37,821 nt of DNA from a virus (taxonomy: Duplodnaviria > Caudoviricetes): the IMG/VR virus record IMGVR_UViG_3300036987_000119, positions 1-37,821 of that record. The stretch is one strand, 5' to 3'. A program made the translations under genes and the position numbers. The notes below the pieces were generated by a model, which saw nothing but the letters and a program-made list of their open reading frames with translations, was not told the origin of the DNA and searched no databases. Below, piece by piece: positions 1 through 37,821 of this stretch. Position 1 is the stretch's first letter. Each line of letters opens with the position of its first letter.

Positions 1-90
1 GTGCGGGTCGAGCGCGAAGGAAAAAAGATCAGCAAGGTCAACGTCGACGATGTACGCTTGGTCTTGCAGGGGAATGCGCCCAGAAACTGA
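1..90 (+). CDS. 3' end of an unidentified host gene (partial)
   Basis: Open frame from base 1 (VRVEREGKKISKVNVDDVRLVLQGNAPRN) to TGA at 88-90, immediately followed by a strong hairpin. Confidence 0.55.
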   Translation: MRVEREGKKISKVNVDDVRLVLQGNAPRN

Positions 91-99
91 AGGGCTGTG

Positions 100-128
100 T
101 CGCCCCGTCACCGGAAGTGACGGGGCGA
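100..128. terminator. GC-rich hairpin between convergent host genes, probable terminator
   Basis: Perfect 12-bp stem TCGCCCCGTCAC / GTGACGGGGCGA with loop CGGAA; T-run about 8 nt downstream. Confidence 0.6.
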
Positions 129-280
129 TGGCCAGGTTTTTGACAAGGGGCGCAATGATGACCATCTTTTGACACTTGTCCAGACCCTGTCACGGCAATC
201 CGCCTTCAGGCTGCGCCAGGTTTATCGCATCTCAACCCTCTTGCCCCCGGGCTTTTTTGTCGAGTTGGAGAAAGGGGCTT

Positions 281-1348
281 TTATTCGGTTTTTCTGCCGC
301 CGTAGCCCTTGAGGGTCTGGTGCGCGTAACGAAGCATCCGTTCGGTGTCCGCCCAACCGATGCATTTGTCGGTGATGGAGACGCCATATTTCAGCTTGGA
401 AAAGTCCTCGCAGGTCGGCTGATTGCCCGCTTCGAGGTTGCTTTCGACCATGACGGCGCAAATGCTGCGGTTGCCGGCGCCGATCTGCTCGATGACATCC
501 TTGAGGACGGCTTCCTGTCTTTCGTGGTCCTTGTTGCTGTTGGCATGGCTGCAGTCGACCATGATCCGGATCGGCAGGCCGGCTTTGCCGAGCATTTCCT
601 CGGTGCGACGAATGTCCTCGGCCTGGAAGTTGGGGCCGTGGTTGCCGCCGCGCAGAACGATATGCACGTCGCTGTTTCCGGCGGTGGAGACGATGGCGTT
701 GCGGCCGTCATTGTCGATGCCGAGAAAGTTGTGGGGGTGCAATGCGGCGTTCATGGCGTCGATGGCGATTTGCAGGTTGCCGTCGGTGCCGTTCTTGAAG
801 CCGACGGGAAAGGAAAGGCCGCTGGCCATTTCCCGATGAACCTGGGACTCGGTGGTGCGGGCGCCGATCGCCCCCCAGCTGATCGCGTCCGCCAGATAAT
901 GGGGAGTGATGGGATCGAGCATTTCGCAGGCGACGGGAAGGTCCAGTTCGGTGATGGCACAAAGGAGACTGCGACCGACACCGAGCCCTTTGGAGATCTG
1001 GTGGGTACCGTTGAGGTCGGGATCGTTGATCAGCCCCTTCCAGCCAATGGTGGTGCGAGGCTTTTCGAAGTAGAGGCGCATGACCAGGAACAGTTGGTCG
1101 GAAAGTTGCCGGTTCAGGCGGGCAAGGCGCTCGGCGTATTCGACGGCGGCCCTGGGGTCGTGGATGGAGCAGGGGCCGACGATCACCATCAACCGTGGGT
1201 CTTTGTGGTTGAGAATGTTGGTGATCTGCTCCCTGGCCTGGTGAACGAACTCGGCGCCGTGTACCGAAAGAGGAAAGACCTGTTTCAGGTCGGCGGGGGC
1301 GATAATCGGCGCCGTGCGGCGAATGCGAAGGTTGTGAGTGCGTTTCAT
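281..1348 (-). CDS. aroG: 3-deoxy-7-phosphoheptulonate (DAHP) synthase, class I-alpha
   Basis: Hallmark motifs VGPCSIHD, YFEKPRTTIGWKGLINDP, IGARTTESQVHRE, GFKNGTDG, VDCSHANS, YGVSITDKCIGW. The isozyme (aroF/G/H) cannot be determined by eye. Confidence 0.95.
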   Translation of the reverse strand: MKRTHNLRIRRTAPIIAPADLKQVFPLSVHGAEFVHQAREQITNILNHKDPRLMVIVGPCSIHDPRAAVEYAERLARLNRQLSDQLFLVMRLYFEKPRTTIGWKGLINDPDLNGTHQISKGLGVGRSLLCAITELDLPVACEMLDPITPHYLADAISWGAIGARTTESQVHREMASGLSFPVGFKNGTDGNLQIAIDAMNAALHPHNFLGIDNDGRNAIVSTAGNSDVHIVLRGGNHGPNFQAEDIRRTEEMLGKAGLPIRIMVDCSHANSNKDHERQEAVLKDVIEQIGAGNRSICAVMVESNLEAGNQPTCEDFSKLKYGVSITDKCIGWADTERMLRYAHQTLKGYGGRKTE

Positions 1349-1531
1349 GGTTTCCCCTTTGTGGTCATTTGAAGGTCGCCCCTGTCCGGTGACAGATTTT
1401 GGCCGCCCAATCTAGCGGTTTTTGGAGGGAAAGTCAAAATCCTAATCGGCCTCATGACCACCTATCTTGGATTCGACGCCCCCGGGGGTGACGGGGGATG
1501 ACAAACGGAGAGGCTGGGAAATGCTAAATGT

Positions 1532-1566
1532 GATGTTGGCGATGGTTGGCGGATGGTTGGCGATGG
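1532..1566 (+). repeat. Three-plus imperfect 9-11-bp tandem repeats (GATGGTTGGC-like) near the left end; candidate transposase-binding region
   Basis: gatgttggc / gatggttggc / ggatggttggc / gatgg seen directly; function inferred from position. Confidence 0.6.
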
Positions 1567-1589
1567 GTTATTTTCGGGCCGTTTTCAAA

Positions 1590-1733
1590 TTATTTTTGAT
1601 TGGTCGGATTGCCTCCGGGCGCTGGCGGATTGTGGGTGTTTTTTGAAACGTAAATATTGATCGTCAGGTTCTGGATGATGTGCCCGCCGGCTTGAAAATT
1701 TTTGGCGCCGCGGACCCGTTGCGCGCTGCTCAT
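1590..1733 (-). CDS. 47-aa peptide (below the ORF-track cutoff) carrying the QxxxGxxNxQAG motif
   Basis: Manual translation MSSAQRVRGAKNFQAGGHIIQNLTINIYVSKNTHNPPAPGGNPTNQK; AGGAGG 7 nt upstream of ATG; co-oriented last gene of the leftward operon. Confidence 0.7.
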   Translation of the reverse strand: MSSAQRVRGAKNFQAGGHIIQNLTINIYVSKNTHNPPAPGGNPTNQK

Positions 1734-1769
1734 TTGACCCCCTCCTGATGGCTGACCTCTACAGTTTAT

Positions 1770-2744
1770 TCACAATTCCACTTCTTTTGCGTCGATGATG
1801 ACCGCCTTGGTGATTTCCCCCCGCAACTCGTGCCCGTTTATCGTCAGATAGATCGGCTTTTTCTGCCACTCCGCATCGCGAATGACGGCGAGGTTTTTCT
1901 CTCGCTGAGCGATGAACCCCTCTTGCAGCTCGGCCGTGCATGTTCTCCCGTCTTCCAGTCTTATCTCCACGAAGAAGCCTTGCGGCTTTGAACTGTCGAC
2001 CTTGAGAATCCGGCAGGCGCCATTGAGCTGAACCTCCTGGGAGCGTTCTCGCGGGTTGCGAACCAGCTCTTGGGCCAACTCTTTCGGAATCGTGTGCCCG
2101 CCAACTTCGACAGAATCGGCCCGGGTCGACACCTTCAGCAGCGTGTTGTAGAACTCCCGCATATCTTCGCGGGTTTCCCGCAGCTCGGGGCGCATATCCA
2201 TGGCTTGAACCAGCAAAGCATTTCTCTTGTAGTCAAGCTCCTGGGCAAACTGCTGGGCCTCGATCTGGCGTTGGTCCTTCTGTTCCTGGAGATACGTTTT
2301 CAAGCAGGAGTCGGCCCCCCACATCAACGCAACGGAGACCAGAACAATCGTCCAATGTTTGGCTTCCATCTTTTTCACCATCCCCGTTGTCAGCTTGTCA
2401 ATCGCCTTGGCAAAAATCGCCGTCAGGTCAGTAGATCCGGGCCCGACCTGGACAAAAAAATCCAACGCCGCCTTTTCGTCCTTGGTCAATGCTGCGGCGG
2501 TCCCTTTTCCTAAATATACCTGAGCATAGGTTCTGTAAATATCTCTTTGCAACTGAATAAACGCATCCATGATGCGCGGCGTCAACGATGAATTGAATTC
2601 GTCGCCGTTCAGCTTGACCTTGATCGCCGGCCATCCCTCAAAACTGATCTCGGCCAGGTCCGATGAAATGCGGTCTTCGAGAGCGCTCTGTAGAGCCTCC
2701 CACGCCTCTTCTTCGTTTCTTATGCGCAGGGCAAGTGCAGACAT
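1770..2744 (-). CDS. Hypothetical 324-aa protein with one central hydrophobic helix and a beta-rich C-terminus (accessory gene)
   Basis: Long ORF, RBS AGGAGG, segment WTIVLVSVALMWG; no family recognised. Confidence 0.8.
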   Translation of the reverse strand: MSALALRIRNEEEAWEALQSALEDRISSDLAEISFEGWPAIKVKLNGDEFNSSLTPRIMDAFIQLQRDIYRTYAQVYLGKGTAAALTKDEKAALDFFVQVGPGSTDLTAIFAKAIDKLTTGMVKKMEAKHWTIVLVSVALMWGADSCLKTYLQEQKDQRQIEAQQFAQELDYKRNALLVQAMDMRPELRETREDMREFYNTLLKVSTRADSVEVGGHTIPKELAQELVRNPRERSQEVQLNGACRILKVDSSKPQGFFVEIRLEDGRTCTAELQEGFIAQREKNLAVIRDAEWQKKPIYLTINGHELRGEITKAVIIDAKEVEL

Positions 2745-2778
2745 CGGGCCCCTCCTGTGGGGATAGTCGTCAAAATGG

Positions 2779-3192
2779 TCACTCGCCGCCGATCCGGCTC
2801 AGCAGCTTGCGGCGGAACAGCTCGGCGAGCACGTCCTGGTGAGCGCGAAGGTCGAGTTTGATGAGGGCGCGGGTCTGGATCTGGCGGATGGCCAGAGCGG
2901 AGGCTCCGGCGATGGCGGCGACTCCGAGGAGAGAATATCCCCATCGGCCAAGGAAAGCACCGCCATAGGCCAGCATCGCCCCGGTGAGGAAGAGGAGGAA
3001 GAGCAGATAGAGGATTTCATCGACCCGGGCGAGACGCCGTCGTGTGGATTTCATGGAGTCGAGGGTGCGTGCCGTGGCCTGGTCGAGATCGGACGGAAAG
3101 GTGGGATCGCCCAGCAGGGCGATGATATGGATGTCGCGCGCGGCCTGAAGATTGCCGTTGCCGTAGATGTACTGACGGAAATGGTCGAACAT
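2779..3192 (-). CDS. Two-TM membrane protein with N-terminal QYIYGNGNLQAARDI motif
   Basis: ATG at 3192 preceded by GGAGGGG; two hydrophobic helices (ILYLLFLLFLTGAMLAYGGAFL, YSLLGVAAIAGASALAI). Confidence 0.8.
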   Translation of the reverse strand: MFDHFRQYIYGNGNLQAARDIHIIALLGDPTFPSDLDQATARTLDSMKSTRRRLARVDEILYLLFLLFLTGAMLAYGGAFLGRWGYSLLGVAAIAGASALAIRQIQTRALIKLDLRAHQDVLAELFRRKLLSRIGGE

Positions 3193-3237
3193 GTTCCCCT
3201 CCGAGTGGTCCAAAGTGTTCAATAAATAGAAAAGCGA

Positions 3238-3777
3238 TCAGTCGGGCCGTTTGTCGTCGGTGTAGAAACACCAGGGCCGCAACTGGTTTACATAGAGAGG
3301 CTTGTTTCCGACCGCCGCCTTGGCCTCGTCGCAGGTCGGCCAATGGTCGCTTTTGCCGAGCAGATAGTCGAGGCGCTCCCACAACATATTATAGGGGATG
3401 GCCGTGTTGAACAGCTCCGTCCCGGTTTGTATTCCGATCCCCCCCGAATGCTCTTCCACCTGGGCCTTTACCAGCACCCCATCCTGGTCGGGGGTGGCGC
3501 GAACATCCCAAATGAAGTTCCCGGAGGGAGCGATGAAGACCAGATAAACATCATATCGACGGTTCGCCTTGAGCCCGTCGGACGTGTAGGCATAGGTGTA
3601 GTCGGAACCATCCGATAAATCGAAAATAGATTCAACCCGCTGTAAAATCTGGCCCTGCGTTACCCCCGGATAATGTCTTTGGGTCGCGATGAGAGCTTCT
3701 TCCCGCGACATTTGCGGAGGGGGAACAGCGCAGCCGAAAAGGGCCGCTGCCAGCATGATAAGTAAACCATTTTTCAC
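3238..3777 (-). CDS. Lipoprotein, possible superinfection-exclusion factor
   Basis: Signal peptide with lipobox LFG-C (MKNGLLIMLAAALFGC); start overlaps the HNH gene stop; function inferred from location only. Confidence 0.8.
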   Translation of the reverse strand: MKNGLLIMLAAALFGCAVPPPQMSREEALIATQRHYPGVTQGQILQRVESIFDLSDGSDYTYAYTSDGLKANRRYDVYLVFIAPSGNFIWDVRATPDQDGVLVKAQVEEHSGGIGIQTGTELFNTAIPYNMLWERLDYLLGKSDHWPTCDEAKAAVGNKPLYVNQLRPWCFYTDDKRPD

Positions 3778-4544
3778 CGGGACAGCCCCTCCACCCGCAC
3801 CCGCCCACCATGCTTTTCCTTGCAGGACCTTGTCGGGTCACATTCAATGGCATATTTGTTTTTTACATACCCCCACCACCATTGGAACTCGTCGCCGTAG
3901 AAATTGCTGTCGGAATACTCCAGGCCGCATGCCTTGCAAATCAATGATTTGTTGAGGCTTTCCGGTATATATTTGCCATCGCCAGCGTCAACCTTGTATT
4001 CAATCGTGAAGTCGGAATTACCACATTTACAGCCGGCGATTACTGCCGTGAAGTGCTTCCAAAACATTTCTTGTCGCGGTAGCCTGACTTTGTTTACGTA
4101 AATCCTTGATTCTTCGGACTTAGATGACCAGTCGATCCTATCCCACTCTTCGCGCGAAAGTTTGTGCCGGTCAAATAGATGGTGGTGGTTCGCACAGAGT
4201 GTGACGTAGTTGTCTGCCTTGTCCGCCCCTCCATGGTTGCGGGGTATGATGTGGCATTGATGAAGCACCCTGACTTGGCCACAGACCTCACAAGGGTTGA
4301 ACCTCTGGATAAATGATTGACCGGGGTTCTCATCCCACTGGGGATATTTGGTTAAGTCAATATTTAGGTCAAACTTGTCGCGCAGGATTTCCTTCCGGTA
4401 GATATCGGCAACCCTCATCAGCACTTCGTTGAACAATTCCTGTATGGAATTTTGAATTTTTTCAGGCAAAAGCTGATTGTTTTCCCGGAAAAAAGACATC
4501 AGCATTGGCTGAACCTTTGGGTAGAACTTGTTTAATGCATCCAC
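3774..4544 (-). CDS. HNH endonuclease domain protein with an additional C-terminal Cys cluster
   Basis: CEVCG...HQCHIIPRNHGGADKADNYVTLCANHHHLFD is a Zn-binding HNH signature; further CKCG and CKAC pairs; visibly AT-richer than the phage core. Confidence 0.88.
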   Translation of the reverse strand: MDALNKFYPKVQPMLMSFFRENNQLLPEKIQNSIQELFNEVLMRVADIYRKEILRDKFDLNIDLTKYPQWDENPGQSFIQRFNPCEVCGQVRVLHQCHIIPRNHGGADKADNYVTLCANHHHLFDRHKLSREEWDRIDWSSKSEESRIYVNKVRLPRQEMFWKHFTAVIAGCKCGNSDFTIEYKVDAGDGKYIPESLNKSLICKACGLEYSDSNFYGDEFQWWWGYVKNKYAIECDPTRSCKEKHGGRVRVEGLSR

Positions 4545-4546
4545 CC

Positions 4547-4978
4547 TTACGCCCCCTCGCTCAACCTCTTCCTGATTTCCTCAATAGCCTTCGGCGCTAG
4601 ATAGTCAGCCAGGACGCGGACGACCTGGTCGACATCGACCGTCGCGGCGCCCTGCCGTGATTCGTCGGCATACACCCCGCCGACAACCTTCCCATTGATG
4701 CTTCCCCCCGCCTGAATATTCCCGTTCCCCGTCGCCACCTGGTAGGTCGAAAAGTCTTCCTTGCGGCTGACCATTTCGCCCTGGCCGGTAATCAGCCATT
4801 CGATGTTGACCCAGGGGAAGGCTTCTTTTAGCACCAGGAAGAACTTTGGAGCCGGTTGGCTGTCCCCTCGCAAATAGGCAAAGAAAATAGATCGGCTCAC
4901 CCCTGTTTTTTCAAGGATGTCTTTCTTTTTGAGGCCAGAAGCCTCGCAGAAAAGTTCTAGCCTGTCAGAAAAAGACAT
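4547..4978 (-). CDS. Prophage repressor (Xre/CI-type HTH, no S24 peptidase domain)
   Basis: MSFSDRLELFCEASGLKKKDILEKTGVSRSIFFAYLRG...VNIEWLITGQGEM is a typical CI N-domain; divergent from a ner-like gene; start moved to ATG 4978. Confidence 0.88.
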   Translation of the reverse strand: MSFSDRLELFCEASGLKKKDILEKTGVSRSIFFAYLRGDSQPAPKFFLVLKEAFPWVNIEWLITGQGEMVSRKEDFSTYQVATGNGNIQAGGSINGKVVGGVYADESRQGAATVDVDQVVRVLADYLAPKAIEEIRKRLSEGA

Positions 4979-5001
4979 AATTATTAGGTAGATACAAAAA
5001 A

Positions 5002-5054
5002 AGTATAGATGACCGCACTTTTTTCTTGATAAGTGCGGCATAACGCACTATTGT
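5002..5054. promoter_or_regulatory. Genetic switch: two 18-bp operator-like sites and divergent promoters
   Basis: AGTATAGATGACCGCACT (5002-5019) and the palindrome AGTGCG-GCATAA-CGCACT (5032-5049); rightward TTGATA-N17-TATTGT (5026-5054); leftward -10 TATACT (5002-5007). Confidence 0.75.
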
Positions 5055-5119
5055 CTTCAGCAACACAAAGAAAAAGCCGCGAAAGATTAGCCCATCAAAC
5101 CCAAAAAAAGGAGGTCTCT

Positions 5120-5359
5120 ATGAAACCCCTGGATATCCGAATCGCCCTGATGCGTGCCGGTGTTCGTCAGACCGACATCGCCGCCGCCGCTGGTGTCACC
5201 CCTGGGCATGTCGCGTGTGTGCTCGACCGCAAGTCGAAGTCGGACCGTGTGCAGCGGCTGATCGCCAAGGCTCTGGAGATGTCGGTGGAGCAGGTATTCC
5301 CCGACATCTACGTGGCGAAACCGCGAGCGCAGCGGGTGCGTGAGCGACTGGCAAGCTGA
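5120..5359 (+). CDS. ner: Ner/Cro-like HTH regulator
   Basis: MKPLDIRIALMRAGVRQTDIA...RLIAKALEMSVEQVFPDIY matches the Ner/Nlp pattern; RBS AAGGAGGT; divergent from the repressor. Confidence 0.82.
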   Translation: MKPLDIRIALMRAGVRQTDIAAAAGVTPGHVACVLDRKSKSDRVQRLIAKALEMSVEQVFPDIYVAKPRAQRVRERLAS

Positions 5360-5411
5360 CGGTATCACAGCCGAATCGAAATTTGAACATTTTTTAACAG
5401 GAGGAACGGTC

Positions 5412-5906
5412 GTGTCCATTGTCAAGGTCTCCCCGTTAGAGATTGCCCCGACTTGCTTGCCGAAAGTCTCTTTCATGCGCCGGGTTAGTCCGGCGGGGAC
5501 GGTTTCTTTTGCGGGGCATTGGTATGCAGTTCCGGAAACTTGCCGCGCTTTTGATCGGGTCGAGGTGTTGCTCGATCGGACCTCGGATCTTCCGCGAGTG
5601 TTTCTATGTGTTGAAGGCGAAGATCCAATTCTACTAGGAGACTATAAATCCGCTCCAGACAGTCTTTCTTCAGTCCCGCCGTTTCACAGTCAGGCCGGTA
5701 CAGCCCCTCTTCCGAACAGTACTGGGCATTCGGGCAATCGGAAAAAGCGCGGTAGTCGCCGGGGACGATCCACCGCTTCCCATCGCGCGGCGGGTAGTAG
5801 GAAACGGCGGTCATCGCCGCGCCGCACCAGGGGCATTTGTGCCTGTAGCGCCCTTCGCGGGCATATCTGCGCGAGCGGTCCCATGTCTCCGGCTCAGGGT
5901 CGTTGA
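5412..5906 (+). CDS. Hypothetical protein with a transposase C-terminal-like beta-barrel segment
   Basis: AGGAGG 7 nt before an in-frame GTG at 5412; RRVSPAGTVSFAGHWYAVP resembles RTVDGNKSISFEGKTYRL of the transposase in this window; 3' part overlaps an antisense ORF. Confidence 0.5.
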   Translation: MSIVKVSPLEIAPTCLPKVSFMRRVSPAGTVSFAGHWYAVPETCRAFDRVEVLLDRTSDLPRVFLCVEGEDPILLGDYKSAPDSLSSVPPFHSQAGTAPLPNSTGHSGNRKKRGSRRGRSTASHRAAGSRKRRSSPRRTRGICACSALRGHICASGPMSPAQGR

Positions 5907-5952
5907 AGTGGTGGGTTTGTAAACAATTTTCGTTCAGACAGGCGAATTCCAT
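5485..5952 (-). CDS. Cys-rich hypothetical protein, antisense to the early operon
   Basis: RBS AGGAGGT before ATG; CxxxxC and CPWC motifs; has its own predicted promoter. Confidence 0.7.
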   Translation of the reverse strand: MEFACLNENCLQTHHFNDPEPETWDRSRRYAREGRYRHKCPWCGAAMTAVSYYPPRDGKRWIVPGDYRAFSDCPNAQYCSEEGLYRPDCETAGLKKDCLERIYSLLVELDLRLQHIETLAEDPRSDRATPRPDQKRGKFPELHTNAPQKKPSPPD

Positions 5953-5981
5953 GACCGACCTCCTGGATGGGTGATGGTCAC

Positions 5982-6010
5982 AGCGTAACAGGGTGGCACA
6001 ACCCTCTCAA
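5982..6010 (-). promoter_or_regulatory. Leftward sigma70-type promoter
   Basis: TTGAGA (6010-6005), 17-nt spacer, TACGCT (5987-5982), about 30 nt upstream of ATG 5952. Confidence 0.65.
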
Positions 6011-6062
6011 CGTCTAACCGCCAATTTTGTTTTGAGACTTACGGGTAGAGGAGACCCCTGCA

Positions 6063-6599
6063 ATGACGAGGAAATTTTCTTTTTTAGACCCAAACCAGCT
6101 TCCCCTCGATTTCGCCGCCCAGGTGGATGAGTACGTCGAGGTCAAAGTCGACCTGTTCGAGGCCGCAAAAGAGGTCCCGGCCGCGCATGTGGCCGAAAAC
6201 GAGATGGAGGCCTGCATCGAAATCGCCGCGGCGATCAAGCGCACGGTGCGCGAGTGCGGCATGAGCCGCGAGCAGCTGGTGGATGGCATCAATGCCTATT
6301 TCGGCCGCTCCGACGAGGGCGCCGAGGCGGACCCGCCCAACTGTCGGCGCCCGCTCACGATCCACATGCTCAACAATTATCTGTCGAAGCCCTGCGAGTA
6401 TCCCATTCCCGCCTACTACCTGTATGCCATCCACGCCGTGACCGGCATCATCGAGCCGGGGGCGACGATCATCGCGGCGGCCGGCGGGCAGGTGGCGACG
6501 GCCGAGGAAGTGCGGTTGCTCCAGCTCGGCAAGCTCGAGCAGACCCTCGATGAAATGCGGCGGCTGCGGTCCGAATTGCGCGGGAGGGGGAGACGATGA
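6063..6599 (+). CDS. Phage early protein, probable DNA-binding regulator (CII-like)
   Basis: RBS GAGGAG; helical HTH-like segment (GMSREQLVDGIN...TIHMLNNYLS); early-operon position. Confidence 0.7.
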   Translation: MTRKFSFLDPNQLPLDFAAQVDEYVEVKVDLFEAAKEVPAAHVAENEMEACIEIAAAIKRTVRECGMSREQLVDGINAYFGRSDEGAEADPPNCRRPLTIHMLNNYLSKPCEYPIPAYYLYAIHAVTGIIEPGATIIAAAGGQVATAEEVRLLQLGKLEQTLDEMRRLRSELRGRGRR

Positions 6600-6736
6600 G
6601 GTGGGCCGTGGCGGGGTTTCTGTTTGCCGGGCTGATTCTTGGCGGGTCGGAAGGCGCCTGGTGGCCCTGGCCGAATATCGCGGGGCTGTGCGCCCTGCTC
6701 GTTTTCGCCGCGCTGGTGCGGCGCATGGAGGCTTGA
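6596..6736 (+). CDS. Small membrane protein (46 aa, not in the ORF track)
   Basis: MRWAVAGFLFAGLILGGSEGAWWPWPNIAGLCALLVFAALVRRMEA; ATGA overlap with the upstream stop, abuts the next ATG. Confidence 0.65.
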   Translation: MRWAVAGFLFAGLILGGSEGAWWPWPNIAGLCALLVFAALVRRMEA

Positions 6737-7036
6737 ATGACGACATACAGGAGGATCGAGGCGGTGCGGGTCACGGTCTCGATATTGCGGGCGCTTTCCA
6801 ACCAGCGCCAACCGGTCAACGGGCAGGAGCTGGCCCGGGAACTGGATATTCCCGCCGGGACGGTGATGTGCCACCTGGCGACGCTCGAAGATGAGGGGCT
6901 GGTCCGCAGCATCGGCGGCGCCTACGAGCTGGGCATGGGGATGTCCCTGTTTTGGGCCCGGTACAAAAGCCTGGTCGAAGGGAAGATCGACCGGCTCAAC
7001 AACGAACTCAAGCAACTGGAGGTAGACCATGGGTAA
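6737..7036 (+). CDS. IclR-type HTH DNA-binding protein
   Basis: ILRALS...NGQELARELDIPAGTVMCHLATLEDEGLV...YELG is an IclR HTH pattern. Confidence 0.85.
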   Translation: MTTYRRIEAVRVTVSILRALSNQRQPVNGQELARELDIPAGTVMCHLATLEDEGLVRSIGGAYELGMGMSLFWARYKSLVEGKIDRLNNELKQLEVDHG

Positions 7037-7928
7037 GGCGGAAGCGAAAGCGGTGGAAGAGGTCTACAACCTGGCCCGGCAGCAAGCCGATGCAGAAATG
7101 GCGAAGTTGCGCGGCGAGATCGACGCCGTCCGCGAAGAGTCGCTGGCTCTGGGCGTACTGCAGAAGATCGAATACGACCTCGCCCACAACCAGATGCTCA
7201 AATATGTGGTGCTGCATCGCATCAAGCAGGCGAAGGAGTACCGCAAGGGGGGCATGACCTGGGACCAGTTTTGCGAAGCTCTTGGCGACGAGCGGCGAAA
7301 TGTTGACAGGATTCTTACCGATATTGGCCCGATCATTTCGACAGTTTCGGACAAAATGTCCGTTTTTACAGGGATGGATTTCAGTAAAATCAGGCTCTTA
7401 GGTCGTTCAATTTCGGACAAAATGTCCGAAATTACCGAAGACGGGATGCTTGTGATCGCCGGCGAACGCATCCCCCTCACCCCGGACTACCGCGACGACT
7501 TGCAGGCGGCACTGGAGCAGGTGATCGAGACCAACGCCAAGATTCTGGCCGACAAGGACGCGACGATCCGCGCCAAGGACAAGGTGCTCAAGGACAAACA
7601 GACTTTGATCGAGCGCCAGGCCAAAGACCTGGCGAAGCTGGAAGACGCGGCGTTCAAGGCGGGGATGACCCCCATCGAAGAGGCGTTTATCAAGCGGATG
7701 GAGAATCTGCGGGTGTCCTTCGACGGGTACATGCTCAAGGTCGACCCGGAGCGCTGCGAGCTGGGGAAGGCGGATGCCGAGAACACCCCGCGCATGGTCG
7801 CCGCCTATCTGACCACCCTCGATTACATGCGCAAGCAGCTTCTGGCGGCCTTTGATACCGCCCAGGATATGTACGGTTCGCTCACCATGTCGCCCGAAGA
7901 AGCCGTCTGGACGCAACCCGAGGAGTAG
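7029..7928 (+). CDS. Conserved Mu-like phage protein upstream of the transposase (DUF3102-like, coiled coil)
   Basis: Position directly before the transposase; TWDQFCEALG...RNVDR motif; long coiled-coil segments. Confidence 0.75.
   Translation: MGKAEAKAVEEVYNLARQQADAEMAKLRGEIDAVREESLALGVLQKIEYDLAHNQMLKYVVLHRIKQAKEYRKGGMTWDQFCEALGDERRNVDRILTDIGPIISTVSDKMSVFTGMDFSKIRLLGRSISDKMSEITEDGMLVIAGERIPLTPDYRDDLQAALEQVIETNAKILADKDATIRAKDKVLKDKQTLIERQAKDLAKLEDAAFKAGMTPIEEAFIKRMENLRVSFDGYMLKVDPERCELGKADAENTPRMVAAYLTTLDYMRKQLLAAFDTAQDMYGSLTMSPEEAVWTQPEE
7345..7433. repeat. Two copies of the palindrome TTTCGGACAAAATGTCCG inside a CDS
   Basis: Identical 18-mers at 7345-7362 and 7411-7428; the second extends to 11-bp arms (AATTTCGGACA-AAA-TGTCCGAAATT, 7409-7433). 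Confidence 0.85.
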
Positions 7929-7931
7929 CCC

Positions 7932-9617
7932 ATGGAATGGGAGTGGGAAAGGGAAATGGCGCAGCGTCTTGCCGAAGCGGCGCCCGGAGAAAAGGAACAG
8001 ATCATCGCCGGGTATTCCGTGATGACGGGGTTGTCTACCTCGACCCTTTACCGCCGGGCAAAAAAGGCCGGGTTTTCCAGCGGCCGGGCACCCCGCAAGG
8101 ACAAGGGGGAACTCAAGGCCGGTTTGACGGTCGCCCAGGTCGAATACGTGGCGGCGCTGATCCACGAAACGGGACGCGACAACAAGGGCGGCATCATGCC
8201 GGTGGAGCGGGCTCTGGAAATCGCCATGGATAACGGGATTGTCGCGCCGGGGCAGGTTTCGGCGGCCAGGATGCAACAGATTTTGCGCGAGAGGGAAATC
8301 AGCGCCAAGCACATGCGCGAGGCGACGCCCCATGTGGAACTGCGCAGCCTGCACCCGAACCACACCCACCTGTTCGACGTGTCGGTGTGCATTCAGTATT
8401 ACCTGCGCGGCGGCAAGATGCGGCTGATGAAAGAGACGGAATTCTACAAGAACAAACCCGAGAATTTCGCCAAGGTCAAGACCCGCCTGCTGCGCTATCT
8501 GCTGGTGGACCACTTCAGCGGCGCCTTTCACCTGAAATATTACGACACCACCGGCGAGTCGGCGGACAACCTCTTTGACTTTCTGTGCGAGGCCTGGCTG
8601 CCGAAATCGGACCCGCGTCTGCCTTTCCACGGCGTCGGCTTCTTCGGGCTGATGGACGCGGGGAGCGCGGCGATCTGCAAGCCGATGCAGGCGTTTTTCA
8701 AGGCGCTCGACTTCAAACACCCGGAAGGTCTGCCGCACAACCCCCGCCGCCAAGGGGCCGTCGAAACCATGCACAACGTCATCGAGCGCTGGTTCGAATC
8801 GGGGCTGAAGATCCAGCCGGCGACCAGCGTCGCCGAGCTGAACGCCTGGGCGCACGACTTCATGATCCGCTTCCAGGCGGAAAGAAAACACACCCGGCAC
8901 GGGCTCCCGCGGTTTTCGTGCTGGATGCAGATTCGCCCGGAGCAGTTGCGGGTTCCGCCGTGCCGGGAAGTGCTGCAGTACATCTACGCCCGCCCCGGCG
9001 AGGAACGCACCGTCGATGGCAACAAGTCGATCAGTTTCGAGGGGAAAACCTATCGCCTGCGGCATGTGGAGGGGATTCGCCCGGGGTCGAAAGTGATGGT
9101 GACGATGCGCCCCTATGCCTGGCCGCAGGTGGGGGTGACGTTCAACGATGTGGAGTATCTGGTCGACCCGGTGGGGGTGTTGCCGGCGGAGTTGGGCGGA
9201 TTCAAGGCCGACGCCCTGGTGATCGGCGAGGAATACCGGGGGCACAGCGAAACGGTTTCGCAACAGGCGGCCAAGCGGTTTGAAAACATCGCCTACGGCG
9301 AGCAGGGCAAGAAGGCCCGTCCCTTCGCCGGGACTTTGGTCTTCGGCCACCAGGCCGACAAAATCGGCAACGTGGCGCCGATGCCGCGCCGGGGGACGCC
9401 GATGGAGGTGAGCCGGAGCGTGGTGCAGGCCCTGCCGATTATGGAGTTGTTCAAGCGGCTGAGCGCGGCGGGCACGCGCGTGGACGCTGGGCTGAACAAG
9501 GAATTGCGGCTGGTGTTCGGGCCGACCATCGCGCCGGCGGATGCCGACGAGGTGGTGCGGGCCATTTCCTGCGGCGAGGATTGGCGGCCGGTCACCGCCA
9601 CGCGGCAGGCTCTTTAA
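7932..9617 (+). CDS. Mu-like DDE transposase (A protein)
   Basis: N-terminal HTH; candidate catalytic D (HLFDVS), D (LMDAGS), E (GAVETMHN); C-terminal beta-barrel RTVDGNKSISFEG; followed by an AAA ATPase. Confidence 0.92.
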   Translation: MEWEWEREMAQRLAEAAPGEKEQIIAGYSVMTGLSTSTLYRRAKKAGFSSGRAPRKDKGELKAGLTVAQVEYVAALIHETGRDNKGGIMPVERALEIAMDNGIVAPGQVSAARMQQILREREISAKHMREATPHVELRSLHPNHTHLFDVSVCIQYYLRGGKMRLMKETEFYKNKPENFAKVKTRLLRYLLVDHFSGAFHLKYYDTTGESADNLFDFLCEAWLPKSDPRLPFHGVGFFGLMDAGSAAICKPMQAFFKALDFKHPEGLPHNPRRQGAVETMHNVIERWFESGLKIQPATSVAELNAWAHDFMIRFQAERKHTRHGLPRFSCWMQIRPEQLRVPPCREVLQYIYARPGEERTVDGNKSISFEGKTYRLRHVEGIRPGSKVMVTMRPYAWPQVGVTFNDVEYLVDPVGVLPAELGGFKADALVIGEEYRGHSETVSQQAAKRFENIAYGEQGKKARPFAGTLVFGHQADKIGNVAPMPRRGTPMEVSRSVVQALPIMELFKRLSAAGTRVDAGLNKELRLVFGPTIAPADADEVVRAISCGEDWRPVTATRQAL

Positions 9618-9632
9618 TCAAGGAGGTCAACC

Positions 9633-10892
9633 ATGGCGACGCGCCGAGGGGTGTATCAGATGGAGTTCGCCCCGATTATCCTCAAGCAACTGGTGCTTGA
9701 ATGCGACATCAGCCAGACGGATCTGGCGGAACAGATTTCCACCCTCGTCGGCCGCCCGGTCAGCCGCCCGACGATTAACCTGTGCCTGAATCGCGGCCAG
9801 GTACCGCCGACCATCGACGGCTTCAAGGCGGCGGTCGAGGCGATCCTCGACACCCACGACAAGGCCGCCGACTGGCTGGCGAACCAGGGCCTGGGCCTCG
9901 CCGATATCTGGCAGCCCCTGGGGCAGGATCTGCGCCTGGAGATGCCCGACGGGCACAGCCGCCGCTGCTCGAAAGCCCAGCGCAAGCTGGCCATGGTCCC
10001 GGGAAACCCGGAAGAAATCATCATTAAATGGGAGGTTGAAATGATTGGTCAGGAGGCATTGAGGCACTTCAAGCTGTTTCGGAACCCCTTCATCGACGAC
10101 ATCGCCAAGGATTCCGACATCTACCTGAGCGACGAACACCGCTATATCGAGGCGACGATGCTGGACGCGGCCCGCCACGGCGGCTTTATCGCGGTGATCG
10201 GCGAGGTCGGCAGCGGGAAAAGCGTGATGCGGCGCAAGGTGGTGGAGCAGCTCAAGCGCGACGGCGACACGATGGTGATTTTCCCGCAGATGATTGACAA
10301 GACCCGGCTGACGGCGGGGAGCATCTGCGACGCGATCATCCAGGACGTGAGTAGCGAGAAGTGCAAGACCAAGCTCGAAGACAAGACCCGCCAGGTGCAG
10401 CGGCTGCTGCTCGACCGCTCGAAAAGCGGCTACCGCGCCTGTCTGATCATCGAAGAGGCGCACGATCTGAACGTGAACACCCTGAAATACCTGAAGCGGT
10501 TTTATGAGTTGGAAGACGGCTATCGCAAGCTGCTGGGCATCATCCTCATCGGCCAAACCGAGTTGAAACACATGTTCAACGAGGCGCAAAACGTCGACAT
10601 GCGCGAGGTGATCCGCCGGGTTCAGGTGGCTGAGATCAAGGGTCTCAACGGGCACCTCAAAGACTATTTGAGCCTGAAATTCAAGCGGGTCGGGGCGGAC
10701 ATCGCCCAGATTTTCGAGGATGAAGCCTTCGAGGCCCTGGGGCGGCGGCTGACCTCGACCACCCGCGACGGTAAAAGCAAGGTTTCGCATGCCTACCCGC
10801 TGCTGGTGAACAACTACACGGCCAAGGCGATGAATCTGGCCTTTGAGATGGGCGAGCCGCGCATTTCGGCGGATGTCGTCGACGCGATCTAG
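9633..10892 (+). CDS. Transposition AAA+ ATPase (MuB-equivalent, ExeA-like) with N-terminal HTH
   Basis: Walker A GEVGSGKS, Walker B LIIEEAH, ILIGQTEL; RBS AAGGAGGT; directly after the transposase. Confidence 0.92.
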   Translation: MATRRGVYQMEFAPIILKQLVLECDISQTDLAEQISTLVGRPVSRPTINLCLNRGQVPPTIDGFKAAVEAILDTHDKAADWLANQGLGLADIWQPLGQDLRLEMPDGHSRRCSKAQRKLAMVPGNPEEIIIKWEVEMIGQEALRHFKLFRNPFIDDIAKDSDIYLSDEHRYIEATMLDAARHGGFIAVIGEVGSGKSVMRRKVVEQLKRDGDTMVIFPQMIDKTRLTAGSICDAIIQDVSSEKCKTKLEDKTRQVQRLLLDRSKSGYRACLIIEEAHDLNVNTLKYLKRFYELEDGYRKLLGIILIGQTELKHMFNEAQNVDMREVIRRVQVAEIKGLNGHLKDYLSLKFKRVGADIAQIFEDEAFEALGRRLTSTTRDGKSKVSHAYPLLVNNYTAKAMNLAFEMGEPRISADVVDAI

Positions 10893-10901
10893 GGGGCGGC
10901 C

Positions 10902-11312
10902 ATGAGCGATCAACCGAAATGTCCCCATTGCCACGCCAGCCAATCCCACTTGCAGCCCTTGATCGAGCGCCTGGAGACAACGGCGGTGCAGACTGTGCGT
11001 TGTACCCTCTGCGGCTGGCGCATCAGCCGGGAGGTGACGCCGACGACGTACCAGCGTTTCGAGCCGGAACCGGTGAAAAAAGCCGGCCGCCCCGCCGGGC
11101 TTACCGGGTCCGCGCCCTGTTCGGTGCTGGGCTGTCCCGCCCGCCCCTATGCCAACGCCCCCTGGGGCATGTGCGCGCAACACCGCAAGACGATGAAGGC
11201 ATGGCAGGAAAGCGCCGGGCGGTATTCCTGCCCCTTCAAGGAGATCCCGGAGGGCGGTTACATCCAGCTTTCCCGGTCGGAGAGGAGGAAACGTGGATCT
11301 TTTAAGCTATGA
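10902..11312 (+). CDS. Zinc-finger hypothetical protein
   Basis: CPHC, CTLC and CSVLGC...CAQH motifs; operon continuity. Confidence 0.7.
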   Translation: MSDQPKCPHCHASQSHLQPLIERLETTAVQTVRCTLCGWRISREVTPTTYQRFEPEPVKKAGRPAGLTGSAPCSVLGCPARPYANAPWGMCAQHRKTMKAWQESAGRYSCPFKEIPEGGYIQLSRSERRKRGSFKL

Positions 11313-11574
11313 GGCGGCGTGTTGGTTTGTCTGGGGGCTGCTGACCTGGTGGACCCTTCTCGCCGTGGCTCTGATCGGCGGGTTCCTCTGGTTTTTGAAG
11401 AAGGAGAAGGAGGCGGAGAATGCGTTACGCGGTGTTGATGGTTCTCGGTGCCCTGGTCTGGATCAACCTTGCGGGGTGGTTCCGAGTGTGGAGCGAGGAG
11501 CGGCGGCGGAAGAGGTTTCTGCGGGAGTTTCGCGCCTCCATCGCCCGCCGCGCATCCCCCACGGCGGGGGGTAG
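11293..11574 (+). CDS. Small membrane protein
   Basis: RBS GAGGAGG before GTG; N-terminal Trp-rich TM helix; 3' half overlaps another ORF. Confidence 0.55.
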   Translation: MDLLSYEAACWFVWGLLTWWTLLAVALIGGFLWFLKKEKEAENALRGVDGSRCPGLDQPCGVVPSVERGAAAEEVSAGVSRLHRPPRIPHGGG

Positions 11575-11581
11575 CCGATGA
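11420..11581 (+). CDS. Small membrane protein (53 aa, not in the ORF track)
   Basis: MRYAVLMVLGALVWINLAGWFRVWSEERRRKRFLREF...; RBS AAGGAGG; stop overlaps the next start (ATGA at 11578-11581). Confidence 0.6.
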   Translation: MRYAVLMVLGALVWINLAGWFRVWSEERRRKRFLREFRASIARRASPTAGGSR

Positions 11582-12108
11582 CGGCGGCGGACGAGTGGTT
11601 GAAAGAGAACGCCATTGAATGCACCCGCTACCGCCTGCGCCTCTCGCCGCACGCCTGCAAGGCGTGCCAGATGGCGACGCCGGAGCGGTGCGAAGGGTGC
11701 GAGCGAACAAAAGAGCAGCCCCAACTGACGCCCCGCCAGGCCCAACATCGGCGCGGGGCCTTGAACGCGGTGAAAGCGAGGAAGGCGAAGAAAATGACGA
11801 ATGCCGAGATGGAAGAAATGGCCCCCGTAGGGGCGCAGCCCTTGGACCGGGCAACGGAAGACGACCAGGGCGCAGCACGCTGCGCCCCTACATCCAAAGC
11901 GCGGCGGATCGAGGTCAAGAGTGAATGGCGCGGCGGGTTGCGCCAGGCGCTGCGGGAGATCGCGGAGGAGGCGGTGATTATGGATGCCGACCCGCGCATT
12001 GTGCGGCTGGTGCGCTGCTGCCACTACCTCGCCGAGCAGGTCGCGGCGCGGGATGAGGCGGGAGCGATGGAGGTTTTCGAGGAAGCGAGCGAGATTTTAG
12101 GACGTTAA
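11578..12108 (+). CDS. Cys-rich hypothetical phage protein containing an in-frame REP-like insert
   Basis: CTRY...CKAC...CEGC; operon continuity. Confidence 0.65.
   Translation: MTAADEWLKENAIECTRYRLRLSPHACKACQMATPERCEGCERTKEQPQLTPRQAQHRRGALNAVKARKAKKMTNAEMEEMAPVGAQPLDRATEDDQGAARCAPTSKARRIEVKSEWRGGLRQALREIAEEAVIMDADPRIVRLVRCCHYLAEQVAARDEAGAMEVFEEASEILGR
11827..11891. repeat. GTAG-type REP-like inverted pair (REPIN-like)
   Basis: GTAGGGGCGCAGC ... GGGCGCAGCACGCTGCGCCCCTAC. Confidence 0.7.
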
Positions 12109-12122
12109 AGGGAGGTTTAACC

Positions 12123-12368
12123 ATGTTCAATTTTTTCAAGAAGAAGGCAAAGCCGGAGCCGAGGAAGCCTAGAACCTTCTATATCCCGGACCACGCGACG
12201 GAAGAAGTTCTCGGTTTGCTCGACGTGAAGGGGAGACTTGGCCATTACCGGCTGTGGAAACGGATCATGGAACTGGTGCCGGAGACAAAGATTGGCGACT
12301 GGTCTCTTGACAGCAGCCATCCGTTTTCCAATGGGCTCTTCGTCGAAGAAGTCATCAGGGGAGAATAA
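12123..12368 (+). CDS. Hypothetical protein
   Basis: RBS GGGAGGT; fills the gap before gam. Confidence 0.7.
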   Translation: MFNFFKKKAKPEPRKPRTFYIPDHATEEVLGLLDVKGRLGHYRLWKRIMELVPETKIGDWSLDSSHPFSNGLFVEEVIRGE

Positions 12369-12371
12369 ATC

Positions 12372-12899
12372 ATGGCGGGGAAAACGATTAAAACCCAGGC
12401 GACGGTCTGCCGGGTACCGCAGAACCGGCAGGAAGCGGTCAACATGATCGCCGGTATCGGCGCGGCCCAGCGCGAGCGCGAGATGCTGAAAAATGAGATG
12501 GACGCGCAGATTACGGCCTTGCGCGAGAAGTACGACGCGCTCATGGCCCCGGCGGTGGATTCGATCAAGGCGCTGTCTCAGGGCGTGCACATTTGGGCCG
12601 AATCGCACCGGGACGAGCTGACCCAGGGCGGCAAGGTGAAGACGGCGAACCTGATGACCGGCGAGCTGCGCTGGCGCACCACGCCCCCCTCGGTGATGAC
12701 AGTGAGGGTGAAGGAAGCCATCGAAGAACTCAAGGCCCGCCAACTGGCGAAGCGGTTCATTCGGGTGAAGGAGGAAATCAACAAAGAGGCGATTCTTGCC
12801 GACCCGGCGGCGGTCAAGGGGATGAAGTGGCTGAGAATTTCGCAGAGCGAGGATTTTGTCATTGTGCCGTTTGAAACGAGTTTAGAGGAGGTGGCGTGA
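12372..12899 (+). CDS. gam: Mu Gam-like host-nuclease inhibitor (DNA end-binding protein)
   Basis: WAESHRDELTQGGKVKTANLMTGELRWRTTPPSV...FIRVKEEINKEAIL...EDFVIVPFE is the Mu Gam family pattern. Confidence 0.93.
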   Translation: MAGKTIKTQATVCRVPQNRQEAVNMIAGIGAAQREREMLKNEMDAQITALREKYDALMAPAVDSIKALSQGVHIWAESHRDELTQGGKVKTANLMTGELRWRTTPPSVMTVRVKEAIEELKARQLAKRFIRVKEEINKEAILADPAAVKGMKWLRISQSEDFVIVPFETSLEEVA

Positions 12900-13078
12900 G
12901 CGACAATTCCCACGGGTATCGCAAGGCATCAAAGATCTTTCGTGACGCTGGTAGAACCTGCGAATTCTGTCGGCACAGCAACATCCGCGAGTTTAGTGGC
13001 CGGTTAGAGTGCAAGCATCAAGGGGGTTACCAGGTTGGAAAACACTCTTGCTGCGCGTTATGGGAGGAGGTGGCGTGA
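12896..13078 (+). CDS. Small Cys-rich protein
   Basis: GTGA and TGATG coupling, RBS GAGGAGG; CEFC...C...CC. Confidence 0.65.
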   Translation: MSDNSHGYRKASKIFRDAGRTCEFCRHSNIREFSGRLECKHQGGYQVGKHSCCALWEEVA

Positions 13079-13245
13079 TGTTTGACAATATCGAACCTTG
13101 CCCGTTCTGCGGGTGTGATGATCCGAGATGGGCCGCAGACCCCGACGAAACCGTGCTGTGGCTGGAGTGCGACGAGTGCAACGCCACCGGCCCGACGGCG
13201 CAGACGCACGAGGAAGCGGCGGATTTGTGGAATCAGAGGATGTGA
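13078..13245 (+). CDS. Lar-family (restriction alleviation) zinc-ribbon protein
   Basis: PCPFCG...CDECNATGP...EEAADLWNQR matches the Lar family pattern. Confidence 0.8.
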   Translation: MFDNIEPCPFCGCDDPRWAADPDETVLWLECDECNATGPTAQTHEEAADLWNQRM

Positions 13246-13249
13246 GAAA

Positions 13250-13313
13250 GGCAGGCTGAAGGCTGAAGGCTGAAGAGAGAACCTTCAGTCTTCAGTCTAA
13301 ACCTCTTCAGCCT
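13250..13313. repeat. Heptamer array (GGCTGAA)3 followed by inverted TTCAG(T/C)C copies
   Basis: Seen directly; related arrays at about 14444, 19476 and 22598. Confidence 0.85.
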
Positions 13314-13319
13314 AAATAA

Positions 13320-13398
13320 TTGCGAAACCGGCAACTTGCTCTTTTTGTCAAGTTGCCGGTCGTCCCGGCGTGGCTCCCGGGGCCTGATGAGCAAGCCA
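13320..13398 (+). ncRNA. Type II hammerhead ribozyme with pseudoknot
   Basis: TTGC-GAAA-stem III (CCGGCAACTTG/CAAGTTGCCGG)-TC; stem I (GTCCCGG/CCGGGGC); CTGATGA-GCAA closing stem II; loop TGGCT (13371-13375) complementary to 3' AGCCA (13394-13398); predicted cleavage after C13361. Confidence 0.9.
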
Positions 13399-13412
13399 AC
13401 CCGTTTCCCTTG

Positions 13413-13455
13413 CCCGCCGGGAGGTTCCTCCTCCTTGCCCCCGGCGGGACTTTTT
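13413..13455 (+). terminator. Hairpin plus U-tract downstream of the ribozyme (terminator/attenuator candidate)
   Basis: CCCGCCGGG ... CCCGGCGGG followed by ACTTTTT; loop contains anti-SD-like CCTCCTCC. Confidence 0.5.
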
Positions 13456-13465
13456 AGAGGCAAAA

Positions 13466-13909
13466 ATGGTTTATGACAAGAGCCAGAGAGTGACGGTCCG
13501 CTATTTCTCAACCAAGAACAGGGTATCGCCGTTCGTGGCCATCATCGGCGTGTGGCCAGACCGCGCCGCCTTGATGAAGTCCATTAAAACGGGAACGAGG
13601 CTCGGGTGGCGGTACGCGCTCCCGGAAGAGATCGCTCTTTTGAATCGGTCAACCCGGCACGTTGCCCTTTACTGGGCGTCTCTGCGGGACATGCTTTGGA
13701 CCCATCGAAGCCCAGATCTTGAACGGTTTTATCCAAGGCTGGTAGCTAGAATTCGACGGGACTGGAGGCAGGTCAAAGCGAACGCATTGGAAGTCCAAAA
13801 GAAAAAAGATGCCAAGGCCGTCTTGAAAGCCGAAGGAAAAGCTATCGCGGCAGAAAACTTGAAGAGGAGCAAACCCCCGATTGTATCCCCTCAGTTGAAC
13901 CTTTTTTAG
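13466..13909 (+). CDS. Basic hypothetical protein ending in QLNLF
   Basis: RBS AGAGG; AT-richer than neighbours; C-terminal clamp-binding-like motif. Confidence 0.7.
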   Translation: MVYDKSQRVTVRYFSTKNRVSPFVAIIGVWPDRAALMKSIKTGTRLGWRYALPEEIALLNRSTRHVALYWASLRDMLWTHRSPDLERFYPRLVARIRRDWRQVKANALEVQKKKDAKAVLKAEGKAIAAENLKRSKPPIVSPQLNLF

Positions 13910-13918
13910 GAGCCACCC

Positions 13919-14101
13919 ATGCCCAAACTTTGCACCCCGGAATGTCGCCACCTGCGCAGCATCCGCTACGGGTTCGACGGCAAGCCGATCGTGGCGGCCG
14001 GGTACGACAAGCGTGACAAGATGGCGACCTGCGCGCTCAATCCGAAGGCTCGGATTAAGCTTTCTGGTCTTCCTGTTTGCTTTATGGAGGAGGTGGATTG
14101 A
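13919..14101 (+). CDS. Small Cys-containing hypothetical protein
   Basis: RBS AGGAG; stop overlaps the next start. Confidence 0.65.
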   Translation: MPKLCTPECRHLRSIRYGFDGKPIVAAGYDKRDKMATCALNPKARIKLSGLPVCFMEEVD

Positions 14102-14322
14102 TGGGCGGTATAAATCACGCACGAATTGAGACGAGCGACCGTTTGCGCCGGGTGCTGGCGGTGCTTTCGGATGGGAGAGAACACAGCACGCTCGATATCC
14201 AGGCCTATGCCCGGGTGTGCGCTGTCGGGACGACCGTCTCGGAGCTGCGCGCCAACGGGTTTTCTATCTCGTGCCAACGGCGCGGGGATGTTTGGTTTTA
14301 TCGGCTGGAGGTCGCGCCGTGA
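14101..14322 (+). CDS. Winged-HTH protein
   Basis: RVLAVLSDG...STLDI...VSELRANGFSI...YRL pattern; RBS GGAGGAGG. Confidence 0.75.
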   Translation: MGGINHARIETSDRLRRVLAVLSDGREHSTLDIQAYARVCAVGTTVSELRANGFSISCQRRGDVWFYRLEVAP

Positions 14323-14474
14323 GATGCCCGGAGAAAACTGAGGTCTGGTCCAGGGTGTGCGGGTTCTTTCGGCCGGTGGCGCAATGGAACCGGGGGAAGA
14401 AAGCCGAGTACCGCGAGCGGGTGAATTTTGCCGTGCCGGGCACGGCAGGCGGAAGTCCGAAGTCTGAAGACTGA
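14319..14474 (+). CDS. Stand-alone NrdD-like glycyl-radical domain peptide (51 aa)
   Basis: TEVWSRVCGFFRPVAQWNRGKKAEYRER matches the C-terminus of anaerobic ribonucleotide reductase (RVCG glycyl-radical loop); GTGA coupling, RBS GGAGGT. Confidence 0.82.
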   Translation: MRCPEKTEVWSRVCGFFRPVAQWNRGKKAEYRERVNFAVPGTAGGSPKSED

Positions 14475-14485
14475 AGGGGAGCCTT

Positions 14486-14596
14486 ATGACGATCCTGATC
14501 ATTGTCGCCGTACTGGTCGTCGCCGAACGGGCGGCAAGCTGGGCGGCTCCGAGGGTGATTGAGTTTGTGATTGAGACGTGGCGGAGGGCGTTTTGA
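14486..14596 (+). CDS. Small hydrophobic peptide (36 aa)
   Basis: MTILIIVAVLVVAERAASWAAPRVIEFVIETWRRAF; RBS GGGGAG. Confidence 0.5.
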   Translation: MTILIIVAVLVVAERAASWAAPRVIEFVIETWRRAF

Positions 14597-14832
14597 AAAA
14601 GGCCGCGAACATTTATGCCAGCTTGTACGACGGTCACTTTGATGTCGGGTTTGATTGCCCCGGGGCTGAATCATGCCAGTATGCGCTGTGCGCCATGATG
14701 CCGCCGGATGGGGTACATGATTGTTTCTTCCATGAGCACGGCTCTTGCCGCCAGCAGACCGCGCAATATGACGCGCTCGAACGGCTGATGAAGAGACTTA
14801 AGGGCAAGATGAAGGAGTTCGACGACGAATGA
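14578..14832 (+). CDS. Cys-rich hypothetical protein (start uncertain)
   Basis: Five Cys residues; ATGA coupling to the next gene. Confidence 0.6.
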   Translation: MAEGVLKKAANIYASLYDGHFDVGFDCPGAESCQYALCAMMPPDGVHDCFFHEHGSCRQQTAQYDALERLMKRLKGKMKEFDDE

Positions 14833-15284
14833 AACTCCGTTGCCCTGTTTGCCATTCCTCGAACTCGCTGGAAGCCTTCACCGCCGCCGACGCCGGGCGC
14901 GAGCTGCTGGTGCTGCTGGCGTCGACCGGGCCGCTGTTTCGGCCTTTGGTGGCGTATCTGGGGCTTTTCCGCCCGGCTAATCGGGACCTGTCGCACGAGC
15001 GGGCTTTGCGGTTGGCGCGGGAGGTGGTGGAGCTGGGCGCCGATCCGCGCGCCCTTGCCGCCGCCCTGACCGATACCGTCGAGGCCATGCGGGCGAAGCG
15101 GGACGCGGGGCAGATCAAGCCGTTGACGAATCATAATTATCTGCGGAAGGTGTTGGAAACGGTGCAAATCCCCCCCAGCCCCCCTTTGGCAAAGGGGGGG
15201 GGCGAGCGCAGCGAGCGGGGGGATTTGCCGCGCAGCAAGCGCGCCCAGGGGATTGCCGCGCTGGAGGATTGGAGCCGTGGATAA
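14829..15284 (+). CDS. Conserved Mu-like phage protein with N-terminal CxxC
   Basis: MKLRCPVC...YLGLFRP...PLTNHNYLRKV, typical of genes upstream of gemA-like genes. Confidence 0.8.
   Translation: MKLRCPVCHSSNSLEAFTAADAGRELLVLLASTGPLFRPLVAYLGLFRPANRDLSHERALRLAREVVELGADPRALAAALTDTVEAMRAKRDAGQIKPLTNHNYLRKVLETVQIPPSPPLAKGGGERSERGDLPRSKRAQGIAALEDWSRG
15164..15228. repeat. Nested palindromic element embedded in frame in a CDS
   Basis: GCAAATCCCCCC ... GGGGGGATTTGC outer arms with inner CCCCCCTTT-GGC-AAAGGGGGG hairpin. Confidence 0.75.
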
Positions 15285-15639
15285 TACCGCCTGGCTCAAG
15301 CGCGAACTGTCCGCCGGGTTGCAGGCCCTGGTGGCGTTGGGCCTGCGCAACCAGCCCGCCTCCGATATGTTGCCGCTGACCGCCGACATCTGGCTGCGCG
15401 CCGTGCGCCGGGGGAACATCGGATGCGACATCGAGCGGATCGACGCGCCGCGGATCCGCGAGGCGTTTGATCGGATGTTCCCGGAGTTGACCGAATGGCC
15501 CGCGCCGCGCCAGCTGCTCGACCGCATTCCGCCCCGGCCGAAGCGGGAGGCCCTGGCCGAACCGGTGGGGGATACCGGAGAGGGGCTGGCGCGGATCCGG
15601 GAGATCCAGGAACTTTTGAACCGTTCAACAAGCATTTAA
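15277..15639 (+). CDS. Conserved hypothetical Mu-like phage protein
   Basis: GTG 15277 after GGAG; GLQALVALGL...TADIW...EWPAPRQLL pattern. Confidence 0.75.
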   Translation: MDNTAWLKRELSAGLQALVALGLRNQPASDMLPLTADIWLRAVRRGNIGCDIERIDAPRIREAFDRMFPELTEWPAPRQLLDRIPPRPKREALAEPVGDTGEGLARIREIQELLNRSTSI

Positions 15640-15655
15640 GAACAGGAGGCCGGTC

Positions 15656-16171
15656 ATGCCACCCATCGACGCGAAACAGATCCGCATCATCAAAATGGCC
15701 CAGCGCGACCTGGGCATGGACGACGCCGGGTACCGGGGCCTGCTTTCCGACCTGTTCGGAGTCGAAAGCTGCACGTGCCTGAGCTACGAGCAGGCGAACC
15801 GGTTGATTGGCGAGTTGCAGACCAAGGGGTTTCGCCTGGTGGCCAAGGCTCGCCCGGTGAAGTCGCGGCCCAAGGGGAAGAACGTGATCAACCTGGCCAG
15901 CCGCGAAGAGCTGGCAAAGATCGAGGCCCTCGCCGACCTGATCCCCTGGCGGGCCAAAGACGGCAAAGAACTGTTCTTCATCAAGCGCCTGGGCATTCAA
16001 GGGGGCCGCGTGCGCACGGCGGGGGAAGCCTACCGGGCCATTGAGGGGCTGAAGAAGATGTTCGAGAACGGCATGGCCCGGCAGTACGGCCCGGGGTGGT
16101 GGGGCCAGTCGTTCGGCAACCCGGCGGTGATGGAATACATCCGCCGGCACCGGCCCGAGGAGTACCGATGA
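15656..16171 (+). CDS. gemA: GemA-like (Mu gp16 / DUF1018) regulatory protein
   Basis: QIRIIKMAQRDLGMDDAGYRGLL...GVESCTCLS...LIGELQTKGF...AIEGLKKM; RBS AGGAGG; position at the end of the early region. Confidence 0.8.
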   Translation: MPPIDAKQIRIIKMAQRDLGMDDAGYRGLLSDLFGVESCTCLSYEQANRLIGELQTKGFRLVAKARPVKSRPKGKNVINLASREELAKIEALADLIPWRAKDGKELFFIKRLGIQGGRVRTAGEAYRAIEGLKKMFENGMARQYGPGWWGQSFGNPAVMEYIRRHRPEEYR

Positions 16172-16470
16172 ATGGCGAAGCCAAGCTGAACGGGATGCTG
16201 GCGGCGGCGGGGTTGGCGAAGAAAGCCAGCTATGCCCCGGGCGAGGTCCAGCGGATTCTTGGCTGTTCGGAATCGACTTACTGGCGACTGCTCGGCCGCT
16301 GCGAGCGCGACGAAAACGGCCACCTGCGCCACCCCGACTGTCTCGACAGCTACATGCTGCAACGCACGCGCCGGGTCAGCTACGACGAGCTGGCCGATTA
16401 CCTGATCCGCAACAACAGTTATGAGCGTAAAAACGCCGTTGACGCGAGACAACTTTCTTTTCTTGACTGA
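16168..16470 (+). CDS. HTH DNA-binding protein (excisionase/MerR-like fold), probable late-gene activator by position
   Basis: YAPGEVQRILGCSESTYWRL...RRVSYDELADY; last gene before the terminator, where Mu-like phages carry Mor/C. Confidence 0.72.
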   Translation: MNGEAKLNGMLAAAGLAKKASYAPGEVQRILGCSESTYWRLLGRCERDENGHLRHPDCLDSYMLQRTRRVSYDELADYLIRNNSYERKNAVDARQLSFLD

Positions 16471-16480
16471 CCCCCCCACA

Positions 16481-16510
16481 AAAAGGCCCCTTCCGGGGCC
16501 TTTTCTCTTT
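16481..16510 (+). terminator. Intrinsic terminator ending the early/middle operon
   Basis: AAAAGGCCCC-TTCC-GGGGCCTTTT followed by CTCTTT. Confidence 0.85.
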
Positions 16511-16659
16511 CATACCCCGTCAGACCCCCGCGCCAAGTATTTGTTTTCCCTCTATTGTTGACCTGCGCCCACACCGGGCCGACCTCCTGAATCGCTCCCC
16601 CGCCTGACCAGCGGGGGGGCACCCTTTTCGCCGGGCTCTCCCGGCCAAAGGCACAGGCC

Positions 16660-16938
16660 ATGCCCTGCACTCTCGAACACCTGACCGCCCCTGAAATCTT
16701 CCTGCTGCGCCAGGGGCCGGGGCATTTCGCCCATGGTGACGACTGGCTGATCAGCGCGGTCGTCGAGAAGTTCGGGACCTATGCCGTGGTCAAGGGCGCG
16801 TGCAATCTGAGCGTCGACCGGGAGTATCTGTTGGATATCCGCTCGATCCGCGCCGAGTTCCGCAAGCTCGGCATCACCGCCGCGAACTGGGAACGGTCGA
16901 AAAACGGCGTGTTTATCCCTCACAGCATGGTGGTCTGA
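16660..16938 (+). CDS. Hypothetical protein, first gene of the late operon
   Basis: ORF with TGATG coupling to the next gene; weak RBS. Confidence 0.6.
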   Translation: MPCTLEHLTAPEIFLLRQGPGHFAHGDDWLISAVVEKFGTYAVVKGACNLSVDREYLLDIRSIRAEFRKLGITAANWERSKNGVFIPHSMVV

Positions 16939-17096
16939 TGACCCATAAATTCTACCCGACCGAATACGAGCCTGACCCGAAAAGCTGGGGCATCTGCGTG
17001 AACTCCCAGCGCGAGGACGGCAAGTGCCGCCATCGCCTGAGCCGCCCGCAACACCTGTGCCTGGGGCGCGACTGCCCGGAGGATGACGACGAATGA
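16938..17096 (+). CDS. Small Cys-containing protein (52 aa)
   Basis: MTHKFYPTEYEPDPKSWGIC...; coupled at both ends (TGATG, ATGA). Confidence 0.55.
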   Translation: MTHKFYPTEYEPDPKSWGICVNSQREDGKCRHRLSRPQHLCLGRDCPEDDDE

Positions 17097-17575
17097 GGGA
17101 CCATTTCGAGGAAGCGATTTGCGACACGCTGCAACGGGAAGGCGGGTACGTCAACGACCCCGCCGATCCGGGCGGCGAGACGAATTACGGCATCAGTCGA
17201 AAATCCTATCCCGATCTGGATATCAAGAATTTGACCCTGGAGCAGGCCCGGGAGATTTACCGCCGCGACTACTGGGACGCCGTCGGCCTGGGGATGATCC
17301 GCCATAGAAGCCTGGTCTGCAAGGTCTTCGACCTGGGGGTGAATGCCGGACCCCGCCGCGCGGTGCGCTGGCTGCAAACGGCCTATAACCTGGTGGCCTC
17401 GTCGTCGGCCCTGGCCATCGACGGGAAAATCGGCCCGGCCTCGGCCAGGGCGATTAACGGCTGTCCGCACGAGGCGGCCCTGCTCGCGGCGGTGAAGTAC
17501 CAGGCCACCCATCATTACGTGAGTCAGAACCTCCCACGCTTTTTGGCGGGGTGGTTGAACCGGTTGGAGTCTTGA
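17093..17575 (+). CDS. Endolysin, glycoside hydrolase family 108
   Basis: EGGYVNDPADPGGETNYGIS catalytic motif, FDLGVNAG, DGKIGP, C-terminal FLAGWLNR peptidoglycan-binding motif. Confidence 0.93.
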   Translation: MRDHFEEAICDTLQREGGYVNDPADPGGETNYGISRKSYPDLDIKNLTLEQAREIYRRDYWDAVGLGMIRHRSLVCKVFDLGVNAGPRRAVRWLQTAYNLVASSSALAIDGKIGPASARAINGCPHEAALLAAVKYQATHHYVSQNLPRFLAGWLNRLES

Positions 17576-17577
17576 GC

Positions 17578-17994
17578 ATGACCGCGACCCTGTACGCGCC
17601 CGAAAGCTACATCCGCGCCACGCCGGAAGTCCGGCGGGCCGTGGCGAACGGTTGCGGGGCGAGCGGCTGGAAGGGCTACCTGGTCCCGGAGACGATCTAT
17701 CTGTTGCCGGTGGGCGAGACCTGCGACATCCACGATTGGATGTATGCCGAAGGCGAGACCATCGAGGACAAGGACAGCGCCGACCGCACCTTTCTGAACA
17801 ACCTGCTACGGCTGATCAACGCCGCCGAGGGGCCGCGCTGGCTGCAATGGCTGCGCCGCCGGCGGGCGCTGAACTATTACCGGGCGGTCTGCCTGTTCGG
17901 CGGCCCGGCCTTCTGGGCCGGGAAGAACCCAACCAAAAACCTGCATGAGGCCAGCACGGCATGGGTTGAGCTGCCTTGGCCGGGAATGGGATGA
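17578..17994 (+). CDS. DUF1353/phospholipase A2-like protein
   Basis: NGCG...CDIHDWMY...ADRTF...YYRAV motif series. Confidence 0.65.
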   Translation: MTATLYAPESYIRATPEVRRAVANGCGASGWKGYLVPETIYLLPVGETCDIHDWMYAEGETIEDKDSADRTFLNNLLRLINAAEGPRWLQWLRRRRALNYYRAVCLFGGPAFWAGKNPTKNLHEASTAWVELPWPGMG

Positions 17995-17995
17995 C

Positions 17996-18181
17996 ATGAG
18001 CGAATCCGCCAAAAACCCTCTGCAATCGAAGACCCTTGCCGCGAACCTCGCAGCCCTGGGCGCGCTGTATCTGCAACACCGCTACGGCTACGTCGTCGAC
18101 CCGGAAGATCTGGCGGCGGCGCTGGCGGCGGTGAACGTGGTGCTGCGCTTTGTAACCGACAAGCCGCTGAAGCTGCGGTAA
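17996..18181 (+). CDS. Holin-like small membrane protein
   Basis: 61 aa, two hydrophobic segments, KNPLQSKT...NVVLRFVT pattern; located in the lysis cassette. Confidence 0.65.
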   Translation: MSESAKNPLQSKTLAANLAALGALYLQHRYGYVVDPEDLAAALAAVNVVLRFVTDKPLKLR

Positions 18182-18402
18182 TGGCCGACGACGCCGACCG
18201 CGCCCAGGCGCAGATGGAGATGGAAGAAGGGTGGCGGTTGGCGGCACGGGACACGGGCACGGCACGCCGTGCCCCTACGGTGGGGCCGACCGCATGTGTC
18301 GACTGCTTTGATGCGATCCCCGAGGCGAGACGCAAGGCCGTACCGGGCTGTAAACGGTGTGTCAACTGTCAAGATTTACTTGAACATTGGAGGCCGTTGT
18401 AA
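18181..18402 (+). CDS. TraR/DksA C4 zinc-finger protein
   Basis: MADDADRAQ...CVDC..IPEARRKAVPGCKRCVNCQ. Confidence 0.9.
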   Translation: MADDADRAQAQMEMEEGWRLAARDTGTARRAPTVGPTACVDCFDAIPEARRKAVPGCKRCVNCQDLLEHWRPL

Positions 18403-18746
18403 TGCTGGAGGGTGTGTCCCTGTCGTTTATTTCGCTGGTGGTTTCAACCCTGGGTATCCCCGGGCTGGCCATGGTCTTCTGGTGGGTCGATCAGCGGCGG
18501 GCCGACAAGATGATGCAGGAGCACAAGAAAGAGCTGGGCGAAGTGCTGGACCGCTATCGCGACGACATGGCCAAGGTGACGCGCTACTACGAAGACAACG
18601 TCCTGTTGGTCAAGGGGTATGAACGGCTGGCCGGGGATCTGGCGAGCATCATCCACTTGAATACCCAGGCGCAGACGCACCTGGTCGAACAGATCAAGAA
18701 CAACATGTTTTGCCCGATGATCCGCGAGAAAGGCCCGCGCGCATGA
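18402..18746 (+). CDS. Membrane-anchored coiled-coil protein (Mu gp25-like position)
   Basis: N-terminal TM helix followed by a coiled coil; TAATG coupling. Confidence 0.7.
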   Translation: MLEGVSLSFISLVVSTLGIPGLAMVFWWVDQRRADKMMQEHKKELGEVLDRYRDDMAKVTRYYEDNVLLVKGYERLAGDLASIIHLNTQAQTHLVEQIKNNMFCPMIREKGPRA

Positions 18747-18988
18747 ACCTGGAGCGAACGGCCATGAAAGGCCGCATGGAAGAATTGAAAGCCGAGCGGC
18801 GCGCCCTCGATATGCGCTGCGAATCCTTGTGCCGGGGCATCCGGCAAGATCTGAACACCCTGCTGGCCCCGGTGGACAGGCTCGAAGTGCCGCGCGCGGC
18901 CCAGCAGATGGAAGACTTGACCGCCGCCTGGGGCGAGCTGGCGGCGCTGGACAGCCAGATTTCGCGGCTGGAACGGGAGCTTTGCTGA
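18743..18988 (+). CDS. Coiled-coil hypothetical protein
   Basis: ATGA and TGATG coupling on both sides. Confidence 0.7.
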   Translation: MNLERTAMKGRMEELKAERRALDMRCESLCRGIRQDLNTLLAPVDRLEVPRAAQQMEDLTAAWGELAALDSQISRLERELC

Positions 18989-19485
18989 TGGCCGAGAAGG
19001 GCGCCCGCGCGCGGCTGGAGCCGATAGCCCGGCAACTGTATGTGGACGGCCAAAGTCTCGAGGCGATTTCCGCCGCGCTGGACGTGAGCCGCAACAGCCT
19101 GAGCGAGTGGAAGGCCCGCACCCGCCGCCCGGGTGAAGAGTTCGACGAGTGGGACAAGGCTAGAGAGCAGCGCCAGAGCACGGCGCGGCGGCTGAAGAAC
19201 CTGCTGGAGCGCGAGCTCGAATACGCCGAGAACGCCAGCCCGGGGCAGATCGGCCCGCAGACCCTGGACGGCATCAGCAAGCTCGGCGCCCTGGTGCAAC
19301 GTTTCGAGCAGGCCGAACGGGAGGCCCTGCTGAAAAGCACCGCGCAACGGGCGGCCCTGTTTCTGGATTTCGTCCGCGACCTGATCGAGTTCGGCAGCAA
19401 AAACGACCCGGCCCTGGTGGCCGCCATCGAAGGCAATTTTGACGACCTGGTGCAATGGGGGCGGGAGAAGTATTCGGCAGGCTGA
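18988..19485 (+). CDS. Terminase small subunit-like protein (DUF1804 HTH)
   Basis: ARQLYVDGQSLEAISAALDVSRNSLSEWK...WDKAR; directly upstream of TerL. Confidence 0.82.
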   Translation: MAEKGARARLEPIARQLYVDGQSLEAISAALDVSRNSLSEWKARTRRPGEEFDEWDKAREQRQSTARRLKNLLERELEYAENASPGQIGPQTLDGISKLGALVQRFEQAEREALLKSTAQRAALFLDFVRDLIEFGSKNDPALVAAIEGNFDDLVQWGREKYSAG

Positions 19486-19518
19486 AGGCTGAAGGCTGAA
19501 GGAAGGGCATCACCGGGA

Positions 19519-21207
19519 ATGGCACAATCCGCGACCAAAGACCGCCAGTTCAGCCGTGAGGTTGAAGCGATCCGCCAGATGATTCAGGCGGCGGCGCGGC
19601 CGTTCGCGGAAAACAAGGCGGCGCAGCGGGAGCGTAAGGCCCAGGCCGAGAAGGATCTGGCCTTTTTCGGGGCGACCTACTTCCCGCACTACTTCAACCG
19701 CCCGTCGTCGAACTTGCACAAGTATTTCGCCGAGCGCTACCCGGCGATGATCGAGCGGGCCATCCAGACCGGCGAGGGGGACAAGGAAGCCGACGCCGCG
19801 CCGCGCGGCAACGCCAAATCGACCTGGACCACCTTTCTGTTGCCCATGTGGTGCGCGGCCTACCGCAAGCGCCGCTACCCGCTGATCGTCAGCGAAACCC
19901 GCACCCAGGCCGAGAGTTTCCTCAGTTTCATCAAGCTGGAGCTGGAGACCAACGAGCGGCTGAAACAGGATTTTCCCGAGCTGTACGGCGAGGGGCCGGT
20001 GTGGCGGGCGGACCAGATCATCACCCGCAACGGGGTGAAGGTGCAGGCGGCGGGATCGGGCCAGAAGCTGCGCGGCCTGCGCCACGGCAGCTATCGCCCC
20101 GACCTGGTGATTGGCGACGACCTCGAGAACGACGAGTCGGTCGAGTCCGCCGACCAGCGCCGCAAGCTGGAGAGCTGGTTCTTCAAGGCGCTGATGAAGA
20201 TCGGCCAGCCCGACACCGTGTACATCGTTGTCGGCACCGTGCTTCACCACGAAAGCCTTCTGCAGAAGCTTCTCGAAAAGCCCGGCTGGAAAGGCCAGAA
20301 ATTCAAGGCCGTCATCCAATGGGCATCGAACCGCAAGTTGTGGGACGAGTGGGAGCGGATTTTCTCGGACCTGACCATCGGCAAAGAACAGGCCGAAGCC
20401 CGCGCCGACGCCTTTTTCGCTCAACACCAAGAGGCGATGCTGGCCGGGACACTGGTGCTCTGGCCCGAGATGGAGCCCTACTACTACCTGATGAAGATGC
20501 GGGTCTCGGATGGTCCCGCCTACTTCGACAGCGAGAAACAGAACGAACCGCTCAACCCAGAGGATCAAGTTTTTCTTGAAGAGTGGTTCGTCGATTGGGA
20601 AGAGGGGACCGTCGATTTCACCGGCATCCCCCACGCCGGGGCGGTCGACCCCAGCCTGGGCAAGAAGAACAAGCGCAACGACCCGAGCGCGATTCTGGGC
20701 GGGCGCATGAAAGAGCGGATTTTGTATCTGGATATCGCCGACATCGAAAAGCGCCAGCCCGACCAGATCATGACCGACATTTTGGCCCATCACAGCCGCG
20801 ACCCTTTCGACAAGCTGCGCATGGAGACGGTGCAGTTTCAAGAGTTCTTCGCCCGCGAGTTCGAGAAGAAGGCCCACGACGAAGGGCTGACGATCAACAT
20901 CGATGACCACAAGCCGACCACGGACAAGGATCTGCGCATCATCCGCCTGCAACCGTGGATCAAGAACGGCTGGATCCGCTTTTCCTCCGGCATGCACGAG
21001 CTGAAGCGGATGCTGATCTACTACCGGCCCGGCAACCGCGGCGGCCACGACGACGGCCCGGACGCCCTGGAAATGCTGCTGGGGTTGTGTGAGGCGGGCC
21101 TGCACGGCGCGGCCTGCGCCACGCCGCCGAAAGAGAAACCCAACTACCACGCCAAGCGCCCCGAGTCGGGCTTGATCGGTCGGATCTTCGGCCAAAGGAG
21201 ACGCTAG
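19519..21207 (+). CDS. Terminase large subunit
   Basis: Walker A APRGNAKST, Walker B RPDLVIGDDLE, VGTVLH coupling motif, nuclease motifs AVDPSLG and HDDGPDAL. Confidence 0.93.
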   Translation: MAQSATKDRQFSREVEAIRQMIQAAARPFAENKAAQRERKAQAEKDLAFFGATYFPHYFNRPSSNLHKYFAERYPAMIERAIQTGEGDKEADAAPRGNAKSTWTTFLLPMWCAAYRKRRYPLIVSETRTQAESFLSFIKLELETNERLKQDFPELYGEGPVWRADQIITRNGVKVQAAGSGQKLRGLRHGSYRPDLVIGDDLENDESVESADQRRKLESWFFKALMKIGQPDTVYIVVGTVLHHESLLQKLLEKPGWKGQKFKAVIQWASNRKLWDEWERIFSDLTIGKEQAEARADAFFAQHQEAMLAGTLVLWPEMEPYYYLMKMRVSDGPAYFDSEKQNEPLNPEDQVFLEEWFVDWEEGTVDFTGIPHAGAVDPSLGKKNKRNDPSAILGGRMKERILYLDIADIEKRQPDQIMTDILAHHSRDPFDKLRMETVQFQEFFAREFEKKAHDEGLTINIDDHKPTTDKDLRIIRLQPWIKNGWIRFSSGMHELKRMLIYYRPGNRGGHDDGPDALEMLLGLCEAGLHGAACATPPKEKPNYHAKRPESGLIGRIFGQRRR

Positions 21208-22635
21208 ATGGGTCTGACAGACCGGTTATTCGGCAAACGCATCGAGCGCAAAGTGCAAGAGCAGCTTGTCGCGGCCGTGGAATCCGCCGTCGAGGAGCGC
21301 CTGGCCGCCGCCGTCAGCGACCAGATCAGCATGATCGGCTGGCGCAAGCTGACCGGAGCGCCGACCCGCGAGCTGCCGATGATGGACCAGACCCGGGCGC
21401 TGGAAGTAGCCTATTGGCTGTGGAAGACCAACCCGCTGGCCAAGTGGATCATCGAAGTCGTTACCGCCTTTGTCACCGCCGGGGAATCCCTCTATACCGC
21501 CAAAAACGACGAGGTCAAAAAGCTGCTGGACGGGTTCTGGTACGACCCGGTGAACCGCATGGATCTGCACTGGGAAAACTTCGTCCGCGAGCTTGGCATC
21601 TACGGCGAACAGTGTTGGCCCGCCTTTTTCGGCGAGCAGACCGGGCGCATGCGCCTGGGCTATATCGACCCGGCCCACATTCAAGAAGTTTTTCCCGACC
21701 CGAACAACGTCAAGATCAAGATCGGCATCACCGTCGGCAGCCACGACGGCACCGGCGTCCCCCGGCGGCTGAAGATCGTGACCGACCACGAGAACGAAGA
21801 GTTCCTGTCACCCGAGGGGCGGCGGCTGCGGGAAACCTTTACCGACGGCGAATGCTTCTTCTTCACGATCAATGCCCTGACCAACGAGATGCGCGGCACC
21901 TCGGACCTGTTCACCGTCGCCGACCACCTGGACGGCTACGAGCAGTTTCTGTTCGACTCGTCCGAGAAGTACGCCCGCTTCAACGCTTTTTTCTACGACA
22001 TCACCGTGGAAGGGGCCGACGAGAAGAAATTGCAGGAAGAGCGGGACCGCTACCAGCCGCCGCAGACCGGCGGGGCCTTCATCCATAACGAAAAGGTCAA
22101 GGCTCAGGCGGTCTCTCCCGAGATGAAAGGCAACGACGCGGCTCAGGCGGCGCGGCTGCACCGCAACCATATTCTCGGCAGCGTCGGCCTTCCTGAGCAT
22201 TGGTTTGGCGGCGGCGGCGACGTCAACCGGGCCACGGCTTCGGAAATGGACATGCCCGCGCGCAAGATCATCGAAAGCCGCCAGACCCGCACCAAGAACA
22301 TGCTTGAGCTGATCTTCGACACCCAAATCGCCCGCGCCGCCCGCGCCGGATATCTGCGGGGCGTTTCTGAAGACGAGCTGTACGACTACGAAATCCAGAC
22401 CCCCGAGATATCGGACAAGGACGTGGCCAAGCTCAGCACCATGCTGCGCGACGTTTCCACCAGCCTGACCGTGGCCGAGACCAACGGCTGGATCGGCAAG
22501 GACGAAGCCGCCAAAGCCTTTGCCTTTTTCCTCCGCTTCATCGGCTACAACTACGATCCGGACCAGGCGGTGGAAACAGCGGGTTATGAGGATTACAGGC
22601 AGGCGGAAGACCGAAGGACGAAGGCTGAAGGGTGA
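21208..22635 (+). CDS. Portal protein
   Basis: 475 aa directly after TerL; ELGIYGE, RGTSDL and GLPEHWFG...NRATA portal-type motifs. Confidence 0.85.
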   Translation: MGLTDRLFGKRIERKVQEQLVAAVESAVEERLAAAVSDQISMIGWRKLTGAPTRELPMMDQTRALEVAYWLWKTNPLAKWIIEVVTAFVTAGESLYTAKNDEVKKLLDGFWYDPVNRMDLHWENFVRELGIYGEQCWPAFFGEQTGRMRLGYIDPAHIQEVFPDPNNVKIKIGITVGSHDGTGVPRRLKIVTDHENEEFLSPEGRRLRETFTDGECFFFTINALTNEMRGTSDLFTVADHLDGYEQFLFDSSEKYARFNAFFYDITVEGADEKKLQEERDRYQPPQTGGAFIHNEKVKAQAVSPEMKGNDAAQAARLHRNHILGSVGLPEHWFGGGGDVNRATASEMDMPARKIIESRQTRTKNMLELIFDTQIARAARAGYLRGVSEDELYDYEIQTPEISDKDVAKLSTMLRDVSTSLTVAETNGWIGKDEAAKAFAFFLRFIGYNYDPDQAVETAGYEDYRQAEDRRTKAEG

Positions 22636-23561
22636 GCATGGAAGTCAATGCCGTTATCGAGAAGATTCTTGCCGACAAGGAGCGCCGGATACTTTCCGGT
22701 CAAGACGCCCTTGAAAAGCTGCTGCTTGAAGTTCGGCGGCAGATCGTCGCCGAGCTGGCGCAGACGCCGGGGGAATCCTATTCGGCGGTGATGCTCAGGG
22801 CGCATCTGGCGAGTTTCGAGGGGCACCTGGCGACTTTCGAGCGGGGCGGTTCGGTGTTGCTCGACGAGCTGGTGGTGGCGGCCTGGGAGGGCGGGGCCGC
22901 GCTGGTCGGCGATACCATCCGCGCCGGCGGGCTGGGCATGGCCTTCGGGTACACCACCGGGCCGGTGCTGCAAACCTTGCGCGATACGGCCGTTTACCGT
23001 ATTCGCGGCCTGTCGACGGACGCCATGAACAAGATCCGGGGGGAACTCACCCTGGGCGTGCTGGGGCAGAAGACCCCGCACCAGGTCATGACCGCCGTCG
23101 CCGGCAGCCTCGATTCGCCGGGCGTGTTCAAGACCATCGCCGAGCGCGCCCGGGTGATCGTCGGCGTCGAGATGGGCCGGGCTTTCTCCCAGGCGACCCA
23201 GACCAGCATGGAGCAGGCGAGCGACAGCCTGCCCGAGTTGAAAAAGCAGTGGTGGCACGCCGGGCACCCGAAACACCCCCGCGTCAGCCACCTGGCCTTG
23301 CACGGCCAGGTGCAGCCGGTGAACAAACCCTTTTTGATCGGCTCGCTGGTGATCGACTTCCCCCGCTCGCCGAAAGCGCCGCCCTCGGAAACGATCCGCT
23401 GCGGCTGCGAGATGGTCCCCTGGCATCCGAACTGGGGAGCCAAGCCCGGGGCCTTGCCGATCTACAACCAGCGGGGCGAAGAGATCGCCCGGCGCGGCGA
23501 ACGCACCGGCAACGAAGAAGGCCTCTCAGGCAAGTTCAGCGTCGGCCAGGCGGGCCGTTAG
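22632..23561 (+). CDS. Head morphogenesis protein (Mu gpF / SPP1 gp7 family)
   Basis: RARVIVGVEMGRA...KKQW...R.SHLALHGQ...ETIRCGC signature; follows the portal gene. Confidence 0.87.
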   Translation: MSMEVNAVIEKILADKERRILSGQDALEKLLLEVRRQIVAELAQTPGESYSAVMLRAHLASFEGHLATFERGGSVLLDELVVAAWEGGAALVGDTIRAGGLGMAFGYTTGPVLQTLRDTAVYRIRGLSTDAMNKIRGELTLGVLGQKTPHQVMTAVAGSLDSPGVFKTIAERARVIVGVEMGRAFSQATQTSMEQASDSLPELKKQWWHAGHPKHPRVSHLALHGQVQPVNKPFLIGSLVIDFPRSPKAPPSETIRCGCEMVPWHPNWGAKPGALPIYNQRGEEIARRGERTGNEEGLSGKFSVGQAGR

Positions 23562-23656
23562 CCGTCTTTTGTTTGACACGGGTGTTATAAACAGGATTTG
23601 GCGCGATTTCGGCCATTGCAGAGCCACGGAACAACCCCATAAGCGACGGAGGAACC

Positions 23657-23893
23657 ATGAGCGAGGAAAAAGACCAGAAAGACGGCGAAGAAAAATTCAA
23701 CGGCAAATGGCTGGCCGGGCTGACCTTCAAGGGAGCCGCCGAGAAAAAAATCAAAGAAGAGGGTCGCGAGCGGGTGCGGCATACGCCCTTTGAGCGCCCC
23801 CTGACCGAGAAGGACGTTCTCGCCTGGCGTGTCGACGGCGCCGAGGTGGTGATCGTCGCCGCCGACGGCCGCAAGCACCGGGTCAAGAAGTAG
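23657..23893 (+). CDS. Small charged head-region protein
   Basis: RBS GGAGGA; located before the capsid gene. Confidence 0.75.
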   Translation: MSEEKDQKDGEEKFNGKWLAGLTFKGAAEKKIKEEGRERVRHTPFERPLTEKDVLAWRVDGAEVVIVAADGRKHRVKK

Positions 23894-23902
23894 GGGCCGC
23901 CG

Positions 23903-25972
23903 ATGCCGACGCCGATGCAAGCGCCGATGAAGCTGCTGGCCGCCGCCGGAACGCCCGACGCCCAGGATTACGGGTTTGTCTGGCGCGTCCAGGTGGTCGA
24001 GTACGGCCCCGGCAAGGACGGGCGCATCCACTGGCCGAAAGCGCCCCTGGTCGCTGCCATTCGGTTGTATGACGGCGCCAAGGTCTTCGCCTTGAACGAC
24101 AGCCAGCACCACGCCCAGGGGTCCAAGCCCTTCGGCAAGAGTGTGCGCGAGATCGTCGGCTGGCTGAAGAACCCGGCCGACACCGGCACCGGCATCGAAG
24201 CCGACTTCTACATCCTCAAAAGCGCCGCGTGGCTGCGTGACGCTCTGGTCGACAGCCATGAACGCGGTTGCCCCGAGCTGCTGGGGTTGAGCCACGACGT
24301 CACCGCCCGGGCCAAGACCGTGATGGTCGCCGGGAAGAAGATGAAAGAACCGGTCGAAATCACCGCCGTCGAAGTCGACGTGGTGTACGACCCCACCAAC
24401 AACGGCAAGTTCATCCGTATGGCCGCCGCGGCGGCAGAAAGTGAGGACCAAGTGAATCGTGAACAACTCCTGGCCGCCCTGCAAAAGGTCCGGCCCAACT
24501 TCGCCGCCGACGAACTCAGCGACGAGCAACTTCTGGCCGCCCTGGTGGAGGCCGCCCAGCAGAAACAGCCCGAAGGCATCGCCCCCGAGAAGCTGACGGC
24601 CGCCATCGCCGCCGAGCTGAAAACCCTGCTGACCCCCGCCGAGGACAAGACCGCCGAGACCCTGCGCGAGATGAAGCTCATGGCCGCCGGCATGACCCTG
24701 ACCCAAGAGCTGAGCGCCAGCAACCTGCCGGAAAAATTTCAATCCGGATTGCGCAAGCGTTTCGAGAACCGGGAATTTCCGGTGGAAGAACTGCAAGCGG
24801 CCATCAAGGAGACGAAAGAGATGATCGACGAACTGACGGGGTCGGGTGGTGTACGCGACGCCGGGGAGATCCGGATGGTGCGCGACAGCTCCGAAAAACT
24901 TCAGGCCGCCGTCGACCGGCTTTTCGATGTGAAGGTGAATGACGCCATGCGCGACATCGCCCCCTTTGCCAGCCTGCGGGCCGCCTATGTCGAAATGACC
25001 GGCGACACCGAGGTGCGCGGCTATCTCGACCCGGCGCAGACCCAGCGCCTGCAAGCCGCTTACGGCTCGACCACCTTCAGCTACGTGCTCGGCAACACCC
25101 TCTACCGCCGCCTGGTGCAGGACTACCGCGAGCTGAGCGATTACGGCGTCTCGCGCCTGGTCGGCAACAATATCCGCAACGCCCGCGACTTCCGCACCAT
25201 GGAATCGGTGCGCATCGGCTACTACGGCGATCTGCCCGACGTCAACCCCGAGAATCTGGATTACGCCGACCTCGGCGAGCTTGGCGACGAAGAAGTGAGC
25301 TACGCCCTCAACCAGAAGGGCGGGCTCATCACCATCACCCGCAAGATGATCATCAACGACGACATGCGCGCCGTGCAGAAGATCCTCAGCCGGCTGCCCC
25401 GCGCCGCCCGCCGCACCCTGGCCAAACGCTGCTGGTCGAAGTTCACCGGCAACGCCACCTACAAGGGCGACAGCAAGGCCATTTTCCATTCGGACCATAA
25501 CAACCTGGGCAGCACCGCCATGAGCGTGACCACCTTGCTCGCCGGAATCCAGGCGATGAAAGACCAGACCGAACCCGGCAGCGCTGAGAAGCTGATGCTC
25601 CAGGCCCGGACCCTGGCGATCCCCACCGATCTGTGGGCGACGGCGAAGAAGATCAACCGTACCCAGGGCGACCCGGGCACGGCCAACTTCGGCAACCCGC
25701 TGTACCAATTCTTCGGCGCCGACGACGGCGGCATCATCGAAGTGCCGTTCATGACCGACACCAACGACTGGATGCTCTTCGCCGATCCGAACGAGTGTGA
25801 GATCCTCGAGTTGGCCTTTTTAAACGGCCAGCAGGAACCGGAAATGTTCATCGCCGACCAGGCCGCCGTGGGACAGATGTTCGTGGCCGACAAGGTGCAG
25901 TACAAGATCCGCCACGAGTACGAATGCGAAATCGCCGACTATCGCGGCGCTTACAAAGCGGTGGTGGCGTAA
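23903..25972 (+). CDS. Fused prohead protease/scaffold/major capsid protein
   Basis: N-terminal protease-like part (VGW, GLSHD, VDVVYDPTNNGKF), Ala/Glu-rich helical linker, C-terminal HK97-fold capsid motifs (GGLITITRKMIINDD, YKIRHEY...DYRGAYK). Confidence 0.87.
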   Translation: MPTPMQAPMKLLAAAGTPDAQDYGFVWRVQVVEYGPGKDGRIHWPKAPLVAAIRLYDGAKVFALNDSQHHAQGSKPFGKSVREIVGWLKNPADTGTGIEADFYILKSAAWLRDALVDSHERGCPELLGLSHDVTARAKTVMVAGKKMKEPVEITAVEVDVVYDPTNNGKFIRMAAAAAESEDQVNREQLLAALQKVRPNFAADELSDEQLLAALVEAAQQKQPEGIAPEKLTAAIAAELKTLLTPAEDKTAETLREMKLMAAGMTLTQELSASNLPEKFQSGLRKRFENREFPVEELQAAIKETKEMIDELTGSGGVRDAGEIRMVRDSSEKLQAAVDRLFDVKVNDAMRDIAPFASLRAAYVEMTGDTEVRGYLDPAQTQRLQAAYGSTTFSYVLGNTLYRRLVQDYRELSDYGVSRLVGNNIRNARDFRTMESVRIGYYGDLPDVNPENLDYADLGELGDEEVSYALNQKGGLITITRKMIINDDMRAVQKILSRLPRAARRTLAKRCWSKFTGNATYKGDSKAIFHSDHNNLGSTAMSVTTLLAGIQAMKDQTEPGSAEKLMLQARTLAIPTDLWATAKKINRTQGDPGTANFGNPLYQFFGADDGGIIEVPFMTDTNDWMLFADPNECEILELAFLNGQQEPEMFIADQAAVGQMFVADKVQYKIRHEYECEIADYRGAYKAVVA

Positions 25973-25990
25973 CGAAGTGACGAGTGACGA

Positions 25991-26020
25991 GCAGGGGCGC
26001 GGCGTTCTCCGTGCCCCTGC
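25991..26020. repeat. REP-like hairpin after the capsid gene, preceded by (AGTGACG)2
   Basis: GCAGGGGCGCGG-CGTTCT-CCGTGCCCCTGC. Confidence 0.6.
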
Positions 26021-26049
26021 CGATCAACCTATTTTTGAAAGGATTCCCG

Positions 26050-26484
26050 ATGAAAAAGTTTTTGCTGGCTCCCCTGCTGCTGCTGGTCATGGCCCTGCCC
26101 GCCATGGCCGCGACCGCCAACCCCAGCCCGGCCAGTTCCGGCTACATGGTGCTGCCCTTGTCTTTCGATCGGCAGATCACCGCCACGGCCACGCCGATCA
26201 AGTTCAAACTCCCGTTCCCCTGCAAAGTGGTCGGCGTGACCGCCTCGGCGGTCACCCTGGACAAAACCACGACCGACGAAACGTACACCGTGGACGTGAA
26301 AGAGGGGTCGACGTCCATCCTCTCCAGCGCGATCACCCTCACCGCCGCCGGAACGTTTTATGACGGAACCGTGTCCGACGATACCCTGGCCGACGAATCG
26401 ACGATCAGCGTGGTTTTTACCCTGGGGGGAACCACGCCGATTTTGACCGACGCCATGGTCACTCTGGTTCTGAAGCGGCTGTAA
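26050..26484 (+). CDS. Beta-rich protein in the capsid-decoration position, with an apparent signal peptide
   Basis: MKKFLLAPLLLLVMALPAMA-A N-terminus; Thr-rich beta-strand body; RBS AAAGGA. Confidence 0.75.
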   Translation: MKKFLLAPLLLLVMALPAMAATANPSPASSGYMVLPLSFDRQITATATPIKFKLPFPCKVVGVTASAVTLDKTTTDETYTVDVKEGSTSILSSAITLTAAGTFYDGTVSDDTLADESTISVVFTLGGTTPILTDAMVTLVLKRL

Positions 26485-26513
26485 ACCCTCCCGAACCGTT
26501 CTGTCGCAGTCCC

Positions 26514-26544
26514 ACCACCCCGCCCCGACGGGTGGGGTGGTTTT
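26514..26544 (+). terminator. Intrinsic terminator after the head genes
   Basis: ACCACCCCGCCC-CGAC-GGGTGGGGTGGT followed by TTT. Confidence 0.7.
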
Positions 26545-26555
26545 CCGGAGTTTTT

Positions 26556-27200
26556 ATGGGCTATCTGCTCGATCTGGTGAAAAGCAAGGTCAAGGATCAA
26601 GACCAAAAGCTCGACGACGGCGAGGACTTCATTCCCGCCGTCGAGGCGGCCTTGCAGCGCTACAGCCGCCACAACCCGCGCACCGTGGTCGAGGATCTGG
26701 ACGGCGCCGACAGCCACGATCTGGACCCTCCCGCCGGGTGGGTCGAGGATTTTTCGGCGCTGGTCTCGGTGGAATGGCCGGTGGGCGAAATCCCCATGGT
26801 CTGGCTCGACCCCGCCGGGTATCGGCTGTACCAGTCCCCGGACGGCTGGAAACTGCGCCTGTTCGACGAGACCCCGGCGACCGGCGACAGCGTGCGCGTG
26901 ACCTACACCGCGCCGCGCCTGGAAAGCCAGATCCCTCAAAACGATTTTGACGCGGTGGCCTGCCTGGCCGCCGCCGACTGCTGCGAGCGCCTGGCGAACC
27001 TCTACACCCAAAGCAGTGACCCGACCATCGGCGCCGACGTCGTCAACTACCGAAGCAAGGGCAGCGAATACGCATCCAGAGCCAAGCGCCTGCGCGAACT
27101 GTATGCCGCCCACATCGGCGTCGACGAAAAAGGCGGCCCCGCCGCCTCGATGAGCGTCGCCGCCCCGCCGCGATCCGGCCGGACAAGACTGACCCATTAA
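26556..27200 (+). CDS. Probable head-tail adaptor protein
   Basis: Position after capsid and decoration genes; RBS GGAG; helical ends with a beta-rich middle. Confidence 0.65.
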   Translation: MGYLLDLVKSKVKDQDQKLDDGEDFIPAVEAALQRYSRHNPRTVVEDLDGADSHDLDPPAGWVEDFSALVSVEWPVGEIPMVWLDPAGYRLYQSPDGWKLRLFDETPATGDSVRVTYTAPRLESQIPQNDFDAVACLAAADCCERLANLYTQSSDPTIGADVVNYRSKGSEYASRAKRLRELYAAHIGVDEKGGPAASMSVAAPPRSGRTRLTH

Positions 27201-27213
27201 GGAGCCAACCGTC

Positions 27214-27759
27214 ATGCTCTTTATTTACCGCCACCACCCCGTCCTGTGCCACCCGCAAGTCGGTTTCATCATCGGTCTCGGCAGCGGCGTCAACGCTTCC
27301 GGCGAAACCTGGCACCTGGCATCCGGCGCGTCGGTTGACGATTTGCTCGCTAAAGGTTTTGAGTTGCTGGTGATCGGCCAGGCCGAGGATGTCGTGGTGT
27401 CCGCCACCGCGCCGTGGCTGGTCGACCAGCACGCGGCGAAAATCCGCAACGACGGCAGCCTGCGTTTGCTGGCGCTTGCTGGACCGTATCTCCCGGAGGA
27501 GCGTGAGACCTGGACCGTGCAAAAAGCGGAATCCGAAGCCTGGCTGGCCGATCCGTCCGCGCCGACGCCGATGCTGTCGGCGATGGCGTCGACCCGGAGC
27601 ATGGCGCTGGCCGATCTGGTGGCGCGAGTCATCGAAAACGTCGCCCTGTTTCAGGCGGCCTCCGGGATGATTCTGGGCACACAGCAGGCGCTTCTGGACC
27701 TGGTGTATGCCGATATCCCACTGGTCGATGCCCTGGCCGTGGCGTGGCCGGAGGCGTAG
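27214..27759 (+). CDS. Tail-fibre assembly chaperone-like protein
   Basis: YLPEERETWTVQKAE..AWLAD..APTPML..MA..R...ADLVARV...SGMILGTQQ pattern of fibre-associated chaperones; RBS AAGGAG. Confidence 0.7.
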   Translation: MLFIYRHHPVLCHPQVGFIIGLGSGVNASGETWHLASGASVDDLLAKGFELLVIGQAEDVVVSATAPWLVDQHAAKIRNDGSLRLLALAGPYLPEERETWTVQKAESEAWLADPSAPTPMLSAMASTRSMALADLVARVIENVALFQAASGMILGTQQALLDLVYADIPLVDALAVAWPEA

Positions 27760-27760
27760 C

Positions 27761-28141
27761 GTGGCGACGATGCTGCTCATCTCGGCGCTGACCGGGGATG
27801 TGATCGAGACGAGGCCCGTGGGGGCTCCCGTTGGCGCGTTGGAGGGTCTGCCGACGTTCTGGCGGGTTGTTTGCCCGGACGCCAACGCCGGCCAAATCCT
27901 GCCGGCGTTGCAAACGCTCGACAGTGTGCGGTTTATCCGGCCCGATTACGACGGCCCCAGCGATGCCGAGTACGATCCGGAGCTACATCCGGCCGGGTCG
28001 GCCATGTGGAATCCCGAGCAATTTCGGCGTAAGAGGCTGGATATTGCGCGGTTACCCGCCCAGATTTCAGCGACGCTGCAAGCGACAGGCGTCGCGACGG
28101 TGCGCTGGGGGATGTTGTCTCGCGCCATGGTTGAGGTCTGA
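27761..28141 (+). CDS. Hypothetical protein (start GTG 27761 or ATG 27770 uncertain)
   Basis: Fills the gap; TGATG coupling to the next gene. Confidence 0.6.
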   Translation: MATMLLISALTGDVIETRPVGAPVGALEGLPTFWRVVCPDANAGQILPALQTLDSVRFIRPDYDGPSDAEYDPELHPAGSAMWNPEQFRRKRLDIARLPAQISATLQATGVATVRWGMLSRAMVEV

Positions 28142-29901
28142 TGGCCACGGATATTGTCAAAACGCTCAAGGCGGCCGGTGGGGATTTCACCAGCATCAAT
28201 GCGTGGGTGGCGTGGTGTTATGCCACATACCCGTCGCTGGTGACAGCCGACGTGCGGCTGATCCTGGAATGCTACAAGGGCGACTACACGGCGGCTGGGG
28301 GCGGGGTCAATTATATTTCCGAGGCGGCGTCGCTACGCAATTCGTACACAACGGCGGCATTTGACTCGACCAGATACATGCTGGTCACGGTCCCGGTGAC
28401 GGAACGTCATACGGGACGGCTCAAGATCGATGGGATTTATACCGGCTTCGCTGTCGAGCCCACGGGGTCGTGTTACGGCTCGCACCTTTGCGTGTTCGAC
28501 GGGCTGATTATCAATTTTAAACGGGCGAACGACCGGTCGATTATTTTAAACAGCTATAACTCCCATCGGGCCGGGACGTTTAAAAACGGCTACGTCGTAT
28601 CGTCGCAATATCGGGCGTTTTTGGGTGGCGATTACGCCGCCGCTTATATCTACGGCAACGTTATCATCGGGCCATCATATGGGTCGACATACCCGACGAT
28701 AGCGCAGCCGGTCAACAACACCGGCGCTCCGTTGTGCGTGTACCACAACACAATTATCGGGGCCGACGTAGCGTGGCAACAGATCAAATATGGAACCTAC
28801 GTCTATAACAACATCATTTTTGGCGTAACAAACACGATAAATACAAAAGACTACAACGTTACCGGCGACACAACCCGATCGGAGCACGAAATAGGGATCG
28901 ACAGTATTGATGATTTGGGATTGGTTTCCGTCGCGCTGATTTCCGGTACCAACTATGAAGCTTTCGATTTGAGATTGGCGTCAGGATCGGTCGCGGTCGG
29001 CGCGGCGGTTGACCCGTTCACTCTCGGCACGCCTGGTTGGGGTTCGCGGCCGATTGATAGCACCGATGCGCTCGGTACCGCCAGACCCCAGGGGACGACG
29101 TGGGATATTGGGGCGTTTGAGTTGGTGGTGGCGGGTGGATCTGTCTACGAAACAGCGCTCACCTTGGCCGGTTCTACCGGCGTCTCTCCCGGCGCGTCCG
29201 CCGATTATTCGGCGGCGGTGGAATTTTCGGCGGCCGGAGGGGTGTCCGATGCCGGGGCGGCGGACTACGCGGCGGCCTGGAACGCGGCGGCGGCGGCGGC
29301 GCTGGTCCCCGGTGGCGCGGCGGTGCTGCTCGCCGGGTTGGCTCTCACCGGATCGGGCACCATGGCGACCTCCGGATCGGCCGAATTCGCCGCTGGGCTT
29401 ACGTTGCCGGCGAACACCGATCTGGTCCCATCCTACGGCAGCATTGTCGCGGCGGCGCTGGCGCTGGAAGCGGTGGGGGCCATGACGCCTGAGCTGCAAG
29501 CCGACTATCAAGCCACCATCACCGCGCTGGCTCAAACGGGGCTGACCGCGACGGCGGCGGCCGAACTTTCGGCGACCTGGCAGGCGGCGGTGGTCGCGGC
29601 CCTTATCGCCTCGACCTCGGGGGCCGAAATCGACGCGGCTCTCAACCTCCCCTGCGCGGCGGCCCTGACCGTGACCAGTCATGCCGAGCTGGCGGCGGTG
29701 CTGTCGCTGGAGACCGGCACGGCTATCGACGGCGCGGCCCTGCAAACCGCGTTCGCCGGCCTCGATCTCGTGGTACTGGCCGCCCTGGCGGCGACCCATC
29801 CCGACGACGTGGCGGCGGTGCTGCGGGTACTGGTTCTTTTTCGCGGGGCCTCTCCGGGGATTTCGTTCTCAGGGAAGTCGCCCACCGTCACCATCCAATA
29901 G
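28141..29901 (+). CDS. Putative fibre/appendage protein: N-terminal beta-helix-like domain and Ala-rich repetitive C-terminus
   Basis: YGNVII / YHNTII / YNNIIF repeats and a DIGAFE closing motif typical of pectin-lyase-like beta-helices; AT-rich central segment; Ala/Gly/Thr repeats. Confidence 0.7.
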   Translation: MATDIVKTLKAAGGDFTSINAWVAWCYATYPSLVTADVRLILECYKGDYTAAGGGVNYISEAASLRNSYTTAAFDSTRYMLVTVPVTERHTGRLKIDGIYTGFAVEPTGSCYGSHLCVFDGLIINFKRANDRSIILNSYNSHRAGTFKNGYVVSSQYRAFLGGDYAAAYIYGNVIIGPSYGSTYPTIAQPVNNTGAPLCVYHNTIIGADVAWQQIKYGTYVYNNIIFGVTNTINTKDYNVTGDTTRSEHEIGIDSIDDLGLVSVALISGTNYEAFDLRLASGSVAVGAAVDPFTLGTPGWGSRPIDSTDALGTARPQGTTWDIGAFELVVAGGSVYETALTLAGSTGVSPGASADYSAAVEFSAAGGVSDAGAADYAAAWNAAAAAALVPGGAAVLLAGLALTGSGTMATSGSAEFAAGLTLPANTDLVPSYGSIVAAALALEAVGAMTPELQADYQATITALAQTGLTATAAAELSATWQAAVVAALIASTSGAEIDAALNLPCAAALTVTSHAELAAVLSLETGTAIDGAALQTAFAGLDLVVLAALAATHPDDVAAVLRVLVLFRGASPGISFSGKSPTVTIQ

Positions 29902-29911
29902 GAGACCTATC

Positions 29912-30436
29912 ATGTTCGATCTGATTAAAGCGTTTTTCCGGGGGCTTCGGGCCAACTTCAAAATCACCGTGTCGCACCTCTATGAGGTGGAATGTTACGC
30001 CCCGGACGGAAGCCTGAAATGGCGCGATTGTTTCGAAAATCTCGTCACCACCGAGGGCCTGAACAAGTACCTCGATGCGACCCTGAAAACCGGGCTCGCC
30101 TCGCCCGCCTGGTATGTGCTGCTCAAGGGCACTGGCGCGGCGGCGGCTGGCGATACCCTCGCCTCTCACGCCGCGTGGGCCGAAATCACCGCCTACTCGG
30201 GCGACCGCAAAGCATTGACGCTTGGCACCATCAGTGGCGGCAGCGTCGACAACAGCGCCAGCAAGGCCTCGTTCGCCATCACCGGGACGGCGACCGTCGC
30301 CGGTGCCGGAGTCTGCTCGGCGGCAACCGGGACCAGCGGCACGTTGCTGGGCGTTGGAGATTTCTCGGCGAGCAAGGGAGTGGCCAGCGGCGACACCCTG
30401 AACGTCACCGTCACCTGTTCGATGACCAGCGCGTAA
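29912..30436 (+). CDS. Virion structural protein (fibre-associated)
   Basis: RBS AGGAG; NLVTTEGLN...ASGDTLNVT beta-rich pattern common in phage fibre modules. Confidence 0.7.
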   Translation: MFDLIKAFFRGLRANFKITVSHLYEVECYAPDGSLKWRDCFENLVTTEGLNKYLDATLKTGLASPAWYVLLKGTGAAAAGDTLASHAAWAEITAYSGDRKALTLGTISGGSVDNSASKASFAITGTATVAGAGVCSAATGTSGTLLGVGDFSASKGVASGDTLNVTVTCSMTSA

Positions 30437-30446
30437 CGAGGCCGCC

Positions 30447-30764
30447 ATGATCCCCGTTGTCAACGAGGGCAGCACCCACATGGTCAGCGCCAGTTTCGCC
30501 GACGAAGACGGCAACCCCGTGATTCCGACCTCGGGAACCTACCGGGTCGACGACGTGGCCAGCGACACGGCCCTGGTCGAGCCCACGGCATTTACGCCGA
30601 CTGCGGCCGAGCAGGTGATTACTATCCCTCACACCGCCAACCGCATCCTTTCGGCAGCCAGGGCATGGGAAGAACGGCGGTTAACCCTCACCTTCGTTTA
30701 TGCCGGTGGGCAGGGGAGCGGCGACTACCTGTACAAGGTGAAAAACCTGGGCGGAGTGGTCTGA
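30447..30764 (+). CDS. Small Ig-like/BppU-like structural protein
   Basis: VNEGSTH..SASFADEDGNPVIP..; RBS GAGG. Confidence 0.65.
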   Translation: MIPVVNEGSTHMVSASFADEDGNPVIPTSGTYRVDDVASDTALVEPTAFTPTAAEQVITIPHTANRILSAARAWEERRLTLTFVYAGGQGSGDYLYKVKNLGGVV

Positions 30765-30767
30765 CCC

Positions 30768-31280
30768 ATGGAACTTCGCCTCACCATTACCGGCCTCGAC
30801 AAAATCGAGCGCGCCAAGGGGAACGCCGGCAAGGTCTTGACGGCGGCGCTCGATGAGGCGGTGATGTTTCTGCTGCGCGAGATCAAGATGCGCACCCCCC
30901 AGGGGGTGAGCGGCGCGGGCGGGGGGTTGCTTGGCAGCATCCAGGGGGATGTCATCCTGCGCGGCAGCACTTTGGCCCGGGGCGTCATCGCCAGCAACAG
31001 CCAGTACGGTCTGGTGGTGGAAAAGGGTCGCCGGGCCGGGGCCGCGATGCCGCCCCGCGAAGCGCTGGTCGACTGGATCGCGCAGAAGTTCGGGGTCGAC
31101 GAAGAGCAGGCCCGCAAGCTTTCCTGGCCGGTGGCCCGGGCCATCGCCAAGAAAGGCACCATCAAGCGCTTCGACTACAAGGGCGCGCAGATGTTCGAGA
31201 AAGCGGTCGACGAAAACCTCCCGGCGCTGCAAGAGATCTTCCGCCGCAACGCCCTTGAAATGATCGTGGAGAAGTCATGA
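30768..31280 (+). CDS. Tail completion/morphogenesis protein (HK97 gp10-like)
   Basis: ITGLDKI...RTP...LLGSI...YGLVVEKGRR...VARAIAKKGT...MFEKA pattern. Confidence 0.8.
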   Translation: MELRLTITGLDKIERAKGNAGKVLTAALDEAVMFLLREIKMRTPQGVSGAGGGLLGSIQGDVILRGSTLARGVIASNSQYGLVVEKGRRAGAAMPPREALVDWIAQKFGVDEEQARKLSWPVARAIAKKGTIKRFDYKGAQMFEKAVDENLPALQEIFRRNALEMIVEKS

Positions 31281-31738
31281 GCGACACCGCCATCCGTACC
31301 GCCATCAAAGAGGTTTTGAACACCGTCGAAAATATCGGCGTCGTTCACGACTACGAGCGTCACGCCGCCACCTGGGAGAAGTTCATCGAACTGTTCCGCA
31401 CGGTCATCGCCGGGCAGGGGCAGATTCGCGGCTGGGAGATCACCCGCCGCCAGCGCACCGGCCGTCAGGGGACGATGGGCGCGGGCTTTCGCGAGACCGA
31501 ACGCCGCCACGTCTACAAGCTCCACGGCTACCTGGGTTTGCAGGATCTGATGGCCAGCGAGAAGACCTTCCAGTCGCTGATCGACGCGATCTGCGCCGCC
31601 TTCGCCGACACCCCGCGCTTGGGCGGCGCGACCAACAGCCATGAATTCATCCAGGTCAACGTCATCGAGCCGCGCATGTTCGGCGGTGTGCTCTGCCACT
31701 TCTGCGAAATGTCCTTGACCGTCATCGAACCCGTTTAA
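31277..31738 (+). CDS. Probable tail terminator protein
   Basis: Size and position just before the tail tube gene; ATGA coupling. Confidence 0.7.
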   Translation: MSDTAIRTAIKEVLNTVENIGVVHDYERHAATWEKFIELFRTVIAGQGQIRGWEITRRQRTGRQGTMGAGFRETERRHVYKLHGYLGLQDLMASEKTFQSLIDAICAAFADTPRLGGATNSHEFIQVNVIEPRMFGGVLCHFCEMSLTVIEPV

Positions 31739-31753
31739 CGAAAGGAATCCCCC

Positions 31754-32722
31754 ATGGCCCAGGCAAAAGGCTCCGCGAGCCAAGTCATCATCCAACAAGA
31801 AACCGCCTTCGGCACGGACCCCGCCGCCCCGAACGCCCAGCTGCTGCACTTTTCGACCTGCGGGTTGAAGATGAGCCGCGCCCTGGAGCGCAGCGACTCC
31901 ATCCAGCCGAACCGCAACCCGTCGAAGCCCGCCCGGGGCAACATCCAGGTCGGCGGCAACCTCAACCTTGAATTGCAGGCCTATATCGGCCTGTTGCTCA
32001 AGGGGGCATTGGGCAGCGTCACGACGACCGGCACCTCCGCGCCTTATACCCACACCTTCAAGGTCGGCACCAGCCTGCCCAGCTTCATGATCGAGAAGGG
32101 CTTTACCGACATCAACCAGTTCTTCAAGTATCGCGGCTGCAAGATCAACCGCATGAGCTTCAATCTCACCCCCTCGGGGTTTCAGAAAATCGATTTCGAC
32201 ATCATGGGCGCCGAGGAAGTGCAGGGCACGACCAGCTTCGACACCACCCCGACCAACCTGGGCAAGTCCCCCTTCGACGGCTTCGCCATCGCCACCATCG
32301 AAGAGGGCGGCAGCGCGATCGCCAACGTCGTCGGCATCGACAACCTGAGCATCGAAAACAACCTTGACGGCGACATGTACCTGGTCGGCGGCGCGGGCAA
32401 GCGGGCGGCGGTTCCGGAAGGGTCGGTGGTGGTGACCGGCACCCTGAAGGCCCTGTTCGAGAACGTGACCCTGTACAACAAGGCCGTCAACTACACCGAA
32501 TCGAGCCTGAAAATCGTCTACCAGCTCGGCACCGGCGCCGGAACGGCGGGGAACGAATACCTGGAGTTCTTCATCCCCGAACTCCTTTATGCTCCCGATT
32601 CGCCGCCCATCGAGGGGCCGCGCGGGGTGCTGGTCTCCCTCCCCTTCGAGGCCTATTACGACAACAACGCCCAGACCACGGCATTGCAGGTGGTGCTCAA
32701 GAACACTCAGGAGACGATCTGA
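31754..32722 (+). CDS. Major tail tube protein (non-contractile tail)
   Basis: QETAFGT...LPSFMIEKG...YRGCKI...VTGTLKALFE; no sheath gene nearby. Confidence 0.87.
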   Translation: MAQAKGSASQVIIQQETAFGTDPAAPNAQLLHFSTCGLKMSRALERSDSIQPNRNPSKPARGNIQVGGNLNLELQAYIGLLLKGALGSVTTTGTSAPYTHTFKVGTSLPSFMIEKGFTDINQFFKYRGCKINRMSFNLTPSGFQKIDFDIMGAEEVQGTTSFDTTPTNLGKSPFDGFAIATIEEGGSAIANVVGIDNLSIENNLDGDMYLVGGAGKRAAVPEGSVVVTGTLKALFENVTLYNKAVNYTESSLKIVYQLGTGAGTAGNEYLEFFIPELLYAPDSPPIEGPRGVLVSLPFEAYYDNNAQTTALQVVLKNTQETI

Positions 32723-33186
32723 TGCGCTACGTGATCGGGGGGAAACGCTACGTTCAGAACAAGCTGAGCTGGGGGCAGGTGCTGCACGTCGTCGGATTGT
32801 TGCGCGGCGCCGATCTGCGCCAGGCGGGGGGGATTTTCGGGGTGATCGAGGCGCTGGGCCCGAAGCTCCCCGAACTGCTGGCCGTGGCCCTGGTTCCCGA
32901 AGGGCAAAGCCCCGAGCGAACGCCCGAGGAGCTTGCCGAGACGGCCGCCGCGCTGGCGGCGAACCCTGAGGTGATGTTCGAGGCGCTGAGCGATTTTTTC
33001 GTCTGCAACCCCGTTGTCTCGCTCGCCGAGAAGATGACGGGGACGATCCAGACCATCACGGCGGCACTGAAACCGACCTCGCCGCCGCCATCGAGCAGGC
33101 CGTCTGCCTCCTCGCCGACGGCGACGTCACCAAACGCCGCGCCATCCTCTGGGGAAGCACCCCGGAAGAATGCGCGCCGTACCTGA
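32722..33186 (+). CDS. Tail assembly chaperone (gpG-like)
   Basis: Between tube and tape measure genes; contains an in-phase slippery heptamer. Confidence 0.8.
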   Translation: MRYVIGGKRYVQNKLSWGQVLHVVGLLRGADLRQAGGIFGVIEALGPKLPELLAVALVPEGQSPERTPEELAETAAALAANPEVMFEALSDFFVCNPVVSLAEKMTGTIQTITAALKPTSPPPSSRPSASSPTATSPNAAPSSGEAPRKNARRT

Positions 33187-33347
33187 AAATCCGCCAGCGC
33201 CAGGCGCTCTTTCGCGAGGGCGTCCTGGCGTTCATCGGCCTCGGCGAAAAACCCACGGCCGAAGACGAATACTGCGCCGCCTGCCGCGCGGCGGGCCTCG
33301 CCGACTGCGAACACTGCGACAAGAAGATCCGGGTGATCGATGAGTGA
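32994..33347 (+). other. Programmed -1 frameshift site T TTT TTC (32994-33000) and gpGT-like extension ORF
   Basis: X XXY YYZ heptamer in phase with the gpG frame; the -1 frame is open to TGA at 33345-33347, overlapping the tape-measure start. Confidence 0.82.
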
Positions 33348-35871
33348 CGACCTGAAACTGCAACTGATTCTGGAAGCGGTCAACAAAACGGCGGGAGCGT
33401 TCGATCAGCTCAAGCGCGACTTGAACGCCGCCACGGGCGGGTCTGCGGGGCTCGGCAATGCCGGGGCGGCGGCTGGCGACAAGGTCGCCGCGGGCATGGT
33501 CAAGGCCAATAAACAGGTCGGCCTGCTGGGGGGCGGTATTTCCGCCCTGGCCGGGCGGTTTCTGGTGTTGGAGCTGGGCATCACCCACATCGGGCGGCTG
33601 CTGAACAAGCTGGTTTTTGATTTCAACAGCACTCTGGAGACATCGGGGCTGGGCATCGCGGCGGCCTTCATGGCCGGGGGGCAATACGTCGACGGCGTGA
33701 CCGGCAAGACGCTGGTCGCGACGGACGCCCTGGCGGCGGCCCGGGCCGAGAGCGCGGCCATGCTGGAGCAGTTGCAAGTGGCCAACTTCGCCACCATCGC
33801 CACTCTCGACCAGCTGGTTCGGGCTTACCAGGAGACGTTGCCGGTGGCGATGGCCAAGGGGTTCGACACCCGGCAGGTCAAGGATTTTACCGTGGCCATG
33901 GTGCAGGCCGCCGGAGCCATCGGGTTGTCCCTCGACATGCTCGGCGAAGAAACCCGCTCGATCCTGACCGGGGCGATCAACCCGCGCACCAGCCGCATTG
34001 CCACGGTGCTCGGCTTGACCAACGAAGAAGTCGCTCGGCACATGAGCAGCGCCGACGAGTTGTTCAGCTTTCTGATGCAGAAGCTCGAAGCCTACAAGGT
34101 CGCCGGCGTCGCTTCGCAAGAGACCTGGAAGGGCGTCTGGTCCAATACTCTCGACATCTTCAACCAGATTTCGGCCAAGGTCAGCGAACCCCTGTTCGAG
34201 ACGGTCAAGGCCGAGTTGATGGATATCGCCGAGAGTATCGTCACCATCGACCAGGCCACGGGTCAGATCCGTTGGAACGAAGAATTTACCGAGGGAGTCG
34301 AGGGGACGAAGGCCGCCATCAACGCGGTAATCGCCGAGATGTACCGCATGGGAATGCTGATCGACAAAATCGGCGGGACCATGACCGCCATCGGCGCTTT
34401 CGCGACCTTCGGCGACTGGGACGCCAAAATGCGCGAGTGGAACGCGCAACTCGAAGCCCGCTACAACGAAAGTGATCGCAAGCTGCAAGAGTTGGCCAAC
34501 CGTTCGGTCGGGCTCAACAGCGACGGAACCCCGAAAACGACGTCCGGGAGAAGCCCCGGGTATCGACCCAACCCCCTGCCGGAAGACCCGTCAATTGCCG
34601 CCGACGCGGCCAAGAAAGCCGAAGCTGCCGCCAAGGCCGCCGCCCGACTGGCGGCGCAGTGGGAGAAAACCAAGGCGGCGATGACGCTGGAGGTGGAAAA
34701 GCTCGGGCTCGACAAGTATCAGGCCCGTATCGCCGACCTCACCGCCAAGGCCGCCGATCTGCGCGAGCAATTCGGCGCCAAGGGAGACATCGACACCTGG
34801 CTTGAGGCGATGATCGCCGAGGTCAACAGCGATAAGCTCACCGACACCCTCTCCGCCGCCAAGGGTCTGGCCCAGGAGATGGCCAAGGAACTGCGCGTAG
34901 CGGCCGAACAGGCCCGCGCCGCCGCCGAGGCCGAACGGGCCGCCCGCGAAAGCGCGTTGAATCTTCGCCAGGCCGAAATCGAACTGGCCGAGCGCACCGG
35001 ACAGATGGACAGCGGCGAGGCCCTGCGTGAACGCCTGGCTCTCAACCAAGAGCTGCTGGGGTTGCAAACGGCGCACCTGGCCCAGCTCGACAAACTGGCC
35101 GACGCCTCCGCCTGGTACGCCCAGGCCGACGCGGTGAACGCCACCCGGCTGAATCTGGTCGATCTCAACGACGAACTGCTGCGCCAGACCGGGACCTTTT
35201 CCGAAGGGTGGGAGCGCGCCCTCGACGACTATGTGAAAAACGCCGACACCGCTTTCGAACAAGCCGAAGGCCTGGCCAAACGCGCCGCCGAGGGGATGGA
35301 GTCGGCCTTTTCCGATTTCTTCTTCGATGCCTTCCGGGGGAAACTGACCAGCCTGGCCGACTACCTCGACGCCTTTCTGCAGGCGGTGCAGCGGGCCATG
35401 TCGGACATGCTGGCGCAGCAGGCGGCGTCGGGAATCGCCTCGATGGTGTCGGGGTTTTTCAGCCCCGCCGCCGGCGGCTCGACCTTTCAACCCAGCATCA
35501 ACACCGGCGCCTTTTCCGTCCGTCACGACGGCGGGCCGGTGCTCCCCCGGTTCCACACCGGCGGGCTGCTGCCCGACGAAGTGCCGATCATCGCCCAGAC
35601 CGGCGAGCGGGTGCTGTCGCGCCAGCAGAACGGCACCTTTGACCGGCTGGCCCGTTTTCTCGACCGGGGGGGCGAGGGCGGCGGCGTCAACGTGCAGGTG
35701 GTCAACAACACCGGAACCGAGGCCAGCGGCCGCGCCGAACGGTCGCAAAGCAACAACGGCGACATTTTGCGCATTGTCCTGGATAAGGTCGATTCGGCCA
35801 TCGGCGAAGGCCGGTTCGACAAGAGCCTGGGCGTGGTCTACGGATTGCGCCGGAACGGAGTGCCGCGATGA
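33340..35871 (+). CDS. Tail tape measure protein
   Basis: 843 aa, Ala-rich and helical; lambda gpH-like C-terminus (GWERALDDY..., FHTGG..DEVPIIAQTGERVL). Confidence 0.92.
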   Translation: MSDDLKLQLILEAVNKTAGAFDQLKRDLNAATGGSAGLGNAGAAAGDKVAAGMVKANKQVGLLGGGISALAGRFLVLELGITHIGRLLNKLVFDFNSTLETSGLGIAAAFMAGGQYVDGVTGKTLVATDALAAARAESAAMLEQLQVANFATIATLDQLVRAYQETLPVAMAKGFDTRQVKDFTVAMVQAAGAIGLSLDMLGEETRSILTGAINPRTSRIATVLGLTNEEVARHMSSADELFSFLMQKLEAYKVAGVASQETWKGVWSNTLDIFNQISAKVSEPLFETVKAELMDIAESIVTIDQATGQIRWNEEFTEGVEGTKAAINAVIAEMYRMGMLIDKIGGTMTAIGAFATFGDWDAKMREWNAQLEARYNESDRKLQELANRSVGLNSDGTPKTTSGRSPGYRPNPLPEDPSIAADAAKKAEAAAKAAARLAAQWEKTKAAMTLEVEKLGLDKYQARIADLTAKAADLREQFGAKGDIDTWLEAMIAEVNSDKLTDTLSAAKGLAQEMAKELRVAAEQARAAAEAERAARESALNLRQAEIELAERTGQMDSGEALRERLALNQELLGLQTAHLAQLDKLADASAWYAQADAVNATRLNLVDLNDELLRQTGTFSEGWERALDDYVKNADTAFEQAEGLAKRAAEGMESAFSDFFFDAFRGKLTSLADYLDAFLQAVQRAMSDMLAQQAASGIASMVSGFFSPAAGGSTFQPSINTGAFSVRHDGGPVLPRFHTGGLLPDEVPIIAQTGERVLSRQQNGTFDRLARFLDRGGEGGGVNVQVVNNTGTEASGRAERSQSNNGDILRIVLDKVDSAIGEGRFDKSLGVVYGLRRNGVPR

Positions 35872-36221
35872 ACCCCGAGTGGCCGACAACCTTGCCGCAA
35901 ACCCCGATGATGCGCGGCTTCGGCGAAACCCCCGGCGACAACGTCATCCGCACCAGCATGGACGTCGGTCCGCCGAAGCTGCGCCGCCGCAGTACCGCCG
36001 TCCCCCGCAATTTCACCCTGGTGATCCGCTGCACCACGGCGCAGATCGACATTCTCGACGATTTTTTCACCGGCGATTGCCGGGACGGCAGCTTGCCCTT
36101 CGACTGGAAACACCCGCGCACCGGCGGCGCCGCGACCTATGTGTGGGGGGCGCCGCCCAAGTACGCCCCGGTCTTCGGCGATTTCTGGGAAGCCTCGATG
36201 TCACTGGAGTTGCAGCCGTGA
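35868..36221 (+). CDS. Distal tail protein (lambda gpM-like)
   Basis: WPTTLP...IRTSMDVGPPKLRRR...GSLPFDWKHP; directly after the tape measure gene. Confidence 0.82.
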   Translation: MNPEWPTTLPQTPMMRGFGETPGDNVIRTSMDVGPPKLRRRSTAVPRNFTLVIRCTTAQIDILDDFFTGDCRDGSLPFDWKHPRTGGAATYVWGAPPKYAPVFGDFWEASMSLELQP

Positions 36222-36697
36222 GCACGTTGTCCCGCAACCTGAGCCTGCGGGCGCGCAAGGCGTTTTTCGCCCAGCAGACCGACGAATGTCCGCTGATCTG
36301 CCTGGTGATCGATCACGCCGAATTGCCCGAGCCAATCCGCGTGGTCAACAACTTCGAGGCGATCGTCAGCAACGGCCACGAGTATGTGGGCTTCCCCTTC
36401 CGCTGTAAGCTGCCCTCGGAGAGCGACCAGATTTCGCGGGTGACGCTGGAAATCGACAACGTCAGCCGCGAGATCGTGCAGAGCATCCGCGCCCTGCGCA
36501 CCGCGCCGACGGTGGCCATGTTCGTGATTCTGGCCGACACCCCCGACGTGATCGAGGCCGGGCCCTTTCACTTCTCGCTGCGCCACACTCGCTACGATTT
36601 CGAGCTGGTCAGCGGCGAGCTGGCCCACGAGGATCTGCTCAACGAGCCGTACCCGGCCGACATCATGTCGCCGGGGAATTTCCCGAACCTGTGGTGA
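36218..36697 (+). CDS. Minor tail protein (DUF1833 / gpL-like)
   Basis: GTGA coupling; PIRVVNN...YVGFPF..KLP...LEIDNVSREI...EPYP..SPGNFPNLW. Confidence 0.8.
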   Translation: MSTLSRNLSLRARKAFFAQQTDECPLICLVIDHAELPEPIRVVNNFEAIVSNGHEYVGFPFRCKLPSESDQISRVTLEIDNVSREIVQSIRALRTAPTVAMFVILADTPDVIEAGPFHFSLRHTRYDFELVSGELAHEDLLNEPYPADIMSPGNFPNLW

Positions 36698-37104
36698 TGG
36701 ACTGGGCGGCGGGTTATTTCGACATCCCCTTCGTCGATCAGGGGCGCGACCGGCGCGGCGTCGACTGCTGGGGGCTGGTGCGGCTGGTCTATCAAGAGCA
36801 GCTTGACATCGAACTGCCAGACTTTCTTTTTTCGGCCTACGACACGACCCAGCGGGGCGAGATCGCCGCCGCCTACGACGCCGAACACCGCCGCTGGCGG
36901 CCGGTGGCGAGCCCCGCCCCCTTCGACGTCGCCGTGTTCCGGGTGCACCACACCCCCTTTCACTACGCGCTGCTGCTCGACGCCACCCACATGCTGCATA
37001 TCGAGGTAGGATGCAATGTTGCCCGTGAACGAATCGACAGCCCCCGCTGGAACCGCCGCCTCATCGGGCTCTATCGTCACCAGCGCCTGCCCGCACCCCT
37101 TTAG
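36697..37104 (+). CDS. NlpC/P60 tail-tip protein (gpK-like)
   Basis: PFVDQGRDRRGVDCWGLVRLVY...HY...MLH catalytic Cys/His pattern. Confidence 0.88.
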   Translation: MDWAAGYFDIPFVDQGRDRRGVDCWGLVRLVYQEQLDIELPDFLFSAYDTTQRGEIAAAYDAEHRRWRPVASPAPFDVAVFRVHHTPFHYALLLDATHMLHIEVGCNVARERIDSPRWNRRLIGLYRHQRLPAPL

Positions 37105-37821
37105 TTCCCGCCGCGCCGACCTGATTATCCCCTTTGGCGGAACCGTCAGCGACGTCCTGCGCGCCAGCGGCATCCGCAGCCGCTGCGCCCATGTCTGGGT
37201 CAACGACGAATACATCTACCCCGACCGCTGGGATGAGGTGGTGCCCCCCGTCGATTCCCGGGTGGAGATCCGCGTTGTCCCCGCCGGCGGCGGTGGCGGC
37301 GGGAAAAACGTGCTGCGGATTGTCGCGGCCATCGTCGTCGCCGTGGTCGCCTGGTATGCCGGAGGCTGGGCGGCGGCGGCGGGGATTGTGGCCAAGGGCG
37401 GAGTGGGTCAAGCGCTGGTGGTCGGCGTCGTCGGCAGTCTCGGCATGATGGCCGTCAATGCCCTGATCCCCCCGGTGATGCCCGGCATGTCGGCTCTCTC
37501 TGGGAGCGAAAAAGAGAGCTTCCCCGGGCTCAAGACCGCCACCGGCACCCGCAACACCTTCGCCCCCTATGCCCCCATCCCCCGGGTTCTCGGCCGGGTC
37601 AAATGTTTTCCGCACTTGGCCGCCAAGCCCTACACCGAATATGTCGGCGGCAAGCAGTATCTGCGGCTGTTGCTGACCCCCGGTTACATGCCCCTGGCCG
37701 TCGACAACCTGAAAATCGGCGATCTGCCCATCGAGGCCTTCGGCGCCGACATGCAGTACGAAATCAAGGCTACGGCGGCGGCCCCGGATGTCACCCTGTA
37801 CAGCAACGACGTGACCGAACA
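37016..37821 (+). CDS. Tail tip / host-specificity protein (gpI-gpJ-like), 5' part, truncated by the window
   Basis: Frame open from ATG 37016 to the window end: ubiquitin-like N-terminus, PAGGGGGGKNVLRIVAAIVVAVVAW hydrophobic segment, PYAPIPRVLGRV..FP.LAAKPYTE motif. Confidence 0.85.
   Translation, partial: MLPVNESTAPAGTAASSGSIVTSACPHPFSSRRADLIIPFGGTVSDVLRASGIRSRCAHVWVNDEYIYPDRWDEVVPPVDSRVEIRVVPAGGGGGGKNVLRIVAAIVVAVVAWYAGGWAAAAGIVAKGGVGQALVVGVVGSLGMMAVNALIPPVMPGMSALSGSEKESFPGLKTATGTRNTFAPYAPIPRVLGRVKCFPHLAAKPYTEYVGGKQYLRLLLTPGYMPLAVDNLKIGDLPIEAFGADMQYEIKATAAAPDVTLYSNDVTE

Follow-up and report, generated by a model that had tools for sequence, protein, structure and literature searches.

Close to the left end of a transposable prophage, the repressor, a small membrane protein and a 47-residue peptide were found to share one 15-residue motif, and, judging from the sequences, the three proteins are likely to adhere to one another via this tag. 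The window analysed comprises all 37,821 nt of the IMG/VR record IMGVR_UViG_3300036987_000119 (Caudoviricetes). The genes of the repressor, its membrane partner and the peptide appear to belong to one lysogenic operon, and the following features were recognised in this region (evidence in brackets).

1489..1605, strand not given: conserved left end of the transposable prophage (alignment with 5 related ends; the related prophage X3 diverges at 1489)
1590..1733, minus: motif peptide, 47 aa (relatives, codon substitution pattern)
1677..1721, minus: motif copy 3, peptide residues 5-19 (conservation and profile)
1741..1746, minus: Shine-Dalgarno sequence, 7 nt upstream of the peptide start
1770..2744, minus: 324-aa protein, phrog_6191, motif-free (PHROGs)
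2779..3192, minus: membrane partner, 137 aa (alignments, predicted structure, hydropathy)
3130..3174, minus: motif copy 2, partner residues 7-21 (conservation and profile)
3238..3777, minus: lipoprotein-like gene, exchangeable cargo, motif-free (reading frame and motif profile)
3774..4544, minus: HNH nuclease gene, exchangeable cargo, motif-free (HNH_2, E 9e-8)
4547..4978, minus: repressor, 143 aa, divergent from the Ner/Cro-like gene (domain, PHROG and predicted-structure evidence)
4556..4633, minus: conserved C-terminal helix pair of the repressor (alignment and predicted structure)
4697..4741, minus: motif copy 1, repressor residues 80-94 (conservation and profile)
5120..5359, plus: Ner/Cro-like HTH gene, first of the early operon (phrog_769, E 5e-12)

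The operon and its proteins

The arrangement is that of a Mu-like immunity region, with the repressor divergent from a Ner/Cro-like gene at one end of the prophage and a control region between the two (4979-5119), and genes for a DDE transposase, an AAA transposition protein, Gam and GemA were also detected. A weak scan saw no sigma70-like promoter on the minus strand within the operon. The HNH nuclease gene was swapped for other genes in all three related prophages and the lipoprotein-like gene was retained in one and substituted in two, while the 324-aa protein stays together with the partner and the peptide in close relatives. Scans of viral contigs with these last three proteins as queries gave no relative.

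The repressor consists of an XRE-type HTH (residues 1-70), a motif-bearing linker and two C-terminal helices, and it matched PHROG repressor families (E 1.6e-7). In the predicted model the pLDDT exceeded 90 for residues 1-70 and fell below 50 for residues 73-112, followed by helices at 116-141. The first-pass annotation placed the motif C-terminal to the HTH; the copy does not lie in a free tail but in a low-confidence linker before a conserved two-helix domain, which probably serves in oligomerisation. A domain scan found no S24 domain in the repressor, in agreement with the earlier claim that it lacks a RecA-cleavable domain of this type. The S24-less state is usual among Mu-like repressors. 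The repressor profile gave seven matches in 401 genomes of the phylum, six of them covering the HTH only; the C-terminal part had no match in the ESM Atlas, and no relatives of this part or of the partner were found among GenBank phages.

The membrane partner was predicted as an N-terminal motif followed by a long helical hairpin with a hydrophobic middle. It had been described as a protein with two transmembrane segments, of which the first has ten 19-residue windows at KD>=1.6 and the second, with one such window, is weak. In both monomer models, of the repressor and of the partner, the motif region has low confidence, as expected if the segment folds on assembly; a complex prediction of repressor residues 70-143 with partner residues 1-60 scored 0.00 and gave no usable model. 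Searches with the partner by PDB sequence and fold gave no significant match, and the Foldseek output had no entry at E<=0.001 and consisted of generic helical hairpins; in the ESM Atlas the protein resembled clusters of 130-133 aa (0.91) and, again, generic hairpins. The partner profile matched twice in 401 genomes of the class, both times sequences already in the alignment, and in none of 391 genomes of the phylum. Among loci the partner bodies differ (a helical hairpin in some, two helices with a lipobox-like sequence and a soluble domain in others, and further types in L231 and L237), and about six of 36 partner-body representatives, judged by eye, had an unrelated N-terminus. Such variable bodies around one kind of repressor are as expected of exchangeable sensors.

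Statistics of the motif copies

All three copies were verified by sequence on the minus strand where they had first been reported, and the repressor copy shares 8 of 15 residues with the membrane copy, as annotated, and likewise 8 of 15 with the peptide copy. With a profile built from 18 copies at nine other loci and no window sequence, the three copies ranked 1, 2 and 3 among 57,130 six-frame positions (z of 8.8, 6.5 and 6.2). With a weaker profile from repressors alone they stood at ranks 1, 4 and 6. When residues were shuffled within each of the three motif proteins, none of 3000 shuffles per protein equalled the observed score; for the other three operon proteins the same test was unremarkable (2783, 78 and 44 of 3000). 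Among homologues, the motif was kept in 10/10 repressors, 8/8 membrane proteins and 5/5 peptides, so that the claim survived the conservation test set beforehand. Several repressors (P0007, P0009, P0010) have a second, partial copy resembling pseudorepeats.

Pairing and co-variation across prophages

Twelve other loci have two copies each and no more: the repressor linker contains the first, and the second falls within the initial 25 residues of a downstream membrane protein. This count is partly circular, since the same loci built the profiles; L228, outside the profile-building set, has the same pair. Where a second copy is present in related loci, it starts the downstream membrane protein (12/12), and none of six loci with motif-less repressors contains any copy. 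Four loci with a motif repressor had no visible partner, and all of these contigs end 0-1.2 kb downstream. When viral loci were selected by the motif first, no second copy was seen within 2.5 kb in 25 of 34, which speaks against the capture model proposed below. Of these, 21 are membrane proteins of a single related set in which the motif comes last, and the remaining four adjoin a motif-less repressor.

The two members of a pair also resemble each other in their motifs. Similarity averaged 38.1 for 13 cognate pairs and 26.5 for non-cognate ones (permutation p 5e-6), and it remained higher after removal of near relatives (11 pairs, p 1e-5) and inside the main class (nine pairs, p 7e-4); these p-values are optimistic, as related loci are not independent. 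The second preset test, motif co-occurrence across prophages, likewise did not refute the claim, as the motifs both co-occur and co-vary. The window's own cognate pair ranked sixth among 13 partners; its motifs thus match at the level of the class but do not single out the exact partner. In L083 and L084 both proteins switched to another motif class with the partner body unchanged. Identical codons at identical residues were not in excess in cognate copies (40/95, against 303/804 in non-cognate ones), indicating no recent DNA copying between them. In a motif-blind test of 66 viral HTH proteins, of which 48 could be scored, the top four included three motif pairs; the test does not discriminate, however, because one motif-less pair scored 30.

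The 47-residue peptide

A strong Shine-Dalgarno sequence, six relatives of 47 aa each and mostly synonymous substitutions (9 of 11 in codons 2-30, a stretch under purifying selection) make the peptide look like a real gene. It had been described as uncalled; this does not hold everywhere, since the protein collection lists it among its predicted proteins. In one of the peptide's relatives, X4, the repressor has been replaced. The final codons overlap the prophage end element, and we considered whether this element explains the conservation; we rejected this, since it is true of the last codons only and the mirror frame has stops. A look-alike in L008 was discarded as the end element read in frame. 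The peptide was absent from the other loci examined, and a profile search of 401 class genomes gave no convincing stand-alone peptide gene, so that most systems would function without it; the selected stand-alone form was seen only in the window's lineage. This search gave 25 weak matches, 15 of which were inspected: they were mainly one housekeeping frame or noise, with one known partner and one Lamassu locus. No activator gene adjoins the peptide.

Comparison with known motif systems

The first-pass annotation had likened the motif to RHIM, and this label was not supported. A Pfam scan of the three motif fragments returned no family at E<=10, and hence no RHIM (PF12721). The hydrophobic-Gln-x-Gly centre of RHIM and PP motifs occurs in the motif class too, and many relatives of the window copies have Val after Gln, fitting the four-residue RHIM core, whereas in all three window copies Gln is followed by Ala and the residue two places before it is Asn instead of Gly. 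They depart in the same way from the central Gly-hydrophobic-Gln-hydrophobic-Gly signature that the accessible text gives for RHIM, BASS3 and PP (10.1101/2020.01.06.895854), with Asn in first place and Ala behind the Gln; in the membrane copy the final Gly is missing as well. By the tests run, and judged for BASS by published descriptions, the motif appears to be neither RHIM nor BASS.

In the BASS1-10 Bell/NLR pairs, as far as the accessible text describes them (10.1101/2020.01.06.895854), neighbouring gene products likewise share a short G/N/Q/V/I-rich motif, one copy being N-terminal and the other following a globular domain, with an occasional second partial copy. The window has this pair layout, with an internal repressor copy and zero to two cargo genes that may split the partner genes, and consists of an HTH repressor, a membrane protein and a motif-only peptide in place of NLR and Bell domains; Pfam, PHROGs, NCBIfam, PADLOC and fold search found no NLR (NB-ARC/NACHT), TGP receptor or Bell-type effector in the six operon proteins. 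The main text on BASS1-10 does not mention phage, HTH or repressor (10.1101/2020.01.06.895854). The anti-phage pair Bab/Agp of E. coli (BASS11) is, from the accessible part of its description, also a prophage motif pair of a unicellular host with one membrane-targeting partner; unlike here, Bab combines a Bell-like killing domain with a C-terminal motif, Agp is a TPR-GreA/B-PIN protein and no repressor is involved, and HTH and repressor go without mention in that part (10.1101/2024.11.07.622273). Qtip of vibriophage VP882 and the TF-smORF modules rely on a small phage protein that sequesters and inactivates a repressor and causes SOS-independent induction; Qtip binds the N-terminal DNA-binding domain of the repressor and has its own activator, and the accessible text mentions neither a shared motif nor a membrane partner (10.1101/2019.12.16.877910, 10.1101/2022.09.16.508337). 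The window peptide, too, is a small protein under selection, but it seems to be placed in the repressor's own operon. Our literature searches found no description of a system like the present one.

The same motif class couples a small membrane protein with an adaptor in split Lamassu defence operons, and this use supports the motif as a signalling tag. L205/L213 and L214 are Lamassu-type operons with the effector replaced by this motif class, the small membrane protein having the motif at its end; L205/L213 possess CTD, MC and SMC genes, and plasmids contained no relative of the L205 adaptor. With Lamassu/ABC-3C (Pfam CTD9, CTD10, MC5; PADLOC LmuB, LmuC) the window has only the tag in common, its operon containing no SMC, MC or CTD gene. 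The pairs that have been described place the motif N-terminally in the receptor and C-terminally in the effector (accessible text of 10.1101/2020.01.06.895854, 10.1101/2024.11.07.622273 and PMC9815663). The Lamassu loci obey this polarity, and by analogy the window membrane protein, with its N-terminal copy, may be the receptor side.

Possible mechanism

The homotypic signalling proposed earlier is partly supported, and the motif likely allows capture of the repressor by amyloid-like beta-strand co-assembly. We tentatively favour, at somewhat less than even confidence, a model in which such capture by the membrane partner induces the prophage independently of SOS and the peptide modulates the process. 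The membrane protein would act as sensor and nucleator, clustering when the envelope or an infection gives a signal; the repressor, as output, would be captured by the clusters through its motif, and repression would be lifted without RecA, the prophage waking on a membrane signal and not on DNA damage. The co-expressed peptide might buffer or amplify nucleation. As all three genes are apparently in the lysogenic operon, some gate would be needed for a constitutive antirepressor to be plausible. A more elaborate form, rather unlikely as a whole, is a three-part amyloid lysogeny switch in which the membrane sensor nucleates, the peptide sets the threshold and the repressor enters a self-propagating fibril; since this motif class also serves in Lamassu-type defences of hosts, host immune signalling could then induce the prophage or be jammed by it.

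A doubtful but serious alternative is repressor-gated defence, where clustered repressor, own or from an incoming related phage, templates the partner as an abortive-infection effector and the peptide is a damper. Exchangeable cargo such as the HNH nuclease is typical of immunity regions, the motif class ties a small membrane protein to a Lamassu adaptor, and the prophage-borne Bab/Agp acts in this manner according to the accessible text (10.1101/2024.11.07.622273). Known effectors, however, bear C-terminal copies, the partner and five relatives had no PADLOC match, Foldseek was empty at the threshold given above, and a lysogen always contains repressor, so that an extra gate is needed. Instead, partner and repressor might simply dimerise through their motifs, a non-amyloid pairing of beta-strands by which the repressor is tethered, stabilised or tuned at the membrane, a mimicry-type arrangement comparable to SinR/SinI. 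This would account for pairing and co-variation equally well, no polymer being necessary, and fits the lack of RHIM/BASS profile matches; we nevertheless consider it unlikely, as in its make-up (G, N, Q, I, V), its length and its occurrence in pairs the motif suits the described amyloid motifs (accessible text of 10.1101/2020.01.06.895854), several repressors have pseudorepeat-like partial copies, and the motif is reused in unrelated defence operons.

That the peptide, and perhaps all copies, target motif-gated defences of the host, as a decoy blocking split Lamassu-type systems or a relay listening to them, is quite improbable. Viral RHIM decoys are on record (accessible text of PMC13506858), and the peptide profile did locate a motif-class Lamassu operon in a genome of the likely host class, but this was one of 25 weak, mostly noise matches (E 0.059), and co-variation runs between repressor and partner, within the prophage. 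Most improbable of all, and already largely refuted, is the view that the resemblance is fortuitous or stems from a locally duplicated low-complexity linker, the copies having no function in common. The motif is short, a chance-like in-frame match at 31919 nearly equals the peptide copy (4 points below it with the outside profile) and the motif-blind test lacked clean separation; against this stand the top three ranks with the outside profile, the joint presence, absence and class switches across loci, codon identity without excess and the purifying selection on the peptide.

Natural induction of transposable and other S24-less prophages is an open question. The point is made in general terms in the smORF abstract (10.1101/2022.09.16.508337). 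A common amyloid-type tag on the repressor and its membrane partner offers a concrete, mutable interface. If the model is true, a selected motif-only gene would be a dedicated modulator, for which we found no bacterial description in the literature searched, and amyloid signalling would extend from the execution of cell death to transcriptional control. As split Lamassu operons use this tag too, prophages and host defence may have a signalling language in common.

Prophage setting of the motif genes

The window is a 37,821-base virus record in which a host gene for DAHP synthase precedes a Mu-like prophage with genes for a DDE transposase, an AAA transposition protein, Gam and GemA; the nearest named relatives are in Desulfuromonadales MAGs. 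The left end of the prophage lies at 1489, where about 115 bases could be aligned with the ends of five related prophages, and the repeats of this element are likely transposase sites. Six closely spaced leftward genes run from the repressor (4978) to a 47-aa peptide (1590), with a Ner/Cro-like gene divergent to them, and their spacing suggests one operon.

Features of the window
281-1348, host DAHP synthase gene
1489-1605, conserved end element: imperfect palindrome over the final codons of the peptide, plus 11-nt units in tandem
5485-5952 (-), reverse-strand gene within the early operon, no confident family; homologue at the same place in the related locus L004
13966-15635 (-), reverse-strand genes within the early operon, no confident family

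The HNH and lipoprotein slot (3199-4553) is a variable cassette, and in one related contig (X4) the repressor gene was replaced as well. Directly past the prophage end of another locus (L092, 3341-9501) we noticed a type III CRISPR-like gene cluster, labelled by reading the translations.

Three motif copies in one predicted operon

The first-pass annotation had proposed that the repressor, a 137-aa membrane partner and the peptide share a 15-residue motif, and all three copies were found at the positions claimed (4697-4741, 3130-3174 and 1677-1721, all on the reverse strand). A profile built from 18 copies at nine other loci ranked them 1, 2 and 3 among 57,130 six-frame positions, and for each of the three proteins 0 of 3000 residue shuffles matched the observed score. 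The margin of the peptide is modest, since the following match (31919, in frame within a late gene) scored just 4 points lower. The expected conservation was borne out, the motif columns being invariant or nearly so in 10/10 repressor matches and 8/8 membrane proteins. The RHIM label was not supported: the RHIM core is absent from the window's copies and the motif has no Pfam match at E<=10. AlphaFold models the HTH of the repressor with confidence, places the motif in a stretch of low confidence (73-112) and adds two helices at the C-terminus; for the partner it predicts a long helical hairpin whose N-terminus is of low confidence.

Pairing and co-variation of repressor and partner

Motif-bearing repressors of the same architecture turned up at 16 further distinct loci in viral, metagenome and genome collections. 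Twelve of these loci have exactly one additional copy, at the N-terminus of a membrane protein encoded downstream, adjacent or one gene off; in the remaining four the sequence ends 0-1.2 kb downstream. In L085 the partner gene has a premature stop 3' of the motif. Loci with related but motif-less repressors had no copy in 6/6 cases (two of them short). The suggested co-occurrence across prophages held.

The pair score was 38.1 for cognate copies, from one locus, versus 26.5 for non-cognate ones (13 pairs, p 5e-6), and the nine cognate pairs of the main motif class gave p 7e-4, the loci being related in both comparisons. Joint changes were seen in L008, L081 and L085/L090, and in L083 and L084 both proteins had switched to a second motif class. 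The share of identical codons was not raised (40/95 cognate, 303/804 non-cognate). The window's own pair ranks 6/13, which counts against co-variation. The repressor and its membrane partner have in common a co-varying tag.

The partner body had 38 representatives at E<=0.001 among 1.84 billion sequences. Judged by eye, most of the 36 aligned (two fragments were left out) carry a motif of one class or the other at the start and about six carry neither, and therefore the motif is a detachable module. A second type of partner (L001 6463-7023, with relatives in L003, L010, L063, L080-L082, L090 and L228) consists of the motif, two hydrophobic helices, an internal lipobox-like Cys, at which lipidation would be unusual, and a small soluble domain. 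In L237 two paralogous membrane partners come after the repressor and both begin with the motif, giving three copies.

The 47-aa peptide

A Shine-Dalgarno sequence lies 7 nt 5' of the peptide start. Four homologues (74-89% identity) and two more cluster members are all 47 aa long. Three related prophages, each from a different study, have the block of partner, 324-aa gene and peptide intact on their contigs, with replacement of the genes that separate this block from the repressor; this count omits X2, possibly of the same source as the window, and X5, a repeat of X4. In codons 2-30, 9/11 distinct substitutions were synonymous, against an expectation of 23-31% (p 7e-5 to 8e-4); the change at the stop codon yields another stop. 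For codons 31-47 the count (2/6 synonymous) is incomplete, because the X4 tail did not align. Since the mirror frame contains stops, the bias indicates that the motif half of the predicted peptide is under selection.

No stand-alone copy was found in the fetched loci or in profile and motif searches of genomes and viral contigs, so the peptide is lineage-specific so far. It is likely co-expressed in the lysogen, where the role of a buffer or amplifier would suit it better than that of a plain antirepressor.

The motif in other operons

The peptide profile weakly matched L205, and three scans of viral-contig DNA that started from the motif gave 34 loci after removal of six duplicates.

Motif loci outside the prophage family
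L205/L213, 906-4029 (G182:C67), Lamassu/ABC-3C operon without enzymatic effector
L222, 2207-2560, and 20 related loci, lone motif membrane protein of 118 aa (58 aa in L242) inside a phage operon

The order in L205 is a 65-aa one-helix membrane protein (motif at its end), a CTD9 protein (motif at its start), MC5 and an LmuB-like SMC. Three of the 34 loci (L214, L216, L219) have the same split Lamassu-like layout, with a CTD10 match under its cut-off; the tag is reused where the effector of a defence operon is split from its adaptor. These three lie directly behind an S24-type prophage repressor without the motif. Two loci (L217, L218) combine a small membrane protein (motif at its end) with an LPO_1073/Vpar_1526-family protein (motif at its start), a candidate for an undescribed defence pair. 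Two belong to the window's family and two have another repressor with one or two membrane partners. In four (L215, L220, L221, L244) the motif lies within a protein's N-terminal part, beside a motif-less repressor; one of these proteins has a weak ORF6C match. The other 21 are the L222-type contigs, with the motif at the end of the membrane protein and no second copy within 2.5 kb. This protein is possibly a decoy; some lone copies may have partners, because the scan threshold missed a known pair (L252).

Possible mechanism and relation to known systems

The motif copies probably co-assemble. In the parts consulted of 10.1101/2020.01.06.895854, 10.1101/2024.11.07.622273 and PMC9815663, the receptor carries an N-terminal copy and the effector a C-terminal one; by this rule, the membrane protein would act as sensor and the repressor as output, coupled through co-assembly of the motifs. 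We favour this reading tentatively, on analogy, and it fits the variable partner bodies around a single repressor kind. A killing module gated by the repressor is unlikely, though it stands next in order, followed by a tether of non-amyloid nature, which we consider doubtful. A role of the motif directed at host defences seems improbable, and chance very improbable.

The proposed sensor-output arrangement would resemble BASS-type pairs in its manner of working. It is, however, not a member of them by the tests run: the motif has no RHIM core or Pfam match, and the operon has no NLR or Bell domain. For comparison we used the available parts of the three sources cited, of PMC12261475, PMC13506858 and PMC8195603 and of the Qtip and smORF preprints. 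A full-text search, mostly of literature outside subscription, returned no paper on a motif common to a phage repressor and the products of adjoining genes (supplementary BASS logos and lists of genes may bear on this) and none on amyloid coupling in Lamassu. The window locus contributes a third gene, motif-only and with signs of selection, a motif placed internally, and a pairing maintained across exchangeable cargo genes.
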